Assembly: GCA_951812775.1 (NCBI GenBank)
Contig: OX638326.1
Span: forward strand, 320,335 to 384,334
Origin: an uncultured Alphaproteobacteria bacterium
Lineage (GTDB): Bacteria > Pseudomonadota > Alphaproteobacteria > MPNO01 > UBA2964
Direction of reading: 5' to 3'
DNA length: 64,000 bases
Shown here: positions 1 through 64,000 of the stretch, piece after piece
Position numbering within the stretch: position 1 is the stretch's first letter
How the letters are laid out: the number at the start of each line of letters is the position of its first letter
Notes under the pieces: generated by a model
Seen by the model: the letters and a program-made list of their open reading frames with translations, nothing else
Database searches by the model: none
What the model was told of the DNA's origin: nothing
Translations under genes and position numbers: made by a program

Positions 1-1637
1 ATGATTCGCGGATACTTTCTTAAGCGCTGCCTGGATTTCACGTTCAGTTCGTGTATCCAAGGCAGAGGTTGCCTCATCAAAGATCAGTATCTTTGGTTGT
101 TTGAGAATTGCCCGCGCAATGGCGACCCTTTGTTTCTCACCGCCCGACAGCTTTAGACCACGTTCCCCGACAATTGTTTGATATCCATCCGGCATCCGGA
201 GAATAAATTCATGAAGCGATGCCATTTTAGCCGCTTCTTGAATTTCCTCCGAAGAAGCATCAGGACGGCCATACCCAATGTTATAAAGAATTGTATCGTT
301 AAACAGGACCGTATCCTGTGGTACAATAGCGATAGAGGCCCTTACACTATCCTGGGTAACAGACCGAATATCCTGACCATCGATTTTTACAGCGCCTTTA
401 TCGACGTCATAAAATCGGAACAGCAGTCGTGACACTGTCGATTTTCCGGCACCGCTGGACCCAACGATCACCAACGATTTCCCAGGGGCGACTGTAAAGC
501 TCACGTTCTGCTGTATTTCCCGCCGCGTATCGTAACCAAAAGAAACATCTTCAAAGGCAACTTCACCTTTGTCGACATTCAGGGGGGAGGAACCAGGTAG
601 ATCGGAAACCTCCTGTTCGACATGCAAAAGATTAAACATCGCCTCCATATCGATAAGCGATTGTTTGATTTCCCGGTATACAAACCCGAGGAAGTTCAGC
701 GGCTGAAATAGCTGCATCAAATAGATATGGACCATCGTAAACACGCCGATCGTCAACTCTCCAGCCACCACACCATTGCCGGCCATCAACATCATAATGA
801 CCAGGCCGCCACCAATTATTCCCGCCTGACCAATGTTCAGGAGAGACAGCGAGCTTTTGCTCAAAACAGCAGCTTTTTCGTAACTGGCGAGCGAGCGATC
901 AAACCGTTGAGCTTCATGCTCTTCATTTCCGAAGTATTTGACTGTCTCGTAATTCAAAAGGCTGTCGATTGCCCTCGTATTCGCCTGGCTATCTGTCTCA
1001 TTCATCTGCCGGCGGAATTTAATCCGCCATTCAGTGACAATGAATGTAAAGGCGATATATCCGGTCACCGTTACGAAAGTTACGAGCGCGTACCAGAAAT
1101 TGAACAATCCCCACAAAACGCCGCACACCATCAAAATTTCCAGCAGGGTGGGGAGGATATTGAACAACATAAAATTCAGAAAGAAATCGATCCCCTTAGT
1201 GCCGCGCTCTATGGAACGCGTGAGACCACCCGTTTGCCGATCAAGATGAAAACGCAAGGCGAGGGCATGCAGGTGTCGGAATGTTTCCAGCCCGACAGTT
1301 CGGATAGCCCGCTGACCAACTTTAGCGAAAACAGCATCCCGTAACTCGGCAAATGCTATGGAGAGCACCCGAACAACGCCATAGCCGACAAGTAATCCGA
1401 CCGGAACGACTATAATGGCTGTTTCTTTGCCGGATAGGGCGTCGACTGCGTCCTTAAACAGGATGGGCGTATAAACATTGGCTACTTTTGCCAACGCGAG
1501 CAAAATCAGCGCAATAACGACTCTGACCTTTGTTTCAAACGCATCGGGCGGCCAAAGATAGCGTGACAATGTCCGCAGAGCGCCCCATTCAAACCCGGCC
1601 TCTTTTTTACGACCGCTCAAAGTCCTGTTGAGATCAG
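1..1637 (-). CDS. ABC transporter ATP-binding/permease protein (ATM1/MsbA-like exporter); C-terminus runs off the window edge, probable TTG start near 1637
   Basis: The reverse-strand translation has Walker A, the LSGGEKQRVAIARAIL signature and Walker B (ILIFDEATSALD) at 1-600. An N-terminal transmembrane domain lies upstream of these. Confidence 0.8.
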
Positions 1638-1757
1638 TCAAAGCTATTTCCTGTTCTTACATGCCGGATTTGACAACGATATAGGCCTATCGTCGTCGCT
1701 GGACCAGCTACATTTTGAGTAGTTGTCGCCATTGCCCTGGATGCTTATGAATTAGTT

Positions 1758-2569
1758 ATGTTCATTCTTTCCAAAATATTTTTAACGCTCACCGACCCCG
1801 GCTTTCTTGTCTTGTTGCTGTTGTTGGTTTCAACGGGTCTTATTTTGCTTCGTCGCGCGGCAGGAAAGTGGCGCCTGACAGCCACTGTATTATTTTGCGC
1901 AGCTATTTCGATACTTCCCGTAGGATCACTAATGGTCGCCGCTCTAGAGGACAGATTCCCGGTCGTTACGTCCGTTAAGGGCCCTGTTGATGGCGTTATC
2001 GTGCTTGGTGGCAGTGTTGATCAATATCTAAGCCAGTATCGCAAACAAGTCGTCTTAAATAACGGTGGCGAACGCATGACCGGTTTCGTTGCCTTGGCGC
2101 GTCAATACCCCAACGCCAAACTCATCTTCACCGGAGGCTCGGGCCGTTTGGAACAGAAATACAAAGAAGCCGATACGGCCCGAGCGTTTTTTTACGTCAT
2201 TAGGACTTCAAGCATCACGTATTTTTTTCGAAGACCAATCGAGAAATACATTCGAAAATGGCGTTTTTTCTCATCGTCTCGTTAAACCACAACCATCAGA
2301 ACGGTGGATATTAATCACCTCCGCGCGCCATATGCCGCGTTCCATTGGCGTATTCAGCTGGCGTATTCAGCAAACTCGGTTGGAAGGTCATACCTTACCC
2401 GGTCGACTACTTTACCTATGGGGTGGGGGACGATGGATTACAGTTCAACCTCGCGAACAGCCTCAAGTCGTTTCATTCAGGCCTGAGAGAATGGATGGGG
2501 CTGGCAGTATACAGAATTCTTGGCAGAACTGATGAATTCTTCCCTGGACCGGAGCAAAAACAAGGGTAG
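1758..2569 (+). pseudogene. DUF218 (YdcF/ElyC-like) family gene disrupted by two frame lesions
   Basis: Three consecutive frames carry the family sequence: 1758-2285, 2089-2532 (EDQSRNTFENG motif) and 2345-2569. Removing one T from the T7 run at 2187-2193 and one copy of the 13-bp tandem duplication tggcgtattcagc (2346-2358 / 2359-2371) restores a single ORF. Confidence 0.7.
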
Positions 2570-2684
2570 CCTCACGACATGTTTGCTCGATTCGTATGGC
2601 TATGGCACAAGGCTAGGCTTTGATTGTTGAAAGGTACGCGTGATGTCCGTCGCATGCGGGTTGCAATTCCCGGCTGGAATCTCG

Positions 2685-3686
2685 ATGCGTTTACTTGTCC
2701 TTGTATTTGCGTCATGCCTTTTCGCGCAAACCTCCTATTCACAAGCCAAACCCGACTTTTCAGCCTGGCTGGAAAATGTTCGCGTCGAAGCAGCTAAGCG
2801 TGGCATCAAGCAATCAATAATCGATAGTGCCCTCAAAAACGTAAAACCCATTAAGCGCGTCCTAAAACGTGACCGCAATCAGTCTGAGTTCAAGCTCACC
2901 CTAAAGCGCTATCTCAACCGCGTCGTTACAAAGACAAACATTAAACGCGGACGGATAATGGCGGATCGTCATAAGGCGACCCTCAAAGCTGTTTCGAAAA
3001 AGTATGGCGTTCCCCCTAGAGTCATTTTAGCAATTTGGGGAATCGAAACGCGGTTTGGCCTTGTAAAGGCCAATGTCCCACTCATCCCTTCAGTTGCCAC
3101 ATTGGCTTATGATCGAAGGCGTTCTAAATATTTTCGCGGACAGCTATTTGCCGTTCTGCAAATGTTAGACCGCGGGTATATCGATCAAAAGAGTCTCTTT
3201 GGTTCATGGGCCGGGGCGATGGGACAGCCGCAATTTATGCCGTCGAGTTACCTTGCCTATGCCCAGGACTTCGATGGCGATGGCAGACGAGACATTTGGA
3301 AGAGCGTCCCGGACGTTCTAGCCTCGATTGCAAACTATCTGGCAAAGCATGGTTGGCGCTCTGATCTGAACTGGGGCAGGGAGGTAGCACTTCCTATTTC
3401 ATTTGCCGAAAGCCTGAAACCATTCAAAAGACGTGCTGCGCGTGGCTGCCGTGCCAGAACCTCCGAACCCAGATCACTTCCGGCATGGCAATCTGCAGGC
3501 ATTCGACATGTCAGTGGACAAGATCTGCCAACACGAAACATTTCCGCCGTACTTGTCCTTCCTGACGGTAAGGAAGGACGTACCTTCCTTACTTACAAAA
3601 ACTACGCCTCAATCATGGCATATAACTGTGCACATCTTTACGCTGTAACCGTTGGCGTTCTGTCAGATCGTATAGGAGGAAAATAG
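2685..3686 (+). CDS. mltB: lytic murein transglycosylase (MltB family), periplasmic
   Basis: Signal peptide MRLLVLVFASCLFAQ. The MltB-type motif PSSYLAYAQDFDGDGRRDIW is present. The ORF track starts it at 2640; the later ATG at 2685 is more likely the start. Confidence 0.7.
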   Translation: MRLLVLVFASCLFAQTSYSQAKPDFSAWLENVRVEAAKRGIKQSIIDSALKNVKPIKRVLKRDRNQSEFKLTLKRYLNRVVTKTNIKRGRIMADRHKATLKAVSKKYGVPPRVILAIWGIETRFGLVKANVPLIPSVATLAYDRRRSKYFRGQLFAVLQMLDRGYIDQKSLFGSWAGAMGQPQFMPSSYLAYAQDFDGDGRRDIWKSVPDVLASIANYLAKHGWRSDLNWGREVALPISFAESLKPFKRRAARGCRARTSEPRSLPAWQSAGIRHVSGQDLPTRNISAVLVLPDGKEGRTFLTYKNYASIMAYNCAHLYAVTVGVLSDRIGGK

Positions 3687-3690
3687 GATC

Positions 3691-4614
3691 GTGCTCATCC
3701 GAAATCTTACGGTCGCTGCAAGCTCGGTACTCCTTCTATTAACAGGGTGCGCCGAAACCCAATTGGCATTACATACTGCAAAGAAATTGACCACGGGTAC
3801 TCCAGCTCAAAGCAAGGGTGCCTACAAAGTCGGGAACCCCTATAAAATCAAAGGTACTTGGTACTACCCGGCCGTGAATTACGGTTATGTCGAACAGGGT
3901 ATCGCTTCCTGGTATGGGCCACAGTTTCACGGGCGAAAGACGGCTAATGGCGAGATATTCGACATGAATGTGGTGTCAGCGGCACACCGAACCCTTCCAA
4001 TGCCAAGTGTCGTCCGCGTGACCAACCTTAAAAACAGTCGATCCCTTAAAATACGCGTAAATGATCGTGGACCTTTCGCGAAAAGTCGGATCATTGATTT
4101 GTCCCGTCGAGCGGCACAATTGCTTGGTTTTGAACGACGCGGCACGGCATTGGTTCGAGTAGAAATTATCGCTGACGAAAGCCGAAGAATGGCGGCTTTG
4201 GCGCAGGGAAAAGCTAAAAGCCTCCCAACACAAAAATCAGCAAATGTAAAAATTGCAAGCTTACCCGGCAGCATCGGAGAAAACCCGGCTGTTACAAATA
4301 CCAAAAGAGCACTGTCATCGCCCACACCGAAACCCGTACAAACCAAACCAGTAGATGTTGTAAAAATCGCGCCGGTTGGTGGAAGCAAAAAGATTTACGT
4401 ACAGGCAGGGGCCTTCGTTTACCGGGATTTAGCGGCGAAAATGCAAAAGCTGCTCAATCCGCTGGGTCCGAGCAGAATTGTTGAAAAGGTAATTGGCAAA
4501 CGGCGGTATTTTCGAGTGCAGGTCGGCCCGGCATCAAGCGTTAGCCAGGGAGATAAACTTCTTAACCTCGTCATCGCCAGCGGATATCCAAAAGCTCGCC
4601 TTGTCGTCGACTAA
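3691..4614 (+). CDS. rlpA: septal ring lytic transglycosylase RlpA family lipoprotein (DPBB domain plus C-terminal SPOR domain)
   Basis: Lipobox LLLTGC. RlpA DPBB motif GIASWYGPQFHGRKTANGEIFDM. SPOR-like C-terminus. RBS ggagga upstream of a GTG start. Confidence 0.8.
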   Translation: MLIRNLTVAASSVLLLLTGCAETQLALHTAKKLTTGTPAQSKGAYKVGNPYKIKGTWYYPAVNYGYVEQGIASWYGPQFHGRKTANGEIFDMNVVSAAHRTLPMPSVVRVTNLKNSRSLKIRVNDRGPFAKSRIIDLSRRAAQLLGFERRGTALVRVEIIADESRRMAALAQGKAKSLPTQKSANVKIASLPGSIGENPAVTNTKRALSSPTPKPVQTKPVDVVKIAPVGGSKKIYVQAGAFVYRDLAAKMQKLLNPLGPSRIVEKVIGKRRYFRVQVGPASSVSQGDKLLNLVIASGYPKARLVVD

Positions 4615-4667
4615 GATAGAAGTCATCCTTTGGTCTTATTTTTGATGTTAAATAGGTTGGAATTAAC

Positions 4668-5831
4668 ATGCTTGATCTGAAAGGTCTTTCCGTGTTTCAA
4701 CCCATAAAACGCTCCACCCTGATTGGCGTTTGTGTTTGTTTAATCTCAAATTCTTTGGCCGCGCAAACGATAGAGACGGCCGCCCGTCACGCAGTTCTCT
4801 ATGACCTGACCACGGACGCTATATTGTTGGATAAGGCGTCTGACGTGCCAATGCCCCCGGCATCCATGAGTAAACTGATGACCGTCTATATGGTCTTCGA
4901 ACGTCTCAAGGCCGAACGGTTAAGTCTGGATGACAAGTTTGTTGTCAGTCGCAAAGCCTGGCGCAAGGGCGGATCAAAGATGTTTGTCATGGTCAACACC
5001 CGTGTCGCCGTCAAAGACCTGCTACGCGGCATTATCATTCAGTCGGGCAATGACGCCTGTATTGTCATCGCCGAAGGAATTTCAGGTTCCGAAGCAGCCT
5101 TTGCAGCTGAAATGACCCGAAAAGCCAAAGAAATCGGGCTCACGAATAGTGCATTTAAAAACGCTACCGGATGGCCAGCGGAAGGCCATCACATGTCGGC
5201 CCGCGATATCGCAACACTATCCAAGAAACTCATTGTTGATTTTCCGGAATATTACAAACTCTTCAGTGAAGTCGATTTCACCTATGGTGGTATCAAACAG
5301 GGAAACCGGAATCCTTTGCTCTATAGAGGGTTTAATGCCGATGGTCTGAAGACTGGTCACACAGAGGCTTCCGGATACGGACTCGCTGCATCAGTGATCC
5401 GGAAAGGACGCAGACTGCTTCTGGTTATCAATGGATTAAACAGTAAAAGGGCGAGAGCATCAGAGTCGGCGCGACTCCTTGACTGGGCATTTCGAGAAAC
5501 TGCCTCCTACGCTCTTTTCAAAAAGGATGAAGTAATTGAACAAGCCGATGTCTGGTTGGGAAACGCTTCGAGTCTTCCACTGGTTGTCGGTAAAAAAATT
5601 ACGCTAACAATGTCCCGCAAAGCCCGGCATGGAATGAAGGTAAAAGTCAGCTATACCAACCCCGTACCGGCGCCAATAAAAAAGGGAACCTCGGTTGGCA
5701 TGGTAACCGTCACGGCGCCGGGAATAGAGCCAATTCAGGTCCCCTTAATCGCGAACGCGGATATCGAACAACTTGGTGCGATGGGGCGGCTAAACGCTGC
5801 CGTAAAATATCTGCTTTTCGGCGGCTCTTGA
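4668..5831 (+). CDS. D-alanyl-D-alanine carboxypeptidase (PBP5/6 family)
   Basis: Signal peptide. SMSK (SxxK) active-site motif, SGN motif and KTG motif. Confidence 0.8.
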   Translation: MLDLKGLSVFQPIKRSTLIGVCVCLISNSLAAQTIETAARHAVLYDLTTDAILLDKASDVPMPPASMSKLMTVYMVFERLKAERLSLDDKFVVSRKAWRKGGSKMFVMVNTRVAVKDLLRGIIIQSGNDACIVIAEGISGSEAAFAAEMTRKAKEIGLTNSAFKNATGWPAEGHHMSARDIATLSKKLIVDFPEYYKLFSEVDFTYGGIKQGNRNPLLYRGFNADGLKTGHTEASGYGLAASVIRKGRRLLLVINGLNSKRARASESARLLDWAFRETASYALFKKDEVIEQADVWLGNASSLPLVVGKKITLTMSRKARHGMKVKVSYTNPVPAPIKKGTSVGMVTVTAPGIEPIQVPLIANADIEQLGAMGRLNAAVKYLLFGGS

Positions 5832-5864
5832 AATGAGCGCAAAATCTCCTGCGATTATTGCCGC

Positions 5865-6524
5865 ATGACCACTGGATTTTTCATTACACTGGAAGGCGGT
5901 GAAGGCGCTGGCAAATCAACACAGATCAAGTTGCTCGAAGAACGCTTATCCGCGCACAATATTGAGGTTGTTCGAACTCGAGAACCCGGTGGCGTCCCTT
6001 CGGCAGAGGACATACGGAACTTATTGGTCAATGGTGAAACCGATAAATGGCTTCCTCTGACAGAGACACTGCTCCATTTCGCTGCCAGGCATGAACACAT
6101 AGCTAGGCTTGTCGAACCTGCTCTTATTGAGGGGAAATGGGTTTTGTGTGACCGGTTTGCTGATTCTACTACTGCCTACCAAGGATATGCGCAGAGTATG
6201 GATATGAAGACCATATCAACTCTATATGAATTGGCCGTTGGAAATCTGAAACCAGACCTGACAATAATTCTTGATCTACCTGTAGAAGTTGGTTTGGAAC
6301 GAGCTGAGGAACGGGATGTCGGTGGTACGCGCTACGAACGCATGGGTATAGAATTTCATCAAACTCTTCGCGATGGTTTTTTGCAGATCGCTGAGGATAA
6401 TCCAGGAAGATGCTCCGTGATTGATGCTACACAATCAATTGATGCGATATCCGTCCAAATTTTTGCTCTCGTTGAGGAACGCTTTTTATCATCAGTAACG
6501 CCATCTAAGGGTCAAACCGTTTGA
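5865..6524 (+). CDS. tmk: thymidylate kinase
   Basis: P-loop FITLEGGEGAGKSTQ. Conserved tmk-holB-metG-tatD neighbourhood. Confidence 0.9.
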   Translation: MTTGFFITLEGGEGAGKSTQIKLLEERLSAHNIEVVRTREPGGVPSAEDIRNLLVNGETDKWLPLTETLLHFAARHEHIARLVEPALIEGKWVLCDRFADSTTAYQGYAQSMDMKTISTLYELAVGNLKPDLTIILDLPVEVGLERAEERDVGGTRYERMGIEFHQTLRDGFLQIAEDNPGRCSVIDATQSIDAISVQIFALVEERFLSSVTPSKGQTV

Positions 6525-7618
6525 CTGATACTGACGACACCAGGCATCCACGACACAATCCCCAACTGATCGGGCATAGCGCTGCAGAACAGAAGTTTCT
6601 TTCGATCTGGAAATCCGAACGAATTCCCCATGGGTGGCTTCTGACCGGTCCCCGGGGCATCGGCAAAGCAACATTGGCCTTTCGCATTGCCCGATTTGTT
6701 TTATCCAATGGGGGCGATCAAGCATCTTCACCAGGATTGTTTGGCGAGCCCGCCGTCCCAAACCTTGAACTTGACGAGGAGAGTCCGGTTTTTCGGCGCA
6801 TTGCATCGGGTGGCCACGCGGACCTTATGACTCTCGAACGAACGATAAATCCAGATACGAATAAAATGCGGTCGAACATCGCCGTTGAAAATGTCCGTTC
6901 TGCAGGCGATTTCCTACGTTTAACAGCATCCGAAGGCGGTTGGCGTGTCGTCATTATCGACAGTGTCGACGAGCTTAACGTCAATGCTGCGAATGCACTG
7001 CTTAAAATTCTGGAGGAACCGCCGAATAACGCTTTATTGCTTCTTGTTTGCCATGCACCTGGCCGTCTTTTGCCAACAATCCGCTCGCGATGTTGCCAGA
7101 TGCCGCTCTTACCATTGCCAGAAACGGATGTTGCGTCGATTTTGCAAAGCGCCAGTCCGGATTTACCCGCCGGTGATCTACAGCCCCTTTGTCAGCTCTC
7201 CGATGGAAGTCCGGGCAGGGCAGTCGCCCTCGCGGAAGAAGGCGGGCTCGAGCTGTACCGCGAGTTGGTTTCGTTACTGGTCAGTCTTCCCAATACCGAA
7301 ACCTCCGCCATCCATAGTTTTGGCGATCGCCTTGCCAGACGGGGTGCCGAAGACAGTTTTCGCCTCGTTACCGAACTCCTCTCCTGGTGGATAAGCCGCC
7401 TTACACGCATGGGCGCCCGGGGATTGGAAATACCCAATATTGTACCAGAAGAGGAGGGGTGCGCAGCCCGTTTGCTAGCTGCAACAGGGGTTGATCACTG
7501 GCTGGAGGTATGGGAGAAGGTCAACACGTTGGCTCGTCAAACGGATGGGTTAAACCTCGATAAAAAACAAGCCCTACTAAACATGTTTCATGCGCTTAAG
7601 GGTGCTGCAACAGGTTGA
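6521..7618 (+). CDS. holB: DNA polymerase III subunit delta-prime
   Basis: AAA+ motif HGWLLTGPRGIGKATLA. Start overlaps the tmk stop. Confidence 0.85.
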   Translation: MTDTDDTRHPRHNPQLIGHSAAEQKFLSIWKSERIPHGWLLTGPRGIGKATLAFRIARFVLSNGGDQASSPGLFGEPAVPNLELDEESPVFRRIASGGHADLMTLERTINPDTNKMRSNIAVENVRSAGDFLRLTASEGGWRVVIIDSVDELNVNAANALLKILEEPPNNALLLLVCHAPGRLLPTIRSRCCQMPLLPLPETDVASILQSASPDLPAGDLQPLCQLSDGSPGRAVALAEEGGLELYRELVSLLVSLPNTETSAIHSFGDRLARRGAEDSFRLVTELLSWWISRLTRMGARGLEIPNIVPEEEGCAARLLAATGVDHWLEVWEKVNTLARQTDGLNLDKKQALLNMFHALKGAATG

Positions 7619-9217
7619 GTGGCAGCTCAATTCTCAGGTGACGGCATGTCGGCCGATAAGCGTTATTACCTCACAACCCCGATATATTACGTCAATGACG
7701 TCCCACATATTGGTCACGCCTATACCACGTTGGCATGTGACGTAATTGCCCGCTTTAAGCGGCTTGACGGGTATGATGTTCATTTCCTGACCGGAACAGA
7801 TGAACATGGCCAAAAGGTTGAGAAATCAGCCGCCGTGGCTGGTATCGCGCCTCAGGAATTCACTGATCGGGTTTCCCAAAATTTCCGTGACCTTGCGGAT
7901 GCAATGAACTACTCGCATGACGATTTTATCAGAACCACTGAACAGCGGCATATCGAGGCCTCCCAGGCAATATGGGCCAAACTTAAAGAGAATGGGCACA
8001 TCTATCTCGGAAGTTATGCTGGTTGGTATGCGGTACGAGATGAAGCCTTCTACGATGAGAGCGAGCTGACGGAAGGTGAGGGCGGAACAAAACTGGCCTC
8101 TTCAGGAGCAGAAGTTGAATGGGTGGAAGAACCCAGCTACTTCTTTGATCTGTCTAAATGGCAAGAACCGCTCCTCAAGTTCTACGAAGATAATCCGGAT
8201 TTTATCGCACCCAAATCGCGTCGAAATGAAGTCATCAGTTTTGTAAAGGGTGGCCTCCACGACTTGTCGATTTCACGAACAAGTTTTAAGTGGGGTGTGC
8301 CTGTCCCTAACGATCCGGATCACATCATGTATGTATGGCTGGATGCGCTAACAAATTACATCACCGCCGTTGGCTACCCGAACACAGATTCTGACGAGTA
8401 CACAAAACGTTGGCCAGTTGATCTTCACATGGTGGGTAAAGATATTCTGCGGTTTCATGCGGTATATTGGCTGGCCTTTCTCATGGGTGCAGGAATTGAT
8501 GTTCCTAAACGCGTGTTTGCCCATGGCTGGTGGACCAATGAAGGTCAAAAAATTTCCAAATCAATTGGCAACATCATCGACCCCAACGAAATAGTAGAGA
8601 CCTATGGGCTCGACCAGGTGCGCTATTTTCTGCTTCGCGAGGTTCCCTTTGGAAATGATGGCGATTTTTCGAACAAAGCCATGATTTCACGCATTAATAG
8701 CGATCTTGCGAATGATCTTGGAAACCTATGCCAACGCGTCCTCTCCATGATCAATAAGAATTGTGATGCGAAGATCCCTGAGTGCCGACCGGCCGATTTA
8801 GGGGCTTATCCCGTAAATGGCACTCTTCAAGACGCACACCGATTGTTAGAAAAAGTCCGCGTTCACATCGATAATCAGGCTTTTCACGAGGCGCTCAAGG
8901 AAATCTGGCGCGTCGTTCGGGATGCCAATCGAACTGTAGACGAGTCCGCTCCCTGGACTTTGCGAGAAACAGACCCTGAAGCCATGGCGAGCGTTCTTTA
9001 CATTCTTGCTGAAATCATTCGCCATTTCGCCATTCTCTTGCAGCCGTTTATGCCGCAATCCTGCGCAAAAATGCTTGATCAGCTCGCTGTACCTGAAAAT
9101 GCACGAGGGTTTTCACAGCTTCAATCTGCAGATGAAGAAGCATTTGATGAAAATGCCTTGAAGGCAGGAACACCTTTGCCTACACCGGAAGGAATCTTTC
9201 CAAGATTCTCCGACTAA
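7619..9217 (+). CDS. metG: methionine--tRNA ligase (short form); ATG at 7646 is an alternative start
   Basis: HIGH-type motif PHIGHAYT and KMSKS-type KISKSIGN motif. Confidence 0.9.
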   Translation: MAAQFSGDGMSADKRYYLTTPIYYVNDVPHIGHAYTTLACDVIARFKRLDGYDVHFLTGTDEHGQKVEKSAAVAGIAPQEFTDRVSQNFRDLADAMNYSHDDFIRTTEQRHIEASQAIWAKLKENGHIYLGSYAGWYAVRDEAFYDESELTEGEGGTKLASSGAEVEWVEEPSYFFDLSKWQEPLLKFYEDNPDFIAPKSRRNEVISFVKGGLHDLSISRTSFKWGVPVPNDPDHIMYVWLDALTNYITAVGYPNTDSDEYTKRWPVDLHMVGKDILRFHAVYWLAFLMGAGIDVPKRVFAHGWWTNEGQKISKSIGNIIDPNEIVETYGLDQVRYFLLREVPFGNDGDFSNKAMISRINSDLANDLGNLCQRVLSMINKNCDAKIPECRPADLGAYPVNGTLQDAHRLLEKVRVHIDNQAFHEALKEIWRVVRDANRTVDESAPWTLRETDPEAMASVLYILAEIIRHFAILLQPFMPQSCAKMLDQLAVPENARGFSQLQSADEEAFDENALKAGTPLPTPEGIFPRFSD

Positions 9218-9359
9218 GGTTTCTCCTGTTCCTGAACAGATAAACAAAAAACCAAAAAACGGCCTTGCGAACTATCGATGGTTCTCGATAACCTTTCCAG
9301 GTTAAGGGCTTCGATGAAAAGCTCTATATCAAAACATACCTGAAACAGGAGGCCAGATA

Positions 9360-10397
9360 ATGCGTGCCAGACCAAAAAGTTTGTTGGCGATTTCGTTGGC
9401 GGTGGGTCTAATCTCAGCACCAACATTCGCTCAAAGCGTTGAAAAACTTTACAAAAACAGAACGATCACGATAGCGATCCCATATGGCCCCGGCGGAACA
9501 TATGATAAGTACGGATCTACATTTGCAAATCACCTCGGCAAACATATTCCGGGAAAACCGAATGTCATTGTCCAACATCGCCCCGGCGCAGGTGGCGCGA
9601 AAGCGATGAATTACACCTATAATGTCGCCGCCAAGGACGGTACTTTTGGAATTGTTCCACTCGACGCAGCAGTCGTTAACCAACTGATCCGTCCTGATAA
9701 GATGAAATATCAAGCCAATAAGTTTCAATGGCTTGGCTCATCCAATCAAACGAATTCAGTGCTTGTCGTCCGCACGGATACTGGAATTAAATCAATCAAC
9801 GATATGAAGCGCATCGAAGCTATCGGTGCCAATAGCGGTAAATTTAATTCGGGCTATATGAATCCGAAACTGGCGATGGGTCTCTTGGGTCTGAAAGGTC
9901 GATTTGTCACCGGCTACAAAGGCTCTTCTCGTTCGATCCTCGCTATTGAACAAGGCGAAGCTCAAATGTCGAGTTTCAATTGGTTAACCTGGGATTCCAA
10001 AGTCCCGCATTGGTTTACCGGGAAGAAACCGTTTGCTCGTGCCATACTGCAAAATGGTACTGAGAAAGACCCGGCTTTACCGAACGTCCCGATGTTAGCC
10101 GATCTTGTAAAAGAACAAGACAAACCGCTTGTTGCTTTTATCGCCTCTATGGGCCCAATCGGTCGAGGAATCACAATGCCACCAGGCGTTCCCAAACACG
10201 TCATCAAAGCATTGCGCAAAGCGTATGATTCCATGAATGCGGATCCCGTTTTTAAAGCCGAACTTAAAAAACGTCGGTTGCGGCTGATTGCAAGTTCAGG
10301 AGAAAAAATTCAGTCGATTGTCAATAATGCCCTCAAGGCCTCATCTCCAGAGGTAATCAAGCGCGTTCGTGAGGTTATATTTGGTAGCGCCAGTTGA
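9360..10397 (+). CDS. tripartite tricarboxylate transporter substrate-binding protein (TctC/Bug family), orphan
   Basis: Signal peptide. Family N-terminal pattern IPYGPGGTYD...HRPGAGG...AAKDGT. RBS caggagg. Confidence 0.65.
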   Translation: MRARPKSLLAISLAVGLISAPTFAQSVEKLYKNRTITIAIPYGPGGTYDKYGSTFANHLGKHIPGKPNVIVQHRPGAGGAKAMNYTYNVAAKDGTFGIVPLDAAVVNQLIRPDKMKYQANKFQWLGSSNQTNSVLVVRTDTGIKSINDMKRIEAIGANSGKFNSGYMNPKLAMGLLGLKGRFVTGYKGSSRSILAIEQGEAQMSSFNWLTWDSKVPHWFTGKKPFARAILQNGTEKDPALPNVPMLADLVKEQDKPLVAFIASMGPIGRGITMPPGVPKHVIKALRKAYDSMNADPVFKAELKKRRLRLIASSGEKIQSIVNNALKASSPEVIKRVREVIFGSAS

Positions 10398-10420
10398 ACA
10401 TTCAACAGACTAAGAAAAAA

Positions 10421-10452
10421 GGGTCGCAATAGTTTTGCGGCCCTTTTTTAAT
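10421..10452 (+). terminator. rho-independent terminator after the tctC-like gene
   Basis: Stem GGGTCGCAA / TTGCGGCCC with one G-U pair, followed by a T6 run. Confidence 0.6.
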
Positions 10453-10476
10453 TATATAACAGTTCAATGCGCACCA

Positions 10477-10496
10477 CCTCAGCCCAACTCGACCCC
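10477..10496 (-). repeat. partial Tn3-family terminal inverted repeat (outer 20 bp, GGGGTCGAGTTGGGCTGAGG on the minus strand)
   Basis: Identical to the outer 20 bp of the IR at 18033-18071. The match continues imperfectly through 5 flanking bp (tgcat vs ttcat). Confidence 0.6.
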
Positions 10497-10504
10497 TGCA
10501 TCGG

Positions 10505-10975
10505 GCGCTCGATGTTACCTTCCGGCAGGACGATTGCCGCATCAGAACCGGAAATGCCACAATCAATCATGCAGCAATGAACCTGCTACGCCGCGCGCCG
10601 GACAAACTCAGCCTGCCGCAAAAACGCCGATCAGCGGCATGGGACGACACCTACATGGAAGCCGTAATCCGACAATAGCCGTTCGGTCGATTCCCCTGGG
10701 GGGAAGGTCCAGGAACAAACCTTCATCGACAACTGGCCCGACGTTTTGGGATGCACGGCCACGATGCTTTCTGGCAAGGTGCCGCCAAGCCAACTGCTCA
10801 GGCAATTGTCGGCCCGTCCGCGCAAGCACGATCCGGCCATCGCGATGCGGGTATTTCATCAGCTTGAGGTCGGTTGCATTGACCTGCGTATGGCCGTTGA
10901 AGCGCCGGAAATGCTCATCTACTACGGTCGTGTTCAGGAACACGGCCAATCCACGGGCAAGCGCTTCGGGTAAGC
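10505..10975 (+). pseudogene. tnpA: decayed Tn3-family transposase (TnpA) C-terminal fragment with multiple frameshifts and stops
   Basis: Plus-strand frames give QEQTFIDNWPDVLGCTATMLSGKVPPSQLLRQLSARPRKHDPAIAMRVFHQLEV. This aligns to the NWPDVLRCIATMLSGHLLRKLAARPRQHDLALALREIGRVE segment of the tnpA at 16913-18028. Confidence 0.6.
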
Positions 10976-11049
10976 CGTGTTTGTTCTCATGAAATAGGTT
11001 CATGTGGTTCTCGAAGCCCAGCCCCGAATGATCGCCAAAAGCGGCAGGA

Positions 11050-11286
11050 TCAACAACGCTCGCTACCACGCGGCGCTTTTCCTCTTTCGACGAGAAGCGG
11101 CGTACCACGCAATAAAAGCCACTTTTCCGTCTCGTCATTACGCATGATCGCGTTGGGCTTCTTCAGGCCAGGCACGGGCCAGACGGTGCCGCTGTCATCT
11201 TGAACACCTGAAACCTTTCCGCTTTTCAATGCTTTTGTAAAAGTTGGCCGGGATACTTGGTAAATCTTTACCGCTTCTTTCATGGA
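11050..11286 (-). CDS. small helix-turn-helix DNA-binding protein (excisionase/AlpA-like HTH), about 78 aa from MKEAVK
   Basis: HTH-like motif KEAVKIYQVSRPTFTKALKSGKVSGVQDDSGTVWPV. The longer ORF to 11409 has no better start support. Confidence 0.4.
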   Translation of the reverse strand, partial: SMKEAVKIYQVSRPTFTKALKSGKVSGVQDDSGTVWPVPGLKKPNAIMRNDETEKWLLLRGTPLLVERGKAPRGSERC

Positions 11287-11469
11287 AACATTAGCCACGT
11301 TGAACACTCTATTCGCTGTCTTCTGGAGGGTTGCCAAATTCGGGCAAATCTGGCTCAAGGCCGGGGAAAGATGGCTGCTCAAAATTCGATCAGACCTACC
11401 TCCCCCCAATAACTTGTTGATTTCATTGGTTCGAAAATTTGCCCTTTCTTATGATCTACAGAAAGGAAG

Positions 11470-11528
11470 AAAAATCCACCCACGTTCGATCGGGGGTGCA
11501 CCCCCGATCGAACGTGGGTGGATTTTTT
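11470..11528. terminator. 58-bp perfect palindrome (24-bp arms, TGCA centre) flanked by A5/T6; probable bidirectional rho-independent terminator
   Basis: AAAAATCCACCCACGTTCGATCGGGGG TGCA CCCCCGATCGAACGTGGGTGGATTTTTT read directly from the sequence. Confidence 0.6.
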
Positions 11529-11581
11529 GACTGACAAACGTGACCAAGGAGCCTGTTCCACTACTTACAGCTAAACTTACC

Positions 11582-11617
11582 GTTGCGGCTTGACCGCGAA
11601 TTTTGAACAGCTACAAT
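11582..11617 (+). CRISPR. single 36-nt type II-C CRISPR repeat (GTTGCGGCTTGACCGCGAATTTTGAACAGCTACAAT) with no spacers
   Basis: Length and 3' end (GCTACAAT, -10-like) match the Neisseria-type II-C repeat architecture. It lies 73 bp downstream of cas2 on the opposite strand, and residues 12-28 are perfectly complementary to the candidate tracrRNA anti-repeat at 16398-16414. No further copy occurs within 70 bp on either side. Confidence 0.75.
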
Positions 11618-11690
11618 AGATGTCCGGATAGAACTTTGTAATCACAAGGTTTTATCCGGGGTCTGTTGACTATTTTCTGTCCGAATCGTA

Positions 11691-12035
11691 TCAGAACATC
11701 ACCAGTTGCTCCGGATTCTCACGAGCTTTGCGGCGGCCCTGATCCGATAAATGTATGATATCACGATATTGCCGGTCCGTGAAATTCAGGATTTGCACAT
11801 CGCCGGCATCGGGCAAGTTGCGTTCAATCCGGAGGACCCGGGCCGAAAACGCCTCTTTCCCGTTCACGAACCGCGCATAGACCGAAAATTGGCTGCGCTC
11901 GAACCCTTCGTCCAGCAGGAAATTGCGAAAGCTGCCCGCGTCCTTTTGCTGTTTCTTCGTGTCCGTGGGCAGGTCGAACATCACGAGAATCCACATGAGA
12001 CGATACCTCGACAACCGGGTGATGGTTGTCGTCAT
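11691..12035 (-). CDS. cas2: CRISPR-associated endoribonuclease Cas2 (type II)
   Basis: LSRYRLMWILVMFDLPTDTKKQQKDAGSFRNFLLDEGFERSQFSVYARF closely parallels Streptococcus type II Cas2. Overlaps the cas1 stop by 4 bp. Confidence 0.9.
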   Translation of the reverse strand: MTTTITRLSRYRLMWILVMFDLPTDTKKQQKDAGSFRNFLLDEGFERSQFSVYARFVNGKEAFSARVLRIERNLPDAGDVQILNFTDRQYRDIIHLSDQGRRKARENPEQLVMF

Positions 12036-12967
12036 TTTCCCAGTCCAGCCAGTGCAAGAGGATCGGGAGGGTCGGGCAAGGCGAGAGTCAATTTGGCCGC
12101 TTCAAAACTCTGCCCCAAGGATGTCGCCAGCTTTATCAGAGCGACCGAGACCGGTGTGACACCATCGCCCAAAGGCAGGTCTGTGGCTATCAGGCGGGCG
12201 AGTTGCTGCTTGGCCTCTGTGTCGACCTCTGGTCCACATTTTGCCGCGATGGCCCGAACCGTACAGTCGACCAGTGGGCGAAAGGGCTCCATCAGGTCAT
12301 CGGCCAAAGCAAAGGCGTTGCCGCGGTTTGCGTGAAATAGGCCTATGGTCGGATGCAGACCCGCGGCAACGACGGCGCGGGCGGTGGCGGCACGCAAGAC
12401 CGTGTAGCCATAATTCAGCAGCGCGTTTTCCCGATCTGCCGACGTGTTGCGGCGAAAATCCGAACCCATCATACGTGGCCAGTAGTAGCGGGCCGCCTGT
12501 GCCTCGATGTTGGTTCTGTCACCCGAAGATATCTTGCGGATCATCATTTCCAGTGGCGCGGACGGCTCGCCAATTGCCGAAAGGGCAGCTGCCTGCATTC
12601 TAACCTTGGAAGTTACGATCTGTTTCCAGGCCTGTTTGGTAAACGATGCCTTGGCGTTCCATTGTGCTCGCATTCGCGCTCCCTGTATGTGATGGCCTTC
12701 CAGCGGCATGAGAACGGATTTAGGGGCATGATTGGCGGCACAAAGGACCACCGGCGCACCGCGCTCGGCAAGCTCGACCAAAAGAGAGGAAGACCATGTT
12801 GTGCCATGGGCATGCACGATGACGCCTGCGATCTGGTCGAGCGGGGTGCGGCCGATTTCGGTCCCGTGTTCCGTGACCTTAAGAAAACCCCGGTCGCGCG
12901 ACAAATGGCGCCCGTCGGTTGCAATATCAATGATCTGATCCAATACAACACCCCGTGCAAAAGACAT
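12032..12967 (-). CDS. cas1: CRISPR-associated endonuclease Cas1 (type II)
   Basis: Cas1 signature ALLNYGYTVLRA. About 311 aa. Immediately downstream of cas9. Confidence 0.9.
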   Translation of the reverse strand: MSFARGVVLDQIIDIATDGRHLSRDRGFLKVTEHGTEIGRTPLDQIAGVIVHAHGTTWSSSLLVELAERGAPVVLCAANHAPKSVLMPLEGHHIQGARMRAQWNAKASFTKQAWKQIVTSKVRMQAAALSAIGEPSAPLEMMIRKISSGDRTNIEAQAARYYWPRMMGSDFRRNTSADRENALLNYGYTVLRAATARAVVAAGLHPTIGLFHANRGNAFALADDLMEPFRPLVDCTVRAIAAKCGPEVDTEAKQQLARLIATDLPLGDGVTPVSVALIKLATSLGQSFEAAKLTLALPDPPDPLALAGLGK

Positions 12968-13021
12968 GAATCGTCAACCTATTGAGTGTATTACACCGTC
13001 AGGAATCTACCAAATCCCAGG

Positions 13022-16000
13022 TTACCTTTGCCGTAAGGGATTCCGCAGGCGACCCATTTCATCCACATGGACCCTTCGGACATTAGCTTTTACAAGGGGC
13101 CTTGCTCTCATACATCTGAAACGAAACGTATCGGTCCTGTCGCGGTTGCGAGCATCGGCATTGGCCTCGTTATGGGGGGCAATACAGAGCCCGTTGGCAC
13201 CCAGGCTTTGCACATAGCCAATGATTATTTTGCGATCTCGTTCTTCAATCGCAACCATGTCCCGTTTGAAGACCCGCAGCAACCGTTTCGCAGCGGGGTG
13301 GGGCCGTTTCACGGCGCCTGACTGATGCGCCTCGAAAGTCGTGATCACCTGGGGTTCGATCTTGCCGTCGGGCATGCGCCAGATCTCGTAGCAGTGATTA
13401 CTGTCGCCTTTGTAGGCCTTGAACTCCTTGCCATCACGGTCGGTAACCGGCACCCGGGCGCTTTTCTGCAAGGTCTCCACCATTCGCACACGGCGCAATC
13501 CGAAATACGGGTTGTCCGATTGATCCGGCCAGATCTTGGATTATACGGGCCAGGTGACGTTGCAGGTCCGCGTCGCGGATGTTGGTGCCTTTTGTGGTGA
13601 TCTTGATGTCATTTGCGCTAAGCGACCTCAGCGGCTTACGGCTGACCACCTTGCCGTCACGGGCCAATCCGTAGGCGGTATCATTGTGCAATTGCCCAGT
13701 CGTGCTGTCCTTGCCCGATGCGCGGGCGGCGGGGTCGATACGGCCATGATCGGCCCGGTGACTGACGATGATGCGATCGAGCTGCGCGGCGATGTCGGCC
13801 CGGAATTCTTCCCACGGTGGCGCGACGGAGCGGGCCACTTCTTCAGCGCCATCGCGTTTATCTCGGGAGGCCGTATCGCTGATGCGCTTGATCAAAGAAC
13901 GATCCGTTGCCGCGACCACGGCCGCGTCGATTGCGTGGTGGCGGTGATCCGTGCGGTTCTTGGCCTTCACCGCCCCATCCTTGTCGGGCAAAAGACTGTT
14001 CAGCCCCCAGTGCCGACGCAGCATTTCGGTCAGCCTTCCGGGCACGACCCAAACATGGGATTTGCTGTCGGTGCCATCGTAAAGAGCACCTAGATAGGCG
14101 CGGGCGATGCGCGACAGGTACTGCGTGTCCTTCAAGGCGCGGGTGGAAAAGTCATTTTCGCCCTCGAACCGCTCCATCGCGTCAGGCGCGAAACGCCAGG
14201 CTTTGTTTTTGGGCAGGTTCTTAAGGTTTGCGGCAATCACCTCCCACTGATCGGTCTCACCCCAAGCCTCCCATGGGGTCCTATTCGTCTTTTGCCGGTT
14301 GAATTCCTTCAGACAGAGGGTGCGGTTGGCGAAGCGGTCATCCAATGTGCGCGAATAGGGTAGGATGTGATCTACATCGCAGGAGCCATCGAAAAGCATG
14401 GCCGCACTGATCCGTTTCCCGGAATATGGACAGTTGCGGGTCATGACGTCTTCGCCAAGGTCTTCCCACAGCCGCAGCCGCATGCGGTTGGCCCCGGTAT
14501 CGGGCACGCCCAGTTCTTCCAGCTTTTTGCGGCGCCGGTCCGCTGCCTCGGTGTTTTTCTTGATGTCGCTCTCGACGGCGCGTTTTTGGTCTTTGGACAA
14601 TTTCAAATCGCGGGCCAGTTCTACCACGATCTCGTCAGGTTTGCCGTAGACAGTGATGATCCGGTTCACCAATCGGCGAAGCTGGTTCAGCCCGATATGC
14701 ACCGTGGGGTTGGTAATGCGACCGAAACGGGCGATGTCATCGTCGTTCTCGTCGTAGGTGCCCGGAATGACGTGACGGCCGAGCACCTCGCCATAATAGG
14801 GAAGTTCGTCCAATATCTCGCCGGTGCGCTCATCCGAGTGATGCCAGCCACAGCGGGCCACGGCCTCGCTATACGGGATCACCTCGGCCTCCAGCGCGGC
14901 AAGGATGCGAGAAGTGGCCGACAGTCCCAGCCGTCCGTAACCTTCGGGCAGGGGGGCATGGGCGACCTCTTTGGCATGGTTGCAATGAAGACTATGGGTG
15001 GAGGTCAGCCATGCGACCAGCCTGTCATGTTCCGCCTCGCTTTGCACGGCGCGGATGCGCTCGATGACCTGCCATTGTGCCTCGACAGCCAGCGTCGACC
15101 AGCGTGGCCCGAACCGTCGGGGGTCGGACAAGCTGGCACGGACCGGATCGCAGGAGATGGCATCCCGATTGGCGGTTTGAAGCGTGAAATTCTGATTGGA
15201 GCGCAAGCCGATCAGCGTGCCAAGCGCCTTGAGCTTCATTGACATGTTCGACGGCGATTCCGTGTGCTTTTTGTTGTCCAGCGCGTGGAGGATTTGGTCA
15301 CGTTCTTCCAGGGTCAGGCTACGTGCCGACTCGCCCCGTGCCGCAACGCGCAAGGCGTTGACTGTTTCAACCAGAATGCGCCGCTGGTGCAGGGGATGGG
15401 CGCTGGGGACGCGCCGTTCGTCGGTGAAGAGGCAAAGCCCCACCTCGGGCGTCTTCAAAGGGCGCTGGTGAAAAATGACCTTGCTGATCTCATCGCGCAG
15501 TTCATCAGTCAAAACATCAGGTTGAAACCGGGCTTGCGACGCCCACAGCTTGTCGAACTCCTCCCGCAGATGGCGGCGGTCGGGGTAGAAATCATAGCCC
15601 GGTTCCTCTTTCTCGGAATTGTTGCGTCGGGCGACGGACAAGTGGGTACGCACCGAAGGCACATGTTTCGGATCGTCCGCCGAAATGCGACGCATATGTA
15701 AAAACTCGCCATAGGTTCGGGCGCCCTTGACCATCATCGCTTTCTCCAGCCGCGCGGTGGCGTCCTTGATCTTGCCGCTATCATTGTCTCTGCGGTCGAT
15801 CTTGCGGTTGGATTTGAACCCACGACGTTGATTCAAATGAAACAGCGCCCGTCCGAGGTGCGAAAGCGGCAGTTCCCGATCCAATCCCTCGGCGCGAAGC
15901 GCATATGGATCGAGTTGCACCAGTTCCTTCGCCTTGTCAGGGTCCGATGGCATCAGCCCCGCCGAGGCCATGCGTTTCATCAGCGCGGCTTTACGGCGCA

Positions 16001-16193
16001 TAAACCTGTCGCGACGCCGACGCTGGGCACGGGCGGCACGGCGATCTACAGCTAATGAAGCTTTGGTTTTGGGATTGCGGCCGTCCGAGAATATGCGAAC
16101 GCCCCTGTCGACAACCTTTGTGACTTCACCGTTTTCGGTGGCATAAAGCCACCAGCCTATAGAATTTGTACCAACATCCAGGCCAAGACGCAT
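13022..16193 (-). CDS. cas9: Cas9 (type II-C, about 1070 aa) interrupted by a frameshift: main ORF 13434-16193 plus C-terminal PAM-interacting segment 13022-13498 in the +1 frame
   Basis: RuvC-I MRLGLDVGTNSIGWW, HNH DVDHILPYSRTLDDRFANRTLCLKEFNRQKTNR and RuvC-III HHAIDAAVVAATD are present. The C-terminal fragment VRMVETLQKSARVPVTDRDGKEFKAYKGDSNHCYEIW resembles II-C PI domains. The frames cross near 13505-13540. Confidence 0.9.
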
Positions 16194-16354
16194 TCGATCA
16201 CCATTTCACTATTACGCAGTCTGTTGAGTTTTACTATGCCTGAGGAACCAGCCATGGTCAAGACATGGCTGGTTGGTGTTTGCAAGATTGCTGCCTGGGT
16301 CCACACCAAGATAATGCAACTGCCTCCTGCTATCGCTCGATAACGGGAAGTCTG

Positions 16355-16391
16355 TTGGTTGCGCCTTGACACGCAAATTTTGAACAGCTAT
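16355..16391 (+). repeat. degenerate CRISPR repeat copy (about 85% identical, 37 nt) immediately upstream of the tracrRNA; likely supplies its -10 box (TATACT)
   Basis: GTTGCGCCTTGACACGCAAATTTTGAACAGCTATACT compared with the repeat at 11582-11617. Confidence 0.65.
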
Positions 16392-16397
16392 ACTGAC

Positions 16398-16484
16398 GTC
16401 GTTCAAAATTCGCGGTCGGGCCGTTAACAAGCATTCGATTGCACCACATTGAGACGCAGGCTACGGCCTGCGTTTTCTTGTTTT
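16398..16484 (+). ncRNA. tracrRNA: candidate tracrRNA: anti-repeat, linker, GC hairpin terminator
   Basis: GTTCAAAATTCGCGGTC (16398-16414) is the exact reverse complement of repeat positions 11-27, and the following GGGCCGTTAAC extends the pairing. Hairpin ACGCAGGC-TACG-GCCTGCGT with a TTTCTTGTTTT tail at 16451-16481. Transcribed divergently from cas9. Confidence 0.7.
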
Positions 16485-16912
16485 CGGCTTGGCTCTTCTC
16501 AACGGTGTGCTTCCCGGATTTCCGCTGGAGTAATTCTACGAACAACCCTTGCCAACCCGGAAACCCCGCCTGCTACCCGTCTGGATATCGCTGTCCATTG
16601 CCTCCACCTCCCGCCCGGTTCCTCTTGAATCCAAGATATAAAACAATGCTAAATATTATTTAGCATTATAAAACACCGCCTTCCGCAAGGCGCTTGTCCT
16701 ACCCCTTTCCGGGCCGTTTTCCCCTCCAAAACAGGCGTTTCTCCGCGCCGGAATCTTCCGGCCATGCCACGGAAGCAATCATGAATGATGTCAATGCATT
16801 GCCGATGGCATGCAGGTCACATCAAAACGAACCTCGTTTTGATGTATAATCATGTCTTTTGCTAAGATAATGATTATTTTATGTCGGATATTTCCGGCTC
16901 AAAGAAAGATAC

Positions 16913-18028
16913 ATGGACCCGAACGACAGGCACAAAAACCAGCGCAAATTCATTGCAGCCAGAAAGGCCGAAGGGCTCAATCTGGGCTTGAGCAAAATGG
17001 CCAACGCCACCAGCACCCATGACTTTATGCAGCTCTCTCGGCTGTCGCGTTGGCATGTGGAAAGCGACTGCATGGCCCGCGCATTGGCTATGGTGATCGA
17101 GGCACAGGCGCGATTGCCGATGGCGCAATTCTGGGGGGGGGGGCAAACCGCCTCCAGCGACGGGCAGTTCTTTCCCGCCACTCGCCAAGGCGAGGCGCTG
17201 AATCCCATCAATGCAAAATATGGGCGGGAGCCCGGGCTGAAAGCCTACACCCATGTGACGGATCAATACGCGCCCTTCGCCACGCAGGTCATCCCCGCCA
17301 CGGTGAACGAGGCGCTGTATATCCTGGATGGGTTGCTCATGAATGAGGCAGGGCGGAAGATCAAAGAGCAGTACGCCGATACCGGCGGGTTCACTGACAT
17401 GGTCTTCGCAACCACATCATTGCTTGGATATCTCTTCCATCCCCGCATCCGTGACCTTGCCTCCAAGAGATTGCATGTCTTTGACACGCGATCTGTCCCA
17501 AAAGAACTGAAGGGCCTGACGGGTGATCGGATCCGTGAAACCACGATCATCGCCAATTGGCCCGACGTCTTGCGCTGTATCGCAACGATGCTGTCCGGCC
17601 ATCTCCTCAGGAAATTGGCGGCACGACCGCGGCAGCATGATCTGGCGCTTGCATTGCGCGAAATCGGACGGGTCGAACGAACGCTGTTCATCATTGAATG
17701 GCTGCTCAATACCGAGATGCAACGCCGCGCGAACATCGGCCTCAACAAAGGTGGGGCGCATCACGCACTGAAGGGGGCATTGCGGATCGGACGCCAAGGT
17801 GAAATCCGCGACCGCACAACAGAAGGCCGGCACTTCCGCATCGCAGGTCTGAACTTGTTGACTGCCATCATCATCTTTTGGAATACCAAGCAGCTGGGGA
17901 TCGCCGTCGCTCAACGCCAGAAAGCAGGGCTTGATTGCTCTCCAGACCTCCTGGCGCATATCTCGCCACTCGGATGGGCCCACATCCTTCCCACGGGCGA
18001 ATATCGGTGGCGGATAAAGAGGCCATGA
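16913..18028 (+). pseudogene. tnpA: 5'-truncated Tn3-family transposase TnpA (C-terminal 371 aa including the DDE region)
   Basis: ADTGGFTDMVFATTSLLGYLFHPRIRDL, ANWPDVL and HISPLGWAHILPTGEYRW are typical Tn3-family C-terminal blocks. There is no N-terminal half upstream. The stop lies 4 bp before the IR. Confidence 0.85.
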
Positions 18029-18032
18029 ACTG

Positions 18033-18071
18033 CTTAAAGGGGTTTTCCGCCCTCAGCCCAACTCGACCCCC
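18033..18071 (-). repeat. Tn3-family 38-bp terminal inverted repeat (GGGGGTCGAGTTGGGCTGAGGGCGGAAAACCCCTTTAAG read from the outer end)
   Basis: The GGGG outer end, internal GAAAAC and inner TAAG match Tn3/Tn1000/Tn21-type IR architecture. The outer end is 3 bp upstream of the tatD ATG. Confidence 0.8.
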
Positions 18072-18074
18072 TTC

Positions 18075-18869
18075 ATGCTGGTAGACAGCCACTGCCACCT
18101 GGATTTCGACAGCTTCGACGAAGATCGTGCTGAAACGATACAGCGGGCATTTGATGCCGGGGTTGGTATGCTCGTTACCATCTGTACACATTTCAGTAAA
18201 TTTGAAGAAATACTCGAGGTCGCAAAACTAGATACGAGAATTTATTGCTCTGTGGGTATTCATCCGCATCAGGTTGAGGAAGAACCAACTATCGCGCTCG
18301 AGAACCTGTTGGAAAGCGCAAAGCATCCCAAAGTAATCGGGATAGGGGAGACCGGACTGGACTATTATTACGATAAAAGTCCACGCGAAGACCAGAAATC
18401 CAGCTTTCGAACACACATCACTGCAGCCCGCGAAACGCAGCTACCCTTGATCGTACATACCAGAGATGCCGACGACGATATGGCTGCCATTCTTCGAGAG
18501 GAAATGCAGATCGGGTCCTTTCCATGCGTTTTACATTGTTTTTCCAGTGGCCGTGCTCTTGCTGAAACTGCGATTGATCTCGGGTTTTATCTGTCTTTGT
18601 CCGGTATTTTGACGTTCAAGAACGCTGGAGAGCTCCGCGGGATCATCCGTGATATGCCTGTCGATCGGTTGCTTGTTGAAACAGATTCACCTTATTTAGC
18701 ACCGGTTCCAAATCGAGGAAAAAGAAATGAGCCTTCCTTCGTGGTGCACACCGCGGAAAAGGCTTCTGAAATCAAAGGGTTGGCCCCTAAAACTTTTTCC
18801 GATACCACAACAGAAAACTTTTTCCGACTGTTTACAAAAGCACAATCAGAACAAGGCGCTCCGCAATGA
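18075..18869 (+). CDS. tatD: TatD family deoxyribonuclease/hydrolase
   Basis: MLVDSHCHLDF N-terminus. Conserved position after metG. Confidence 0.85.
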   Translation: MLVDSHCHLDFDSFDEDRAETIQRAFDAGVGMLVTICTHFSKFEEILEVAKLDTRIYCSVGIHPHQVEEEPTIALENLLESAKHPKVIGIGETGLDYYYDKSPREDQKSSFRTHITAARETQLPLIVHTRDADDDMAAILREEMQIGSFPCVLHCFSSGRALAETAIDLGFYLSLSGILTFKNAGELRGIIRDMPVDRLLVETDSPYLAPVPNRGKRNEPSFVVHTAEKASEIKGLAPKTFSDTTTENFFRLFTKAQSEQGAPQ

Positions 18870-19553
18870 GGGTCACAGTCCTTGGGTGCGGCCCATCAAG
18901 CGCGGCGTACCAACCATCACCGGTGACTGGGGCTCCTGCGACCCTAAAAATCCTAAAAATCGTCGTCGGCGGCCGTCAATATTGATGCGGTCCTTTATAC
19001 CCATGAACATGCAGATCATGTGATGGGAATCGATGATTTAAGAGGTATTCAGCGGCATATGGACCGAAAGATTGATGTCTACGCGGAAAAACCTGTACTC
19101 GAAAGTTTAAAACTCAGGTTCGGTTATCTTTTCGAAGGCATCCAGGATTCTGAAGATTTGTACCGACCAATCCTCATACCGCATGAAATTCCTGCTGAAC
19201 GATTTAGCGTTGGACCATTTCTTTTCGAGGCAATCCAACAGGATCACGGCATATGCACGTCCTTGGGCTTTCGTATGGACGAATTTGCCTATTCTACGGA
19301 TGTCGTCCGGTTGTCCGAAGAGGCGTTCGCGTCACTTGACGGCATTAAGACATGGATTGTTGATAGTTTACGTGATGGCGGTGAACACCCGACACATGCA
19401 AATCTAGAAACAACGCTGACCTGGATTAGCAGGGTCGGGGCATCAAAAGCATATTTGACTCATATGAACTTTCAAACCGACTATGAAACGCTGCGTAATC
19501 GGCTTCCACATGGAGTAGAGCCTGCATATGACGGCTTGGTTTTAGAGTTATAG
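18866..19553 (+). pseudogene. MBL-fold metallo-hydrolase (the conserved gene downstream of tatD) with two frameshifts and an internal deletion of about 90 bp
   Basis: MRVTVLGCGPSS is in frame 2 (18866-18901), GVPTITGDWGSCDPKNPKNRRRR in frame 1 (18904-18972), and NIDAVLYTHEHADHVMGIDDLRG onward in frame 0. Typical members have about 30 more residues between the RRRR block and the HxHxDH motif. The longest intact ORF (19020-19553) lacks the metal-binding motif. Confidence 0.55.
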
Positions 19554-19664
19554 CTAAGACATTGATCTTAAATGGATATAATAATTATTCATAATATATA
19601 TTATGCGACAATTGTTAGTATGACCTGGTATATCCCTCTCCAATAAATGATCATCTGAACTCCC

Positions 19665-20462
19665 ATGCAAAAACCCAGATCAATCGACCGGCTACTCAAA
19701 ATTATGGAGGATTTAAGAAATCCGGAAACTGGATGCCCATGGGACAAGGAACAAACTTTTGAAACTATTGCGCCCTATACAATCGAGGAAGCCTACGAAG
19801 TCGCCGACGCTATAAAAAACAACGATCAACAATCCCTGAAGGACGAGTTAGGTGATTTACTCTTTCAGCTCGTTTTTTACGCCCAGATGTCAAAAGAAGA
19901 TGGTGGTTATGATTTCGATGATATCGCCGACACGATCTCCGATAAAATGGTTCGAAGACATCCCCATTTATTCGGAACACCTGAACCCCGTACGGCGGAA
20001 GCCCAAACTGTCGCCTGGGAAGAACAAAAAGCTCTGGAACGCGCCGAAAACACAAATGAAAAGGGTGCTCTAGACGGTGTCGCACGTGCCTTACCCGCCC
20101 TACTTCGTGCGCAAAAACTTCAAAAACGTGCTGCTCGCGTGGGATTTGACTGGAAATCATTAGATCCCGTTATTGAAAAAATTCAGGAAGAGATAGAAGA
20201 AGTCACTGACGCACTAAAAAACCCCGATAATGCGGCACATGTGAGCGAAGAAATTGGCGATTTGTTGTTTGCCTGTGTGAACTTAGCCAGACATGCAGGA
20301 GTCGATGCCGAACAGGCGCTTATGTCAGGCAACGACAAGTTTCAACGCCGATTCCAATCCATCGAGGACCGTGTTCAAAAATCCGGAAAAACCGTTGAAG
20401 AATGCTCGTTGGTTGAATTAGAGGAGTATTGGAATGCGGCGAAATCCGAAGAACGCAATTAG
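19665..20462 (+). CDS. mazG: nucleoside triphosphate pyrophosphohydrolase MazG
   Basis: Two MazG EExxE-type repeats. N-terminus ...LLKIMEDLRNPETGCPWDKEQTFETIAPYTIEEAYEV. Confidence 0.85.
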   Translation: MQKPRSIDRLLKIMEDLRNPETGCPWDKEQTFETIAPYTIEEAYEVADAIKNNDQQSLKDELGDLLFQLVFYAQMSKEDGGYDFDDIADTISDKMVRRHPHLFGTPEPRTAEAQTVAWEEQKALERAENTNEKGALDGVARALPALLRAQKLQKRAARVGFDWKSLDPVIEKIQEEIEEVTDALKNPDNAAHVSEEIGDLLFACVNLARHAGVDAEQALMSGNDKFQRRFQSIEDRVQKSGKTVEECSLVELEEYWNAAKSEERN

Positions 20463-21337
20463 GCGAGTCCTAAACGCATCATAAGGCTCGATGTATCCGC
20501 CCTATTGCCGCCCATTTCCTGCACTTCTTTATAAAATTGGTCGACGATCGCTGTAACAGGTAGATTAGCGCCGTTTCTATTTGCCTCATTGAGACAAATC
20601 CCCAGATCTTTTCTCATCCAATCAACGGCGAACCCAAAATCAAACTCATTCCGCAGCATCGTTTTTCCGCGGTTTTCCATCTGCCAGGATTGCGCCGCTC
20701 CTTTTGAGATGACATCAACGACCTGATCGCCATTTAGTCCGGCCTTTTGTGCAAAATTTAGCCCCTCTGCGAGAGCCTGAACCAGACCAGCAATGCATAT
20801 TTGATTGACCATTTTAGTGAGTTGGCCAGCGCCAGCGTCTCCCATAAGGGTAACGGCCTGAGCGTAACTCTTCATCGGCAATTTTGCCCGGTCAAAAGCG
20901 CTGCTATCTCCACCCACCATAACCGTAAGAGCCCCCTGCTCCGCTCCAGCTTGTCCACCCGACACAGGTGCGTCGAGAAAATGGAGGCCCACGTTTTTTG
21001 CCTGGTCATGCAGCTCACGCGCAACCATTGCGGAAGTTGTCGTATGATCCACCATAGCCGCCCCCGACTTCATGCCAGCAAGGATCCCGTCGTCTCCATA
21101 CGTCACTTCCCGTAGATCGTCGTCGTTTCCGACACAGCTAAATATGAAATCGGCATTCTCTGCGGCGGCTCTGGGAGAATCCGCTCTATGCCCCTCAAAT
21201 TCTTCACACCATTTTTCTGATTTCGCTTTGGTACGATTATAGACAGTGACGTTATAACCATTCGAAGCCAAATGACCGGCCATGGGGTAACCCATTACGC
21301 CCAAGCCAACAAAAGCAGCGTTTTTTCTTTCAGACAT
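20459..21337 (-). CDS. NAD(P)-dependent oxidoreductase, 3-hydroxyisobutyrate dehydrogenase family
   Basis: Rossmann N-terminus AFVGLGVMGYPMAGHL and family C-terminal region. Confidence 0.7.
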   Translation of the reverse strand: MSERKNAAFVGLGVMGYPMAGHLASNGYNVTVYNRTKAKSEKWCEEFEGHRADSPRAAAENADFIFSCVGNDDDLREVTYGDDGILAGMKSGAAMVDHTTTSAMVARELHDQAKNVGLHFLDAPVSGGQAGAEQGALTVMVGGDSSAFDRAKLPMKSYAQAVTLMGDAGAGQLTKMVNQICIAGLVQALAEGLNFAQKAGLNGDQVVDVISKGAAQSWQMENRGKTMLRNEFDFGFAVDWMRKDLGICLNEANRNGANLPVTAIVDQFYKEVQEMGGNRADTSSLMMRLGLA

Positions 21338-21345
21338 TCTGTTCC

Positions 21346-22146
21346 CTAGTTAGGTAGCGTTGCAAAGACTGGATCAATGGCTTCTGCAACTATATTCCAA
21401 GAGTTTTGATCTCGAGCCGAAAGTAACCCTTTCGAAGGCATATCTCCGGGTTGATATCGGGTTCCGTCGAGGCAGGCAACAAATCCTCCAGCTTCACGAA
21501 CGATAAGATCTCCAGCGGCATGATCCCAAGGTTTCAGACGCCGAAAATGCGCGAAATCGAGTTTTCCTCTTGCCATGTCCAAGTACTCCATTCCACAGCA
21601 ACTGGCGTTGCTAAGATCAGCAAAACGCTCCTGCATTCCGGCAAACTCCCTAAATCTCCGCCCAAGTGACCCACGCATCTCGCTTTCGTTCGGACCACCA
21701 GATATCTGAAGACGCACATCACCAAGCCAAGCCCCCTCTCCTTCTTCTGCATTGATCATAAGCCCGTGGATAGGGGCGTAGATCCACCCCGCCCGGATGT
21801 TTTTTGAAACCGACAATGCGACGATTACGGCAAAATCTTCACTGCCCTTTGCGAAATTATTTGTGCCGTCCAGCGGATCAATAATCCAGACAGGAGCGTC
21901 TTGCTCCAGGCACAGATAAGGTTGTTCCTGACTTGCCGCACTCTCTTCACCAAGGACCAGGGAACCAGGCAATAGTTCAACAAGGACCCGAGATAAGAAC
22001 TTCTCGCTTTCAATATCGGCGACTGTTACCAGCCCCCCTATTTTCTTGTGCCATTTCTCATCTTTTTCCAAGGCCCGAAATCGCGGCAAAATTTTAGCGT
22101 CAGCAACCTCCTGCAGAAATTCGAAAACACGCGTGACGTCAACCAA
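21346..22146 (-). CDS. inositol monophosphatase family protein (possible 3'(2'),5'-bisphosphate nucleotidase)
   Basis: WIIDPLDGTNNFAKG motif. Confidence 0.7.
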   Translation of the reverse strand: MVDVTRVFEFLQEVADAKILPRFRALEKDEKWHKKIGGLVTVADIESEKFLSRVLVELLPGSLVLGEESAASQEQPYLCLEQDAPVWIIDPLDGTNNFAKGSEDFAVIVALSVSKNIRAGWIYAPIHGLMINAEEGEGAWLGDVRLQISGGPNESEMRGSLGRRFREFAGMQERFADLSNASCCGMEYLDMARGKLDFAHFRRLKPWDHAAGDLIVREAGGFVACLDGTRYQPGDMPSKGLLSARDQNSWNIVAEAIDPVFATLPN

Positions 22147-22151
22147 TACAT

Positions 22152-23456
22152 TTACACCGATTTGGTAGTAATTGCCGAAAAACGGTGTTCGAACCGTGCG
22201 ATATCAATTGCGTCCAACCCTACTCTAAAATGGGTTTGGTTCTCTTCATCCCGCCTGTCCAACACCTCTCCCCGATCATAAAGCCAGGCCATTGCTTCCC
22301 CATCTGAAAACGCCAAAGAAACCTCGACAACAGATCGGTCAGCATTCAATCGAAGGTCAATCAGCTCAAGAAGCGCGTCGCACCCTAGCCCACTTGCTGC
22401 TGACAAAGGAATTTCGTTTTCATTTCGTCCCGAACGAACCTGTTCCGTCGTCCTATCATCCTCACCCAAAAGGTCAATTTTGTTCCGTACTTCGACCATT
22501 TTTTCCAGACGGTTTTGCGCGACTCCCAATTCTTCCAAAACATCTAGCACATCTGATTTTTGGGCATCGGAATCAGGGTGTGAAACATCACGAACATGAA
22601 GGATCAAGTCTGCCTCAAGTACTTCTTCGAGGGTCGCCCTGAACGCTGCAATTAATGACGTTGGGAGCGACGACACAAATCCAACTGTGTCTGAAATAAT
22701 AATTTTTCTTCCCGATGGTAATGTTACATCGCGCATCGTCGGATCAAGCGTCGCGAAGAGCTGATCAGCGGCCATCACACCGGCGCCCGTCACACGATTG
22801 AACAAGGTCGATTTTCCAGCGTTTGTATAGCCGACGAGTGCAACAACCGGATACGGCACCCGTTTACGGGCCTGACGATGCAGTCCACGTGTCCGTGTCA
22901 CGCGAGATAACCCCCTTTTAATCCGGGTTATGCGGTCATCAATTTGCCGTCTATCGGCTTCAATCTGGGTTTCGCCAGGTCCTCCCAAAAACCCAAAACC
23001 GCCACGTTGACGTTCCAAATGAGTCCAACTGCGAACCAGCCGGCTTCGCTGGTAAGACAAATGCGCTAGTTCGACTTGTAACCGCCCTTCGCGTGTTCGA
23101 GCCCTGGCCCCAAATATTTCAAGAATGAGCCCGGTTCTATCCACCACTTTGCATGACCATGCGGTTTCAAGGTTACGCTGCTGAATGGGGGTTAACGCCG
23201 AATCCACGACGACAATACCGACATGGTCGGCTTCGATTACCGATTTGTAGCTATCAACAGCGCCCTGCCCCAACAAGGTTCCGGGACGCGGCTTGTTCAA
23301 AGTGACTACGTCTGCATGACGGACATCCAGGTCAATCGCGCGCGTTAACCCCACTGCTTCATCCAGGCAGGCGTCAGCATCGCGACTTATACCGTTTAGT
23401 GATCTCCGGTTTGGGTAGAGAACAATCGCCCGTTCGGTCTCTTGCAGATTCCCCAC
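22152..23456 (-). CDS. hflX: GTPase HflX
   Basis: G1 motif GYTNAGKST. HflX N-domain. Adjacent to hfq. Confidence 0.9.
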   Translation of the reverse strand: MGNLQETERAIVLYPNRRSLNGISRDADACLDEAVGLTRAIDLDVRHADVVTLNKPRPGTLLGQGAVDSYKSVIEADHVGIVVVDSALTPIQQRNLETAWSCKVVDRTGLILEIFGARARTREGRLQVELAHLSYQRSRLVRSWTHLERQRGGFGFLGGPGETQIEADRRQIDDRITRIKRGLSRVTRTRGLHRQARKRVPYPVVALVGYTNAGKSTLFNRVTGAGVMAADQLFATLDPTMRDVTLPSGRKIIISDTVGFVSSLPTSLIAAFRATLEEVLEADLILHVRDVSHPDSDAQKSDVLDVLEELGVAQNRLEKMVEVRNKIDLLGEDDRTTEQVRSGRNENEIPLSAASGLGCDALLELIDLRLNADRSVVEVSLAFSDGEAMAWLYDRGEVLDRRDEENQTHFRVGLDAIDIARFEHRFSAITTKSV

Positions 23457-23469
23457 TCTTTACGCTGGA

Positions 23470-23739
23470 TCAATCATTCTCGTCGAGGGGACCACCAACC
23501 TCTGCATCTTCGTCATCCCATAGCTGCACAGGGGATACCGGCATTACTGTCGATATGGCGTGCTTATAGACCAGCTGAGAATGACCATCACGCCGCAAAA
23601 GAACGCAAAGGTTATCAAACCAGGTAATTATACCCTGAAGCTTCACACCATTTACGAGAAATACTGTTACCGGAGACTTGTTTTTTCGGACATTGTTCAG
23701 GAATACGTCCTGCAAATTTTCTTTTTTATCAGTCATCAT
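23470..23739 (-). CDS. hfq: RNA chaperone Hfq (start set at MMTDKK; the ORF track extends it to 23781)
   Basis: Sm motifs [30 protein letters not shown] and YKHAISTV. Confidence 0.85.
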
Positions 23740-23849
23740 TCTTTTCTTTCGCTCTTGGCTCCTATAGGAGCACGACGACAATTTTATACGATGCTGCTCT
23801 GGAGTGTTACCAACCGCACCTCAAAACACCACCTATAGAATATGGATGA

Positions 23850-24503
23850 CTATAGCTTCGGGGCAAGGGTCGTAAGCATATCGCAGCTGGAAAAATGCAA
23901 TTCAGGCATAAATTCTCCAAATTCCTGCGGTTTTGGCGGTAAATTTCGCATCAAAATGGGCAAACACCCTGAATTATAAGCACATTCCATATCAATTTTG
24001 GTGTCGCCAACAAACCAGACGTCAGAACCCGGTTCAATTTCACTCCCCTGAAGGGCCATTATTACCGGTTCTATTGCAGGTTTGTCATTTTTTGCATCCA
24101 TCGCGCCCACGATCCGGCCAAAATAACCGCACCAACCCAAATGATCCGCTTCACGGCGCAAATTTTCGCCAGATTTATTGCTGACGACCCCCAAATAAAT
24201 GTCCTTATCATGAAGGGATTGCAATAAATTCTCTGCCCCGTCCAAGACCTCTAGCCGTTCCAGATGAATTTTTCTGAACCGTTCATAAAAAATATCACGG
24301 GCCTTCTCCCACCTGTCGCCAAACAGATCCGGAAACGCCTCACGTAAAGACCGTCTCACCCGCTCTTTCGTTTCGTCGATTGACCAAAGTGGAAACCCCA
24401 TATGTTCCAAGGTCGTATTCATGGAATCGTGTATAACGGGCCACGTATCAACCAACGTATTGTCCCAATCAAAAATTACCGCTGCAGGACGTTGTAGTCT
24501 CAT
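23850..24503 (-). CDS. HAD-superfamily hydrolase (phosphatase)
   Basis: HAD motif I VIFDWDNTLVD. Motif IV region GDTKIDMECAYNSG. Confidence 0.65.
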   Translation of the reverse strand: MRLQRPAAVIFDWDNTLVDTWPVIHDSMNTTLEHMGFPLWSIDETKERVRRSLREAFPDLFGDRWEKARDIFYERFRKIHLERLEVLDGAENLLQSLHDKDIYLGVVSNKSGENLRREADHLGWCGYFGRIVGAMDAKNDKPAIEPVIMALQGSEIEPGSDVWFVGDTKIDMECAYNSGCLPILMRNLPPKPQEFGEFMPELHFSSCDMLTTLAPKL

Positions 24504-25363
24504 AGCTTTTCGCTCTTGGCGAAGTGCTCTTGATACAAAGCCAAAAGATTTTTCGTTACATCACCGGGTTTACCCGAGCCGATTTTCTTTCCATCTATAT
24601 TTATGACAGGCATGACAAATGAAGTCGTGCTGGTGATAAAGGCTTCTTCGGCATTCAGCGCTTCATCTACGGTAAAAATTCGTTCGGTGACGCGTAGATT
24701 CCCCTCTTGCGCCAGCTCCATCAATTTCATTCGTGTAATCCCGGCCAGAATGTCATGCCCAAGAGGTCGGGTAATAATTTCCTGTCCCTCAACAACTATC
24801 CAGGCATTAGTAGAGGAGCCCTCCGTAATACCCTGTTCACTATCCACAAACCATGTTTCAAATGCACCATTTAGAACAGCAAACTGTTTAGCCAAAACAT
24901 TGGGTAAAAGAGATACTGATTTTATATCTGGTCGCCGCCACCTGTTCTTCGGCATCGTCACAACCTTTACACCTTCAGAAAAAGCTTTTGCCGAAGGCCC
25001 CGCAGTACGGCTGGTTGTAACCACCAAAGAAGGGCGTGTTTTTGCTATCGGAAATGCATGATTTCTACTGGCAACGCCACGGGTGATTTGAAGATAAACA
25101 ATTCCATTTTCCAACCGATTTCGTTTGACCAATTGCGCCAGAATTATCTTTAGAACCCGGGCGCTGCAAGGCCATTCGATTTCAAGATTCGAAAGAGAGC
25201 TTTCCAGCCTTGTCAAATGAGGTTCCAGATCGACCAAACGTGAACCGGCGACAGCGATGACTTCGTAGACACCATCGGCGAATTGGTATCCACGATCCTC
25301 CACATTCACCGTAGCATCACGAGTGGGCACATAGCGCCCATTTACATACGCAACTTCAGACAT
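24500..25363 (-). CDS. class IV aminotransferase (D-amino-acid / branched-chain type)
   Basis: N-terminus VNGRYVPTRDATVNVEDRGYQFADGVYE. Fold-type IV pattern. Confidence 0.7.
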   Translation of the reverse strand: MSEVAYVNGRYVPTRDATVNVEDRGYQFADGVYEVIAVAGSRLVDLEPHLTRLESSLSNLEIEWPCSARVLKIILAQLVKRNRLENGIVYLQITRGVASRNHAFPIAKTRPSLVVTTSRTAGPSAKAFSEGVKVVTMPKNRWRRPDIKSVSLLPNVLAKQFAVLNGAFETWFVDSEQGITEGSSTNAWIVVEGQEIITRPLGHDILAGITRMKLMELAQEGNLRVTERIFTVDEALNAEEAFITSTTSFVMPVINIDGKKIGSGKPGDVTKNLLALYQEHFAKSEKL

Positions 25364-25371
25364 TTGATTTT

Positions 25372-26748
25372 CTAAAAGAACTCAAGACGAACGGCGAAGA
25401 GGCTTTCAATGGCCTTAATTGCCTCCGCTTTGGCAAATAACACCACACGGTCATTCACTTGCAGGACCGTGTTTGCTCTCGGAATGATGACTTCATCGCC
25501 ACGAACAATGCCACCCAATAAAACGCCGTCTGGAAGTTCAGCATCTCTAATGGATTTCCCTGTTAGACCGGAGGTTTCTAAAATTTCAGCTTCAATAAGC
25601 TCACCGAATCCATCTATCAGAGAATGAACCGCTTTAATTCGGCCGCGCCTGACATGCTGAAGGATCGTCGACACCGTAATTGCGCGGGGACTTACAACAA
25701 CATCCACCCCAAGTGACGTCACCAATGGCGAATAAGTGGTATTATTAACGAGCGTAATTGCCCGTTCCGTACCAAATCGCTTAGCTAACAATGATGCCAA
25801 TATGTTCGTTTCGTCATCATTTGTAACAGCAATAATTGCTTCGCTTTCGTCTACGCCAGCCTCATCGAGAATTTCGGGGTCAATAACATCGCCATTTATG
25901 ACCACCGTTCCTTCTAACAAATCCGCAACTTGATGAGATCGATCACTGTTTGCTTCAATTATCCTCGCAGAAACGCCATTGTGCTCATTTTCAATGATTT
26001 CCCCAAGAAACGCACCAATATGACCACCGCCAGCAATGATGACACGTCGTGCGATACGTTCTTCATGTCCAAAAACCGTCATCGCTCGCGAGACATGTGA
26101 TGAGTCAGCGACGAAGTATACTTCGTCACCCTCCAACAATTGATCATCTGCAGCGGGTACAATTCCTTCTCCGTCTCGGGAAATTGCGACAACAACGATG
26201 TTCAGATCCGGAAAAAGACCCGCGAGCTGACGTAAAGGCGTATTAATAACAGGGCAGTCGGCGTTACAACGCACGCCCATCATCCTGACCAAACCGTCGA
26301 CCAAAGAAATTGATTCGAAGGCGCCGGGAATTTGAAGTCGTCTAGAGATCGCCCGTGCGACTTCCATTTCCGGAGAAATGATTACGTCGATCGGCATGTG
26401 ATCTCTACTGAACAAATCTGCCCAAATTGGGTTTCGATAACTTTGATCTCTTACGCGCGCTATTTTCATCGGAACATTAAATAGAGAATGGGCAACCTGG
26501 CACGCGACCATGTTCACTTCATCGGCGTAAGTGACAGCGATTATCATATCAGCGTCCGCTGCGCCGGCGCACTCTAGGACATCCGGATGAGAACCAAAAC
26601 CAACAAATGCCTGTACGTCCAAAGCGTCGCCAACCCGGCGCACCAATTCCGGCGATTGATCTATAACAACCACGTCGTTTTGTTCTGCTGACAATTGTCG
26701 GGCAATGTGAAAACCCACTTGCCCGGCGCCGCTTACAATTATTTTCAT
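25372..26748 (-). CDS. trkA: Trk potassium uptake system NAD-binding protein TrkA
   Basis: Two Rossmann GxGxxG repeats (IIVSGAGQVG; IIAGGGHIG). 458 aa. ntrX-trkA-hfq synteny. Confidence 0.85.
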   Translation of the reverse strand: MKIIVSGAGQVGFHIARQLSAEQNDVVVIDQSPELVRRVGDALDVQAFVGFGSHPDVLECAGAADADMIIAVTYADEVNMVACQVAHSLFNVPMKIARVRDQSYRNPIWADLFSRDHMPIDVIISPEMEVARAISRRLQIPGAFESISLVDGLVRMMGVRCNADCPVINTPLRQLAGLFPDLNIVVVAISRDGEGIVPAADDQLLEGDEVYFVADSSHVSRAMTVFGHEERIARRVIIAGGGHIGAFLGEIIENEHNGVSARIIEANSDRSHQVADLLEGTVVINGDVIDPEILDEAGVDESEAIIAVTNDDETNILASLLAKRFGTERAITLVNNTTYSPLVTSLGVDVVVSPRAITVSTILQHVRRGRIKAVHSLIDGFGELIEAEILETSGLTGKSIRDAELPDGVLLGGIVRGDEVIIPRANTVLQVNDRVVLFAKAEAIKAIESLFAVRLEFF

Positions 26749-26776
26749 TGAACTGTCGTTTCCTACGAGAGGTTTG

Positions 26777-28174
26777 CTAACCTCCCACCTCTTCTACCCG
26801 ATCATTTTCATTAACCCCAAGCGACTTTAACTTACGATGCAGGGCTGAGCGCTCCATTCCAACAAACTCTGCTGTTTTCGAAACATTGCCCCCAAACCTA
26901 GAAACCTGTGCCTTCAAATATTGTCTTTCGAATAGTTCCCTGGCGTCCCGAAGAGAGAGTGCCATGACCTCAGCACCTTCATCCCAACGCATAGAAGCTG
27001 GTGTTTGTGCGCCGATCTCCGGTGGTAAGGCATCGGCTGTTACAGCGTCTTCGCTGTTACCGCCAGCCATAATTAATATCCAGTCAACGACATTTCTTAG
27101 TTGTCGTACATTACCCGGCCATTCATAACTTTGCAGGCATGCCATGGCGTCATCAGCTATTTGTCTTTTGGGAATGCCGGCAGTCCTCGCGGCAACCTCC
27201 ATAAAATGCCCGATCAAAACTGAAACATCTTCAGGCCTTTCCTTTAACGCCGGGACCCTTATAGGCACAACACATAATCTGTAATATAGGTCTTCACGAA
27301 AATTGCCATTGGCCATCTCCTGTTGGAGATCCCTATTCGTGCTTGCTATCACGCGAACATTAACTTCAATGGGCTGAGTGCCTCCCACACGCTGGAACCT
27401 TTGCTCCTGCAGCACTCTTACGATTTTTCCTTGCGTTTCGAACGGCATGTCAGCCACTTCGTCTAATAACAAAATGCCGTCATTTGCCTGCTCGAATGTT
27501 CCCGGCACAATTGTTTGACCAGAGTCGTTTTCCGAACCAAACAGTTCCAGCTCCATCCGCTCAGGAGCCATCGTTGCACAATTTAAGACGATTAGGGGAC
27601 CACTACTTCTAGCGGATGCTCCGTGCAACAAACGCGCAACAACTTCTTTGCCTGCACCCGCAGGACCTGAAATAAGGACTCGGCTTTCCGTAGGCGCAAC
27701 GCGCTCAATCGCCCCCTTTAACTGGCTAACGGCAGTTGAATTCCCCACCAAAGGAACATCTCGTCCGGCAGACTGTCTTAGCTCCTCATTCTCCCGACGT
27801 AATCTCGCTGCATCAATAGCCCGCTCAGCTATGAGCAATAACCGATCAGCCTTAAACGGCTTTTCGATAAAGTCATAAGCACCGTTTTTGATCGCATTTA
27901 CGGCGGTTTCAATATCTGCGTGACCGCTGATCATGATTACCGGTAAATCGGGGAGCTCTGCTTTAACGGTTTCTAAAAGAGCAAGACCATCCATCCCGCT
28001 CCCTTGCAACCAAATATCCAAAATGATGAGATCAGATGGACGCTCTTCCAATGCTTTCAGGGCGACTTCGCTACTCTCCGCTTCGCGACAGCTATACCCT
28101 TCGTCGCGTAAAATCTCAGCGATCAAATGACGAATATCCGCTTCATCATCAACGACGAGAATATCAGGCATCAT
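26777..28174 (-). CDS. ntrX: sigma-54-dependent response regulator NtrX
   Basis: Receiver domain, AAA+ sigma-54 activator GAFTGA-type region (ESELFGSE), C-terminal HTH. Confidence 0.85.
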   Translation of the reverse strand: MMPDILVVDDEADIRHLIAEILRDEGYSCREAESSEVALKALEERPSDLIILDIWLQGSGMDGLALLETVKAELPDLPVIMISGHADIETAVNAIKNGAYDFIEKPFKADRLLLIAERAIDAARLRRENEELRQSAGRDVPLVGNSTAVSQLKGAIERVAPTESRVLISGPAGAGKEVVARLLHGASARSSGPLIVLNCATMAPERMELELFGSENDSGQTIVPGTFEQANDGILLLDEVADMPFETQGKIVRVLQEQRFQRVGGTQPIEVNVRVIASTNRDLQQEMANGNFREDLYYRLCVVPIRVPALKERPEDVSVLIGHFMEVAARTAGIPKRQIADDAMACLQSYEWPGNVRQLRNVVDWILIMAGGNSEDAVTADALPPEIGAQTPASMRWDEGAEVMALSLRDARELFERQYLKAQVSRFGGNVSKTAEFVGMERSALHRKLKSLGVNENDRVEEVGG

Positions 28175-30461
28175 TTGCTTCCGTATTTTTTAAAGATGCC
28201 AAATCTTTTGCTACTCCATCATTGCTATTTGCGGCAAATTTTAGGCTGACGACTGCGCCCCCTTGAGGATGATCATTCATCGTTAGTTCGCCGCCATGAT
28301 CTTCCATAATCTTACGAACTATCGCTAAACCTAGACCTGTACCTTTTTCACGCGTTGTCACATACGGTTCTGTCAAGCGATCTCGTCGTTCATCATCTGG
28401 TAGCCCTTTACCATTGTCCCGAATTGCAACGGATATCGTTTCTTCCTCGTCGTCAATTTCAATCGCAATTAATCCAGAAAAATTTTTAGAAGTGGCATTC
28501 ATTCGACACCCCTCAATTGCATCCACCGCATTTTGCAAAAGATTGGTCAGAGCTTGCCCAATCTGCTGTGCATCGCAGGTAATCAAAATTGAATCTTCCG
28601 AAAAATTGCGTGTGAACGAGATTTCCCGATGTGCGTTCTCAAACAGGATTATTGAATTATGAGCCAACTTAACGATGTCTTCCGGTTTCATAACCGGTGC
28701 AGGCATACGGGCAAATGACGAAAATTCGTCTACTAATCGGCCAATATCACCAACCTGTCGAATTATCGTATCGGTACAATTTACAAAAGTTTCCTGATCA
28801 GTCGTTATTTCCTGTTGATATTTTCGACGTAAACGTTCTGCAGCCAATTGAATAGGAGTCAAGGGGTTCTTGATTTCATGAGCAATTCGACGGGCAACAT
28901 CCGCCCAAGCAGCCTTTCTCTGAGCAGATAGAAGCTCGGTTATATCGTCAAAAGTAACAACGTAACCTTGGTCGTCCTCTTTGCCTCCTTGCGGAGAAAT
29001 TCTAACTAGTACAGTTTGTCTTTGCGCACCGTCGCTTAGAATTATTTGGCCGTTCACCTGTTGCGAGCGATAGGAAAGTGCTTCTGACAACAACTCCGCA
29101 CTCTCCGGAACCATCTCATCCAGGCGCCGACCAATCGCTTCTTCCGCTCTAGTGGAGGACAAGTCGGCCGCCGCATTGTTTACGACTTTGATTTTTCCGT
29201 AACCGTCCAGCCCAATAACACCAGAAGACACACCTGCGAGAACGGTTTCCATGAAATGTCTACGATCATCCAATTGTCGGTTGGCCTCGACCAAATGATC
29301 CCTTTGAGCATTTAACTGCTCAGCCATCCTATTAAAAGCGCGGCTCAGAGTACCCACTTCATCTGAGTCACGCCCTTCATCAACCCGAGCGGTAAGGTCA
29401 CCACTTCTTACCTGTTCCGCTGCGTTCACGAGTTCACTAATTGGGCGTGCTAAACGGGTAGCAAAAGTTAAACCAACCCAAATTGCCGAAAGAAGCAAAA
29501 GCAAAGCGACAAATATGAAGACCATTGCGAAAGTGATCTCGATACTAGACCGTTCCCCTTCCAGCTCCTCATATTCGCGTACGGCAGAACGCGTTCTATC
29601 AATATGTCCTAAGACGCGGTGATCAATAAATCGCGTTACATACAGAAAAACATCAACATAAGGTTCCAGTTTTACCAATGCCCTGACACGGTCTTCAGCC
29701 TCCGCTTTAAGTATTACAGTTTCTCCCTGACGCGCTCGGTCTAAAGCCCCGATTGGCACCGGTTCATCAAATAACGAGAAACCAATTTCATTCCATCGGG
29801 CTAGGGCCCTTCCACTCGAGTCAAATACAACAACCTCGCTCAAGGCTCGAATGGCTCCTTGTGTTGCGATAAATCGTTGAAACCGCTTACTATCGCTGGC
29901 TGCAACAGGGCCCAAACGCGTCACATCACGTGCCATCGCGAGAATATCACCACGAATAGTCTGCTGATGTTCCTTCAAATAAGCCTGCGCTACTGCATTG
30001 GACTCGGAGAGAGCCGTTCTAACTCGGTCGCTAAACCAAGTCTGAATCCCCAAACTAAAAAATACCGCCGAAGACACGGCTACGATGATCGTTGGTGTCA
30101 CCGCGACAAGGCTGAACAGAAGGACTAACCGTGTATGAAGACGCGCCCCGACAGCACCACGCCTTCTTTCCATCCATAACTGTACGAGCCTGCGCGCGAC
30201 AATCGCACCAAGAATCAGGAAAAGGACGAGATCAATGTTTAGAAGTATCAGAACTCGCCGTACGCTTTTTTCACTGGTGCCAAATGGTGCCCATCCGCTC
30301 AAAACAGCAAAGGTTAGTAGCGCCATTCCGAACGCAGCGATCATCAGTAGAATTACTAGTTTTCTACCCAGCCCGATGGCCTGCGCCCATTGAATAAACC
30401 GGGCCCGCGGTTTCATTCGAATTCCAGCACTTTCAACGGACATCAAAATTCTCCGTTGCAA
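28164..30461 (-). CDS. ntrY: sensor histidine kinase NtrY
   Basis: Transmembrane N-terminus, HAMP, PAS, HisKA (AHEIKNPLTPIQL) and HATPase domains. Confidence 0.85.
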   Translation of the reverse strand: MQRRILMSVESAGIRMKPRARFIQWAQAIGLGRKLVILLMIAAFGMALLTFAVLSGWAPFGTSEKSVRRVLILLNIDLVLFLILGAIVARRLVQLWMERRRGAVGARLHTRLVLLFSLVAVTPTIIVAVSSAVFFSLGIQTWFSDRVRTALSESNAVAQAYLKEHQQTIRGDILAMARDVTRLGPVAASDSKRFQRFIATQGAIRALSEVVVFDSSGRALARWNEIGFSLFDEPVPIGALDRARQGETVILKAEAEDRVRALVKLEPYVDVFLYVTRFIDHRVLGHIDRTRSAVREYEELEGERSSIEITFAMVFIFVALLLLLSAIWVGLTFATRLARPISELVNAAEQVRSGDLTARVDEGRDSDEVGTLSRAFNRMAEQLNAQRDHLVEANRQLDDRRHFMETVLAGVSSGVIGLDGYGKIKVVNNAAADLSSTRAEEAIGRRLDEMVPESAELLSEALSYRSQQVNGQIILSDGAQRQTVLVRISPQGGKEDDQGYVVTFDDITELLSAQRKAAWADVARRIAHEIKNPLTPIQLAAERLRRKYQQEITTDQETFVNCTDTIIRQVGDIGRLVDEFSSFARMPAPVMKPEDIVKLAHNSIILFENAHREISFTRNFSEDSILITCDAQQIGQALTNLLQNAVDAIEGCRMNATSKNFSGLIAIEIDDEEETISVAIRDNGKGLPDDERRDRLTEPYVTTREKGTGLGLAIVRKIMEDHGGELTMNDHPQGGAVVSLKFAANSNDGVAKDLASLKNTEANDA

Positions 30462-30487
30462 TCATGGATTGGCACTTGTCGGACACT

Positions 30488-31936
30488 TTAGCGTGCGCCC
30501 TTTACGACATCGATCTCAAGTTCTTTAATTTTCTTACGAAGTGTATTTCGATTAATACCAAGCATCTTCGCTGTTTTAATTTGGTTTCCTTTCGCCGCTA
30601 TCAAAGAAAGGGAGATAAGAGGTCTTTCCAGCTCTTTCAAAACACGATTGTATAGACCTGGCGATGGCAAGCCGTCCCGGTGGGCGTCAAAGTATTTTGA
30701 GAGATGCTTTTCAACCGCTGAACTTAGATTGTCCTCATCCGAACTCGTTTCTCGAGAATTAGCCCCACCCTGATCAAATTCAGCAACAATAATATCGTTT
30801 GAAATAACATCATCGGTATACAGTGTACCGACTCTCTTAATTAGATTCTCAAGTTCCCGAACATTTCCGGGCCAGTCGTAGTCAATTAATCTTTGCATCG
30901 CTTCGACGTCCAAAGACTTTGGAGCGAGACCTTCCGATTGCATTGTTTCCAGAAAATGGCGTACCAAGTCTGGAATATCTTCTTTCCGCTCCCTAAGCGG
31001 GGGCAATCGCAGAGGGACAACATTAAGCCGATAAAACAGGTCTTCACGAAATTGTCCTTTTTCGATTAATCCCTGAAGGTCTCGGTGTGTGGCAGCAATA
31101 ATGCGCACATTTGCTTTTACCGGGACTCTCCCGCCAACCGAGGTAAATTCCCCCTCCTGTAGGACGCGCAAAAGTCTAGTCTGCGCATCGAGGGGCATAT
31201 CACCAATTTCATCGAGAAAAAGAGTTCCATTTTGTGCTTGTTTAAATCTACCAGTTCCCGCGGTTGTCGCGCCCGTAAAAGCGCCCTTTTCGTGTCCAAA
31301 CAATTCACTTTCAACCAAATCTCTTGGAATAGCTGCCATGTTCAATGCTACGAACGGCCCCTGTTTTCGTTTTCCGTATTCGTGCAATGCGCGCGCAACT
31401 AACTCTTTTCCTGTACCTGATTCCCCCATGATCATTACAGTAAGATCTGATGTCATGAGCCGAGCGACCGTTCGGTAGATATCCTGCATTGCCGGAGAGC
31501 GACCGATAAGCGGCAATTTCTCATCTTCAGGCTCGGTGTCCAACTGGGAAGCAGAGGACACCTCTTTGGGTTCAGAGATGGCCCGGCTGACGATCGTCGC
31601 CAATTCGTCCAGATCGAATGGCTTCGGTAAATACTCAAAAGCACCACGCTCCGTCGCCTTTATCGCCGTCAGTAAAGTATTCTGCGCACTCATCACAATT
31701 ACTTTTAGATCAGCGCGAGAACTCTTTATCCTGGGTATTAAATCCAAACCGTTTGCGTCGGGCATAACGACATCGGTTATCACCAAATCGCCCTCGCCCG
31801 CCTCAACCCATTCCCATAGCGTTTTTCCACTTTCTGTAGTCCAAACATTATGGCCGTCACGCGACAAGGCTTGTTCCAGAACCATCCTTATTGAGCGGTC
31901 GTCATCAGCGATCAGAATTGTTGCTGGCGTTGTCAT
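30488..31936 (-). CDS. ntrC: nitrogen regulation response regulator NtrC (sigma-54 activator)
   Basis: Receiver, sigma-54 AAA+ domain ([14 protein letters not shown]) and Fis-type HTH. Confidence 0.9.
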
Positions 31937-33054
31937 TGATTTGATGCCTCAATTTCGGAGACGACCAACATCGGGAAATACAATCGAAAACAGGTACCAT
32001 CACTATTTGTTTCAAATTCAATAACACCACCATGGTCGTGAACGAGCTTCGCCACGAGGGCAAGGCCCAAACCTGTTCCCCCAGTTTTTGTCGATACAAA
32101 CGGGTCAAATATGTTCTGCGCAATATCTTGTGGAACACCACATCCATTATCAGAAACAGAAATCATTAGGGGCAAATGAACTCTCTCATTAGTTCCAGGA
32201 ACAGTAAGCCGGACCCCGCGCCGGAAGCCTGTTGTTAATTTAATTTCACCTTTTCTTTCAGGCAGCGCTTCTGCCGCGTTTTTGACGAGATTCAGGAACA
32301 CCTGAATGAGCTGATCTTTGTTGCCTAACACCGGCGGCAGAGATGGGTCGTAATCCATATGTATTGTTACATTCTCGACAAATTCTGCTGTTGCGAGTTG
32401 ATGCACCCTATCCAAAACTTCGTGAATATTGGTCTCTTCTCTTTCGGGAGGCCCGTCATCACCGAACACCCCCATACGATCAACCAGCTTACAAATTCTA
32501 TCGGCTTCTTCTTTGATCAATTTTGCCAAGGACCGGTCTTCTATACCCACCGCGCGCTCTAAGAGCTGAGCGGCCCCTCTGATACCTGAAAGTGGGTTCT
32601 TGACTTCATGCGCCAGCATGGAGGCCATTGCTGTCACGGATCTCGCGGCGCCGCGATGCACTAATTGTCTTTCCATACTGCGTGCTGCGCCGTGTGAATG
32701 AAATGACAGGACAACTGCGCCAGGATTGTCCAACATCGGTGAAGCTTGAATACTTACCCGTCTAGTCCCGCCACGGGGTCTGGATAATTCGATGTCATGT
32801 TCAAATACGCTAATCGTGTTTGTTCGTACCTGTTCGACTAATGAGAAAATCGGGCTATGTCTGGCGAAAATTTGGTCGAGTGGAAAACCAGTTAAAAATG
32901 ACTTCCCCTGCTCCAGAAATTGTTCGGTCGCTGCATTGACATAATTCACTCGGTTGTCCTGCCCGACAGCCAAAATTGGGAAGGCCAACGCGCCAAGGAT
33001 ACCCGCTTCGCCGAGAGCATGCGGGTTTTCGGGAATCTGAATACTTGTCGCCAT
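31933..33054 (-). CDS. ntrB: nitrogen regulation sensor histidine kinase NtrB
   Basis: PAS domain, HisKA ([13 protein letters not shown]), HATPase. Overlaps ntrC. Confidence 0.9.
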
Positions 33055-33057
33055 GCG

Positions 33058-34044
33058 TTATGCTGCCTCTTGCATCAACACGTCTTCATAATACGTATCG
33101 ATGGCGCGCAGCGCGTCGTCTGCTTCTGGAATTTTGTTAATATTCGCGCGAAATTCAGCAGATTTCGGCAGACCCTTCGTATACCAGCTCACATGCTTTC
33201 TAGCCATGCGCATACCGGTATAACTCCCATAATGATGGAGCATTTCGAGATAATGATCGCGGACAATCTGGTATTGATCGGCGAGCGAAGGATCAGGAAG
33301 CCGGTTTCCAGTTCTCAGAAATTCGATGACCTGCGCCAGAAACCATGGTTTGCCGTATGTACCCCGCCCAATCATTACCCCATCAGCGCCAGATTTCGAC
33401 AAAATCGATTTCACATCATCCAAAGTAGTGACATCACCATTAGCAATCACTGGAATTGAAACCGCTTCTTTTACCTTTCGAATAAAAGACCAGTCAGCAG
33501 AGCCATTATAAAACTGACATCGTGTTCTCCCATGAACCGATATCATTTTGATCCCGACTTCTTCTGCCGCTCTCGCTAGAAAAGGAGCGTTTCTATTGTC
33601 GTCATCCCAGCCAGTCCGCATTTTGAGGGTAACCGGCAATTTGACGGCGGAGACCACCGCCTCAAGAATTTTAACTGCCTTCGCTTCCTCCCGCATAAGC
33701 GCCGAACCTGCATGGCCATTGACGACCTTTTTCACAGGACATCCCATATTGATATCGATAATCGCAGCGCTGCGATCCTCGTTTAACTTAGCTGCCTCAG
33801 CCATAACTTCTGGGTCGCAGCCTGCAAGCTGAACGGACATCGGAAATTCTTCCGCACAATTGCTTGCCATTTTCATAGATTTCTTGTTTTGACGGATCAT
33901 CGCCTGGCTGGCGATCATCTCGGATACGACGAGCCCAGCGCCAAGACTTTTCACCAACCGACGAAAAGGCAGATCGGTTACACCGGACATTGGCGCCAAA
34001 ATGACAGGATCGGCGAGAGACAGAGAATCAATCTTAATGGACAC
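33058..34044 (-). CDS. dusB: tRNA-dihydrouridine synthase DusB (NifR3)
   Basis: TIM-barrel Dus motifs. Classic nifR3-ntrB-ntrC arrangement. Confidence 0.9.
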
Positions 34045-34129
34045 TTCGTAAGCACCTATATTGGATTGCCTAAATAATAGGCGAACCTACTGCAAACGAC
34101 CGAAATTAAGCAATGAAATTCAGGCCCTT

Positions 34130-34930
34130 TTAGGCCAACAAAATATCGGTAACAAATTTTACGCCTGGGTAGGCCAGTGTAATCATCAGATAAGCCAACA
34201 AAGCCAGCCGCGCCGCCTTTTGCCCCCGAAGACCTCTCACTTTACGTGCAACCAAAAGGATAATAACGATGATCAAGGTAATTACTGACAGCAGAGCTTT
34301 GTGGGATAATTCAACCAAACTACCGGTTTGCAAAAAATGTACTGTCATCCCCGTCAACAACCCAACCAGCAAAACACCCGCACTGTATTGCAATAATCGC
34401 GTTTCGAGGTGCTCTGAAGAAGCCAGGGTGGGAAAGGCAATGGTAAGCAAAGACTGACGTTTCGTCTTCAAATTACGTTCCTGAACAAACGCCGCAAACC
34501 CCGCTATGGCTGCTAATGTTAGAAGTGCGTAAGTGGTCAAAGAAAACGCTATATGCAACAGCACCCATACGTTTGGAGCGTCAGATAGAAAGGGCCGTTC
34601 CGGTTGATTTTGCCAAATTATCGCCAAAACGCTCAAAACGAAGAGGTAAGGCATCAAACCTGAGAGCAATTTATGCCCCTCACGACAAAGAGCTGCGACC
34701 GGCACATAAATTACTAAAGTGGCCGTAATTGTTGCCCAAAGCGCCGGGGCAAATCCTGTTCGCCATCCTCCAGAAAAGATCACAATTGTCAGCACTGCGG
34801 AACCGGCGATAGCGACCGCCAAAAAACACCAAAACAAAAATCGACGTTCTGTGTCCAACCGAAATGAATAAAACAGCGACGGAAGCATCGCGGCGATTGC
34901 CGAAATCGATAAATATGTGATTGTATTCAT
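34130..34930 (-). CDS. polytopic inner-membrane protein (cytochrome c assembly / YpjD-like family)
   Basis: Eight or more hydrophobic segments. No soluble domain. Assignment by overall shape only. Confidence 0.4.
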   Translation of the reverse strand: MNTITYLSISAIAAMLPSLFYSFRLDTERRFLFWCFLAVAIAGSAVLTIVIFSGGWRTGFAPALWATITATLVIYVPVAALCREGHKLLSGLMPYLFVLSVLAIIWQNQPERPFLSDAPNVWVLLHIAFSLTTYALLTLAAIAGFAAFVQERNLKTKRQSLLTIAFPTLASSEHLETRLLQYSAGVLLVGLLTGMTVHFLQTGSLVELSHKALLSVITLIIVIILLVARKVRGLRGQKAARLALLAYLMITLAYPGVKFVTDILLA

Positions 34931-35076
34931 GAGTCGATTATATCAACCAAACTTATTCAGTGCAGACTAGTTCTCACGAATCTTGCTATCTTGGCATTAT
35001 GGCGCGACAACAGTACCGTGCGATCTGCATGGGATTTCTTCCTATAATCCCTTAACGCAGTTAAAGCGAGGCGTTA

Positions 35077-36243
35077 ATGACAGGGTGTGTTGCCCTAATT
35101 CTATCCGGCGGAAGTGGAAATCGGTTTGGTGACAACACGCCAAAACAATATTTATCACTTGGCGGTAAAGCGGTCATCAGACATGCCATAGATACATTTC
35201 TTGGCCATCCAGGCGTTGATGCCGTTCGAATTGTCCGCCGCCCACAGGACACCTCCCTTTATGAAGCTGCGATCAACGATATTTCAGTTCTTGAGCCTGT
35301 AGACGGCGGTATAACTAGACAAGAATCTGTCCGACTCGGTTTAGAAAGCCTGAAAGACATGAGACCTACGACGGTTCTCATACACGACGGGGCAAGGCCG
35401 TTTCCAGATCCAGGATTAATTTCGCGCGCCTTAGATGCCTTGCACGAGCATCAGGCTGTCATTCCTGCGTTACCGGTGTTCGACACGATTAAACAAGTCG
35501 CTTCTGACGGAAAAACAATTGAACAAACCTTGGACCGACAAAAGCTGTGGCGCGCCCAAACGCCCCAGGCATTCGATTACAACGCTATTTTCTCTGCGCA
35601 CCAAAAAGCTGCTGGCCAAGAGCTAACGGACGACGCAATGGTAGCGGAAAATGCGGGTATCCCTGTTACCATTGTCCAGGGATCTGAAAGCAATATAAAG
35701 ATCACGACACGTGAGGATATGGAACAGGCGAACAAATCGTTGGAACAGGAAACAATGCTAACGCGCGTCGGAACGGGTTTTGATGTCCACCAATTCGGCC
35801 CTGGCGATCACGCAATGCTTTGCGGAATCTCTGTCGCTCATGAAAAAGGTTTAGAAGGTCATTCGGATGCGGATGCGCCAATGCATGCTTTGACTGATGC
35901 CATTCTTGGCGCCATCGCGGCCGGAGACATCGGAAGTCACTTTCCACCGTCAGATGAAAGATGGCGCGGCGCAGCCTCGTCAGAATTCCTAAAATACGCG
36001 GCAACCCTCGTTAGTGATCAAGGCGGTAGAATCGATAATGTCGATGTGACCATAATTTGCGAAAAACCAAAAATTGGACCACATCGTGATGCTATGTGCC
36101 AAAAACTTGCCGATATTTTAGGAATCTCGGCGACCAGCGTAAGTGTGAAAGCAACAACGACTGAGCAACTAGGATTCACAGGAAGAGGCGAGGGTATAGC
36201 AGCACAAGCGATTGCCTCAGTTTCTCTTCCCGCCAAGCCATAG
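35077..36243 (+). CDS. ispDF: bifunctional 2-C-methyl-D-erythritol 4-phosphate cytidylyltransferase / 2-C-methyl-D-erythritol 2,4-cyclodiphosphate synthase (IspDF)
   Basis: IspD N-terminus ALILSGGSGNRFG. IspF C-terminus GTGFDVHQF...HSDADAPMHALTDA. Confidence 0.9.
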   Translation: MTGCVALILSGGSGNRFGDNTPKQYLSLGGKAVIRHAIDTFLGHPGVDAVRIVRRPQDTSLYEAAINDISVLEPVDGGITRQESVRLGLESLKDMRPTTVLIHDGARPFPDPGLISRALDALHEHQAVIPALPVFDTIKQVASDGKTIEQTLDRQKLWRAQTPQAFDYNAIFSAHQKAAGQELTDDAMVAENAGIPVTIVQGSESNIKITTREDMEQANKSLEQETMLTRVGTGFDVHQFGPGDHAMLCGISVAHEKGLEGHSDADAPMHALTDAILGAIAAGDIGSHFPPSDERWRGAASSEFLKYAATLVSDQGGRIDNVDVTIICEKPKIGPHRDAMCQKLADILGISATSVSVKATTTEQLGFTGRGEGIAAQAIASVSLPAKP

Positions 36244-36246
36244 CTT

Positions 36247-36735
36247 ATGTCAGCGTATTCCTTACCCCGCGGCCTCTCATTTTTTCACCCGATATGTCTT
36301 ATTTCTACATGTTGTGGTCTCGGCCTTATGCCATTTGCCCCTGGCACTTGGGGGTCGCTAGCAGCACTCCCGATTGCCTGGGCAATCCTGACCGAATGGA
36401 ATCAGTATATTCTGCTTGCGGTTACCTTCGTCCTATTTCTAATTGGTATGGCTGCCAGTACGATTTACGCCCGGCGCACGAATGATAAAGACCCTGGCGC
36501 AATCGTCATTGATGAACTCGTTGGACAGTTATTAGTACTTTCAATTGCACCACTTAATTGGAGTTATTTTTTGACAGCCTTTGTCCTTTTCAGAATTACC
36601 GACATATTAAAGCCATGGCCTGCATCTTGGGCTGATCGATCTGTATCAGGTGGTTTTGGGATTATGCTTGATGACATATTTGCAGCCGGTTATGCCGCGA
36701 CCATTCTCTTTGGCCTAATGGCCTTATTTAACTGA
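36247..36735 (+). CDS. pgpA: phosphatidylglycerophosphatase A
   Basis: GTWGSLAALP and GFGIMLDD motifs. Follows ispDF as in many alphaproteobacteria. Confidence 0.8.
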   Translation: MSAYSLPRGLSFFHPICLISTCCGLGLMPFAPGTWGSLAALPIAWAILTEWNQYILLAVTFVLFLIGMAASTIYARRTNDKDPGAIVIDELVGQLLVLSIAPLNWSYFLTAFVLFRITDILKPWPASWADRSVSGGFGIMLDDIFAAGYAATILFGLMALFN

Positions 36736-36741
36736 GGCAAA

Positions 36742-37233
36742 ATGTTACATACTGATACTTTGCAGCGCGCTTCAGAGATCATTCAACTTTGCAGCCAAGG
36801 TGGCTACAAAGTTGCAACGATAGAGTCCTGCACCGGTGGCTTGATAACTGCCGCGTTAACGGCCGTATCTGGGTCATCTGATGTCGTTGATCGAGGGTTT
36901 ACCACCTATAGCAACGAAGCGAAGAACGAATTAGTTGGCGTCCCTATGGAGCTAATAACCGATCACGGTGCAGTAAGTGAAGAAGTCGCTCGCGCCATGG
37001 CTGAAGGAGGGCTTCAAAGATCCGATGCAAATGTTACGGTTTCAGTAACTGGCATCGCCGGGCCCGGGGGCGGTACAGAATCGAAACCAGTCGGGTTGGT
37101 ACATTTCGCGTGTGCCAGTGAAGGTAATCCTACCATTACCTACCACAAAGTCTTTCAGGGAGACCGTGCTGCGGTACGGGAAGCAACGGTACTACAAGCT
37201 TTTAAAATGATTGAAGCCGTCGCAAGGAATTAA
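36742..37233 (+). CDS. CinA C-terminal domain protein (nicotinamide-nucleotide amidohydrolase PncC-like)
   Basis: ATIESCTGGLITAALTAVSGSSDVVDRGFTTYSNEAK motif. Confidence 0.8.
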   Translation: MLHTDTLQRASEIIQLCSQGGYKVATIESCTGGLITAALTAVSGSSDVVDRGFTTYSNEAKNELVGVPMELITDHGAVSEEVARAMAEGGLQRSDANVTVSVTGIAGPGGGTESKPVGLVHFACASEGNPTITYHKVFQGDRAAVREATVLQAFKMIEAVARN

Positions 37234-37667
37234 AGGTTTTTTCCGTACACGACCTTTGCGCGCTCTTCAAAAGCACCGACCATTTTGTTAACTGCTTCAC
37301 CAAAAAAGGGCCCAATTATTCCGCGTAGAATTTTGGAACGAAACTCAAAATCGATAAAAAACTCAACTTCGCACCCCTGCTCAGAATCGTGAAATTTCCA
37401 GTGATTAATCAAATGCTTGAATGGACCCTTTTGATACTCAACATCAATACGTTCAGGACGATCAAAAATAACTTTTGAGGTATAGACCTCACGCACCATT
37501 TTGAACCCAACCATGAGATCAGCATAAACCGCATTTTCTTCACGACGGAGGATACGCGTCCCGACACACCAGGGTAAAAACTCTGGATAACGCTCGATGT
37601 CAGCAACAAGATTAAAAAGCTGTTCGGGCGTGTATGGCAAATATCGTCGGTCGGAATGTACCGGCAT
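37230..37667 (-). CDS. SRPBCC-family protein (RatA / COQ10-like)
   Basis: About 145 aa START/Bet-v1-like. Conserved next to lipA. Confidence 0.65.
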   Translation of the reverse strand: MPVHSDRRYLPYTPEQLFNLVADIERYPEFLPWCVGTRILRREENAVYADLMVGFKMVREVYTSKVIFDRPERIDVEYQKGPFKHLINHWKFHDSEQGCEVEFFIDFEFRSKILRGIIGPFFGEAVNKMVGAFEERAKVVYGKNL

Positions 37668-37669
37668 TG

Positions 37670-38641
37670 CTATGAAGGATTACCAACAGTTCTTTTCCGC
37701 CGTTCTTCGGCGAGCATCTTGAAGTCTTTATCTGCATGATAGGAAGACCGCGTCAAAGGGCTTGCAGAAACCAACAAAAAGCCTTTCGCCGCGGCATGAC
37801 TCTTTAAATCATCAAACTCTCGCGGCGTAACGAAACGATCAATCGGGTGATGTTTAGGGGTTGGTTGCAAATATTGGCCTACAGTTAAAAAGTCTATACC
37901 TGCTGATCGCATATCATCCATAACCTGGACAACTTCTTCCAGTTCTTCACCAAGCCCAACCATGAGACCGGATTTCGTAAATATTGTCGGCGCGAGTTCC
38001 TTAACCTGGCGTAAAAGATTCAAAGAATGGAAGTAACGCGCACCAGGTCTGACTCCAGGATATAATCGAGGAACTGTTTCCAGATTATGGTTGAATACGT
38101 CAGGGCCTGCTTCAACAACAACTTCAAGGGCGCCATCTTTTCGTAAAAAATCCGGCGTCAATATTTCAATTGTCGTTTCAGGTGTTGCCTCACGTATTTT
38201 GCGAATAACACGGGCAAAGTGAGATGCACCGCCATCGTCCAAATCATCGCGATCAACGGAAGTTATCACAATGTGTCGTAAACCCAATTTTGAGGCCGCT
38301 TCAGCAACGTGGTCAGGTTCATTTGGGTCAACATGATCTGGCTTACCAGTTGCGACATTGCAAAACGCGCACGCCCGCGTACACACGCTCCCCAAGATCA
38401 TCATAGTCGCATGCCGTTGAGACCAGCACTCCCCGATATTGGGGCAAGCGGCTTCCTCGCAGACAGTGTTCAGAGACAAACCCCGCATAAGGTCTTTTGT
38501 TCGAAAATACTCGGCTGAATTGGGTGCTTTTACCCGAATCCATTCAGGTTTGTGAGGCGAAGGTATCTCTGGGTTATTCACCTTCTCCGGATGACGGGGA
38601 CGAATATTTTTAAGCGATGTAGCCATCAACTGTTCCGCCAA
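37670..38641 (-). CDS. lipA: lipoyl synthase
   Basis: [12 protein letters not shown] and radical-SAM CTRACAFC cysteine clusters. Confidence 0.9.
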
Positions 38642-38647
38642 TTCCCA

Positions 38648-40045
38648 CTAGAAATGGATGACTCGACCATACGAGTCGAGAGCTGCCTCATGCATCGCCT
38701 CAGAGAGTGTTGGATGAGGGAACACTGTATGCATGAGTTCCGCCTCGGTCGCCTCTGACGTACGCGCTACGGTATAGCCTTGAATCATTTCGGTGACTTC
38801 CGGGCCTATCATGTGGGCCCCCAGCAGTTCACCTGTCTTAGCGTCAAATACCGTTTTGACCTGCCCTTCCGGATCACCAAGTGCGATTGCCTTACCATTT
38901 GCCATAAACGGAAACCGACCAACCTTAACATCATACCCCTGCTCTATCGCTGAAGCTTCGGTAAGTCCGACGCTCGCGATCTGGGGCCTGCAATATGTGC
39001 ACCCTGGTATATTAGAGGTATCGAGCGGGTGTGTTTCAAGACCAGTGATATGCTCTACACAAATAACACCTTCATGGCTTGCCTTATGCGCGAGCCATGG
39101 CGGTCCGACGAGATCGCCAATGGCAAAAACCCCTTTCTCACCCGTTTCCAGCCACTCATTCACGACGACATGGGCCTTATCAACGACAATGCTAGTATTT
39201 TCGATGCCGATATCTTCAACATTTCCGACAATACCTACCGCAAGAATAGCTCGATCAAACTTCACGGTTTGTGCCTTGCCATCAATTTCCAGATCCGCAG
39301 CGACATCATCGGATACTGCCTTCAATCCATTGACCTTGGCCCCGGTATGGATCGTCATGCCCTGTGCTTCAAAGGATTTTCGCGCAAGATCAGAAATTTC
39401 AGCATCCTCTACCGGCAAAATTCGATCCATCACTTCAACAATGGTCACATCAGCGCCAAGATCACTATAAAAGCTGGCAAATTCCATTCCGATGGCGCCC
39501 GATCCTACAACCAATAGGGATTTTGGCATTTCCTCAGGTACCATCGCCTCACGATAGGTCCATATGCGTTTTCCGTCAGGTTCCAGTCCAGGAAGCGTTC
39601 TCGCCCGCGCACCAGTCGCCACAATAATATGCTTCGCCTTGACGTCCTGTTTCTTGCCGTTCGGTGTCGTTATAGCAACAGTCCCTTGTCCAGCGAGACC
39701 ACCGCTTCCATCAAAGACCGTCACTTTGTTTTTCTTCAGAAGGTGCGCCACGCCTTGATTGAGCTGTTTCGCGACGTTTCGCGAGCGCTTAACGATTTTT
39801 CCAATATCAAAAGAGATATCTTTTGCCGACATCCCGAATTCATCGAGATGCTGAAGGATATGGTGAACTTCAGATGTTCTCAGTAGAGCTTTGGTCGGGA
39901 TACACCCCCAGTTCAAACAAATCCCGCCTAAATGTTCTCGTTCCACTAACGCGGTCTTCATGCCTAGTTGGGTTGCACGAATTGCAGCAACATACCCTCC
40001 GGGTCCGCCACCAATTACAACGACGTCAAATTCCGTTTCGGACAT
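38648..40045 (-). CDS. lpdA: dihydrolipoyl dehydrogenase (E3)
   Basis: FAD motif VVVIGGGPGGYVAA. Redox disulfide CLNWGCIPTK. Confidence 0.9.
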   Translation of the reverse strand: MSETEFDVVVIGGGPGGYVAAIRATQLGMKTALVEREHLGGICLNWGCIPTKALLRTSEVHHILQHLDEFGMSAKDISFDIGKIVKRSRNVAKQLNQGVAHLLKKNKVTVFDGSGGLAGQGTVAITTPNGKKQDVKAKHIIVATGARARTLPGLEPDGKRIWTYREAMVPEEMPKSLLVVGSGAIGMEFASFYSDLGADVTIVEVMDRILPVEDAEISDLARKSFEAQGMTIHTGAKVNGLKAVSDDVAADLEIDGKAQTVKFDRAILAVGIVGNVEDIGIENTSIVVDKAHVVVNEWLETGEKGVFAIGDLVGPPWLAHKASHEGVICVEHITGLETHPLDTSNIPGCTYCRPQIASVGLTEASAIEQGYDVKVGRFPFMANGKAIALGDPEGQVKTVFDAKTGELLGAHMIGPEVTEMIQGYTVARTSEATEAELMHTVFPHPTLSEAMHEAALDSYGRVIHF

Positions 40046-40093
40046 TAAAATTCCATTTCGCCAAAATACTGCGCCTACAGTGGCGGCATATGG

Positions 40094-41476
40094 TTAAAGC
40101 AACATTGCCGGCGGATATTCAATCAAGCGTTTGATTGCACTTAAAAGTTTGGCGCCAGTAGCACCGTCAACCACTCTATGGTCACATGAGAGCGTACATG
40201 TCATGACCGTTGCAGGAACGATCTCGCCATTTTTTACCACTGGGCGGGGCTCACCTGCACCTACGGCAAGAATACACCCCTGCGGTTCATTGATTACCGC
40301 ATCGAATTGTTTAATTCCAAACATTCCAAGGTTTGAAATCGTGAAAGAGCCGCCCTGATACTCTTCCGGAGCCAATTTCCCGTCCCTCGCGCGTACAGCG
40401 AGATCTTTCATTTTTGCTGAAATTTCTGCCAACCCTTTGGATTCTGCATCAGGAATAATCGGCGTTATCAAACCTTCATCGAGCGCAACTGCGACAGATA
40501 TGTCTGCAGTTTTATAAAGCCGCATGGTTCCATCACCGACCCAACCAGCGTTGGCGTCAGGAACTTCCATCAACGCTAACGCGCATGCCCTAATGATAAA
40601 ATCATTTATGGACAGCTTCCCGTCTTCGAAACGTTCATTAAGAGAAAAGCGAACCTTGAACAATTCATCAATTTCACAATCAACGCTCAGATAGAAATGC
40701 GGAACGTTCGATTTGGAATGCACCATGCGTTCAGCGATAACTTTACGCATCGCACTCATTTGTACGACGTCGTATCGATCACTATCGGAGGCCTCTATGA
40801 TAGGAGCTGCTGCGTCCATAGCTGTCGCAGGTGCCGACTTTGCTCTTTCAACATCGGCTTTCACAATACGTCCCCCGGGCCCGGTCCCGGTAACCTTTGA
40901 AAGATCAAGGCCCGCTTCAGTGGCCAAACGGCGAGCCAACGGACTGGCAAACAAACGCCCCGTGTCTGCGGAAGATGGAGAAGCAGTCACCGGCGCAATT
41001 TTTTCGCTGCTACCGGTGAGAGCCTCAATGTCCGCACGCGTAATTTTCCCCCGTGCCCCAGTCCCGGCAACTGTCGCCAAATCAATACCGGCCTGTTCCG
41101 CTAAACGCCGCGCCAGCGGTGTTGCTTTAGGAGTATCGTTTGGCGCTGCCGCTGTTTTAGGCTGCTCATCAGCAGAAAGCGTTTCGGGAGTCGTTGCTGG
41201 AGCAGCATTTGTGTCAATATCCCCAGCGTCTTCACCGTCTTCCAACAGGTAGCCAATAATATCATTAACCGCGACATTTTCGCTGCCATCGGGGACGACG
41301 ATCTTACCCAGCGTTCCAGAATCTACGGCTTCAACCTCCATTGTTGCCTTGTCGGTTTCGATTTCCGCCAATACGTCACCCGGCTCAATAGAATCCCCTT
41401 CGGCTTTATGCCATTTGGCAAGGTTACCTTCGGTCATTGTCGGCGACAGCGCCGGCATGAGGATATTAATGGGCAT
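40094..41476 (-). CDS. pdhC: pyruvate dehydrogenase complex dihydrolipoamide acetyltransferase (E2)
   Basis: N-terminal lipoyl domain (ETDKATME), E3-binding domain, catalytic DHRVVDG motif. Confidence 0.9.
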   Translation of the reverse strand: MPINILMPALSPTMTEGNLAKWHKAEGDSIEPGDVLAEIETDKATMEVEAVDSGTLGKIVVPDGSENVAVNDIIGYLLEDGEDAGDIDTNAAPATTPETLSADEQPKTAAAPNDTPKATPLARRLAEQAGIDLATVAGTGARGKITRADIEALTGSSEKIAPVTASPSSADTGRLFASPLARRLATEAGLDLSKVTGTGPGGRIVKADVERAKSAPATAMDAAAPIIEASDSDRYDVVQMSAMRKVIAERMVHSKSNVPHFYLSVDCEIDELFKVRFSLNERFEDGKLSINDFIIRACALALMEVPDANAGWVGDGTMRLYKTADISVAVALDEGLITPIIPDAESKGLAEISAKMKDLAVRARDGKLAPEEYQGGSFTISNLGMFGIKQFDAVINEPQGCILAVGAGEPRPVVKNGEIVPATVMTCTLSCDHRVVDGATGAKLLSAIKRLIEYPPAMLL

Positions 41477-41497
41477 TCGCTAATCCAACCGTATCAA

Positions 41498-42880
41498 TCA
41501 CGGTAGCTGATGGACTTTGGCCGCAGAAACAATATTCTCGGCCTGAGGTAAAGCCAGCGCTTCTAAATTTGCCGCATAGGGCAGCGGGACATCTTCCGCC
41601 GTTACCCTGTGCACTGGTGCATCAAGCCAATCAAACGCTTTTTCCATAATCGTCGCTGAAATCTCCGCACCCACACCAGAGAACGGCCACCCCTCTTCAA
41701 CTGAAACTAACCGGTTGGTCTTTTGCACTGAATTTACGATGGTTTCGCTATCTAACGGGCGGATCGTTCGAAGATCAATGACCTCCGCTTCAATGCCCTC
41801 CGCAGCAAGTACATCAGCGGCCTCTAAAGCTTTGCCGACCATGATAGAGAAAGCCGTAATCGTAACATCACTACCCTCTCGAACCACTTTCGCTTTACCG
41901 ATTGGAACAACCCAGTCAGGGTCAGTCGGCACATCAAACGTGCCGCCATATAGTAATTCATTCTCTAAAAAAATTATAGGATTGGGGTCTCTTATTGCAG
42001 ACTTCAATAGCCCTTTCGAGTCCGCTGCACTCCATGGAGAAACAACTTTTAAACCCGGAATATGCGCATACCAACTTGCAAAACACTGAGAATGTTGGGC
42101 CCCAACACGAGCTGCAGCACCGTTTGGTCCACGGAAAACAATTGGGCAGCCCATCTGGCCACCAGACATGTAATTGGTTTTGGCTGCTGAATTAATAAGC
42201 TGATCCATGGCCTGCATCGCGAAATTGAAGGTCATAAATTCGACGATTGGTCGCAGGCCTAAAAAGGCTGCGCCGATACCAACACCAGTAAACCCATGCT
42301 CGGTAATGGGGGTATCAATTACCCGCTTATCCCCAAACTCATCAAGAAGCCCCTGACTTACCTTGTACGCGCCCTGATATTCTGCGACTTCCTCTCCCAT
42401 CAGGAAAACCCGATCATCTGCGCGCATTTCCTCAGCCATCGCATTGCGCAGAGCCTCCCGAACGGTCATATGCTCCGTCGCACCGGTATAATCGAGTTCA
42501 ACGACTGGTTTTGCCTGAGGAAGTTCAGGTTGAATGGCTTTTGATTCCGCGACGGACCCCGGCGCATCGGACGGTGTCGGCGTTGTTTTCGTCGTCGCCG
42601 CACTAACCTCGATCACTGTGGCATCTTCTCCATCGGCAATTATGACACCAATGATGTCATTTACCTTCACACTCTCGGTACCGTCCGGAATCAGTATCTT
42701 ACCCAAGGTTCCTTCATCGACAGCTTCAACTTCCATTGTTGCCTTGTCTGTTTCGATCTCTGCCAGGATATCGCCCGGTTCAACAGAATCCCCTTCCTGC
42801 TTGTGCCACTTGGCAAGGTTACCTTCCGTCATCGTGGGCGAAAGTGCGGGCATCAAAATATTCGTTGGCATTTTCCGCAA
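41498..42880 (-). CDS. pdhB: pyruvate dehydrogenase E1 beta subunit with N-terminal lipoyl domain (likely start at MPTNIL, 42871)
   Basis: Lipoyl domain nearly identical to that of pdhC. Transketolase-like E1 beta body. Confidence 0.9.
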
Positions 42881-42888
42881 CCTTCCTT

Positions 42889-43953
42889 CTATGCGTCGAC
42901 CAAGACATCGGTATAGAGTTCCGATGGGTCTGGTTCCGGACTTGTTTGGGCGAATTCAACTGCCTCAGAAACAATTTCCCGAATTTCTTTATCAATTTTT
43001 TTCAGGTCGTCTTCGGTAATCAGCTTCTGCTTAATCAAACGGCTCTGGAGATTGGTTATCGGGTCCTGTTCTTCCCTGACCTGTGCAACTTCCTCTTTGC
43101 TTCGATAGTTGGCAGGATCTGACATCGAATGTCCCCGGTATCGATAAGTCATCATCTCCAGGATCACAGGACCATCTCCTGACCGACATTTCGACGCGGC
43201 CATTTCACCAGCCTCCTTGACCGCCTCAACATCCATACCATCTACCTGGACACCAAATATTCCGCGGCCAGCACCGAGTTGGGACAGGTCTTCTGCCGCT
43301 GACGATCGTTCTACGGATGTGCCCATGCCATATCTATTGTTTTCGATGACATAAATTACGGGAAGGTTCCAAAGAGCCGCCATGTTAAAAGACTCATGAA
43401 CCTGACCTTGGTTCGACGCCCCGTCGCCGAAATAGGCAAGCGTAATCGTTCCATCGTCTTTGTAACGCTGAGCGAAAGCTAATCCCGTTCCAATCGAAAC
43501 CTGGGCGCCGACAATTCCGTGACCACCAAAAAAATTCTTTTCCGTGCTGAACATATGCATAGACCCCCCCTTACCACGGGAATATCCACCACTCCGCCCG
43601 GTCAGTTCGGCCATAACTCCTTTGGGATCCATACCACAGGCAAGCATATGGCCATGATCGCGATAGCTCGTAATGAGCGCATCAGCTTCGGTAATCGACG
43701 CCTGCATCCCAACGACAACCGCTTCCTGCCCTATATACAGGTGACAAAAACCGCCAATTAATCCCATGCCATAGAGTTGCCCAGCCCGCTCTTCAAATCG
43801 GCGTATAAGGAGCATGTCTCGATACATCGACAGTAACTCATCAGGACTACTCTGAGATTTTCCCGCGCCGTTTCCGCTTACTTTTCGTGACTTGGCAGCA
43901 GGCTTTTTGGTTTTTGATGCTTTTGAAGCAGCTGGTTTGCGTTTAGTTGCCAT
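42889..43953 (-). CDS. pdhA: pyruvate dehydrogenase E1 alpha subunit
   Basis: TPP-binding GDGASNQG region. Lysine-rich N-terminus. Confidence 0.9.
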
Positions 43954-44161
43954 ATATTACGCCTCGCAATGGGAATGCCGAAACGGCCTCATATATCCCG
44001 AAAATTAACCATAACGAGGTTATACAAAACCAGTGCACACGCAATATTAGCGTGAGTAAGTTTATGTTCTTTTGACAGAACGAATTGAAAGAAAAATTAA
44101 GATGACGAAGAGAATTCGATAGAATCTGAAATTCGCCGAAATTCAGCGCAAGACTGGTTGA

Positions 44162-44491
44162 TCAGCGGTCGGGTTTTTGGTCCGCTGAAATTACCAAAAT
44201 TTCATCCTTTTTTAGAAATCCTGTAACCAACCGAACACGTTCATCAAGCATGTCCCTATTCATCGCATCGCTACGCAGTAATGCGATCCGGCGCTCCCAA
44301 TTCAACCGCTTTTCCAATGAAATAGAGTGTTCCACGTCAGCAGTTGCGATCTGTTGACGAATTTGCAGCCATGCAAGCAATCCACGGTTCCCCTGGATGG
44401 CATGCATGACAAAGTACGCAAATAATAACGCTCCAAGAATAGAGCCTGCGATATGTCGCCCCCGGCGGCGGATTTCCAAAACTACTGACAT
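44162..44491 (-). CDS. ftsB: septum formation initiator FtsB-family protein
   Basis: Single TM plus coiled coil. Sits between eno and pdhA as in alphaproteobacteria. Confidence 0.7.
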   Translation of the reverse strand: MSVVLEIRRRGRHIAGSILGALLFAYFVMHAIQGNRGLLAWLQIRQQIATADVEHSISLEKRLNWERRIALLRSDAMNRDMLDERVRLVTGFLKKDEILVISADQKPDR

Positions 44492-44614
44492 GACCGAATC
44501 GAATCACAAACCGATTCGTCAGGTCAAGGAAATATTCAAAAAGAGTCTGAAAAAACCTTAGGTTATGACAAAATGTTGCAAAAAAGAATCAGTTTGACTC
44601 TTGGGAATCATGTA

Positions 44615-45910
<1,296 letters not shown>

Positions 45911-45915
45911 TCAAA

Positions 45916-46761
45916 TTAGTGGTTAGATTTTGCAACCTGATCAAAGGCCATTAAATTCCTGAGCAAAGTTTCCATCTGATCTAATGGCACCATATTGGGA
46001 CCATCGCTAGGCGCACTGTCAGGCTCTTGATGGGTCTCTATAAAAACAGCAGCAACACCGATGGCAACCGCGGCACGCGCCAAAACCGGTACAAACTCGC
46101 GCTGTCCACCACTTGCAGTACCTTTACCACCGGGTTGTTGAACAGAATGAGTGGCATCAAATACAACCGGACAACCGGTTTCAGCCATGGTGGGCAATGA
46201 TCTCATATCTGACACCAGCGTGTTATATCCGAAGCTCGTGCCACGTTCGCAGACCATGACATTGTCATTTCCGCTTTCGATCGCTTTCGCGACAACGTTG
46301 TCCATATCCCACGGAGCCAGGAACTGTCCTTTCTTGATATTGAGTGCTTTTCCGGTTTTTGCCGCCGCGACAATTAAATCTGTCTGACGACACAAAAAGG
46401 CCGGTATCTGAAGCACGTCCACCGCTTCTGCAACTGGCTTACAATCCTCGGGAAGATGAACATCGGTAACGACAGGACACCCATATGTCTCGCGGACCTC
46501 GGCGAGGATAGGAAGCCCGTCTTCCATGCCAATGCCGCGATTACTTTTTAACGACGTCCGATTGGCCTTATCGAAAGAGGTTTTATAAACCAAACCAATG
46601 CCAAGCTTCTCAGTCAACTCAACCAATGCATGGGACATTTCGAGTGCGTGGTTTCTGCCCTCGAGCGCGCAGGGTCCAGCAATCAATGCCAAAGGCAAAT
46701 CGTTGCCAACGGTTAAATTTCCAATCGATAGGTGGCGAGGAGGAGCCATAGCCGAATTCAC
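45916..46761 (-). CDS. kdsA: 3-deoxy-8-phosphooctulonate synthase
   Basis: DAHP/KDO8P synthase fold, 281 aa. Confidence 0.85.
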
Positions 46762-46794
46762 CAGAGTAAGACGAGAAGCTTTACCGCTTTTCTA

Positions 46795-48447
<1,653 letters not shown>

Positions 48448-48512
48448 TCAATTAGCCCAATGGCAAAGAGACGGCAGAAATGCCGCCTCTTAGAGAGTGA
48501 TTCGGCTTTTGC

Positions 48513-48830
48513 CTATTTTGCGAGAGGAACTGTCGGTCCTGTTGGTTTCGCAGGAACAGTCTTTTCAACGGGCTGATCGACAATCGATCGAGCAGGACCG
48601 CTACCGGTATTACCGGCCAAAATAGCAAGCATTAGACTCGTCGCGATAAAACAGGCAGCAATAATGCCTGTGGCCTTAGTCAACAGATTGCCTGAACCAC
48701 GAGCGGAAACCAGACCACCCATTGTTCCACCCCCTATTCCAAGGGCGCCGCCTTCGCTCTTTTGCAGCAACACAACAATCACTAAAGCGATTGCCAAAAA
48801 TAAATGTATTAACAGTAGTACCGTTTCCAA
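48513..48830 (-). CDS. secG: preprotein translocase subunit SecG
   Basis: Two TM helices, glycine-rich linker, about 105 aa. Between pyrG and tpiA. Confidence 0.8.
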   Translation of the reverse strand: METVLLLIHLFLAIALVIVVLLQKSEGGALGIGGGTMGGLVSARGSGNLLTKATGIIAACFIATSLMLAILAGNTGSGPARSIVDQPVEKTVPAKPTGPTVPLAK

Positions 48831-48957
48831 AGGACTGCCCTTCCCTGGACCGAAATTGACTTACCCTAAACAATATAGGTAATGCGAGCGCTTCTTTTAA
48901 TCCTGCAAGGGGTACTTTGACCAGCGGAATTTATGACTGTTAAAGTCACAATTGATT

Positions 48958-49707
48958 TTACACGCTTGTACAGATTGCCCAAAAATCCTCAACTTTGAGG
49001 CTTGCGCCGCCAACCAACCCTCCGTTTACGTTTTCTACAGCTAATATCTCTCGGGCATTTCCTGGATTCATTGATCCGCCATATAGAAGTCGGAATTCTT
49101 CACCATCTGTAAAACTAGCTGTTAAGAGCCCACAAATATGGTCATGTACCTCAGCAATTTGCTCGATTGTCGGCGTCAAACCAGTGCCGATTGCCCAAAC
49201 TGGTTCATAGGCAACGACAGTATTCTTCGCGGTTGCATTGTCTGGAACCGCGTTGGTGACCTGATTTTCTACAATTGAGAGTGTTTTCTCTGCATTTCGC
49301 TGCTCAAGGGTTTCTCCGACACAAACCACTACCGTAAGCCCATTTGAAATTGCGGCTTTTGCCTTTGACGCAATTAGCTCGTCATTTTCATGATGGTTAG
49401 CGCGACGTTCCGAATGACCAACAATGACAAATTCACATCCCGCATCGGCAAGCATCGTAGCACTCACATCACCGGTATGCGCCCCAGCGGTTTCCGAATG
49501 GCAATCCTGACCGCCAAGGGCAATTGGGGAGTTTTCGATTAAATCTCCAACCGGACGTATCGATACAAAGGGAGGGCAAACAAGCATGTCGCACCCCGGG
49601 TCCTGTTCTGCTCTTTGCTCCATCAGCCCTGCAACCAATGTTGCCGCCTCCGAACGCAAGTTGTTCATTTTCCAATTACCGGCAATTAAGGGTCTCATCG
49701 CAATCAC
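48958..49707 (-). CDS. tpiA: triosephosphate isomerase
   Basis: AGNWKMN N-terminus. Active-site VGHSERR and AYEPVWAIGTG. Confidence 0.95.
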   Translation of the reverse strand: MIAMRPLIAGNWKMNNLRSEAATLVAGLMEQRAEQDPGCDMLVCPPFVSIRPVGDLIENSPIALGGQDCHSETAGAHTGDVSATMLADAGCEFVIVGHSERRANHHENDELIASKAKAAISNGLTVVVCVGETLEQRNAEKTLSIVENQVTNAVPDNATAKNTVVAYEPVWAIGTGLTPTIEQIAEVHDHICGLLTASFTDGEEFRLLYGGSMNPGNAREILAVENVNGGLVGGASLKVEDFWAICTSV

Positions 49708-49881
49708 GCCTTCCTAAATTTCGGAATTATAACTTTGCTATTTATCATATGCAGCAGGAGGCACCAAGCAGCGGGAATAAAAGGACTTATTGTTTATTGC
49801 AGCACCAGTCCCCACTTCCTATTATGCGCGCCACATTGAGTGGGTGTAGGGCTCACAAAAGTACATCAGCAAGGCGTCAAT

Positions 49882-51774
49882 ATGATTGAGCAAATGCGTA
49901 GCAAGGCAGTCTCATGGATTGCCAAAATTCTAGCGGGGCTATTGATCCTATCGTTTGCCGTTTGGGGCATTGGCGACGTTGTACGTGGGCCGGTCATCGG
50001 AGACGTTGTCGCCAAAGTTGGCGGCACTGAAATCAGCCGCAACGAACTCAGTAATCAAGTAAGGCGGTTATTGTCCGTCATGCGCCGGCAATTAGGCGGA
50101 AATTTTGATGCCCAGCAAGCGACACAGCTTGGCCTGATAGATCAGACTGTCGATCAGCTGGTGAACTCCCGATTGCTGACGCTTGAATCACAAAATCTCG
50201 GCCTGGGTGCTGGAGAAGACCTGATTAGGCAAACAATTTTAAATGACAATCGCTTCCACACCGCTGGCGGACAATTTGACCGCGTCGCATTCCAGCGCTT
50301 TCTTCAAACCGAAGATTTGTCCGAACCAAGATATGTTGAGTTATTGCGGCAAGAAATCACCCAAAGCCAGGTCACTGGTGCGCTCAGAACCTCAGCTCAT
50401 GTGCCAAAAGCTTTGTTAAATACCGTCTATAAGTATCGCAACGAACAACGCGTCGCTGACATTGTAAAAATTCCGTATGGAAAAGCAGCTGAAATACGCG
50501 CCCCAAAAGAAGCAGAGCTTGTCGAGTTTCATAAGAAAAACCCTGCACGTTTCACGGCGCCCGAATATCGACAAGTCACTGCAATTTTTCTCGACCCGGT
50601 CGAAGTTGCAAAAGAACTGACGCCTTCAGCAGATCAAATTAAACAAGAATATGAATATCGCAAAGAAACCCAAACAGTTCCGGAACGACGGGCGCTAGAA
50701 CAGGTTCTTTTCCAGGACGAAGCAAAAGCTCAATCATTCGCTAACCTCACCAAGACCGGTCGAGCATTCGACGTTGCTGCAAAGGAAATCTCGAATGCTA
50801 CTCCCAACGACCTTGGCAATCTGAGAAAACAGGATTTGCCACCTGAAGTCGGAGAAGCCGTATTTAAGCTTTCTGTCAACGGAGTAACAGCTCCGATAAA
50901 GACGGCATTAGGGTGGCATGTCGTCCATGTGAAAAAAATAGAACCAGGCAGAACTCCCACATTTGATTCATTGAAAACTGAAATCAAAAACGATCTCGCA
51001 CGGGAAATGGCTGTCGACAATATTGTGAAGTTGACGGGCAAGTTAGACGATGCACTCGCTGGCGGCGCAAGCTTGGAAGATGCTGCTGCTACCGTGTCTG
51101 CGAAGGTTCTGAAATTTGCAGCGGTGGATTCAACAGGTAATAGCCCAGATGGAAAACCCGCCGCTGGCCTACCAAAATCTCCGCTATTCGTCGAAAAAAT
51201 AGCCACGACGCCCAAAGGCGAGACGACAAACGTGGAAGAAACTCAGAATGGTGGTTTCTTTGTTTTGAAGGTCGAGTCCATAACGCCACCAAAACTTAAG
51301 CCACTTAGCGCTGTTCGCAATGAAATAGTCGATATTTGGAAACAAAGCCAAGTACGCGGTGAAACAAAGAAGAAAGCAGAAACACTTCAAAAAGCGACAC
51401 AAAACAGTGTTGGCCTAAATGCTGCCGGCAAAACCGGTGGTTATTTGGTAAAGACCAGCAAGCCAGCGTCCAGGTTTATCAAACCACAAGGGTCAATAGT
51501 GTCTGACTCACTTCTGAGCGCTCTTTTCAAAGCCAAAAAGGGCGAAGTCGTAATTGCGGCCTCAAATGAAGGGTACTCTGTAGCCCAAATAAAGCAGATC
51601 ATTGACGCGGAACCAGGCAAGAACAAGGCTGAAGCCGACTCTCTATCGACGCAACTGAGTAACGTCGTCTCGGCTGATGCAATTGCCCAATATTTGGCTG
51701 CTCTTAGAACAACCTACCCGGTTTCCATAGACCGAAACGCAGTAAACCTGGCGGTAACAGGCCGCGCTTACTGA
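49882..51774 (+). CDS. ppiD: periplasmic chaperone / peptidyl-prolyl isomerase PpiD-like (SurA family); ORF track starts it at 49840
   Basis: N-terminal membrane anchor. Parvulin-like domain region. Confidence 0.7.
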   Translation: MIEQMRSKAVSWIAKILAGLLILSFAVWGIGDVVRGPVIGDVVAKVGGTEISRNELSNQVRRLLSVMRRQLGGNFDAQQATQLGLIDQTVDQLVNSRLLTLESQNLGLGAGEDLIRQTILNDNRFHTAGGQFDRVAFQRFLQTEDLSEPRYVELLRQEITQSQVTGALRTSAHVPKALLNTVYKYRNEQRVADIVKIPYGKAAEIRAPKEAELVEFHKKNPARFTAPEYRQVTAIFLDPVEVAKELTPSADQIKQEYEYRKETQTVPERRALEQVLFQDEAKAQSFANLTKTGRAFDVAAKEISNATPNDLGNLRKQDLPPEVGEAVFKLSVNGVTAPIKTALGWHVVHVKKIEPGRTPTFDSLKTEIKNDLAREMAVDNIVKLTGKLDDALAGGASLEDAAATVSAKVLKFAAVDSTGNSPDGKPAAGLPKSPLFVEKIATTPKGETTNVEETQNGGFFVLKVESITPPKLKPLSAVRNEIVDIWKQSQVRGETKKKAETLQKATQNSVGLNAAGKTGGYLVKTSKPASRFIKPQGSIVSDSLLSALFKAKKGEVVIAASNEGYSVAQIKQIIDAEPGKNKAEADSLSTQLSNVVSADAIAQYLAALRTTYPVSIDRNAVNLAVTGRAY

Positions 51775-53288
51775 TGATCATCGAGCCTTCTTACGAGGCC
51801 TTTGAGGAAAAGTACCTTTCAGGTCAGGCCCAAGTTGCCTGGACAACTCTGGTCGCCGATTTAGAAACACCCATTTCAGCGATGCTCAAAATAGCTGAAG
51901 ATCTGCCGAACAGTTTTCTCCTGGAATCTGTCGAAGGTGGCGCCAACCGAGGTAGATATTCCATCATTGGCTTACGACCAGATGTTATTTGGCGGTGTGA
52001 CGGCAACAAGGCGGAGATCAATCACGCGGCGACGACCGATGACGGAACATTCGTCCCTAGCGACTTAGGTGCATTGGAGTCACTTCGGCAGCTCGTAGAT
52101 GCTTCCCGCATCGACCTCCCAGAACACTTGCCGCCGATGGCAGCAGGGCTCGTTGGCTATCTTGCTTATGACACTGTCGCGTTGATGGAAAACATTCCTT
52201 CAACCCGACCGGATGGGCTCGGTACACCGGACGGCTTATTTATTCGCCCGACAATCATGGCGATTTTCGATTTAGTCAAAGACACCGTCACAGTGGTCAC
52301 ACCAATCAGGTACGAAGCTTCGGTTTCCGCTCAGGACGCTTTTGATGCCACCCGTAGTCGGCTGCAAAATGTTGTAATAGATTTCGATAACAAACTCCCT
52401 CACCAACAGGCGGGATTAGGGGCAGCGTCGCTCGCAGTTCCGGTATCGAATACGTCCGTTGAACGTTTCAAAGAAATCGTGCGCAAAGCAAAAGAGTATG
52501 TTTATGCTGGCGACATATTTCAGGTAGTTCTCTCGCAACGTTTTAGCATTCCATTTAAGCTCCCACCCTTCTCGCTTTATCGTGCCTTGCGCCGGACGAA
52601 CCCATCGCCTTTCCTGTTTTTCCTAAACTTTGGAGATTTCTCAGTTGTCGGATCAAGTCCGGAAATTCTCGTCCGCTTACGCGATGGTAAAGTGACATTG
52701 CGGCCGCTCGCCGGTACTCGGCCGAGAGGCGCAACGGCTGCAGAAGACAATGCCCTTGCCCAAGAACTACTCGCGGACGAAAAAGAATGTGCTGAGCACC
52801 TTATGCTGCTCGACCTAGGCCGTAACGATGTCGGACGTGTCGCAAAGGTTGGGAGCGTCACCGTCACAGAAAAAATGGTTATAGAACGCTATTCACATGT
52901 CATGCATATCGTCTCAAATGTTGAAGGTGAGATCGACGCGAAGCATGACGCTATGGATGCGCTGGCAGGTGGTTTTCCTGCCGGCACAGTGTCAGGTGCC
53001 CCTAAAATTCGGGCGATGGAAATTATCGACGAACTCGAGACAGAAAAGCGCGGAATTTACGCTGGAACTGTAGGCTACTTTTCTGCAAACGGTTCCATGG
53101 ATACTTGCATCGTATTACGTACGGCCGTTGTCAAAGACGGTACAATGTATGTTCAATCAGGCGCCGGAATCGTCGCTGATAGCGATCCCGATAGCGAACA
53201 TCAGGAGTGCATCAACAAAGCACAGGCTCTGGTTCGCGCAGCGGAAGAAGCGGTTCGTTACGCCGGAGAGTCGGGCAACCAGCTCTGA
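51774..53288 (+). CDS. trpE: anthranilate synthase component I
   Basis: Chorismate-binding motifs (LLESVEGG, GAGIV). Confidence 0.9.
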   Translation: MIIEPSYEAFEEKYLSGQAQVAWTTLVADLETPISAMLKIAEDLPNSFLLESVEGGANRGRYSIIGLRPDVIWRCDGNKAEINHAATTDDGTFVPSDLGALESLRQLVDASRIDLPEHLPPMAAGLVGYLAYDTVALMENIPSTRPDGLGTPDGLFIRPTIMAIFDLVKDTVTVVTPIRYEASVSAQDAFDATRSRLQNVVIDFDNKLPHQQAGLGAASLAVPVSNTSVERFKEIVRKAKEYVYAGDIFQVVLSQRFSIPFKLPPFSLYRALRRTNPSPFLFFLNFGDFSVVGSSPEILVRLRDGKVTLRPLAGTRPRGATAAEDNALAQELLADEKECAEHLMLLDLGRNDVGRVAKVGSVTVTEKMVIERYSHVMHIVSNVEGEIDAKHDAMDALAGGFPAGTVSGAPKIRAMEIIDELETEKRGIYAGTVGYFSANGSMDTCIVLRTAVVKDGTMYVQSGAGIVADSDPDSEHQECINKAQALVRAAEEAVRYAGESGNQL

Positions 53289-53764
53289 TCCACGAGAACA
53301 ATGGACTTTCGGGCCTGACGTTCCGGTACCGACCAATATTTTTTAAGCAGTTTGGATGTTTCATTGGGGCACAGCTTCCTGAATCCGTGTTTTTCATAAA
53401 ACTCGATTGCCCAGATAGCCGCCGCCCAGGTACCAACCAGAATGGGCATAGTTGTTCTTTTCTGGAGCTCCGAAATAAGGTTTGAGCCGATCCCCCCTCG
53501 CCTCGACCGAGTTCTCACATAAGCGTGTCGGATCAGTAATACATCCTGAATTGGTTGAGCCCCCATGACGCCCGCTATTTCACCTTCCTCATCGAGGCTA
53601 ACGCTAAAGGATACACCAGAATCAATCTCGGCAAGGAGCTCTTCAGCAGACATATAAGGATCCCGCCAACAATCGTCTGGGATCACGCCTTTGTAGGCCA
53701 CCGCCGCATCATTAATAATAGCGAGAAGTTCGCCGAAATTTTCCGGCCAATACTCTTTGATCAT
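53258..53764 (-). CDS. GNAT-family N-acetyltransferase
   Basis: 168 aa. Acetyl-CoA binding RRGGIGSNL motif. Convergent 31-bp overlap with the trpE 3' end. Confidence 0.6.
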   Translation of the reverse strand: MIKEYWPENFGELLAIINDAAVAYKGVIPDDCWRDPYMSAEELLAEIDSGVSFSVSLDEEGEIAGVMGAQPIQDVLLIRHAYVRTRSRRGGIGSNLISELQKRTTMPILVGTWAAAIWAIEFYEKHGFRKLCPNETSKLLKKYWSVPERQARKSIVLVDQSWLPDSPA

Positions 53765-53877
53765 CTCTTAATTCACCCGCCCCCTTACCTGTTACTCTAC
53801 TTCTGCCTTCTTTCACTGCCATTTCAGACCTGTTATAAGATTTTAATCGGCACCAGGTCTCATGTTAAGTATTTGAA

Positions 53878-54465
53878 ATGCTGCTCTTAATAGACAATTA
53901 CGACAGCTTTACCTACAACTTGGTTCACTATCTCGGTGAACTGGGTGCCGAAACCGCTGTATTTCGGAATGATGCCCTCACCGCAGAGGATGCATTGGCG
54001 ATGGACCCGGAAGCCATTGTTTTGTCCCCAGGGCCCTGCGACCCTGACCAAGCTGGAATTTGTGTGGACCTTATAAAAATGGCAAAAGGCAACATTCCTA
54101 CTCTCGGCGTCTGCCTCGGCCATCAATCAATCGCACAAGCTTTCGGTGCTGAAATTGTCAGAGCGGGCAAACCTGTTCATGGAAAACCGAGCAAAATAAA
54201 ACACGATGGAAAAGGACTATTCCATGAGCTACCCAAAGACTTTGAAGCAATTCGGTACCATTCCCTAACCGTAGACCCAAACTCAGTGCCTGACATTCTG
54301 ACCGTCAATGCTAAAACCAATGATGACGTGATAATGGGTATTTCCCATAAGGAGTGGCCAATTTATGGCGTCCAATTTCATCCAGAGAGTATCGATACAG
54401 AGCACGGACATACTATTTTGGGTAATTTTCTTAACCTGTCCCGACAATGGAGGAGCGCGGCATGA
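53878..54465 (+). CDS. trpG: anthranilate synthase component II (glutamine amidotransferase)
   Basis: MLLLIDNYDSFTYNL N-terminus. Catalytic GVCLGHQ. Confidence 0.9.
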   Translation: MLLLIDNYDSFTYNLVHYLGELGAETAVFRNDALTAEDALAMDPEAIVLSPGPCDPDQAGICVDLIKMAKGNIPTLGVCLGHQSIAQAFGAEIVRAGKPVHGKPSKIKHDGKGLFHELPKDFEAIRYHSLTVDPNSVPDILTVNAKTNDDVIMGISHKEWPIYGVQFHPESIDTEHGHTILGNFLNLSRQWRSAA

Positions 54466-55505
54466 ACAACGCCGCTGAAGGGATTAAGCCCCTTCTCAAT
54501 AAAGTCGCCGGTGGTCATGCACTCAGCGAACCCGAAGCAGAAAATGCTTTTGACATCATCATGTCAGGGGACGCAACGCCGGCACAAATCGGTGCTTTCC
54601 TTATGGCCCTGAGGGTTCGAGGGGAATCTGTAGAAGAAATTACAGCTGCTGCCCGTATCATGCGATCCAAGGCACTCATGATATCTGCCCCGGAAAACGC
54701 TATTGATGTCGTTGGTACCGGCGGCGATGCTAGTGGGACACTCAATATTTCCACTGGGTCAGCTATCGTCGTCGCAGGCTGTGGCATTCCCATTGCAAAA
54801 CACGGAAATCGTGCACTGTCTTCGCGCGCAGGTGCCGCAGATGTCCTTGGTGCATTAGGGGTAAATATCGACTGCGACATGCCCCTGATCGAAAAATCAA
54901 TCCGAGAAGCAGGCATTGGCTTCATGATGGCTCCCAGACATCACAGCGCTACCCGCCACGTGGCGGGCCCGCGCGTCGAACTCGCGACCCGCACAATTTT
55001 TAATATACTGGGCCCACTCTCAAACCCCGCGGGCGTCAACCGACTTCTCGTCGGCGTCTTCGCCAAAGAATGGGTGGAGCCAATGGCTGAGGTGCTCGGT
55101 AAACTCGGTGCCGAAAAAGCCTGGGTTATTCATGGGTCCGACGGGATCGATGAGCTGACCACGACAGGACCATCATATGTCTCCGCCTATGAAAACGGCG
55201 AGGTTACAAACTTTGAAGTATCCCCCACTGACGCCGGAATACCACTGTCGAATTCTGAAGACCTAAAAGGGGGAGATGCTCAGGAAAACGCCAAAGCCAT
55301 GATCGCCATGCTGAGCGGTGAGAAAGGGGCCTTCCGGGATATTGTTATCTATACTGCCACCGCCGCGTTGATTGTTGCAGACAAAGCCAGCGATCTGAAA
55401 GAAGGAGCGGCAATCGCCGCAGACGCCATCGACAGCGGCAAAGCACAAAAAGCCTTGGACACGATGGTCACCATCACTAATGAAGGCAATGCTACGGAAG
55501 CTTGA
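54462..55505 (+). CDS. trpD: anthranilate phosphoribosyltransferase
   Basis: GTGGD motif. ATGA overlap with the trpG stop. Confidence 0.9.
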   Translation: MNNAAEGIKPLLNKVAGGHALSEPEAENAFDIIMSGDATPAQIGAFLMALRVRGESVEEITAAARIMRSKALMISAPENAIDVVGTGGDASGTLNISTGSAIVVAGCGIPIAKHGNRALSSRAGAADVLGALGVNIDCDMPLIEKSIREAGIGFMMAPRHHSATRHVAGPRVELATRTIFNILGPLSNPAGVNRLLVGVFAKEWVEPMAEVLGKLGAEKAWVIHGSDGIDELTTTGPSYVSAYENGEVTNFEVSPTDAGIPLSNSEDLKGGDAQENAKAMIAMLSGEKGAFRDIVIYTATAALIVADKASDLKEGAAIAADAIDSGKAQKALDTMVTITNEGNATEA

Positions 55506-56329
55506 TGGACAACGTTTTAGATCGCATCTGCGCCGATAAGCGTAAACACGTAGAAGCCTGCAAGGCGCTACGCTCCGCCGAACAGGTTGAAACAGTTGCC
55601 CGTGGAATGTCCCCGCCTCGAGGTTTTGCCGGCGCGCTTAAAAAGGCATCTCAAAACGGCTACGGTCTGATTTCTGAAATTAAACGCTCGTCTCCAAGCA
55701 AAGGCCTAATTCGATCGGATTTCGACCCGGCTGTTCTAGCGCAAGCATACCAAGCAGGAGGTGCAACCTGTATTTCGGTTCTTACCGATACGCCCTACTT
55801 TGAAGGCACTGATGAACATTTAGTTCTGGCAAGAAATACTGTTGATTTACCAATCCTGCGCAAGGATTTCATGCTTGATCCCTACCAGATACACGAAGCG
55901 CGAGCTTTGGGAGCTGATTGCATTTTGCTCATCATGGCAGCCCTTTCTCAAAACGACGCCAAATCCCTCGAAAAACTTGCAATGTCTCTGGGAATGGATG
56001 TTTTGCTCGAAGTACACAATGAGACCGAGTTAGAGCAAGCATTGTCCCTAAAATCATCACTTATCGGTATCAATAACCGAAATCTTAAAACCCTGAAAAC
56101 TGATATCAACACGACAAAGCAACTCGCCAAACTAGTTCCATCGGATAGGCTTCTCATTTCTGAAAGCGGCCTATACACGTCGGAAAACCTTGCTGAAATG
56201 GCAATTGCGGGCGCAAGATGTTTTCTCATCGGAGAATCTCTTATGCGTCAGGATGACGTCGCTGAAGCTGTTAGGAACCTGCTTTCCCATCCCGTCGCAC
56301 CTGCGGAACAAATGGCAAAATCACAATGA
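55502..56329 (+). CDS. trpC: indole-3-glycerol phosphate synthase
   Basis: IGINNRNL motif. Confidence 0.9.
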
Positions 56330-56823
56330 CCAAAGAACCTCGCCTTAGCCATATCGATGAAGACGGCAAAGCGGTGATGGTAGACGTTTCGGCCAAGGAA
56401 ACTTCGAGCCGAATTGCTACGGCGAGGGGCACAGTCCTGATGCAACCAAAGACCATGGCCCTTGTTCAAGAAGGCGGCATGAAAAAGGGTGATGTTCTTT
56501 CGGTCGCTCGTCTCGCCGGCATTATGGGGGCGAAGAAAACACCGGAGTTGATACCTCTTTGCCACCCCTTCGCCCTTCAAAAAATTGATATAGAGTTCTC
56601 ACTTGACCCTGATCGCAATGCCATTGATATCGAAGCAACATGCAAGGTATCCGGGCAAACAGGGGTTGAGATGGAGGCGCTTACTGCCGTCTCCGTCGCA
56701 GCTCTAACAATATATGACATGTGCAAGGCCGTTGATCGCACGATGCAGCTAACTGACATCCGGCTTCTCGCGAAATCGGGGGGACAATCTGGGGATTTCC
56801 GAGCGGACGGACACGACCAATGA
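56326..56823 (+). CDS. moaC: cyclic pyranopterin monophosphate synthase MoaC
   Basis: [14 protein letters not shown]-terminus and GVEMEALTA motif. Confidence 0.9.
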
Positions 56824-58037
56824 TCTCGGTAGAAGAAGCAAAAAATAAAATTAAGGCGGATATGCCCTTAATGCCGCCGGAACAGGTCTCACTTTCCGAA
56901 GCACTCGGCCGTGTCCTGGCAAATGATGTTGTGGCAAGAAGGACCCAACCACCTCATGCTGTATCAGCGATGGATGGTTATGCTGTTCAGTCGAATGACG
57001 TGAAAAATTTACCGGTAACGCTCAAAGTCGTTGGTCATCTTCCTGCAGGCCAGTCCTTCGAGGGCTCAGTAGGCCCCGGTGAAGCCGTCCGAATTTTTAC
57101 CGGCGCAGCAGTACCCGTTGGCGCTGATACGATCATTATTCAAGAAAACACCGAACGAAACGAGGGTCAGGTAACCGTTATTGATGGCGACGCTCCCAAA
57201 GGACGCTTCATCAGACCCGCCGGCCTTGATTTCTCAGAAGGCGACCTGCTTCTTTCAGCAGGCCGTATTTTAACAGCGCGCGACATCGGATTGGCCGCTG
57301 GTATGAATGTTCCCTGGCTTTCAGTCAGAAGAAGACCACGGATTGCCATACTGGCGACAGGTGATGAAATAGTAATGCCCGGTGACCCTATTGGTCCCAA
57401 CCAAATCGTCAGTTCCAACGGCCCCGCGCTCGCGGGCTTTATAACCGCATTAGGCGGCATTCCCGCAGATCTCGGCATCGCCCCAGACTCGGAAGATACG
57501 CTCCGGGTTATGGCCGAAGGTGCCAAGGGCGCAGACATGCTTATCACCTGCGGTGGAGCGTCCGTTGGAGATCATGATCTTGTTCAGAAAGTTCTGGGCA
57601 AAATTGGACTTGAAATTGACTTTTGGCGTATCGCCATGCGCCCGGGAAAACCTTTGATGTTCGGGCACATCGGTGAAACCAGAATGCTGGGCCTCCCCGG
57701 CAATCCTGTTTCGTCCTTGGTTTGTGCCACGATTTTTCTTGGCCCCGCCCTGAATGCAATGTTGGGGAGCACTTCTGAAGACGCTATTTTCGAGACGGCT
57801 AATCTGGCAACGTCACTGCCCGAAAACGATGAACGCGAAGATTATTTGCGCGCTTCTTTGCAAAGAAATGAGAATGGTGTCCCCGTTGTCTCGCCCTTCA
57901 ACAAACAAGACAGCTCGGTCTTTTCCGGCCTGGCACGCGCCGACGCATTAATCATTAGAGAACCATTTGCCCCGGCAATCAATGAAGGCCAGCAAGTCCG
58001 AATTATGAAGTTAGGCGGCAGCGTCTTAAGCATCTGA
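56820..58037 (+). CDS. moeA: molybdopterin molybdotransferase MoeA
   Basis: MoeA domains. GGASVGD motif. Confidence 0.9.
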
Positions 58038-58075
58038 TTCGAAAATGGTCCAGTTACCAGCTTGACCGAAAAATA

Positions 58076-58090
58076 GAACTAAACTAGAAC
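58076..58090 (+). promoter_or_regulatory. alphaproteobacterial SOS box GAAC-N7-GAAC (GAACTAAACTAGAAC) upstream of lexA
   Basis: An exact GAAC-N7-GAAC direct repeat sits 64 bp upstream of the lexA start. Confidence 0.7.
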
Positions 58091-58153
58091 ATCAACAATG
58101 TTTTTGTTTTGTTCTCAGCTTAGTCGCTGAGACTTTTATTGCCGGGGCCCGAA

Positions 58154-58843
58154 ATGTTGACCAAAAAGCAGTATGATTTACTTCAATTTATTGACAATCA
58201 TTTGAAGTCACGTGGTGTTTCGCCATCCTTTGATGAAATGAAGGACGCATTAGGCCTCAAATCAAAATCTGGCATACATCGGCTTATTACGGGTCTGGAG
58301 GAACGTGGATTTATTCGTCGCTTGCCCCATCGTGCCAGGGCTCTTGAAGTCATCCAATTACCAGAGAACTTGAAACAGCCTGAAAGAGTCAGTTCGGGCT
58401 TTACCCCAAATGTGATTGAAGGTGGTTTTAAAGAAGAACCGGCAGATCAATCCGGGGATAGCGTCATCCAAGTCCCTCTGTATGGGCGTATCGCAGCGGG
58501 CTTGCCAATTGAAGCAATACGAGACGATACCGCCACCACAGATGTTCCTGCAGGTATGTTGGGCCGAGGTGATCATTATGCTCTGGAAGTCCAGGGCGAT
58601 TCCATGATCGATGCCAGCATACATGATGGTGACATTGCCATTATTGAACGGCGCGACAATGCTGACAATGGAACTATTGTCGTTGCGCTTGTTGATGAGA
58701 ACGAAGTCACATTAAAACGACTGCGGCGAAAGGGTCAGTCAATAGCCCTCGAACCAGCCAATGAACAACATGAAACCCGAATTTTTAGCCCTGACAGAGT
58801 AAAAGTACAAGGGCGTCTCAAGGCCATATTACGTCAATATTAG
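58154..58843 (+). CDS. lexA: LexA repressor
   Basis: [13 protein letters not shown] winged HTH. Ser-Lys dyad region. ORF track starts it at 58139. Confidence 0.9.
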
Positions 58844-60996
58844 GGACGAGACTTTCTGTTACTCTTATACTCGCGTGGAAAACGTGACCAAGGACGTAGC
58901 TTACCGCTCCCGCCATTTGAATTTATAATTACCCTATCAGGGTAAAGATAGACAACGTGGTTTCCATTGCGCCACAAGTCGAAACGATCAATTACGTTGT
59001 CAGCAGTGCTGCAGTTTCTGCGGGCGATTGGTATCGTTGAAACGACGACATCCGCTTTCAGACAATCCTCAGAAATGGCAGCTGGATGCCAAAGAAGCGC
59101 CCCTGAATTCCCATTCTTTCGAAATACGCAGCCAAGACTGTCGCAACGGATATTACCCTGCCCACTTATGTTGCGATAGCGTATTGGTTCCTGAAATTTG
59201 TTGCCAGTTCGTCGCAACCAGGTATCCCCGACGATTCCTCTTCGCCCTTTCACGAAGACCAGTTCTCCGTTCGCTTGCCTGATCGCAATCTGATTTCCTG
59301 TCGATGAGATATACATGTCCGGAATTGGTAAGCCCGGCATAAGAAACATTGCGATCACAATCGGTATCAACCCTAAATACCTCACCGATTGTTGCCAAAG
59401 ACAGAGCCACAACCCGCCAAATGTTATCGCAACAAGAAGCCAACCGTTCATTGCCGATTGGGTATAGATTGCATCAGGAATATTCTGAACGAATTGGGCG
59501 ACGCCCACGACTCCTTCAATTCCGATACCCATCGCCATTAGCGGATAACTCTCCAATCCAAAGGGCATGGATACAACTGACAGGATTGCAAAAGGCATAA
59601 TCCAGAAACCAGTTATTGGAACGGCAAGAATATTAGCCAGAATGCTGTAAAGCGCGACTTGGTTGAAATGAAACAACGCAAACGGTGCCGTTGCCAAACC
59701 CGCGACAACTGTCGTGATCAGAACTCCCGCAAAATAAAGTGAAATTCGCCCTAATGTTGTACGAGCCCCGTTGCGCGCACCGAATGTTCCAGAAATGCCC
59801 TCATAAACAGCAACCAACGCGATGACGGCGGCAAACGACATTTGAAAACTAACATTGAAAAGGCTTTCCGGTGCAATGAACAATATGACACACCCCGCCC
59901 AGGCAACCAGGTGCATTGAGATCGCACGCCGATCTAGGATGACAGCGGCAAGAACGAGGCCGAGCATTAAAAAGGCCCGCTGTGTCGGCAGTGTCATTCC
60001 AGAAATTAGTAAGTAAAAAAAGCTGCCAATTAGTGCGATTACAGCCGCCCACTTCTTTATTGGATATTTGAGCGCCAAGAACTCTATTGAGGCCAATCCA
60101 AAACGAACAACCAAAAACAGAATTCCTGCTACCAGGCCGATATGCAGTCCCGAAATAGCCAGCAAATGGGCCAACCCTGACTCCCTCATTGCAGACAATA
60201 TATTTTCGGGAATATTTCCCCGTTCTCCCGTAATCAGAGCTGCTGAAATACTTCCGTTGACACCCGGAAGACTTAACAAAATCCGTTCTGTCAACATTTG
60301 ACGGATGCTGACGACATAGGTTCTTAGGTCGCTTTCCGCTCGACGTTCGAGGATTTCAGGATTGCTTACCGCATAACCGACACCACCGATCTGCTTGAAA
60401 TAAGCCTGTCGAGCAAAATTAAAGGCGCCTGGCATCGCTGGTCCCGCCGGAGGATATAGAACAGCCCGAACACGTATCTTGTCACCAGCTTTTACCAACG
60501 TACGACCGCTTTTGACGGTTATACGAACAGATGCAGGACTGCCCCAATTGGACAAACGATCAATGCTCAGATTTGAAAGCGTAACCCTGTAATGGCCCGC
60601 TTTAGGTTCCCACCGCAGGACAGTACCAACGACCCAGACGGGCCCAACTTTTTTTTCGATTACTGGTGCATGAACGGAAAGAGTACGAACTTGGGCGGCC
60701 GAAAACCCAACAATTGGTATAAAAAACAACAGCAGAATAAGGCGCCCCAACCTTTTTCTCGTAACCAATAACCAACAGCTACCGAGGATTATTAGCAACG
60801 ACGGCGCCAACCATATGGATGGTTCATGATCCCATTGGAAATAAACCGCAATACCACAAGCCATGAGTACCGGGCACCAAAGGACCCAGCGCAACCGTTC
60901 TTTGACTAACCAAGCCAAGAATTTCGCGCTGACACTGCACTCGGGTGAGGTCGTGTCACCTACCAGGTCTTTAGGGGCGTTACTGTTTGTGGCCAT
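58840..60996 (-). CDS. comEC: ComEC/Rec2-family DNA internalisation membrane protein (ORF open to 61221; start placed at MATNSN to avoid overlap with gltX)
   Basis: Polytopic competence-domain region. C-terminal beta-lactamase-like part is absent or short. Confidence 0.7.
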
Positions 60997-61156
60997 GACT
61001 GCTGTTAAAATAGTTACACTGAGGCCAAATGATATTATGAGTTTCTGCTTTCTTCTACTTTCAGTTGCTGAATTACTCTGGACCCCCGACAAGTAATGCA
61101 CGGTCTGCGTAGATGTGTTATCCCCCCAATGTCTCCGACCGAAAGTAAGTTGCACT

Positions 61157-62560
61157 ATGAACGTCGTAACAAGATTTGCCCCCTCTCCCACAGGTTTTCT
61201 CCATATTGGAGGAGCACGCACCGCCCTGTTTAACTGGCTATTTGCCCGTCATTATGGCGGAAAATTCTTACTGCGTATCGAAGACACAGACCGCAAACGG
61301 TCTACAGAGGAGGCCATTGATGCAATATTGAATGGATTGAGCTGGCTAGAACTCGATGCCGACGAACAGCCAGTATTTCAGTCGGCAAATATTAAACGAC
61401 ATACTGAAATCGCGAACGAACTTTTAGAAACAGGTAATGCGTACCATTGTTATTGTTCACCGGAGGAACTGGCAGAAATGCGCGAAAAAGCTCGTGCCTC
61501 AGGTAGTGCGCGACTTTATGACGGTACCTGGCGAGACAAGAATCTTAATGATGCCCCCTCTGACATCCAGCCGGTAGTGCGATTTAAGGCCCCCTTGGAA
61601 GGCGAAACCGTCATTCAGGATCTCGTACAAGGCACCGTTACGGTGTCAAATACCGAACTCGATGACATGATATTGCTGCGGGCGGATGGATCACCGATCT
61701 ACATGCTCTCGGTAGTCGTTGATGATCACGATATGGGTATCACCCACGCCATCCGAGGCGATGACCACCTGACCAACGCCTTTAGGCAAACTCAGCTCTT
61801 CCATGCAATTGGATGGGCACCACCGGAATATGCCCACATTCCTCTAATACATGGCCCGGACGGTGCAAAACTGTCGAAAAGACATGGCGCTCTTGGTATC
61901 GAGGCCTATCGTGACATGGGATATTTACCGGAAGCCCTACTAAATTATCTCATGCGGCTTGGTTGGAGCCACGGTGACGATGAAATCATCTCATTGAAAG
62001 ACGCCATTAACTGGTTCGAAATTCAAGATGTCGGGCGCGGCGCAGCACGCATCGATTTTGACAAACTTTCGTCAGTTAACGCCCATTACATTCGCGAGGC
62101 GACTGATCTAGCACTTGCTACATTAATCCAAGACGCAGTTGCGGAGAAAACTCAAAGAACCTTCGATCCATCCATGTCAGAGCGTCTAGTCCAAGCCGTC
62201 GCGGGATTAAAACCCCGTGCGAAGACAATTACTGAACTAATTGAAAATTCTTTATTTTATTTTTACCCCCGGCCGATAAAAATCAATTCGAAAGCTGAAA
62301 AATCATTGGATAGCGAAGCACGTGAGCGTCTTGAGCGACTAGCAAAGGTCCTCGCAGAACTCTCACAATGGTCAGAAGAAGCAGTGAATGTTGCTATACA
62401 CGAGTTTGCAGAGAGCGAAGGCATTAAATTGGGTAAAATTGCGCAGCCATTGCGTGCCGCCCTCACGGGCACGACGGTCTCACCTGGTATCTTTGAAGTT
62501 GCAGCAGTTCTGGGACAGGACGAAACCATCGGACGTCTCAAGGATGTGACAAGCAATTAA
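61157..62560 (+). CDS. gltX: glutamate--tRNA ligase
   Basis: MNVVTRFAPSPTGFLHIGGART (HIGH) and KLSKRHG (KMSKS) motifs. Confidence 0.9.
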   Translation: MNVVTRFAPSPTGFLHIGGARTALFNWLFARHYGGKFLLRIEDTDRKRSTEEAIDAILNGLSWLELDADEQPVFQSANIKRHTEIANELLETGNAYHCYCSPEELAEMREKARASGSARLYDGTWRDKNLNDAPSDIQPVVRFKAPLEGETVIQDLVQGTVTVSNTELDDMILLRADGSPIYMLSVVVDDHDMGITHAIRGDDHLTNAFRQTQLFHAIGWAPPEYAHIPLIHGPDGAKLSKRHGALGIEAYRDMGYLPEALLNYLMRLGWSHGDDEIISLKDAINWFEIQDVGRGAARIDFDKLSSVNAHYIREATDLALATLIQDAVAEKTQRTFDPSMSERLVQAVAGLKPRAKTITELIENSLFYFYPRPIKINSKAEKSLDSEARERLERLAKVLAELSQWSEEAVNVAIHEFAESEGIKLGKIAQPLRAALTGTTVSPGIFEVAAVLGQDETIGRLKDVTSN

Positions 62561-62679
62561 ACCCGAATGATTGAATTAACTGAATTAATCCGCTATTTTC
62601 CCGGCACCTCCAATCTTAACCATATTGCGCTACTGCACAGAAGCCGGGGCTTCCGCAAGCGCTACGAAGGGTAAACCGT

Positions 62680-64000
62680 ATGAGCCAGAAATCCTCCGCT
62701 GCGGGAACGGCATCAAACAGCAACGTCACCGTCACTGACAATGTTTCGGGCAAAGAGTCTACATTTCCTATTCTGACGGGGACAGAGGGCCCGCCAGTCA
62801 TCGATATACGTCGCCTTTACGCGGAAACTGGTTATTTTACTTACGACCCGGGATTTGTCGCGACTGGCAGCTGTGAGTCAAAAATAACCTATATCGACGG
62901 CGATAACGGAATCTTGCTTCATCGTGGTTATCCGATCGAGCAACTTGCAGAAAAAAGTGACTTCCTCGAAGTGTGCTATTTACTTCTTTATGGGGAGCTT
63001 CCGAACCTGGAGCAAAAAACTGAATTTGACCGTGCAATTACTTTGCACACGATGTTGCATGAGCAATTGACCAATTTTTATCGGGGATTCCGCCGAGATG
63101 CTCATCCTATGGCGATTATGTGTGGGGTCGTTGGTGCATTATCGGCTTTCTATCACGATAGCACCGATATTTCTGATCCCCATCAACGCATGGTAGCGTC
63201 CTATCGAATGGTCGCGAAAATGCCAACAATCGCCGGTTGGGCCTACAAATACTCTCTCGGCCAACCTTTCATCTATCCACGAAACGATCTTGGATTTGCT
63301 GAGAACTTCCTTCACATGATGTTTGCTACACCATGCGAAGATTATGAAATTAACCCGATCATCGCAAAAGCTATGGATCGCATTTTAATATTGCATGCTG
63401 ACCATGAGCAAAATGCCTCGACCTCTACCGTACGCTTGACGGGCTCAAGTGGCGCAAACCCATTCGCATGCATTTCCGCTGGGATTGCCAGCCTTTGGGG
63501 GCCTGCCCATGGTGGTGCCAACGAAGCAGTTTTGAATATGCTTGGAGAGATTGGCAGCAAAGATAATATTCATAGCTATATCAAAAAAGCGAAAGATCCC
63601 GACGACCCATTCCGGATCATGGGATTTGGACACCGTGTTTACAAGAACTTTGACCCGCGCGCTAAAATCACGCAGGAAACATGCCATTCAGTTCTAGATG
63701 AACTCGACATCCGTGATGAGCCCCTCCTGGACCTCGCTATGGAACTGGAACGAATTGCTCTGGAAGATGAGTATTTTGTCGACCGTAAACTCTATCCAAA
63801 TGTCGATTTCTACTCAGGCATTATTTTCCAGGCTCTCGGCATTCCTACCACGATGTTTACAGTGTTATTTGCTGTGGCCCGTACGGTTGGGTGGATCGCG
63901 CAATGGAACGAAATGATTGAAGATCCAAGCCAGAAAATTGGCCGCCCAAGGCAGCTCTATACCGGTGCTGATCGGCGAGACCATATGCCCGTTTCTGAGC
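62680..64000 (+). CDS. gltA: citrate synthase (3' end runs off the window edge)
   Basis: ATG at 62680, open to the window end. Encodes ...[39 protein letters not shown] and the GFGHRVYK motif. Confidence 0.9.

Follow-up and report, generated by a model that had tools for sequence, protein, structure and literature searches.

A broken type II-C CRISPR-Cas module beside tatD in an alphaproteobacterial chromosome: probable entry by plasmid fusion through a Tn3-family end

A CRISPR-Cas module flanked by pieces of Tn3-family transposases lies between metG and tatD in an uncultured alphaproteobacterium, which raises the question of whether a transposon carried it there. We analyzed a stretch of 64 kb around the module (the window), and the presence in the host of other transposon copies or of a matching plasmid was judged within this window only. 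The block itself (positions 10453 to 18070, hereafter the island) is foreign DNA inserted at a conserved junction. An earlier note on this DNA had described it as richer in GC than its flanks and had taken compositional equality as a result that would speak against its reading. Both profiles make the island a clear outlier: its GC content is 56.5%, versus about 48.8 ± 0.8% (maximum, 50.5%) in 82 other windows of 7.6 kb, and its tetranucleotide distance is 0.288, versus 0.103 ± 0.009.

The empty-site comparison likewise bears out the proposed insertion at the metG-tatD junction. In 21 of 21 relatives, tmk-holB-metG-(tctC)-tatD is uninterrupted, with tatD following metG directly or tctC after ~125 bp; here, the island splits the arrangement. 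Host homology resumes where the right terminal inverted repeat (IR) ends, and the native spacer of ~70 nt upstream of tatD (ATG at 18075) is absent, not duplicated. The host is a Rhodospirillales-like alphaproteobacterium of ~48% GC, unrelated to the Rhodobacterales donors considered below. The closest TatD in databases is 82% identical and belongs to no close strain of the host; hence, no intermediate states were seen. The elements listed at the outset (cas9-cas1-cas2, a tracrRNA, one repeat, and Tn3 pieces) are all present where they had been placed. The borders and the Tn3-family parts are as follows:

10415-10449: terminator of the host tctC, preceding the left junction segment.
10453-10476, unstranded: left junction segment, between the tctC terminator and the partial IR.
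10477-10496, minus strand: outer 20 bp of a Tn3-family terminal IR, reading GGGGTCGAGTTGGGCTGAGG on the minus strand.
10698-10868, plus strand: internal fragment (aa 791-847) of a second, diverged Tn3-family tnpA (NF033527, E 2.4e-4).
16966-18032, plus strand: 3' part of a Tn3-family tnpA (aa 606-966 of 966; PF01526, E 8e-114).
18033-18070, minus strand: complete 38-bp Tn3-family terminal IR, GGGGTCGAG...CTTTAAG on the minus strand.

Truncated or decayed transposase fragments thus lie on both sides, as first noticed. The right piece covers positions 590-954 of 954 of profile NF033527 and shares 92.5% amino acid identity with a complete 966-aa transposase; its 3' 1.1 kb plus the IR is 90.5% identical in DNA to a complete 4.3-kb transposon in a metagenomic contig (L083), which is organized as IRL - ORF - tnpR - tnpA - IRR, the IRs being inverted and 5 bp of the target (AAGAG) duplicated. 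The right IR agrees with both IRs of this element at 34 of 38 positions, and the GGGG start and the inner end ...TAAG are common to both. Since the IR of the reference element begins with four G's, the terminus stands 4 bp ahead of the tatD ATG, which corrects the 3 bp given earlier. The left tnpA fragment is 58% identical to P0132 in tblastn (E 3e-16) and 86% identical in DNA to a Tn3 fragment adjoining the CRISPR array in a plasmid-like contig, L100.

The claim that Tn3 IRs bracket the block holds for the complete right copy at tatD, but only 20 bp remain on the left, and these form a direct, not an inverted, repeat. The left stump is identical to 18051-18070 (20/20), lies in the same orientation 7574 bp away, and points its outer end into the island, where it abuts an ISAs1 transposase fragment. 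These two are the only IR copies in the 64-kb window, and none is oppositely oriented. Unlike the L083 element, the island keeps only aa 606-966 of TnpA and lacks a full-length tnpA, tnpR, a res site, IRL, or any inverted partner IR; nothing in it is able to transpose today. No target-site duplication is demonstrable from comparison of both borders, where GTTCA (10462-10466) and CTTCA (18071-18075) agree at 4 of 5 positions, which is not significant, and the left junction segment shows no similarity to the relatives' spacer or to the reference transposon.

The CRISPR-Cas genes occupy the middle of the island:

11582-11617, plus strand: sole CRISPR repeat, 36 nt, without spacer, 97% identical to the relatives' repeats.
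11691-12035, minus strand: intact cas2 (Pfam PF09827, TIGR01573), aligning full-length to relatives.
12032-12967, minus strand: intact cas1 of the type II (NMENI) class (TIGR03639, E 3e-69).
13022-16193, minus strand: cas9 pseudogene (TIGR01865, E 3.5e-165).
16218-16261, minus strand: candidate cas9 promoter (TTGACC-17-CATAGT, 16261-16233).

This gene content (cas9-cas1-cas2 without csn2 or cas4, and a Cas1 of the NMENI class) supports the earlier assignment to type II-C, the Neisseria/Campylobacter type. The closest clade consists of marine Rhodobacterales Cas9 proteins of ~1074 aa (Litoreibacter roseus, Epibacterium, Sulfitobacter). Cas9, Cas1, and Cas2 are 80-87% identical to those of Rhodobacterales loci, often plasmid borne or island borne (about 80% for the module overall), and cas1 aligns over its full length at about 86% identity. 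Also common to the island and this clade are 36-nt repeats ending in ...GCTACAAT, transcription of crRNA and tracrRNA opposite to the cas genes, and an internal promoter in the repeat, predicted here as TTGACC-16-TACAAT toward cas2 (10 of 12 in the promoter scan). What sets the island apart from the clade is a frameshift in cas9, a single spacerless repeat, and an unrelated host of ~48% GC.

The module is defunct. The main cas9 ORF (13434-16193) encodes 919 aa with RuvC and HNH domains, the motifs of both being intact, and a C-terminal ORF of 158 aa (13022-13498) is out of frame; residues 1-890 and 907-1072 of a homologous Cas9 align in two different frames. The cause is a 53-nt frameshifting deletion at about 13526/13527, a gap seen by nucleotide alignment against three (L001, L092, and L087) of four relatives, which leaves the PAM-interacting domain out of frame. 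Complete arrays in relatives hold 13-34 units, and no second copy of the island's one repeat is present in the window. Because there is no spacer and Cas9 has lost its PAM-interacting domain, no interference is possible.

Around this module, the island is a patchwork of at least 10 fragments from plasmids and mobile DNA of marine Rhodobacterales, which include the following:

10497-10676, plus strand: remains of an ISAs1-family transposase gene directly next to the IR stump, comprising ~60 codons at its 3' end.
10848-11198, minus strand: fragment of an Eco57I-like restriction-modification methyltransferase gene.
11188-11383, minus strand: RepL-plasmid fragment with the start (37 codons) of an antitoxin-like gene and the end (24 codons) of repL.
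11393-11557, unstranded: RepL-type plasmid upstream region, 73% identical to positions 2834-3011 of L107, a Roseovarius plasmid of 5.6 kb.
11470-11527: perfect 29+29-nt palindrome, terminator-like on both strands, which looks like a bidirectional terminator.
16485-16836, unstranded: 352-bp segment with short palindromes.
16837-16977, plus strand: start of a small plasmid gene (promoter/operator region and ~20 codons), joined to tnpA.

The ISAs1 fragment matches positions 279-307 of 314 of NCBIfam NF033564 (transpos_ISAs1; E 2e-4). The methylase fragment is 88-89% identical in DNA over 351 nt to methylase genes of broad-host-range, IncP-type plasmids from Citrobacter, Morganella, Pseudomonas, and Aeromonas. 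Small mobilizable RepL-type plasmids of the Roseobacter group account for the next pieces, with 73-81% DNA identity spanning the repL 3' end, the start of the downstream antitoxin-like gene, and the hairpin region upstream of repL. The fragment at 11188-11383 is 81% identical to the 5.6-kb Roseovarius plasmid pTHAF27_d (84% and 75% in tblastn), and 11196-11377 is 79-81% identical to other Roseobacter plasmids of 5.7-7 kb. Only ~360 bp of such a plasmid is kept, and since nearly all of repL is deleted, the island has no replication function. On the right, 16837-16977 shares 82-94% identity with L100 21261-21358, which adjoins a Rep3 replication gene, and the ORF at 16913-18028 (371 aa) is a chimera that joins the start of the small plasmid gene to the truncated tnpA at about 16978. 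L100 itself carries the same CRISPR-Cas clade amid Tn3 fragments, resolvases, and a restriction-modification system. The segment at 16485-16836 has no match in the plasmid collection or in the related loci.

We think it fairly probable that 10453-18070 is an eroded piece of a Rhodobacterales plasmid, fused to the chromosome via a Tn3-family end, with CRISPR-Cas as a passenger of the plasmid backbone. The entry route was probably Tn3-mediated plasmid-chromosome fusion, either as an unresolved cointegrate or by one-ended transposition. Tn3-family elements transpose replicatively through a cointegrate in which the whole donor replicon lies between two direct transposon copies, and one-ended transposition with variable endpoints is described as well (PMC4133298 and references therein, among them Avila et al. 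1988). In the one-ended mode, a single IR can drive the insertion of donor DNA exceeding one unit length. Either route predicts a precise IR terminus at the target, as seen here just 4 bp ahead of tatD, a second, direct IR copy whose outer end meets donor DNA (here, the ISAs1 fragment), and plasmid backbone between the two. Products of the Tn21/Tn1721 type are bounded in the same way by direct transposon ends, one copy's outer end joining the donor and the other's joining the target; unlike them, the island is heavily deleted, with no full transposon copy or target duplication, so that its membership follows from geometry only. This geometry would fit equally well if the Tn3 copy of a plasmid had recombined homologously with one already present in the chromosome.

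The donor would have been a marine Rhodobacterales (Roseobacter-group) plasmid bearing a small Tn3-family transposon, through whose end it fused to the chromosome; cas9-cas1-cas2, the tracrRNA, and the array would have belonged to its backbone and not to a defined transposon cargo. We infer a full left transposon copy from the 20-bp IR. Later deletions, whose order is reconstructed from the remains, would have taken most of this copy along with the left target-site duplication. The other losses would comprise tnpR/res and the 5' 60% of tnpA on the right, the bulk of repL, every CRISPR repeat except one, and a 53-nt piece of cas9.

Could the Tn3 pieces be imported junk that came to lie at the border by chance, the plasmid fragment having integrated through recombination (illegitimate or homologous) or with the help of another element? 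The left ~1.1 kb does show that dead mobile-element fragments already formed a mosaic in the donor DNA, and the left junction has no recognizable outward-facing transposon end. However, the right junction falls exactly where a complete 38-bp IR has its outermost base, the point at which the transposase joins DNA; a random breakpoint would hit this base with a chance of about 1 in several thousand, and the 20/20 direct IR copy would be left unexplained. We therefore regard integration independent of Tn3 as unlikely.

A genuine cargo transposon, in which inverted IRs enclosed the cas genes, tnpA, and tnpR, and which moved as one unit into the tctC-tatD spacer before losing its left IR and the tnpA 5' part, appears more doubtful still. 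Passenger genes are frequent in Tn3-family elements (PMC4133298, PMC7157771), a perfect terminus of this family stands against the target on the right, and the cas locus of L100 is likewise flanked on either side by Tn3 fragments. Yet the window holds no inverted IR, the second copy being direct, and the interior is pieced together from bits of plasmid backbone that are unrelated to one another, parts of replication genes among them, which is unexpected in a compact cargo transposon. The earlier note had held that finding these cas genes elsewhere without Tn3 would count against its view, and this is largely what we observed: Tn3 sequence is absent from the available flanks of 15 of the 16 related cas9 loci, whose other contexts include an ICE-like defense island and an integrase/Mob island. 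The sole exception, L100, is arranged differently, its shared Tn3 fragment being oppositely oriented relative to the cas genes. With direct IRs, no tnpR/res, and a plasmid patchwork between the IRs, the description of a Tn3-family element or derivative carrying CRISPR-Cas as cargo is not supported; of the two roles offered for the module, hitchhiker is favored over defined cargo.

The island is an ordinary decayed insertion and not a new kind of CRISPR-carrying transposon. Like Tn7-like CASTs (types I-F, I-B, and V-K), it combines CRISPR-Cas genes and transposase sequence in one inserted block. Unlike them, it has no tnsA/B/C or tniQ and no attachment-site logic, its effector is a nuclease-type Cas9 with RuvC and HNH motifs instead of a nuclease-deficient one, and the association does not recur (1/16 relatives). 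A chimeric assembly of contaminant Rhodobacterales reads into the chromosome contig is very improbable: the composition is strongly foreign, and the genome, known from one contig of 4.15 Mb, lacks close relatives in databases, but the native tatD spacer is missing and not duplicated, the junctions are biologically meaningful (IR terminus, fragment fusions), and the many specific deletions relative to relatives are not expected from contaminant reads.

Upstream of cas9 lies the tracrRNA locus:

16218-16226, plus strand: 9-nt site AGTCTGTTG, which the long tracr locus matches in its guide-like segment.
16338-16357, plus strand: spacer-like segment, directly 5' of the degenerate repeat.
16358-16394, plus strand: degenerate CRISPR repeat containing a near-consensus promoter, TTGACA-17-TATACT, for the tracrRNA.
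16401-16484, plus strand: tracrRNA, with anti-repeat (16401-16423), body, and intrinsic terminator (16451-16480).

The 23-nt anti-repeat is 91% complementary to the CRISPR repeat, and the tracrRNA is 89-94% identical to the relatives' tracrRNA region. That guide-loaded Cas9 at AGTCTGTTG in host DNA (10403-10411, minus strand) steered the insertion about 40-70 bp away, as a CAST would, is hardly credible. In its favor, all four GTCTGTTG copies of the 64-kb window lie in or adjoining the island (1.95 expected window-wide), the host copy stands 42-50 bp beyond the left border with its PAM-distal side toward the island, and the candidate sites all share T at positions +5 and +6 on the PAM side. 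Against it, the observation is post hoc and concerns a 9-mer for which 0.49 copies are expected per window, targeting proteins of the Tn7-like kind (TnsC or TniQ) are absent, the precise transposon junction sits at the opposite island end, 7.6 kb away, and no link between Cas9 and Tn3 transposase is known.

The same locus resembles tracr-L, described as a natural single-guide RNA in the type II-A system of Streptococcus pyogenes (Workman et al. 2021, as summarized in 10.1101/2023.03.03.530964 and PMC12477760). As in tracr-L, the anti-repeat is immediately preceded on its 5' side by a repeat-like unit, so the long transcript is predicted to fold as a single guide (repeat:anti-repeat hairpin, z = -5.05), and a short (8-11 nt), 3'-anchored match occurs in the cas9 promoter region. 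Unlike tracr-L, the system is type II-C and not II-A, and the repeat-like unit also supplies the short tracrRNA promoter. Judging from sequence comparison, this tracr-L-like arrangement in a Cas9 subclade may be new for type II-C; only 3 of the 17 Cas9-clade loci have it, and the guide-like segment and its cas9-promoter target covary in three loci.

The 7.6-kb block at positions 10453 to 18070, between tctC and tatD, is foreign to its surroundings. Its GC content is 56.5%, compared with 48.8 ± 0.8% (maximum, 50.5%) in 82 other 7.6-kb windows along the stretch. The tetranucleotide distance between the block and the remaining sequence is 0.288, compared with 0.103 ± 0.009 when other segments are measured; the compositional difference claimed in the earlier note is thus borne out by sliding windows, in which the island is a clear outlier on both measures. 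Scanning the TatD of the window against one genome per species yielded 80 loci, 21 of which were mapped. In all 21, tmk-holB-metG-tatD is contiguous and the site is empty, confirming that the block was inserted at a conserved metG-tatD junction, as had been proposed. The tctC-tatD interval is 7.7 kb in the window, while tatD begins about 125 bp after tctC in the relatives that bear this gene (L004 to L006; TatD, 72 to 82% identical). No tRNA genes are present in the window, and hence no tRNA-type integration site.

The host is an uncultured Rhodospirillales-like alphaproteobacterium. Its TatD, Cas1, and Cas9 clusters are all singletons, and cluster look-ups returned no relative at 90% identity or more, so that the databases offer no closer relative of the host. 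The tctC-like gene (9360 to 10397) is itself variable, being present in the window and in L004 to L006 and absent from the other relatives examined (L003 and L007 to L023), L003 being among the two closest. This lineage has therefore seen more than one change at the metG-tatD junction. The holB alignment of L003 (7159 to 8249) falls into two segments with a 7-nt overlap at their ends, which suggests a frameshift or a MAG assembly error.

The block contains the following cas genes and RNA elements.

11582-11617, plus strand: CRISPR repeat GTTGCGGCTTGACCGCGAATTTTGAACAGCTACAAT, 36 nt, the sole array repeat in the 64-kb window
11691-12035, minus strand: cas2 (ORF listing and domain scan)
12032-12967, minus strand: cas1, type II NMENI class (TIGR03639), adjoining cas2
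13022-13498, minus strand: cas9 part 2, a 158-aa ORF in a different frame from part 1
13434-16193, minus strand: cas9 part 1, a 919-aa ORF covering RuvC, HNH, and a portion of the alpha-helical lobe
16401-16484, plus strand: tracrRNA, with the anti-repeat at 16401-16423 and an intrinsic terminator at its end

ORF listing and domain scans revealed neither csn2 nor cas4, and no cas ORFs beyond cas9, cas1, and cas2 between 11.6 and 16.2 kb; the module is therefore type II-C by gene content. Domain scans recover the Cas9 nuclease domains (PF18541, PF13395, and TIGR01865, the last at E = 3.5e-165), the RuvC and HNH motifs are retained, and Cas1 and Cas2 are full-length and 83 to 87% identical to those of related loci. 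Where an array comprises at least two repeats and a spacer, and complete-array relatives carry 13 to 34 repeats, the block keeps a single one, 97% identical to theirs. A promoter inside this repeat is aimed at cas2 (TTGACC-16-TACAAT). The anti-repeat pairs with positions 11586 to 11608 of the repeat (91% over 23 nt), and this inverted-repeat relation makes crRNA and tracrRNA both plus-strand transcripts. The tracrRNA body and terminator are conserved in relatives. Rfam at gathering thresholds gave zero matches in the whole window, placing the tracrRNA outside curated families, and a scan of viral contigs returned no match to its conserved core.

Interference by this module is predicted to be lost twice over, through the lack of crRNA and through a Cas9 without its PAM-interacting domain. 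With one repeat and zero spacers, no crRNA can be produced. The homologous Cas9 P0002 aligns through residues 1 to 890 in one frame and 907 to 1072 in another, the two segments abutting at about 13526, and nucleotide alignment places a clean 53-nt gap in the window cas9 relative to three of four aligned relatives (L001, L092, and L087). This deletion shifts the frame after residue ~890, so that the PAM-interacting domain is not made within Cas9 and no full-length protein is encoded. A homopolymer sequencing error was considered as the cause of the frameshift and rejected, since what is missing is a 53-nt stretch within unique sequence. The array and the PAM-interacting domain appear to have been lost first, with cas1, cas2, and the tracrRNA still intact. 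This II-C clade may often decay on plasmids. Related cas9 loci on plasmids of Pseudosulfitobacter look decayed too: the gene table of plasmid P2 (L105) lists cas9 as the only cas gene, and in many sister plasmids the region matching the locus is annotated with IS66-family genes.

The Tn3-family sequences at the borders of the block are likewise incomplete.

10477-10496, minus strand: stump of the terminal repeat (IR), outer 20 bp only, 20/20 identical to the right IR
16913-18028, plus strand: chimeric ORF of 371 aa, about 20 plasmid-gene codons followed by TnpA residues 606-966
16966-18070, plus strand: 3' part of tnpA with IR, the right 1.1 kb of the block, 90.5% identical to the L083 element
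18033-18070, minus strand: complete 38-bp IR GGGGTCGAGTTGGGCTGAGGGCGGAAAACCCCTTTAAG, ending 4 bp before the tatD ATG

The reference L083 is a complete 4.3-kb element on a metagenomic contig (IRL, 1316 to 1353; an ORF; tnpR; a 966-aa tnpA; IRR, 5579 to 5616), and the 5-bp duplication AAGAG on its two sides marks it as bona fide. The block retains TnpA residues 606 to 966 and, in a separate second fragment, residues 791 to 847; a full-length DDE transposase (about 950 to 1,000 aa, with DUF4158 and DDE_Tnp_Tn3) is missing. So are a Tn3-family resolvase gene and res site: none of the scanned ORFs of the block matched a resolvase, which the reference element possesses. The two IRs have the same orientation and thus form a direct repeat, and no opposite-orientation IR was found in the whole window with up to 12 mismatches allowed, so the ~38-bp inverted repeats that would bound a Tn3 transposon at both ends are lacking. 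As to a 5-bp target-site duplication, the right flank reads CTTCA; at the left junction, GTTCA matches it at 4 of 5 positions and lies 11 nt off the IR stump, not adjacent to it.

The first ~20 codons of the chimeric ORF, together with an operator-like upstream region, are 82 to 94% identical to a small gene beside a Rep3 replication gene on a plasmid-like contig (L100), which also carries a related cas9; the stretch from 16485 to 16965 had no match in the plasmid collection. We considered the 371-aa ORF as a functional short transposase and rejected it, as the chimera lacks the N-terminal DNA-binding part. Within the truncated tnpA (17133 to 17143), 11 consecutive G stand in frame at the place of GGGGGGCCGGT or GGGGTGCTGGT in reference elements, with the length conserved; slippage in this tract or an artefact of sequencing could account for them. 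Insertion of the IR removed the native ~70-nt spacer upstream of tatD and the Shine-Dalgarno sequence of relatives. The GGAG of L003 is replaced by the IR (18033 to 18075), leaving tatD with no recognizable ribosome-binding site, and judging from the sequence, tatD could be transcribed only via read-through from the chimeric transposase ORF.

At the left border, about 1.1 kb form a mosaic.

10497-10676, plus strand: 3' end of an ISAs1-family transposase, abutting the outer end of the IR stump
10698-10868, plus strand: second Tn3-family tnpA fragment, 57 codons, 58% identical to the reference TnpA
10848-11198, minus strand: fragment (351 nt) of an Eco57I-like restriction-modification methylase
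11188-11383, minus strand: RepL-type Roseobacter plasmid, piece 1, the start of an antitoxin-like gene and the 3' end of repL
11393-11557, no strand assigned: RepL-type Roseobacter plasmid, piece 2, the repL upstream region with a palindrome

The second tnpA fragment is 86% identical at the DNA level to a Tn3 fragment beside the L100 array, which points the other way with respect to the cas genes. The methylase fragment is 88 to 89% identical to IncP-type plasmids of Gammaproteobacteria. Most of repL is deleted between the two plasmid pieces, and only 24 nt separate plasmid-derived sequence from the lone CRISPR repeat. The palindrome just upstream of this repeat (11470 to 11527) is perfect over 58 bp (29 + 29 nt, no loop) and strongly terminator-like on both strands; since its homologue upstream of repL in small Roseobacter plasmids (L107, about 2890 to 2960) is an imperfect hairpin, such perfect symmetry is unusual.

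Direct copies of one transposon end, 7,574 bp apart, thus enclose plasmid-derived fragments, as in a cointegrate or a one-ended insertion. The precise IR end at the target, the outer end of the direct copy joined to donor DNA, and the plasmid backbone between them lead us to read the block as a transposon-mediated plasmid-chromosome fusion followed by deletions. Both routes are documented for the Tn3 family, as outlined in PMC4133298 and references there: cointegrates with the layout target, transposon, donor replicon, transposon, target, and one-ended transposition with inserts exceeding one unit length. Of the left transposon copy, 20 bp remain, and these remains do not separate the two routes. 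The block is probably what is left of a Tn3-mediated fusion in which the transposon would have joined a plasmid to the chromosome by either route, the cas module would have ridden along as part of the plasmid backbone, and deletions would then have eroded the block.

Recombination independent of Tn3 could also have brought in a plasmid fragment; we consider this unlikely, mainly because the junction falls on the outermost IR base. A genuine Tn3-family cargo transposon is a decidedly poor candidate. A canonical Tn3-family transposon requires inverted IRs, and the block, having none, is not one. The island of the earlier note is thus confirmed as an observation, a foreign insertion with a Tn3 right end, while its interpretation is partly supported: the block is a decayed, plasmid-derived hitchhiker rather than a CRISPR-carrying transposon of Tn3 type. 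An assembly artefact is barely plausible.

Related loci speak against the suggestion that cas genes and Tn3 travel as a unit. Of 16 distinct related loci, 15 lie elsewhere with no Tn3 transposase sequence in the available flanks, the exception being L100; seven of the loci have flanks of at least about 6 kb on each side, and L100 is again the only one of these with Tn3. A regular role of Tn3-family elements as vehicles of type II CRISPR-Cas is highly improbable at best. L100 shows such modules on Tn3-rich plasmids, the setting from which a fusion event would proceed. The block also differs from CRISPR-associated transposons, which combine tnsB, tnsC, and tniQ with a nuclease-deficient effector: domain scans found no such domains in it, and its Cas9 keeps the RuvC and HNH motifs.

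The closest Cas9 proteins (about 80% identical; 1,071 to 1,084 aa) all come from marine Rhodobacterales and their metagenomes, and the DNA match to related loci is confined to 11582 to 16484, from the repeat through the tracrRNA terminator. Related cas loci occur in an ICE-like defence island of Litoreibacter with relaxase and ArdC, in an integrase/Mob island, on the Rep3 plasmid-like contig L100, and on large plasmids of Pseudosulfitobacter and Haematospirillum. L100 and L101 belong to one 39-kb contig, ctg5272c, which has two copies of the cas9-cas1-cas2-array block at a distance of about 25.4 kb. The copies differ slightly (MvaI/BcnI-like ORF of 170 versus 403 aa), and ctg5272c is either a circular plasmid assembled beyond one unit length or two variants joined. 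The main finding is one of ordinary horizontal transfer: the block would record how Tn3-type replicon fusion brought a plasmid-borne CRISPR-Cas9 module into the chromosome of a distant host, where it then decayed. It also cautions that CRISPR and a transposase within one island need not mean a CRISPR-associated transposon.

Of greater consequence than the insertion is a side observation outside the claim of the earlier note, a lead worth following. The tracrRNA of most relatives begins some 100 nt upstream of cas9, while the gap is 208 to 313 nt in the window, in L100, and in L087 (a MAG locus). The extra sequence holds a degenerate CRISPR repeat, 6 to 40 nt upstream of the anti-repeat.

16218-16484, plus strand: long tracr locus of the window
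16358-16394, plus strand: degenerate repeat of the window, pairing with the anti-repeat at 16401-16423
9619-10000 of L087: long tracr locus
9673-10000 of L100: long tracr locus

The short form, which lacks this arrangement, is seen in 14 further loci of the clade; L102, L104, L109, and L110, added to widen the comparison, all show it. From the degenerate repeat, the short tracrRNA gains a promoter close to consensus (TTGACA-17-TATACT), and the longer transcript is predicted to fold as a repeat:anti-repeat hairpin (MFE, -58.9 kcal/mol; z = -5.05). The 8 to 11 nt just 5' of the degenerate repeat match a site 21 to 27 nt upstream of the cas9 ATG, which corresponds to +1 to about +10 of a predicted cas9 promoter common to the three loci (TTGAC[C/T/A]-17-CA[T/G/A]A[G/A]T). 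Matches of this kind were reached in 13 of 20,000 shuffles for the window (9 nt, AGTCTGTTG), 2 of 20,000 for L087 (11 nt), and 81 of 20,000 for L100 (8 nt, CCTTGTTA). Guide and target differ among the loci, yet covary at four positions (AGTCTGTTG, AAGTTTGTTG, and CCTTGTTA). For PAM inference, 164 unique spacers of relatives were compared with phage and plasmid collections; the matches, one of 27/29 to Ruegeria phage 45A6 and a spurious one to an E. coli plasmid, were too few.

From these sequence features, the Rhodobacterales II-C subclade formed by the window, L087, and L100 quite possibly encodes a tracr-L-like natural single-guide RNA, a candidate for Cas9 autorepression. The logic of the long tracr loci matches that of tracr-L in the type II-A system of S. 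pyogenes, as outlined in 10.1101/2023.03.03.530964. For type II-C, at least in Neisseria, tracr-L homologues reportedly went undetected (PMC12477760). If the long tracrRNA is indeed a natural single guide repressing the cas9 promoter, tracr-L-type autoregulation would extend beyond type II-A, and the repression would be directly testable in cultivable strains of the Roseobacter group. Because cas9 is broken in the window, the circuit is moot there.

That an RNA guide placed the insertion at this junction is scarcely credible. As a separate observation, GTCTGTTG occurs four times in the 64-kb window, against 1.95 expected, and all copies lie in or beside the island.

10403-10411, minus strand: GTCTGTTG copy in host DNA, a 9-mer
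11661-11668, plus strand: GTCTGTTG copy
16219-16226, plus strand: GTCTGTTG copy
16350-16357, plus strand: GTCTGTTG copy

This clustering is probably due to chance. The copy in host DNA lies 42 to 50 bp beyond the left border, its PAM-distal side turned toward the island. At each copy not belonging to the tracr locus, and at the L087 and L100 targets, T occupies PAM-side positions +5 and +6.

Follow-up and report, generated by a model that had tools for sequence, protein, structure and literature searches.

A solitary type II-C CRISPR repeat beside intact cas1 and cas2 and a frameshifted cas9, in a probably decaying locus of foreign origin

The stretch of DNA analysed here (64,000 nucleotides, hereafter the window) carries next to cas2 a single 36-nt repeat, R1, which by sequence comparison is a genuine type II-C array repeat and appears to be all that is left of a formerly normal array of that type. 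Taken together, the findings make it probable that a horizontally acquired II-C locus is decaying here, its array deleted within debris of mobile DNA, and that it has been left with neither crRNA nor a working Cas9. Every part of the locus was identified.

R1 (GTTGCGGCTTGACCGCGAATTTTGAACAGCTACAAT, 11582-11617, plus strand) is separated from the cas2 stop codon by 73 nt, in agreement with the initial annotation, which had recognized a single 36-nt repeat in the position of a II-C array. The window was scanned for repeats without gaps on both strands, accepting at least 21 matches out of 36, against a ceiling of 21-22 for shuffled sequence. Only three matches rose above this ceiling, namely R1, the anti-repeat of the tracrRNA gene (26/36) and a shifted match on a degenerate repeat copy, R2. 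At up to three mismatches R1 is the only copy in the 64-kb window (chance expectation, 0), and Tandem Repeats Finder detected no array there; at the R1 locus itself the single repeat stands in place of the two or more direct repeats, with unique spacers between them, of a CRISPR array. The earlier statement that no second repeat occurs within 70 bp can be extended, for array repeats, to the full 64 kb of the window (source genome, 4.15 Mb).

The array repeat of Rhodobacterales II-C relatives, collected from 30 genome stretches, is identical to R1 in 35 of the 36 bases, and these relatives carry arrays of 2-51 repeats in II-C loci that are about 80% identical. Their arrays also begin 73 nt from cas2, and this identical spacing marks R1 as the repeat next to the leader in a genuine array. 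As the degenerate repeats in the arrays of the relatives are the cas-distal ones, the cas2-proximal end is taken to be that of the leader. The leader between R1 and the cas2 stop (11618-11690) is likewise 73 nt long in 20 relatives, and includes a conserved hairpin (11624-11659) with many compensatory changes in its stem. A promoter borne by the repeat had also been proposed, and the promoter scan indeed detected a sigma70-like site, TTGACC-16-TACAAT, within R1 at 11590-11617.

The cas genes are all encoded on the minus strand and constitute the type II-C set of cas9, cas1 and cas2 without csn2 or cas4 (Pfam and PADLOC); the ORF list holds no further reading frame in 11691-16193. Both genes of the adaptation module are intact, as originally described: cas2 (11691-12035; Pfam CRISPR_Cas2, PADLOC Cas2_II) is 89% identical over its full length to that of Litoreibacter roseus, and cas1 (12032-12967; Pfam Cas_Cas1, PADLOC Cas1 of subtype II/NMENI) is 85% identical to that of the same species, gapless across 303 aa, with TTG as its start codon versus ATG in relatives. 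The cas9 gene (13022-16193) is broken. It consists of a 919-aa ORF (13434-16193) and an out-of-frame C-terminal piece of 158 aa (13022-13498), and its tblastn alignment is divided between frames -3 and -1. DNA alignment with two relatives (L001 and L003) located a frameshifting deletion of 53 nt at about 13524-13528, before the PAM-interacting domain. The Cas9 proteins of relatives are 1064-1106 aa long (full length, about 1074 aa), and no full-length Cas9 with an in-frame PAM-interacting domain is encoded in the window. This Cas9 clade (Rhodobacterales, about 1074 aa) has, as far as our literature searches show, no biochemical characterization. A promoter-like site for cas9, TTGACC-17-CATAGT, was found by consensus scan at 16233-16261 on the minus strand, and its -35 block, GTCAAG, is conserved across three lineages.

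The locus resides within a block of foreign origin, 7.6 kb in length and about 58% GC against about 49% for the host, which is missing from related Rhodospirillaceae-like genomes, where tctC is followed after 117 nt by tatD with nothing between. Comparison with this empty site set the left limit of the block at a 20-bp tip of a Tn3-family terminal inverted repeat (10477-10496, minus strand), an exact duplicate of 18051-18070, and on the right the block ends with the Tn3-family terminal inverted repeat in full (38 bp, GGGGTCGAG...CTTTAAG; 18033-18070, minus strand), after which the host tatD starts at 18075. The right-end repeat has the hallmarks of the family, as it adjoins the 3' end of tnpA, begins with GGGG and ends with TAAG. 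This tnpA gene (16913-18028, plus strand; Pfam DDE_Tnp_Tn3) is truncated at its 5' end, lacks the first ~590 codons and encodes only the C-terminal 371 aa, corresponding to positions 590-954 of 954 in NF033527 (NCBIfam); its nearest relatives, with about 77% identity, are located on Rhodobacterales plasmids. The block is not a complete Tn3 element, for which two inverted ends and a complete transposase would be needed, since the left copy is only 20 bp long and in direct, not inverted, orientation to 18033-18070, and tnpA is incomplete. The left junction is gone, and no target-site duplication is visible in the empty-site comparison.

On the outer side of R1, homology to plasmid DNA ends at 11557, so that the plasmid junction is situated 24 nt from the repeat. 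The DNA at 11196-11557 (minus strand) derives from a small RepL/MobQ roseobacter plasmid, in two pieces that have lost repL, and is 73-81% identical to pTHAF27_d and pRIdsm_04. The initial annotation had noted a 58-bp palindrome and a Tn3 remnant upstream of the repeat. The palindrome is real, perfect over 11470-11527, and is the hairpin of the RepL plasmid; the adjoining DNA, however, is this plasmid and not Tn3, of which scraps lie further left (10698-10851) and beyond the far side of the locus (16913-18070). The left-hand scrap, on the plus strand, is from another transposase gene of the Tn3 family (about 70% identical to Tn3 copies on Rhodobacterales plasmids), and next to it is a fragment of a PstI-type (Eco57I-domain) DNA methylase gene (10848-11198, minus strand; 89% identity to plasmid copies), the kilobase around R1 being a mosaic of truncated mobile genes. 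A sequence at 11371-11391, an inverted match to the repeat at 15 of 16 positions, was considered as an anti-repeat remnant and rejected: it lies inside the RepL-plasmid DNA and is a hybrid iteron, the fusion of two RepL-plasmid iterons left behind by the repL deletion.

Between the plasmid-derived DNA and R1 lie 24 nt (11558-11581, plus strand) that may be what remains, on the side of the repeat, of a 30-nt spacer cut short. This sequence, taken as 24-30 nt to the left of R1, gave no exact match in viral contigs, no match among 445 spacers from relatives, and chance-level matches only by BLAST in phages and plasmids. Since the spacers of relatives matched the RepL plasmids or the window at chance level only (11-17 nt), spacer-mediated integration of the plasmid is unsupported.

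In type II-C systems each crRNA runs from a promoter inside the repeat upstream of it to an end within the following one. A single repeat can therefore make no crRNA, and together with the broken Cas9 this leaves the locus without immunity. The putative promoter of R1 could yield no more than a transcript of the leader hairpin that continues, antisense, into cas2. As to the history of the locus, the cas9-cas1-cas2-leader-array unit and the tracrRNA gene would have originated on a roseobacter (Rhodobacterales) plasmid and been inserted between the tctC and tatD genes of a marine, Rhodospirillaceae-like bacterium whose chromosome is lower in GC. Entry was most likely by replicative transposition of the Tn3 type, with the resulting cointegrate left unresolved, the evidence for this being the two directly oriented inverted-repeat tips. 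Known unresolved cointegrates of this family likewise have directly oriented copies of the transposon end flanking donor-plasmid DNA in the chromosome; here the left copy is reduced to 20 bp and no target-site duplication is visible, so the cointegrate origin of this block is presumptive. One deletion would then have taken every spacer-repeat unit past R1, joining RepL-plasmid DNA to a point 24 nt from it, another would have taken repL, others would have cut the methylase gene and the two transposase genes, and the 53-nt deletion would have frameshifted cas9 upstream of the region for the PAM-interacting domain. Both the order of these events and the loss of the array by simple deletion, not repeat-repeat recombination, are what we infer from the present arrangement. 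Truncation by mobile-element rearrangement, one of the explanations offered at the outset, accordingly fits best with the plasmid DNA at 24 nt and the truncated mobile genes around the repeat. The intact state of cas1, cas2, the leader and the tracrRNA gene indicates that the decay is recent, and, these parts being free of lesions, some of the system could still be acting. Erosion of both cas genes and array is also seen in other degenerate CRISPR-Cas loci on mobile elements.

Two of the other explanations concern how one repeat came to be left, and both are less probable than deletion into mobile DNA. Recombination between the first and last repeats, also suggested in the initial annotation, would have created a hybrid repeat with the original distal RepL flank behind it, cas9 being lost independently. 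Such collapse is common in II-C Neisseria (PMC12477760), and the picture would be identical had RepL DNA already lain past the array of the donor plasmid; relatives indeed carry plasmid genes just beyond their arrays, such as a Mob_Pre gene in L003, and the failure to find a protospacer for the 24 nt beside R1 in viral contigs, phages and plasmids is in line with an original flank. Nothing specific supports collapse, however: the 5' (outer) end of R1 is perfect consensus, whereas relatives often show degeneracy at this end of their distal repeats; the plasmid homology stops 24 nt short of R1; and with several unrelated deletions nearby, one further deletion is the simpler account. Collapse by recombination is therefore considered unlikely. 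An artefact, by which an assembler reduced a normal array of the genome to one repeat, is given a very slim chance. Repeat arrays are prone to such collapse, and the short-read contigs L055 and L056 break or collapse at the R1-type repeat, but the source of the window is a single contig of 4,149,033 nt, suggesting long reads, unique spacers usually block complete collapse, and the independent lesions of the block (the 53-nt deletion in cas9 and the repL deletion) fit genuine decay.

The remaining alternatives ascribe a use to the solitary repeat. A naive array poised for 'neogenesis', with a working leader and one repeat awaiting its first spacer as a natural counterpart of the super-adapting R26 allele of N. 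meningitidis, would agree with the intact leader, repeat, cas1, cas2 and tracrRNA gene, with the finding that a lone leader-adjacent repeat supports spacer acquisition in II-C (PMC12477760), and with relative L055, which also has one repeat after cas2 and an intact cas9. It is nevertheless highly improbable, because the frameshifted cas9 would leave no effector even if spacers were gained, and deletion of cas9 in N. meningitidis leaves acquisition at 2%, down from 44%, and without PAM selection (PMC12477760); L055, moreover, is a short-read Logan contig from SRR14610202, and the assembler may have collapsed its array. Retention for a non-immune role, through an R1-driven leader RNA or antisense cas2 RNA, or through the tracrRNA as a Cas9-independent regulatory RNA, is hardly credible either, in spite of the good promoter-like site in R1, the compensatory changes in the conserved leader hairpin and the near-consensus promoter of the tracrRNA gene. 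The same three features are common to all functional relatives and call for no new role, no sign of selection in the host was detected, and the cas9 frameshift together with an eroding insertion, set in mobile-DNA debris and without counterpart in related genomes, contradicts this earlier proposal.

The locus agrees with the II-C systems of N. meningitidis and Campylobacter jejuni in its gene order, cas9-cas1-cas2, in a 36-nt repeat ending with ...GCTACAAT and carrying, here by prediction, a -10 within each repeat, in an array orientation that would give transcription towards cas2, with the new-spacer end at cas2, and in a tracrRNA that has a terminator and whose anti-repeat forms a long duplex. 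It differs from them in its single repeat and frameshifted cas9, in a divergent tracrRNA gene located upstream of cas9 with a repeat-derived promoter, and in a Cas9 of the Rhodobacterales clade. An N. meningitidis array engineered down to its leader-adjacent repeat is crRNA-null (PMC12477760). The R26 allele of that species resembles the window in having a leader and one repeat, no possible crRNA, and intact tracrRNA and cas1-cas2 genes; its Cas9 works, and hence its super-adaptation, whereas that of the window has no in-frame PAM-interacting domain. The state of the window equals that of R26 with cas9 deleted, in which acquisition is about 2% and PAM-less, with no interference. R1 itself is ordinary, one more CRISPR-Cas locus decaying after horizontal transfer, and at the same time the locus is a natural parallel to the engineered single-repeat strain used for array 'neogenesis'. 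It also unites two known escape routes, array loss and cas9 inactivation: in published II-C work, harmful targeting is most often evaded by inactivating cas9 or by collapse of the array (PMC12477760).

The cas9 lesion, the tracrRNA gene and R2 were outside the account of the initial annotation. The tracrRNA gene (16401-16485, plus strand) is intact and comprises an anti-repeat (16401-16428), a scaffold and an intrinsic terminator, with a hairpin at 16451-16476 followed by a T-tract. It is near-identical in 12 loci, and Rfam has no family matching it or anything else in the locus. The predicted repeat:anti-repeat duplex has 24 consecutive pairs, a 1-nt bulge and three more pairs, and the cofold of R1 with the tracrRNA gave -70.8 kcal/mol. 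R2 (16358-16394, plus strand) is a degenerate repeat copy with 32 of 36 matches and one inserted base, about 88% identical to the repeats of relatives, and lies 4.7 kb from R1, upstream of cas9 and adjoining the anti-repeat. It forms a near-consensus promoter, TTGACA-17-TATACT, which ends 6 nt short of the anti-repeat and is the predicted promoter of the tracrRNA gene. R2 is present in three of about 20 lineages, represented by the window, a MAG locus (L011/L043) and a metagenome locus (L053); among seven further Cas9 relatives only L053 has it, and the metagenome scan for additional R2 lineages recovered only the MAG of L011 again.

The nine nucleotides that abut the 5' end of R2, the spacer-like site B (AGTCTGTTG; 16349-16357, plus strand), recur as site A (AGTCTGTTG; 16218-16226, plus strand) 24 nt upstream of the cas9 start codon. 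The match extends over 9 nt in the window, 11 nt in L011 and 8 nt in L053, with shuffle P values of 1.4e-3, 1.5e-4 and 5e-3, respectively, and within each of the three lineages substitutions are common to sites A and B. A likeness to site B at the distal repeat of L003, AGTCTGT, was judged a chance match and rejected, since nothing similar occurs at 29 other distal flanks. Pairing of R2 with the anti-repeat is predicted both in trans and within a transcript of 16321-16485. No promoter upstream of site B was found on the plus strand of 16194-16357 by consensus scan, a weak test for an alphaproteobacterial promoter, and three-way lineage conservation likewise gave no promoter for a long tracrRNA.

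For PAM prediction, the 445 spacers of relatives were used as two concatenated queries. The first half yielded a pair of protospacers in phages, one of them perfect and the other with 2 mismatches, and nothing in plasmids, and the second half nothing usable in phages; two protospacers in all, with 3' flanks TGGGCGTC and CTGGTATT, are too few to define a PAM. A possible N2GG follows site A in L011 (3' flank GGGGTT) and L053 (AGGGTT) and is absent from the window.

Matching and co-changing sites A and B in three lineages suggest a self-repressing guide resembling tracr-L in a II-C system. In this scheme the 3' half of R2 would act as promoter of the ordinary tracrRNA, and a longer transcript would have the 5' half of R2 paired to the anti-repeat, so that the preceding 8-11 nt guide Cas9 to the start of the cas9 transcript; such a natural single guide would let Cas9 repress its own gene. 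We regard the scheme as a whole as tentative, somewhat less probable than its failure, and in the window the circuit would in any case be a fossil, as cas9 is dead and the candidate PAM altered. In the II-A system of Streptococcus pyogenes, tracr-L acts as a natural single-guide RNA by which the cas9 promoter is repressed (Workman et al., bioRxiv 10.1101/2020.05.21.102756; PMC10120712). As in tracr-L, a repeat-like segment, here R2, immediately precedes the anti-repeat on its strand and is predicted to pair with it, the 8-11-nt guide-like stretch at R2 matches the cas9 promoter/5' region, and the promoter of the short tracrRNA lies inside a repeat-like segment. Unlike S. pyogenes, the window is of subtype II-C, for which no tracr-L has been reported and in which, in Neisseria, none was detected (PMC12477760); it also has no long-form promoter by consensus scan and a dead effector. 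The scaRNA elements (Francisella II-B; N. meningitidis, PMC13431127; survey, PMC10120712) offer another parallel, being degenerate standalone repeats in cas loci with an adjoining short stretch partly complementary to a promoter. They are, however, separate genes acting with tracrRNA in trans, while R2 is fused to the tracrRNA gene, and those of Francisella target non-cas genes, while the match at R2 is to the promoter region of cas9 itself.

R2 with sites A and B is a concrete candidate, open to experimental test, for a built-in guide by which a type II-C Cas9 represses itself; none is known in this subtype. If true, this would be the first case of a tracr-L-like circuit in type II-C, and would show in living form a tracrRNA gene assembled from two promoter-bearing repeats in inverted orientation to each other. 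At the sequence level, R2 supports the origin of tracrRNA genes from rearranged repeats, the II-C repeat supplying the promoter. The two other R2-bearing relatives, L011 and L053, have an intact cas9.

The 36-nt CRISPR repeat R1 (GTTGCGGCTTGACCGCGAATTTTGAACAGCTACAAT; 11582-11617, + strand) occurs only once in the window when up to 3 mismatches are allowed (chance expectation 0), and Tandem Repeats Finder reported no array within the 64 kb. An ungapped scan of both strands of the window gave three matches only above the shuffle ceiling of 21-22/36: R1 itself, the anti-repeat of the tracrRNA gene (26/36 at 16427, - strand), and, through a shifted match at 16359, R2, a second and degenerate repeat copy beside that gene. 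Since the lone R1 is adjoined by cas2 (11691-12035, - strand) and cas1 (12032-12967, - strand), the observation of one repeat with zero spacers at the position expected for an array, made in the initial annotation, stands. R1 carries the promoter-like sequence TTGACC-16-TACAAT, in agreement with the repeat-embedded promoters of II-C arrays, where the 5' end of each crRNA corresponds to about the sixth nucleotide of the spacer downstream (PMC12477760). With one repeat only, nothing is available to become crRNA.

Homologues of the Cas9 ORF number in the thousands; those nearest to it (about 81% identical, about 1074 aa) are from Rhodobacterales such as Litoreibacter roseus. In two related loci, L001 and L003, arrays of 13 and 19 repeats start 73 nt past the cas2 stop; the L003 repeat reads GTTGCGGCTGGACCGCGAATTTTGAACAGCTACAAT on the complementary strand, and the L001 version ends with ...CACT. 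R1 differs from the repeat of these relatives by one base and likewise lies exactly 73 nt from cas2. After a scan of 185,579 species genomes, the repeat core was detected in 30 stretches, all from Rhodobacterales and with 51 repeats at most. The relatives' arrays carry degenerate repeats at the cas-distal end, and therefore the cas2-proximal end is the leader end, as is also the case in N. meningitidis (PMC12477760). R1 is thus a genuine array repeat, specifically the leader-adjacent one. The 73-nt leader (11618-11690) is identical in length in 20 relatives and includes a hairpin (11624-11659 in the window), of which the stem has been retained among relatives through many compensatory changes; the start of this hairpin coincides with the expected transcription start of the last repeat's promoter.

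Single or orphan repeats were also detected elsewhere. The 16.7-kb short-read contig L055 (Logan SRR14610202_15027) carries an intact 1073-aa cas9, then cas1 and cas2, and after the 73-nt leader a single repeat only (5184-5219); it may represent either a natural solo-repeat locus or a collapse in short-read assembly. In addition, a solo repeat is located at 1099-1134 on a 1.5-kb marine contig (L042), and Salinihabitans flavidus DSM 27842 (L007, 7420-7500) carries a partial repeat, a 30-nt spacer and a full repeat, adjoined by a serine recombinase and without cas genes. Remnants of the repeat family of R1 are therefore not rare.

The cas9 gene (13022-16193) is split, with the junction at about 13524-13528, into an ORF of 919 aa and a C-terminal piece of 158 aa in another frame. 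The alignment of the relative P0007 with the window is divided between frame -3 (residues 1-890) and frame -1 (residues 907-1070), with 16 residues absent, and the window DNA is without 53 nt that are present in both L001 and L003. This deletion therefore shifts the frame of cas9 before the C-terminal, PAM-interacting part; a gap of 53 nt is not typical of a homopolymer sequencing error. The effector gene is dead and the CRISPR locus is not intact, a point that had been overlooked. The cas1 and cas2 genes are full length and gap-free (85% and 89% identical, respectively, to those of L. roseus), Cas1 was assigned to subtype II/NMENI by PADLOC, and neither csn2 nor cas4 was found at the locus. 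Codon 9 of cas1 (12941-12943) is TTG at the position where relatives start with ATG, and the ORF runs 8 codons upstream to another ATG.

The whole CRISPR block is foreign. The GC content is about 58% for 12-18 kb of the window against a host mean of about 49%, and marine Rhodospirillaceae-like MAGs encode proteins with identities above 90% to those of the host. In related Rhodospirillaceae-like genomes, tctC and tatD are separated by 117 nt (empty site at 7041-7159 of L036/L037); in the window, 7.6 kb lie between them. On its right the block ends with a terminal inverted repeat of the Tn3 family, complete at 38 bp (18033-18070) and preceded by the 3'-terminal 371 codons of a transposase gene with its nearest relatives on Rhodobacterales plasmids; on its left it ends with the outermost 20 bp of this inverted repeat, oriented identically (10477-10496). 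Donor DNA flanked by a transposon end duplicated in direct orientation has the appearance of an unresolved cointegrate of replicative transposition. The two directly oriented tips thus suggest that the block is what erosion has left of an unresolved cointegrate with a plasmid from a roseobacter; such a plasmid, bearing the II-C locus, would have fused into the chromosome and the insert would have been shrinking since. No target-site duplication is visible at the left junction, which is too eroded.

To the left of R1 are two pieces of small RepL/MobQ roseobacter plasmids (11196-11377 and 11393-11557; 73-81% identical to pTHAF27_d and pRIdsm_04), repL having been deleted between two iterons. A 58-bp palindrome within them (11470-11527) is a perfected form of the hairpin upstream of repL in plasmids of the pTHAF27_d/pRIdsm_04 type. 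Together with the C-terminal third of a PstI-type methylase gene (10848-11198) and a scrap of a Tn3-family transposase gene (10698-10851), these pieces indicate that R1 borders a patchwork of truncated mobile genes. Clinical plasmids of Aeromonas, Pseudomonas and Enterobacterales carry copies with 89% identity to the methylase fragment (Eco57I-domain), an unexpectedly close likeness for a marine alphaproteobacterial chromosome. The stretch 11371-11391, which resembles an inverted piece of the CRISPR repeat, is instead a RepL-plasmid iteron, a hybrid formed from two iterons by the repL deletion, and its 15/16 inverted match to the repeat core seems to be a chance resemblance.

At least five separate deletions have affected the neighbourhood, in repL, the methylase gene, two transposase genes and cas9. 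The simplest account of the array loss is one further deletion, which would have taken out everything past R1. Between the end of plasmid-homologous DNA at 11557 and R1 lie 24 nt (11558-11581), which may be what is left of a 30-nt spacer on its repeat-proximal side, although neither a protospacer nor a related spacer was found for them; the break of homology 24 nt short of R1 fits a deletion end inside a spacer. Collapse by repeat-repeat recombination, common in II-C Neisseria (PMC12477760), would leave the same picture if the distal flank of the donor array was already RepL DNA, and we consider this course improbable. Among the three causes proposed in the initial annotation (repeat-repeat recombination, truncation by mobile-element rearrangement, or retention for a non-immune role), truncation within mobile DNA gives the best fit, and to that extent the interpretation was partly correct; the proposal missed both the inactivated cas9 and the erosion of an imported locus.

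Escape from harmful targeting in N. meningitidis occurs most often by cas9 mutation and next by array collapse (38 and 13 of 62 escapers, respectively; PMC12477760). Array loss together with cas9 inactivation in the window is compatible, as a conjecture, with selection against the system after transfer. The locus functionally corresponds to R26, an engineered N. meningitidis allele with the array reduced to the leader-adjacent repeat, with cas9 also knocked out; by this analogy it would yield neither crRNA nor interference, with acquisition limited at best to rare, PAM-less events (PMC12477760). As a remnant in an eroding imported locus, the solo repeat is ordinary.

The anti-repeat (16401-16428, + strand) is located upstream of cas9, and its duplex with R1 includes 24 consecutive pairs, a one-base bulge and three more pairs, the cofold energy of R1 with the whole tracrRNA being -70.8 kcal/mol. 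The tracrRNA scaffold and then a terminator hairpin with a T-tract follow 3' of the anti-repeat, and the tracrRNA is near invariant among 12 loci. Directly before the anti-repeat is R2 (GTTGCGCCTTGACACGCAAATTTTGAACAGCTATACT; 16358-16394), which agrees with the repeat at 32/36 positions, has one additional base inserted and shows about 88% BLAST identity to the repeats of relatives. R2 harbours the best promoter match in the region, TTGACA-17-TATACT, ending 6 nt short of the anti-repeat, and so the tracrRNA promoter is repeat-borne in this sub-lineage. A TTGAC-type -35 was found at about equal distance (30-31 nt) from the anti-repeat in 13/13 tracrRNA loci first examined, and a recognisable repeat copy before the tracrRNA only in the window, L011 and later L053, a metagenome locus with a shortened copy. 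This arrangement fits, and sharpens for II-C, the proposal that tracrRNAs derive from rearranged repeats landing beside a promoter (PMC6546382), in that the repeat brings its own promoter.

A second copy of the bases that adjoin R2 on its 5' side, at the position expected for a spacer, lies on the same strand at 18-28 nt upstream of the start codon of cas9. In the window, AGTCTGTTG is found at 16349-16357 (site B, next to R2) and at 16218-16226 (site A, near the cas9 start), with a shuffle P of 1.4e-3; the corresponding sequences are GAAGTTTGTTG in L011 (28 nt from the cas9 start, P 1.5e-4) and CCTTGTTA in L053 (18 nt, P 5e-3). The matching stretch is 8-11 nt across the three lineages, and lineage-specific bases are common to both sites, with four co-changes between window and L053 and one between window and L011. 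Site A is just downstream of a conserved promoter-like TTGACC-17-CATAGT (16261-16233). R2 is predicted to pair with the anti-repeat in a transcript spanning both, and its spacer-proximal half, GTTGCNSCTTGAC, is the part kept in all three lineages. R2 plus guide-like bases matching the cas9 promoter region has the architecture of tracr-L, the natural single guide with which S. pyogenes Cas9 represses its own promoter through an 11-bp match (PMC10120712); no counterpart was detected in II-C Neisseria (PMC12477760). On these sequence matches, we tentatively raise the possibility, itself somewhat doubtful, that R2 and its 5' bases form a tracr-L-like self-repressing guide in a II-C system, in these three lineages only. 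No promoter was found upstream of the candidate guide by consensus scan or three-way conservation. Two protospacers were found, with the 3' flanks TGGGCGTC and CTGGTATT; a possible N2GG fits site A of both L011 and L053 and does not fit that of the window, where the candidate guide would be a fossil regardless. What merits further study, in relatives with intact cas9, is the repeat-derived promoter of the tracrRNA gene together with the candidate self-targeting guide. The guide region is at about 5010-5290 in L011 and at 2770-3000 (- strand) in L053. Within the cas9-tracrRNA intergenic region, TGCYGCYTGGGTCCACRCCARGAT is conserved (16283-16312 in the window), with two copies each in L011 and L053, and this block may be a regulator-binding site or a piece of an unrecognised promoter.

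What the first reader, a model, noticed from the sequence alone, without database searches (positions are those of the whole stretch)
13022..16193. cas9 split by a single frameshift just before the PAM-interacting C-terminus
RuvC-I, HNH and RuvC-III catalytic motifs are intact in the 919-codon ORF, which ends at 13434. The last 158 or so codons (VRMVETLQKSARVPVTDRDGKEFKAYKGDSNHCYEIW..., PI-domain-like) are in the +1 frame. The frames cross between the TAA at about 13540 and the NPYFG codons at about 13510, where a single-base indel would restore one reading frame. If genuine, Cas9 would bind guide RNA but lack PAM recognition. If it is a sequencing error, the protein is an intact II-C Cas9 of about 1070 aa.
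Basis: seen in the sequence. Interest (0 to 1): 0.6.

Follow-up and report, generated by a model that had tools for sequence, protein, structure and literature searches.

The report
cas9 pseudogene from 53-bp deletion
A type II-C cas9 gene in a Rhodobacterales-type chromosome is broken by a 53-base deletion, not a single-base slip, and its CRISPR array has shrunk to one repeat, so this is an ordinary decaying defence locus.

Summary
On the minus strand, a 919-codon ORF (13434-16193) carries the RuvC and HNH domains. The Cas9 C-terminus continues in the +1 frame down to the stop at 13022-13024.

The lesion is not a single-base indel. Against four intact loci of the same clade, the window lacks exactly 53 nt. 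All 119 database homologues listed (1064-1106 aa) and 14 related genomic loci keep this stretch as one ORF. The deletion removes 18 conserved codons, which form a confidently predicted helix between the WED-like region and the beta-rich PI-like domain. It also shifts the frame. No homopolymer longer than 3 nt lies nearby, so a base-calling error is unlikely.

Repairing the frame by one base would give a 1056-aa protein that still lacks the helix, not an intact Cas9 of about 1070 aa.

The rest of the locus is half-decayed:
- cas1, cas2 and the tracrRNA are intact.
- The CRISPR array is a single repeat with no spacer; intact relatives have 13-27 repeats.
- The 7.6-kb island is flanked by transposon debris.

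Best reading: a real, evolutionarily recent cas9 pseudogene in a decaying type II-C locus. It is ordinary and of low interest.

The parts
13530..16193 (-). cas9, 5' part in frame A (codons 1-888). It holds RuvC-I/II/III, the bridge helix, the REC lobe, HNH and the start of the WED-like region, and is homologous to residues 1-888 of intact 1074-aa relatives.
   Evidence: Foldseek full-length match to Nme1/Thermo/Geo/HpaCas9, E 1e-28 to 1e-25
13528..13529 (-). Deletion junction (...GATCTGG|CCGGATCAA...). 53 nt present in all intact relatives are missing here. They correspond to residues 889-906 of P0004 (EGKAFELALSEFANSPRL), minus one base.
   Evidence: DNA alignment: 91 nt in the window against 144 nt in L001, L003, L004 and L005. 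The gap is private to the window among 119 homologues. Helix 890-902 has pLDDT 82-91.
13434..13529 (-). Out-of-frame tail of ORF A: 31 nonsense codons (AGSIGQPVF...GYRP) and the TGA stop.
13022..13528 (-). cas9, 3' part in frame B (+1): 168 codons (PDQSDNPYFGLRRVR...RQR) plus the stop. It is homologous to residues 907-1074 of intact relatives, the beta-rich PI-like domain.
12032..12967 (-). cas1, intact. 303 aa align with homologues from a TTG at 12943; the ATG at 12967 would add 8 aa.
   Evidence: Pfam Cas_Cas1 5e-33; 85-86% identity, no gaps
11691..12035 (-). cas2, intact. 101 aa align with homologues from the ATG at 11996.
   Evidence: Pfam CRISPR_Cas2 1.3e-13; 88-91% identity
11582..11617 (+). 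Single 36-nt CRISPR repeat (GTTGCGGCTTGACCGCGAATTTTGAACAGCTACAAT), with no spacer and no second repeat. It carries a promoter-like TTGACC-N16-TACAAT.
   Evidence: Only match in 64 kb at up to 3 mismatches. It differs by 1 nt from the repeat of the arrays in L001, L003 and L004. No degenerate second copy: best 16/36, below the shuffle mean. Homology to all loci ends at 11582. Promoter scan.
16401..16486 (+). tracrRNA gene, divergent from cas9. It has an anti-repeat (GTTCAAAATTCGCGGTCGGGCCGTTAAC) and an intrinsic terminator. The promoter at 16366-16394 matches 11 of 12 consensus positions.
   Evidence: 87-95% identical in most related loci (78% in L014; no hit in the most distant loci). Promoter and terminator. 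Repeat:anti-repeat duplex fold -69.9 kcal/mol, z -11.6.
16913..18070 (+). Right border of the island: the C-terminal 371 aa of a Tn3-family transposase (the N-terminal part is missing) and its 38-bp terminal inverted repeat (18033-18070), which abuts the tatD start.
   Evidence: Pfam DDE_Tnp_Tn3 8.4e-114
10477..11581 (.). Left border of the island:
- a 20-bp copy of the Tn3 inverted-repeat tip (10477-10496);
- an ISAs1-like transposase fragment;
- a second Tn3 tnpA fragment;
- an Eco57I-type methylase fragment;
- an HTH ORF;
- a 46-nt hairpin.

Best explanation
This is a genuine cas9 pseudogene in a decaying type II-C CRISPR-Cas locus.

A 53-bp deletion inside cas9 removed 18 conserved codons and shifted the frame by +1. 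The removed codons form a helix between the WED-like region and the PI-like domain. Translation therefore ends after 888 authentic residues plus 31 nonsense residues.

The product has the RuvC, HNH and REC parts but no PAM-interacting domain, so it cannot license DNA targets (inferred from what is known of Cas9 mechanism). The downstream 168 codons have no ribosome-binding site or conserved start of their own and are most likely not translated (inferred).

Separately, the CRISPR array has collapsed or been cut down to one repeat with no spacer. The locus could not provide immunity even with an intact Cas9.

cas1, cas2 and the tracrRNA are still intact, and Cas9 shows no excess divergence. The inactivation is therefore recent on the scale of this clade's divergence.

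The module lies in a 7.6-kb island of mobile-element debris between a tctC-like gene and tatD.
For: 1. Exactly 53 nt are missing relative to four intact loci: 91 nt against 144 nt between the same conserved motifs.
2. The 18-aa gap is private to the window among 119 homologues, which are 1064-1106 aa. All 14 related genomic loci encode one Cas9 ORF of 1061-1106 aa.
3. The deleted residues form a helix predicted at pLDDT 82-91 in two models. Residues 800-1074 match only Cas9 C-terminal regions: the 17 best PDB hits at E<=1e-3 are all Cas9 or Cas9d.
4. No homopolymer longer than 3 nt lies within 13480-13560, so this is not a typical base-calling frameshift.
5. There is independent decay in the same locus. 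It has one repeat only, against 13, 19 and 27 repeats in intact relatives. Homology to every related locus stops at the end of that repeat. Truncated transposase and methylase fragments lie on both sides.
6. The inactivation looks recent. Cas1 and Cas2 are full length at 85-91% identity. The tracrRNA is 87-95% identical in most related loci. The Cas9/Cas1 divergence ratio is 1.54, within the 1.38-1.88 seen for most intact loci. There are 10 private changes at >=97%-conserved columns, equal to the maximum among homologues but not beyond it.
Against: - No reads and no second assembly of this organism were available. The source genome is absent from the searchable collections, and neither the junction nor the adjacent unique sequence occurs in the metagenome collection. 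An assembly artefact therefore cannot be formally excluded.
- The nearest intact relative is only 79% identical. The ancestral sequence at the breakpoint, and hence any microhomology, cannot be reconstructed.
- Intact cas1, cas2 and tracrRNA could mean residual selection on the locus rather than mere recency.
- An orphan array elsewhere in the 4.15-Mb chromosome was not excluded. Only 64 kb were searched.
- Loss of function is inferred, not measured.
Confidence: 0.85

Rival explanations
1. Assembly or sequencing artefact. The real genome has an intact cas9 of about 1074 codons, and the 53 nt were lost during consensus or assembly.
For: No read data could be checked. The genome is a single public assembly with no close relative found. 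The rest of cas9 shows no decay beyond the normal range, which is also what an intact gene would show.
Against: - The missing stretch is 53 nt of unique, non-repetitive coding sequence. No homopolymer longer than 3 nt lies nearby, and no flanking repeats were reported. Base-calling errors give 1-2-nt indels, not this.
- A G11 run in the neighbouring tnpA fragment keeps its frame.
- cas1, cas2 and the large ORFs that tile the rest of the window are unbroken.
- The same locus has independent lesions, a lost array and truncated neighbours, that cannot be consensus errors.
Confidence: 0.08
2. The truncated 919-aa Cas9 is still useful. It could act as a PAM-independent RNA-binding or regulatory protein together with the conserved tracrRNA, or in some role with Cas1-Cas2. 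This would explain why the other parts stay intact.
For: - ORF A keeps all the nuclease and REC domains.
- The tracrRNA has an 11/12 promoter and is conserved.
- cas1 and cas2 are intact.
- The lone repeat carries a promoter-like site matching 10 of 12 positions.
Against: - The allele is unique. None of 119 homologues or 14 loci shares the truncation, so there is no sign it has been maintained by selection.
- The protein ends in 31 nonsense residues and lacks a conserved helix plus the whole PI-like domain.
- Without a second repeat, no crRNA can be made.
- Intact neighbours are equally explained by a recent event.
Confidence: 0.04
3. Programmed +1 ribosomal frameshifting, or a natural two-gene split Cas9 in which ORF B is translated separately and the halves reassemble.
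For: The two frames overlap by about 100 nt (13434-13540). ORF B has possible starts: TTG at 13498 and ATG at about 13483.
Against: - The frame change is created by a deletion that no relative has, so there is no conserved recoding site.
- No Shine-Dalgarno-like motif precedes the candidate starts (read from the sequence).
- Those codons are internal residues (FGLRRVRL/M) in intact homologues.
- Even a perfect frameshift would give a protein lacking the 18 conserved residues.
Confidence: 0.02

Closest known systems
Type II-C Cas9 of marine Rhodobacterales / Paracoccaceae. Examples: Litoreibacter roseus Cas9 (P0010, 1074 aa), Sulfitobacter sp. M57 (P0048), Rhodobacteraceae bacterium HLUCCA08 (P0034 / L006).
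   Same: - 71-79% protein identity over the whole length.
- The same tracrRNA-cas9-cas1-cas2-repeat order.
- The same 36-nt repeat apart from 1 nt.
- The same tracrRNA.
   Different: - The window copy lacks 53 nt (18 codons minus one base) and is frameshifted.
- Its array has 1 repeat instead of 13-27.
- It sits in a chromosome between transposon fragments.
Structurally characterised type II-C Cas9s: Nme1Cas9 (6JDQ, 6JE4), GeoCas9 / ThermoCas9 (8JTJ, 9AR4), HpaCas9 (8HNT).
   Same: - Sequence matches over the RuvC/BH/REC and HNH/RuvC-III regions, E 1e-79 to 1e-60 with the family profile.
- End-to-end Foldseek matches, E 1e-28 to 1e-25.
- The C-terminal 275 residues match their WED+PI parts.
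- In GeoCas9 the PAM contacts lie between about 926 and 1038 (bioRxiv 10.1101/2024.06.05.595678). In Nme1Cas9 they are Q981, H1024, T1027 and N1029 (bioRxiv 10.1101/2023.01.17.524369). Those residues correspond by position to the part that is out of frame here.
   Different: - Only about 20% identity.
- The C-terminal region cannot be aligned by sequence, so the WED/PI boundary here is placed from predicted secondary structure and position, not from a residue-level superposition.
Degenerate or remnant CRISPR-Cas loci with cas pseudogenes, known in many bacteria. The comparison with Francisella tularensis and some Campylobacter and Neisseria strains rests on my own knowledge and was not checked here.
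   Same: An effector gene inactivated by a deletion or frameshift, loss of the array, and an association with mobile-element activity.
   Different: Nothing in kind. This is one more instance, caught early, with the adaptation genes and tracrRNA still intact.

Membership tests
Type II-C CRISPR-Cas system (functional) | cas9 with RuvC and HNH nuclease domains | tested here: met
   Pfam HNH_4 and RuvC_III. PDB profile hits to II-C Cas9s at E 1e-79. Foldseek E 1e-28.
Type II-C CRISPR-Cas system (functional) | Cas9 encoded as one continuous ORF that includes the WED and PAM-interacting domains | tested here: not met
   A 53-nt deletion with a +1 frameshift at 13529|13528. It is absent from 119 homologues and 14 loci.
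Type II-C CRISPR-Cas system (functional) | cas1 and cas2 adjacent, with no csn2 or cas4 | tested here: met
   Cas_Cas1 and CRISPR_Cas2 lie directly downstream of cas9. Both are full length against homologues, and no further gene lies before the repeat.
Type II-C CRISPR-Cas system (functional) | tracrRNA with an anti-repeat complementary to the CRISPR repeat | tested here: met
   16401-16486 (+) has a conserved block, a promoter and a terminator. It forms a 27-bp duplex with the repeat. Expression was not tested.
Type II-C CRISPR-Cas system (functional) | CRISPR array of at least two repeats separated by spacers | tested here: not met
   There is one repeat in the 64-kb window and no degenerate neighbour. 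Relatives have 13-27 repeats. The rest of the chromosome was not available.
Sequencing-error frameshift | An indel of 1-2 nt, typically in a homopolymer, whose correction restores the full-length protein | tested here: not met
   The lesion is 53 nt and the longest nearby homopolymer is 3 nt. Correcting the frame gives 1056 aa, lacking 18 conserved residues. Reads were not available.
Programmed ribosomal frameshift / recoding | A frameshift site conserved among orthologues | tested here: not met
   None of 119 homologues or 14 loci has a frame change here.
Tn3-family transposon (context of the island) | A complete tnpA (about 1000 aa) bounded by two 38-bp inverted repeats in inverted orientation | tested here: not met
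   Only the C-terminal 371 aa of tnpA remain. There is one full inverted repeat at 18033-18070, and the 20-bp tip copy at 10477-10496 is in direct orientation. These are remnants, not an active element.

The most novel reading that the evidence does not exclude
The truncated Cas9 (RuvC, HNH and REC intact; no PI domain) is kept because it still works. It would act with the conserved, strongly promoted tracrRNA and the promoter-bearing lone repeat in some PAM-independent or regulatory role. Alternatively, the locus would be a 'reset' state that Cas1-Cas2 could re-seed. A weaker side reading is that these II-C modules travel as cargo of Tn3-family elements.
Probability: 0.04. Interest if true: 0.5.

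Novelty: already known. Interest (0 to 1): 0.1.

Why it matters
It matters little beyond correct annotation. This cas9 should be labelled a pseudogene caused by a 53-bp internal deletion. It should not be 'repaired' by a one-base correction or counted as a functional II-C system or as a Cas9 of about 1070 aa.

It is a tidy example of an early stage of CRISPR-Cas loss. The effector and array go first, while the adaptation genes and tracrRNA are still intact, all within mobile-element debris. Such cases are useful only as data points for surveys of CRISPR-Cas turnover in marine Rhodobacterales.

Tried and rejected
- **Finding the source genome or a close strain, to check the junction independently.** Exact-protein look-ups for the 919-aa ORF, TatD and the TctC-like protein found nothing on record. 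The species-representative genome scan returned only relatives at 79% identity or less. Two metagenome scans, one for the junction and one for the unique left flank, found nothing. The plasmid collection has no near copy of the cas module. Cluster look-up gave no names or accessions.
- **Residue-level mapping of the deletion onto solved Cas9 structures by sequence.** phmmer and profile alignments stop near residue 800. A profile of the C-terminus alone finds only chance hits. I therefore relied on AlphaFold secondary structure and Foldseek. The full-length model is poor overall (pLDDT 58.6, pTM 0.31), so only local features were used.
- **Rfam scan of the locus.** It gave nothing meaningful at E<=1. 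The tracrRNA was identified from the anti-repeat, conservation, promoter and terminator instead.
- **dN/dS.** Not attempted, because the nearest relative is only 79% identical in protein and 73-76% in DNA, so synonymous sites are saturated. I used private changes at conserved columns and the Cas9/Cas1 divergence ratio instead. Neither shows clear relaxation.
- **Breakpoint microhomology.** The ancestral sequence is unknown. At most 1 nt can be inferred from relatives, so no mechanism is claimed.
- **A degenerate second repeat.** Considered and rejected.
- **Literature search on cas9 pseudogenes.** It returned nothing directly relevant.
Full report
**Observation**

On the minus strand there is a 919-codon ORF (13434..16193), followed by a 158-codon ORF (13022..13498) in the +1 frame. 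The long ORF carries Pfam HNH_4 and RuvC_III. The second frame is open from the TAA at 13543-13541 and reads ...SKIWPDQSDNPYFGLRRVRMVETLQ....

A conceptual join of the two pieces hits 6520 proteins at E<=1e-20. The nearest intact ones are 79% identical and 1074 aa. They come from marine Rhodobacterales, for example Litoreibacter roseus, Sulfitobacter and Pseudooceanicola. The exact 919-aa product is already in public databases, on a 4,149,033-bp contig, which is presumably a finished chromosome.

**What the lesion really is**

- Intact homologues read HLARVTRGL-EGKAFELALSEFANSPRL-PDQSDNPYFGLRRVR.
- In the window, frame A gives HLARIIQDL, then one base, then frame B gives PDQSDNPYFGLRRVR.
- A nucleotide alignment with four intact loci (L001, L003, L004, L005) shows 91 nt in the window against 144 nt in each of the others between the same two conserved motifs. 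That is a 53-nt deletion, with the junction ...GATCTGG|CCGGATCAA... at 13529|13528.
- In a 120-sequence protein alignment the 18-residue gap is private to the window. Apart from it, the window has only one 1-aa insertion and one 1-aa deletion of its own.
- All 14 related genomic loci that could be analysed encode a single Cas9 ORF of 1061-1106 aa.

So the gene is broken by one event, but that event is not a single-base indel. Removing one base would restore the frame and give a 1056-aa protein without 18 conserved residues, not an intact Cas9 of about 1070 aa. The longest homopolymer within 13480-13560 is 3 nt, so the usual cause of spurious frameshifts is absent.

**Where the deletion lies in the protein**

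Sequence comparison with solved Cas9 structures aligns only up to about residue 800, so I used structure prediction.

- The full-length AlphaFold model of the intact homologue P0004 is poor overall (pLDDT 58.6), but it is locally confident at 850-1050.
- A separate model of residues 800-1074 gives pLDDT 71-91 for residues 840-930.
- Both models show two helices, 875-885 and 890-902, followed by a beta-rich domain from about 919 to 1046.
- The deletion (residues 889-906) removes the second helix entirely.
- Foldseek aligns the full model end to end with Nme1Cas9, ThermoCas9, GeoCas9 and HpaCas9, at E 1e-28 to 1e-25.
- Foldseek aligns the C-terminal model only with Cas9 C-terminal regions. The 17 best hits are all Cas9 or Cas9d.
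- Published PAM contacts lie at about 926-1038 in GeoCas9 and at 981-1029 in Nme1Cas9.

By position, the out-of-frame 168 codons correspond to the PAM-interacting domain. The deletion sits at or just before the WED/PI boundary. The exact boundary is inferred, not superposed.

**The rest of the locus**

- cas1 (303 aa aligned, 85-86% identity) and cas2 (101 aa, 88-91% identity) are full length, with no gaps.
- Upstream of cas9 and divergent from it is a tracrRNA gene at about 16401-16486 (+). It has an 11/12 sigma-70 promoter at 16366-16394, an anti-repeat and an intrinsic terminator.
- This tracrRNA block is 87-95% identical in most related loci, whereas the coding DNA is 70-76% identical.
- The tracrRNA pairs with the repeat over 27 bp.
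- Intact relatives carry arrays of 13, 19 and 27 repeats of ATTGTAGCTGTTCAAAATTCGCGGTCCAGCCGCAAC, starting about 75 nt after cas2.
- The window has exactly one copy, at 11582-11617, with one mismatch, at the same position.
- There is no second copy, not even a degenerate one. Homology to every related locus ends at the repeat's edge.

The locus therefore has no spacer and could not confer immunity even with an intact Cas9.

**Context**

The module lies in a 7.6-kb island between a TctC-like binding-protein gene (ends at 10397) and tatD (starts at 18075).

- To the right are the C-terminal 371 aa of a Tn3-family transposase (DDE_Tnp_Tn3, 8.4e-114) and its 38-bp terminal repeat at 18033-18070.
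- To the left is a 20-bp copy of the repeat tip in direct orientation (10477-10496).
- Also to the left are an ISAs1-like transposase fragment, a second Tn3 tnpA fragment and an HTH ORF.
- There is an Eco57I-type methylase fragment that is 88-89% identical to genes on gammaproteobacterial plasmids.
- There is also a long hairpin.
- Related intact II-C loci also sit on mobile DNA. L004 carries Rep3, resolvases and Tn3. L003 carries an integrase and Mob_Pre.

This is a region of repeated insertion and deletion, which fits a real deletion in cas9.

**How old is the lesion?**

- At columns conserved in at least 97% of homologues, the window has 10 private changes in the 5' part and 1 in the 3' part. 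Homologues average 3.9 and 0.4, with maxima of 10 and 3.
- The ratio of Cas9 to Cas1 divergence is 1.54 for the window, against 1.38-1.88 for most intact loci.

There is thus no clear relaxation of constraint. The deletion is recent relative to the roughly 20% protein divergence from the nearest known relative. Finer dating is not possible without closer genomes.

**Real or artefact?**

I could not check reads or a second assembly. The source genome is not in the searchable collections, and no near relative carries the junction.

The arguments for a real lesion are:
- its size (53 nt);
- the unique, non-repetitive sequence around it;
- the intact frames of the neighbouring genes, and of a G11 run in the tnpA fragment;
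- the independent structural decay of the same locus.

I put 0.85 on a genuine pseudogene and about 0.08 on an assembly artefact. The remainder goes to residual function of the truncated protein (0.04) or to recoding or a split gene (0.02). Both of those lack any conservation support.

**Comparison and verdict**

The gene belongs to the well-populated Rhodobacterales clade of type II-C Cas9. As a system, the locus fails two defining features, a continuous effector ORF and an array, so it is a remnant. Decaying CRISPR-Cas loci with effector pseudogenes are commonplace (own knowledge).

The finding is real. Its description should be corrected from a 'single frameshift, possibly a sequencing error' to a '53-bp internal deletion in a spacer-less, decaying locus'. 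It is ordinary: interest 0.1.

Noticed in passing
window 11582-11617 (+): The lone CRISPR repeat differs from the clade's consensus repeat by one G>T. The change turns CTGGACC into CTTGACC, giving TTGACC-N16-TACAAT (10 of 12 sigma-70 positions). As in other II-C systems with promoters inside the repeats, it would fire towards cas2 on the antisense strand, but with no downstream repeat it cannot yield a crRNA.
   Followed up: partly
window 16401-16486 (+); L001 and L003-L014: The tracrRNA block is far better conserved (87-95% identity in most loci) than the adjacent protein-coding DNA (70-76%). It has an 11/12 promoter. Rfam has no family that detects it.
   Followed up: partly
window 10477-10496 and 18033-18070: A 38-bp Tn3-family terminal repeat (reverse complement GGGGTCGAGTTGGGCTGAGGGCGGAAAACCCCTTTAAG) lies 5 nt after the stop of the tnpA fragment and 4 nt before the tatD start. 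An exact 20-bp copy of its tip lies 7.6 kb away in direct, not inverted, orientation, next to the tctC terminator. The whole cas island lies between them. How this arrangement arose is unexplained.
   Followed up: partly
window 10848-11198 (-): A fragment of an Eco57I-type restriction-modification methylase gene is 88-89% identical in DNA to genes on plasmids of Morganella, Citrobacter, Pseudomonas, Aeromonas and E. coli. It is a remnant of DNA shared across bacterial classes, sitting in an alphaproteobacterial chromosome.
   Followed up: partly
window 10497-10675 (+) and 10698-10851 (+): There is a C-terminal fragment of an ISAs1-like transposase (...LHRALDVTFRQDDCRIRTGNA...) and a second short Tn3 tnpA fragment. 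The latter is 74% identical to 17532-17599 within the window and 86% identical to a tnpA fragment next to the array in L004. Family names are assigned by eye; Pfam gave no hit for the overlapping ORF.
   Followed up: no
window 11476-11521: A perfect 20-bp-stem hairpin (CCACCCACGTTCGATCGGGGGTGCACCCCCGATCGAACGTGGGTGG) has T-runs on both strands, like a bidirectional terminator. It lies about 60 nt beyond the lone repeat, where the array would have been.
   Followed up: no
window 17133-17143: A run of 11 G lies inside the Tn3 transposase fragment. The reading frame is kept across it, which is a small point in favour of the assembly's accuracy at homopolymers.
   Followed up: no
window 13022-13528 (-), about codons 985-1005 of the joined protein: The out-of-frame 3' part has a private one-codon insertion (AIEERD against AI-ERD) and a private one-codon deletion (SLG-ANG against SLHVANG) 16 codons apart. 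The sequence between them is conserved. These may be lineage variation or the first signs of drift.
   Followed up: partly
L003, L004 (related loci): Intact II-C loci of this clade sit on mobile DNA. L004 lies between Rep3 replication genes, resolvases, IS630 and Tn3 transposase pieces. L003 lies between a phage-type integrase and a Mob_Pre relaxase. The module seems to spread on plasmids and islands in Rhodobacterales.
   Followed up: no

Follow-up and report, generated by a model that had tools for sequence, protein, structure and literature searches.

A type II-C tracrRNA gene with a predicted scaRNA-like 5' unit, a probable relic of cas9 autoregulation

Results

A disrupted type II-C CRISPR-Cas locus

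The stretch of DNA analysed here (64 kb in full, hereafter the window) contains a type II-C CRISPR-Cas locus in which cas9, cas1 and cas2 lie on the minus strand and a tracrRNA gene lies upstream of cas9 on the plus strand. The genes and the array are as follows:

13434-16193, minus strand: cas9 N-terminal open reading frame, 919 codons (RuvC, HNH, REC), from homology search
13022-13540, minus strand: cas9 C-terminal (WED/PI) coding sequence in another frame, from tblastn (frames -3 and -1)
12032-12967, minus strand: cas1 (Pfam PF01867, E = 5e-33)
11691-12035, minus strand: cas2 (Pfam PF09827, E = 1.3e-13)
11582-11617, plus strand: sole remaining CRISPR repeat, GTTGCGGCTTGACCGCGAATTTTGAACAGCTACAAT, with an internal TTGACC-16-TACAAT and without spacers

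The locus sits within an island of ~8.7 kb (~9360-18030) between metG and tatD in a housekeeping cluster; its other contents are a TctC-like gene, the fragment of an ISAs1-like transposase and, at either side, fragments of Tn3 transposases. An exact look-up of the Cas1, Cas2 and TatD proteins gave no record.

Neither a second array repeat nor a spacer was found in the window, as an earlier note made from the sequence alone had observed. That note had also supposed that the PI domain might be absent and that the only plausible activity of such a Cas9 would be a regulatory one, but the PI domain is still encoded. Similarity of the cas9 open reading frame to its relatives stops near residue 890-900, and the WED/PI region, 68% identical to that of the related locus L001, resumes at 13540 in another frame and runs to 13037. 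Alignment of the DNA to that of six relatives revealed a 53-nt deletion with its junction at ~13529/13530, in conserved surroundings, which frameshifts cas9. The disruption looks recent since the downstream frame is still open. As cas9 is a pseudogene, no activity is possible in the genome as sequenced. Among the relatives, Cas9 is 1056-1105 aa long and the arrays contain 3-54 repeats of the same family, and those relatives that carry the module described below have a full-length cas9 and arrays of 8-35 repeats.

These data bear on the proposal that a locus without spacers, and with a PI-less Cas9, has been turned wholly to RNA-guided regulation. Such a history would account for the lack of spacers and for an open reading frame that ends at 919 aa. 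However, Cas9 without a PI domain cannot recognise a PAM, so a Cas9 truncated before PI could not read a PAM or bind DNA, and what is seen is an out-of-frame deletion in otherwise conserved sequence. Given in addition that the PAM and the guide are also degraded, and that the module-bearing relatives are complete systems, we consider this explanation highly improbable.

A tracrRNA of the SdoCas9 family

The region upstream of cas9 contains the following features, in order along the plus strand:

16216-16226, plus strand: putative self-target, GCAGTCTGTTG, followed by AGTTTT (16227-16232) at the PAM position
16233-16261, minus strand: predicted cas9 promoter, TTGACC (16261-16256), 17 nt, CATAGT (16238-16233), from promoter scan
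16294-16310, plus strand: small hairpin with the loop GTCCACA (16299-16305), ~36 nt upstream of the guide
16347-16357, plus strand: guide-like segment, GAAGTCTGTTG, directly 5' of the degenerate repeat
16358-16394, plus strand: degenerate CRISPR repeat in sense orientation, 37 nt, GTTGCGCCTTGACACGCAAATTTTGAACAGCTATACT
16395-16400, plus strand: linker GACGTC between the degenerate repeat and the anti-repeat
16401-16484, plus strand: short-form tracrRNA, from anti-repeat pairing, terminator scan, alignment with 52 related loci and the match to SdoCas9
16401-16428, plus strand: anti-repeat and lower-stem partner, beginning GTTCAAAATTCGCGGTC and ending GCCGTTAAC
16431-16442, plus strand: stem-loop 1, GCATTCGATTGC
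16451-16476, plus strand: GC-rich terminator hairpin, then a U-tract to 16484, from terminator scan

The first 17 nt of the anti-repeat (16401-16417) are complementary to the array repeat at all 17 positions, and this 17-mer has a single other copy within the 64-kb window. Pairing with the array repeat (11586-11608) extends to 23 nt, of which 21 (91%) are complementary. The tracrRNA gene adjoins cas9-cas1-cas2, lying 208 nt upstream of the cas9 start and divergent from it. In these respects the earlier description, of a perfect 17-nt anti-repeat partially extended to about 24 bp, followed by a GC hairpin and a U-tract and transcribed divergently from cas9, was accurate: re-inspection by terminator scan finds the hairpin followed by a T-run, and tracrRNA and cas9 are on opposite strands. 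Every sequence feature that it named exists, but most of its coordinates are ~3 nt off; the anti-repeat, for instance, had been placed at 16398-16414, 3 nt too low.

The conserved scaffold consists, in order, of the lower-stem partner GYTAAC, AAG, stem-loop 1, ACCA and a GC-rich terminator, and the window conforms to this order. In a consensus fold of 53 aligned loci (the window and 52 others), 12 of the 18 pairs show compensatory changes, which are located in stem-loop 1 and all along the terminator. Moreover, the window scaffold is near-identical to the biochemically validated SdoCas9 tracrRNA/sgRNA (PMC7606464), and over the 400 residues compared the window Cas9 and SdoCas9 share 72% identity. 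Given the conservation of anti-repeat, scaffold and terminator across 53 loci, the near-match of the scaffold to the SdoCas9 tracrRNA and this identity between the two Cas9 proteins, we conclude that 16401-16484 on the plus strand encodes a tracrRNA of the type II-C family represented by Sulfitobacter donghicola Cas9 (SdoCas9), with a predicted Cas9-bound role. A covariance-model search of the interval, proposed earlier as a check, offered no matching family: Rfam gave no tracrRNA family for the whole window at gathering thresholds, and for 16150-16650 at E <= 10 it returned just a spurious Brucella sRNA match far below threshold. Rfam includes no model of this tracrRNA family.

A degenerate repeat with an internal promoter

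As had been noticed from the sequence, a 37-nt degenerate copy of the repeat, in array orientation, ends 6 nt (GACGTC) upstream of the anti-repeat. It is identical to the array repeat at 32 of 36 positions and differs by four substitutions and one inserted base. It contains a predicted promoter, with the -35 box TTGACA (16366-16371), 17 nt, and the -10 box TATACT (16389-16394), that scores 11/12 and is the top promoter-like match in 11300-17000. Its predicted start, ~16401, is the first base of the anti-repeat. The scan of these 5.7 kb found six sites against 2.3 expected, and the second-best of them is the TTGACC-16-TACAAT of the array repeat. The idea that the tracrRNA promoter is repeat-derived agrees well with these results.

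Both repeats carry predicted internal -35 and -10 boxes with the -10 box at the 3' end, the co-opted hexamers being nearer to consensus (TTGACA and TATACT versus TGGACC/TTGACC and TACAAT). The array repeat ends in GCTACAAT, the type II-C layout of promoter-bearing repeats; Zhang et al. 2013 and Dugar et al. 2013 are said to have described such repeat-embedded promoters in the type II-C arrays of Neisseria meningitidis and Campylobacter jejuni. The window resembles those arrays in the position of the -10 box at the repeat 3' end (GCTACAAT in both the window and N. meningitidis) and in array transcription opposite to the cas genes, and is unlike them in that one promoter-bearing repeat has been co-opted beside the anti-repeat.

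When RNA from 16330-16490 was folded, the repeat paired with the anti-repeat at -61.9 kcal/mol (z = -5.0), and none of 200 shuffled sequences did as well; this bears out the sgRNA-like repeat/anti-repeat hairpin that had been put forward. The minimum free energy fold has 27 base pairs between arm and anti-repeat, and comparison of the arm (GTTGCGCC) with the repeat (GTTGCGGC) reveals a repeat-like lower stem directly 3' of the guide. On this basis, the degenerate repeat is predicted to serve both as the repeat arm of a natural sgRNA and as the promoter of the short tracrRNA. Further upstream of the guide, the plus strand has no sigma-70-like site scoring at least 8/12, in a scan that alphaproteobacterial promoters may escape.

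The guide and its match at the cas9 promoter

The guide GAAGTCTGTTG and the putative target GCAGTCTGTTG agree at 10 of 11 positions, nine of them contiguous and PAM-proximal; the A-to-C mismatch falls on position 10, counted from the PAM. The target covers the predicted transcription start of cas9, and its PAM position touches the -10 box of TTGACC-17-CATAGT, the best minus-strand promoter predicted for cas9 in the window. It had been proposed that the element resembles the long-form tracrRNA that represses a cas9 promoter, and the match of the 11 nt 5' of the repeat to the predicted cas9 start region supports this, although the segment then offered as the candidate spacer (16331-16354) was not the relevant one, the guide being 16347-16357.

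Considered alone, the match in the window is weak: 10.6% of the other windows in the same intergenic region equal its nine contiguous nucleotides. Across the 64 kb, four matches to the guide with one mismatch were found versus 1.0 expected. The sequence AGTTTT, judged by the PAM of SdoCas9, departs from NRRNTT at position 3 (T, at 0% in the SdoCas9 assay). Under the match criterion of Workman et al. 2021, which asks for 11 bp or more and tolerates one mismatch, the window is included solely through that tolerance. At the site that encodes the guide itself, the adjoining sequence GTTGC is no PAM.

Two further candidates were set aside. Other seed matches of the guide, at 11661, 32224 and 55037, have no RR..TT or GG beside them and are about as frequent as chance would predict. 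Nor does the pair appear to be what remains of a decayed 30-nt spacer, since beyond the seed of 9-11 nt the guide and target sides are identical at only 6 of 21 positions by manual count, approximately as in random sequence.

It could be argued that the repeat has been kept solely for its internal promoter, having been left over from the birth of the tracrRNA or from a local duplication of an array repeat, and that the match of 9-11 nt is a coincidence. The statistics of the match in the window fit such a view, as do the lack of any promoter found by the scan upstream of the guide and the position of TTGACA-17-TATACT, which outscores every other promoter-like site in the region and would begin its transcript with the anti-repeat. 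The related loci, however, tell against it.

Guides and promoter targets in related loci

The comparison drew on 12 genomic and 80 metagenomic loci with a related Cas9, and 74 distinct loci carry the same scaffold upstream of cas9. Most are of a type, here called A, that lacks a sense repeat; an ordinary TTGAC promoter precedes the anti-repeat, which is ~100-130 nt away from the cas9 start. The minority, type B, have a spacer of 200-450 nt between the two genes and, 5-110 nt upstream of the anti-repeat, a degenerate sense repeat; type-B loci like L002 and L025, which come from MAGs, may be recognised by the arm GTTGCGCCTTG upstream of GTTCAAAAT. Folds from guide to terminator gave 18-29 bp of pairing between arm and anti-repeat, with the standard scaffold intact, in most related type-B loci. 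Both arm and match are missing from loci whose intergenic region is short (~100 nt).

A guide abutting a repeat-like arm, together with a match of 9-18 nt in the cas9-tracrRNA intergenic region, is present in ~13 of the 74 loci. The match is 11 nt long in L002, L025, L032, L036 and L088, 12 nt in L064 and L073, 12-13 nt in L080, 13 nt in L043, 18 nt in L083, and 9-10 nt in L050 and L056; the window, with nine contiguous nucleotides and 10/11 overall, completes the set. A census based on the duplex energy of hairpin arms proved too noisy and was replaced by one of anchored matches. Matches of at least 9 nt were anchored at 12 of 78 arm-like positions in the 74 loci, versus 104 of 8151 other positions (Fisher p = 7e-10). 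Not all instances look functional: in L073, L083 and L062 the match ends 1-5 nt before the arm (1 nt in L073, 2 nt in L083), and L083, whose 18-nt guide has two PAM-proximal mismatches, has no PAM.

The guides co-vary with their targets. At the same position, guide and target read GAAGTCTGTTG and GCAGTCTGTTG in the window and GAAGTTTGTTG and GAAGTTTGTTG in L002, with the shared ends ..AGTCTGTTG and ..AGTTTGTTG, respectively, at the same promoter position, whereas in L025 both guide and target read TATCTGTACTA, which is unrelated to the guide of the window and L002. As the flanks outside the match are unrelated, the guide/target pairs are not segmental duplications. The arms of the window, L002 and L025 share derived changes (GCGCC for GCGGC; TTGAC or TTGGTC for TGGACC), and the module must therefore be older than the divergence of these three loci. 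The start site of the best predicted cas9 promoter falls on the target in L002, as in the window, and the target overlaps the best predicted cas9 promoter in L043 and L050.

Targets occur on both strands. The target flanks of L002 (GGGGTT), L025 and L056 (both GGGATT) and L080 (GGAGTT) are perfect NRRNTT, and those of L032, L036, L043 and L050 are of the NGG type, NGGN(A/G)T. Among targets with no offset from the arm, position 2 is G in 10 of 11 and NGG is found in 7 of 11. SdoCas9, a clade IX protein of 1070 aa, has the PAM NRRNTT (Gasiunas et al. 2020, PMC7606464); in that assay position 2 was G in 53% and A in 35%, position 3 was G in 53% and A in 47%, position 5 was T in 99% and position 6 was T in 93% (PMC7606464). 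EHCas9 requires NGG, with NGGDT optimal (PMC10281378). Both enzymes share with the window a common repeat family, tracrRNA scaffold and Cas9 clade IX. When 267 spacers of 22 related arrays were compared by blastn with collections of phages and plasmids, no credible protospacer emerged, so the evidence on the PAM comes from the published SdoCas9 and EHCas9 assays and from the self-target flanks. Taken together, the targets of the related loci look like Cas9 binding sites on the cas9 promoter, as judged from their sequence and position. The earlier comparison with long-form tracrRNA thereby gains support from the relatives, which have the same layout, co-varying guides and the expected PAM.

It is these loci that make retention of the repeat for its promoter alone unlikely. 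L002 and L025 have the derived arm changes in common with the window and combine perfect 11-nt matches with a perfect NRRNTT at the same promoter position, matches are enriched at arms across the family, and in L002 the promoter part of the repeat has been replaced by an insert while the guide and the 5' arm have been retained.

The hairpin upstream of the guide is another shared element. A hairpin with a GUCCACA loop lies at the same relative position in seven type-B loci (the window counted), with stems that differ and the conserved loop 36-44 nt upstream of the guide. We considered that it might mark the promoter of the long form, or that it might be a decayed repeat/anti-repeat (GGTCCA).

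We also looked for the element outside chromosomal CRISPR-Cas loci. The scaffold core had no match in viral contigs, and no near-identical DNA was found in plasmids. Nine viral matches to a guide-plus-arm pattern, which might have been vsgRNA-like copies, were rejected as chance since none continues into a repeat or a tracr sequence.

Discussion

We believe, with a probability of roughly 0.75, that the interval is a type II-C tracrRNA gene of the SdoCas9 clade (Rhodobacteraceae) that carries, fused on the 5' side, a scaRNA-like unit composed of an 11-nt guide and a degenerate CRISPR repeat. We propose the following model. The promoter inside the degenerate repeat would start the ordinary short tracrRNA at ~16401, for use in immunity. 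A transcript from farther upstream would contain guide, repeat, linker, anti-repeat and scaffold in one molecule. In the intact relatives this long RNA would load Cas9 and bind the PAM-flanked site of 11-13 bp at the cas9 promoter; because a match of 11-13 bp is too short for cleavage, binding would block transcription, creating a negative feedback on cas9-cas1-cas2. In other words, a natural single-guide RNA probably lets Cas9 repress its own gene in the relatives, as the sequence comparisons suggest. Alternatively, RNase III may cut the long form into a scaRNA-like RNA that is paired with the tracrRNA.

A related possibility is that the guide and the degenerate repeat form a separate scaRNA-like molecule, released by a termination event or when RNase III cuts the duplex, that pairs in trans with the short tracrRNA; the target and the outcome, cas9 autorepression, would be the same. 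RNase III cuts long duplexes in type II crRNA processing, and the long perfect duplex would be a substrate for it. Linkers of 45-110 nt in L064, L073 and L062 would also suit two molecules, and a June 2026 preprint describes Cas9-regulating scaRNAs elsewhere in type II loci (10.64898/2026.06.01.729453). In the window, however, just 6 nt separate repeat and anti-repeat with no terminator between them, so any guide transcript must enter the anti-repeat, and we rate separate molecules as slightly less likely even than the promoter-only explanation. A fused long RNA remains our preferred reading.

The copy in the window is very probably an inherited, inactive relic, as indicated by the frameshift in cas9, the one-repeat array, the 10/11 guide match and AGTTTT at the PAM position, which is non-permissive for SdoCas9. 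Since the module-bearing relatives are complete, we believe that the module belongs to working immune systems and that the copy in the window is decaying.

[quoted passage not shown] 2021; 10.1101/2020.05.21.102756). There, an 11-bp match with a PAM lies at the start site of Pcas9 (10.1101/2020.05.21.102756), and matches of 11-13 bp let Cas9 bind without cleavage (Workman et al. 2021; 10.1101/2020.05.21.102756). Like tracr-L, the module described here adds to the 5' end of the tracrRNA a repeat-like stretch folding back on the anti-repeat, and places a guide of ~11 nt directly 5' of the lower stem, with a PAM-flanked site at the start of the cas9 promoter (in the family; the PAM of the window fails). 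It is likewise divergent from cas9, patchy among lineages and accompanied by a longer cas9-tracrRNA spacer. Unlike tracr-L, it belongs to subtype II-C and to another scaffold family, its PAM is NRRNTT or NGG-like, its targets are on either strand, and its predicted short-form promoter lies inside the repeat-like arm and resembles the repeat-internal promoters of II-C. A further difference is that the window is known from sequence alone and its copy is in a dead locus.

For subtype II-C, a 2025 paper saw no tracr-L in Neisseria. The same June 2026 preprint, a survey with sgRNA covariance models, predicts that II-C systems have tracr-L and suggests that tracr-L originated when a scaRNA was inserted in front of a tracrRNA; its experiments reportedly concern II-A systems (10.64898/2026.06.01.729453). 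The scaffold of its 'Sulfitobacter_donghicola' sgRNA model is that of the window, but the survey demands 11 or more perfectly matching nucleotides, and the window falls short of this. None of the related loci and guides is among the rows listed in the tables of that preprint in their accessible form. As tracr-L is known and has been predicted in II-C, the kind of module is already known and the window is a further member. In the scaRNA of Francisella novicida (type II-B), too, a short guide accompanies a degenerate repeat; this RNA pairs with tracrRNA and turns Cas9 into a non-cleaving transcriptional repressor. It differs from the window in being a separate transcript that targets a lipoprotein gene and not cas9. 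The reports on SdoCas9 and EHCas9 describe only a short tracrRNA and engineered sgRNAs, with no upstream guide or repeat (PMC7606464, PMC10281378). Four aspects were not found described in the literature consulted: the nesting of the short-form promoter in an arm derived from a repeat, targets on both strands, self-targets that agree with the measured NRRNTT PAM, and the conserved GUCCACA-loop hairpin 36-44 nt upstream of the guide.

These aspects invite a more specific proposal, which we offer tentatively and regard as less likely to be right than wrong: that II-C autorepression in alphaproteobacteria takes the form of a compact nested unit with a dual-role arm, a start-site guide and the GUCCACA hairpin. 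The repeat-derived arm would act as the lower and upper stem of the sgRNA and as the promoter of the short tracrRNA, the target of the guide would lie on the cas9 start, and the hairpin, fixed 36-44 nt upstream of the guide, could set the amount of long form. Competition between the promoters, together with whatever reads the hairpin, would in that case determine the ratio of repressor to immunity RNA. The window might be a snapshot taken after loss of the feedback, in which the PAM or the guide would have been lost first and cas9 and the array afterwards.

The value of the copy in the window is limited, as it is an inactive remnant and chiefly an example of module decay. It is the family-level pattern, not this inactive copy, that merits experiment. 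Self-repression of cas9 by a natural sgRNA has been demonstrated only in type II-A, and in II-C it is only a recent computational prediction. The loci gathered here, from marine Rhodobacteraceae and related Proteobacteria, provide a concrete testable set in which guides co-evolve with their promoter targets and the independently measured PAM of SdoCas9 adjoins those targets, making autoregulation in II-C testable by reporter assays. They also suggest that a CRISPR repeat can be recycled as both an RNA arm and a promoter.

Genomic setting of the CRISPR locus

The CRISPR locus lies on a genomic island (about 9360-18030) inserted between metG and tatD, which also carries a TctC-like gene. Fragments of Tn3 transposase flank the CRISPR locus on both sides within the island, and a direct repeat of 68 nt (10708-10775 and 17532-17599, 74% identical) belongs to these fragments.

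7619-9217, metG, island flank
about 10490-10660, C-terminal fragment of an ISAs1-like transposase, in the island
16913-18028, Tn3 transposase fragment (Pfam E = 8e-114)
18075-18869, tatD, island flank

The reading frame of the Tn3 transposase fragment at 16913-18028 contains 11 consecutive G residues (17133-17143), a likely hotspot for slippage or sequencing error. Between the tracrRNA and this fragment, the DNA, GC-rich elsewhere, turns AT-rich (16637-16675); this block holds an 11-nt inverted repeat, AATGCTAAATA and TATTTAGCATT, with direct copies of ATAAAACA on its flanks.

The cas9 pseudogene and the surviving repeat

The cas9 gene is a pseudogene owing to a deletion of 53 nt with its junction at about 13529/13530 (region 13022-13540). 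Since the junction shows short CTG and GCCGGA similarity, its sequence suggests that the deletion arose by slippage, and since the reading frame downstream remains open, the event looks recent. The one surviving repeat (11582-11617) reads TTGACC, whereas the arrays of most relatives read TGGACC; the change makes a better -35 element, and the degenerate repeat arm beside the tracrRNA has changed in the same direction. Just past this orphan repeat is a perfect palindrome of 29+29 nt (11470-11527) with A/T runs at its flanks, which in sequence resembles a bidirectional terminator.

A hairpin with a conserved loop upstream of the guide

Upstream of the guide, the segment abutting the 5' end of the degenerate arm, we found a small hairpin with counterparts in the upstream regions of six related loci (L002, L025, L032, L043, L073, and L083).

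16294-16310, small hairpin with loop GTCCACA (loop 16299-16305)

Across these seven loci the loop is conserved, with the consensus (G/C)TCCA(C/T)(A/G), while the stems are mutually unrelated yet covary. In most hairpin-bearing loci with a long cas9-tracrRNA spacer the hairpin lies 36-44 nt from the guide (67 nt in L032); it was not found at the corresponding position in short-spacer loci. Its origin might lie in a repeat or anti-repeat (GGTCCA) that has decayed, or it might control the putative long-form transcript.

Repeats and guides in related loci

Two related loci, L074 and L081, have further repeat copies in sense orientation past the tracrRNA as seen from cas9, roughly 420-465 nt upstream of that gene. 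In the array scan, repeat-family matches begin at 5562 and 3955, respectively, and these copies could represent either a second array or orphan repeats. In L083, the predicted short-form promoter comes from a second partial sense repeat, and guide and target match over 18 nt (positions 114-131 and 326-343 of the upstream region, in tracr-sense orientation). This match has two PAM-proximal mismatches and the target lacks a PAM; as read from these features, the L083 guide resembles a self-targeting spacer that has been disarmed in its seed.
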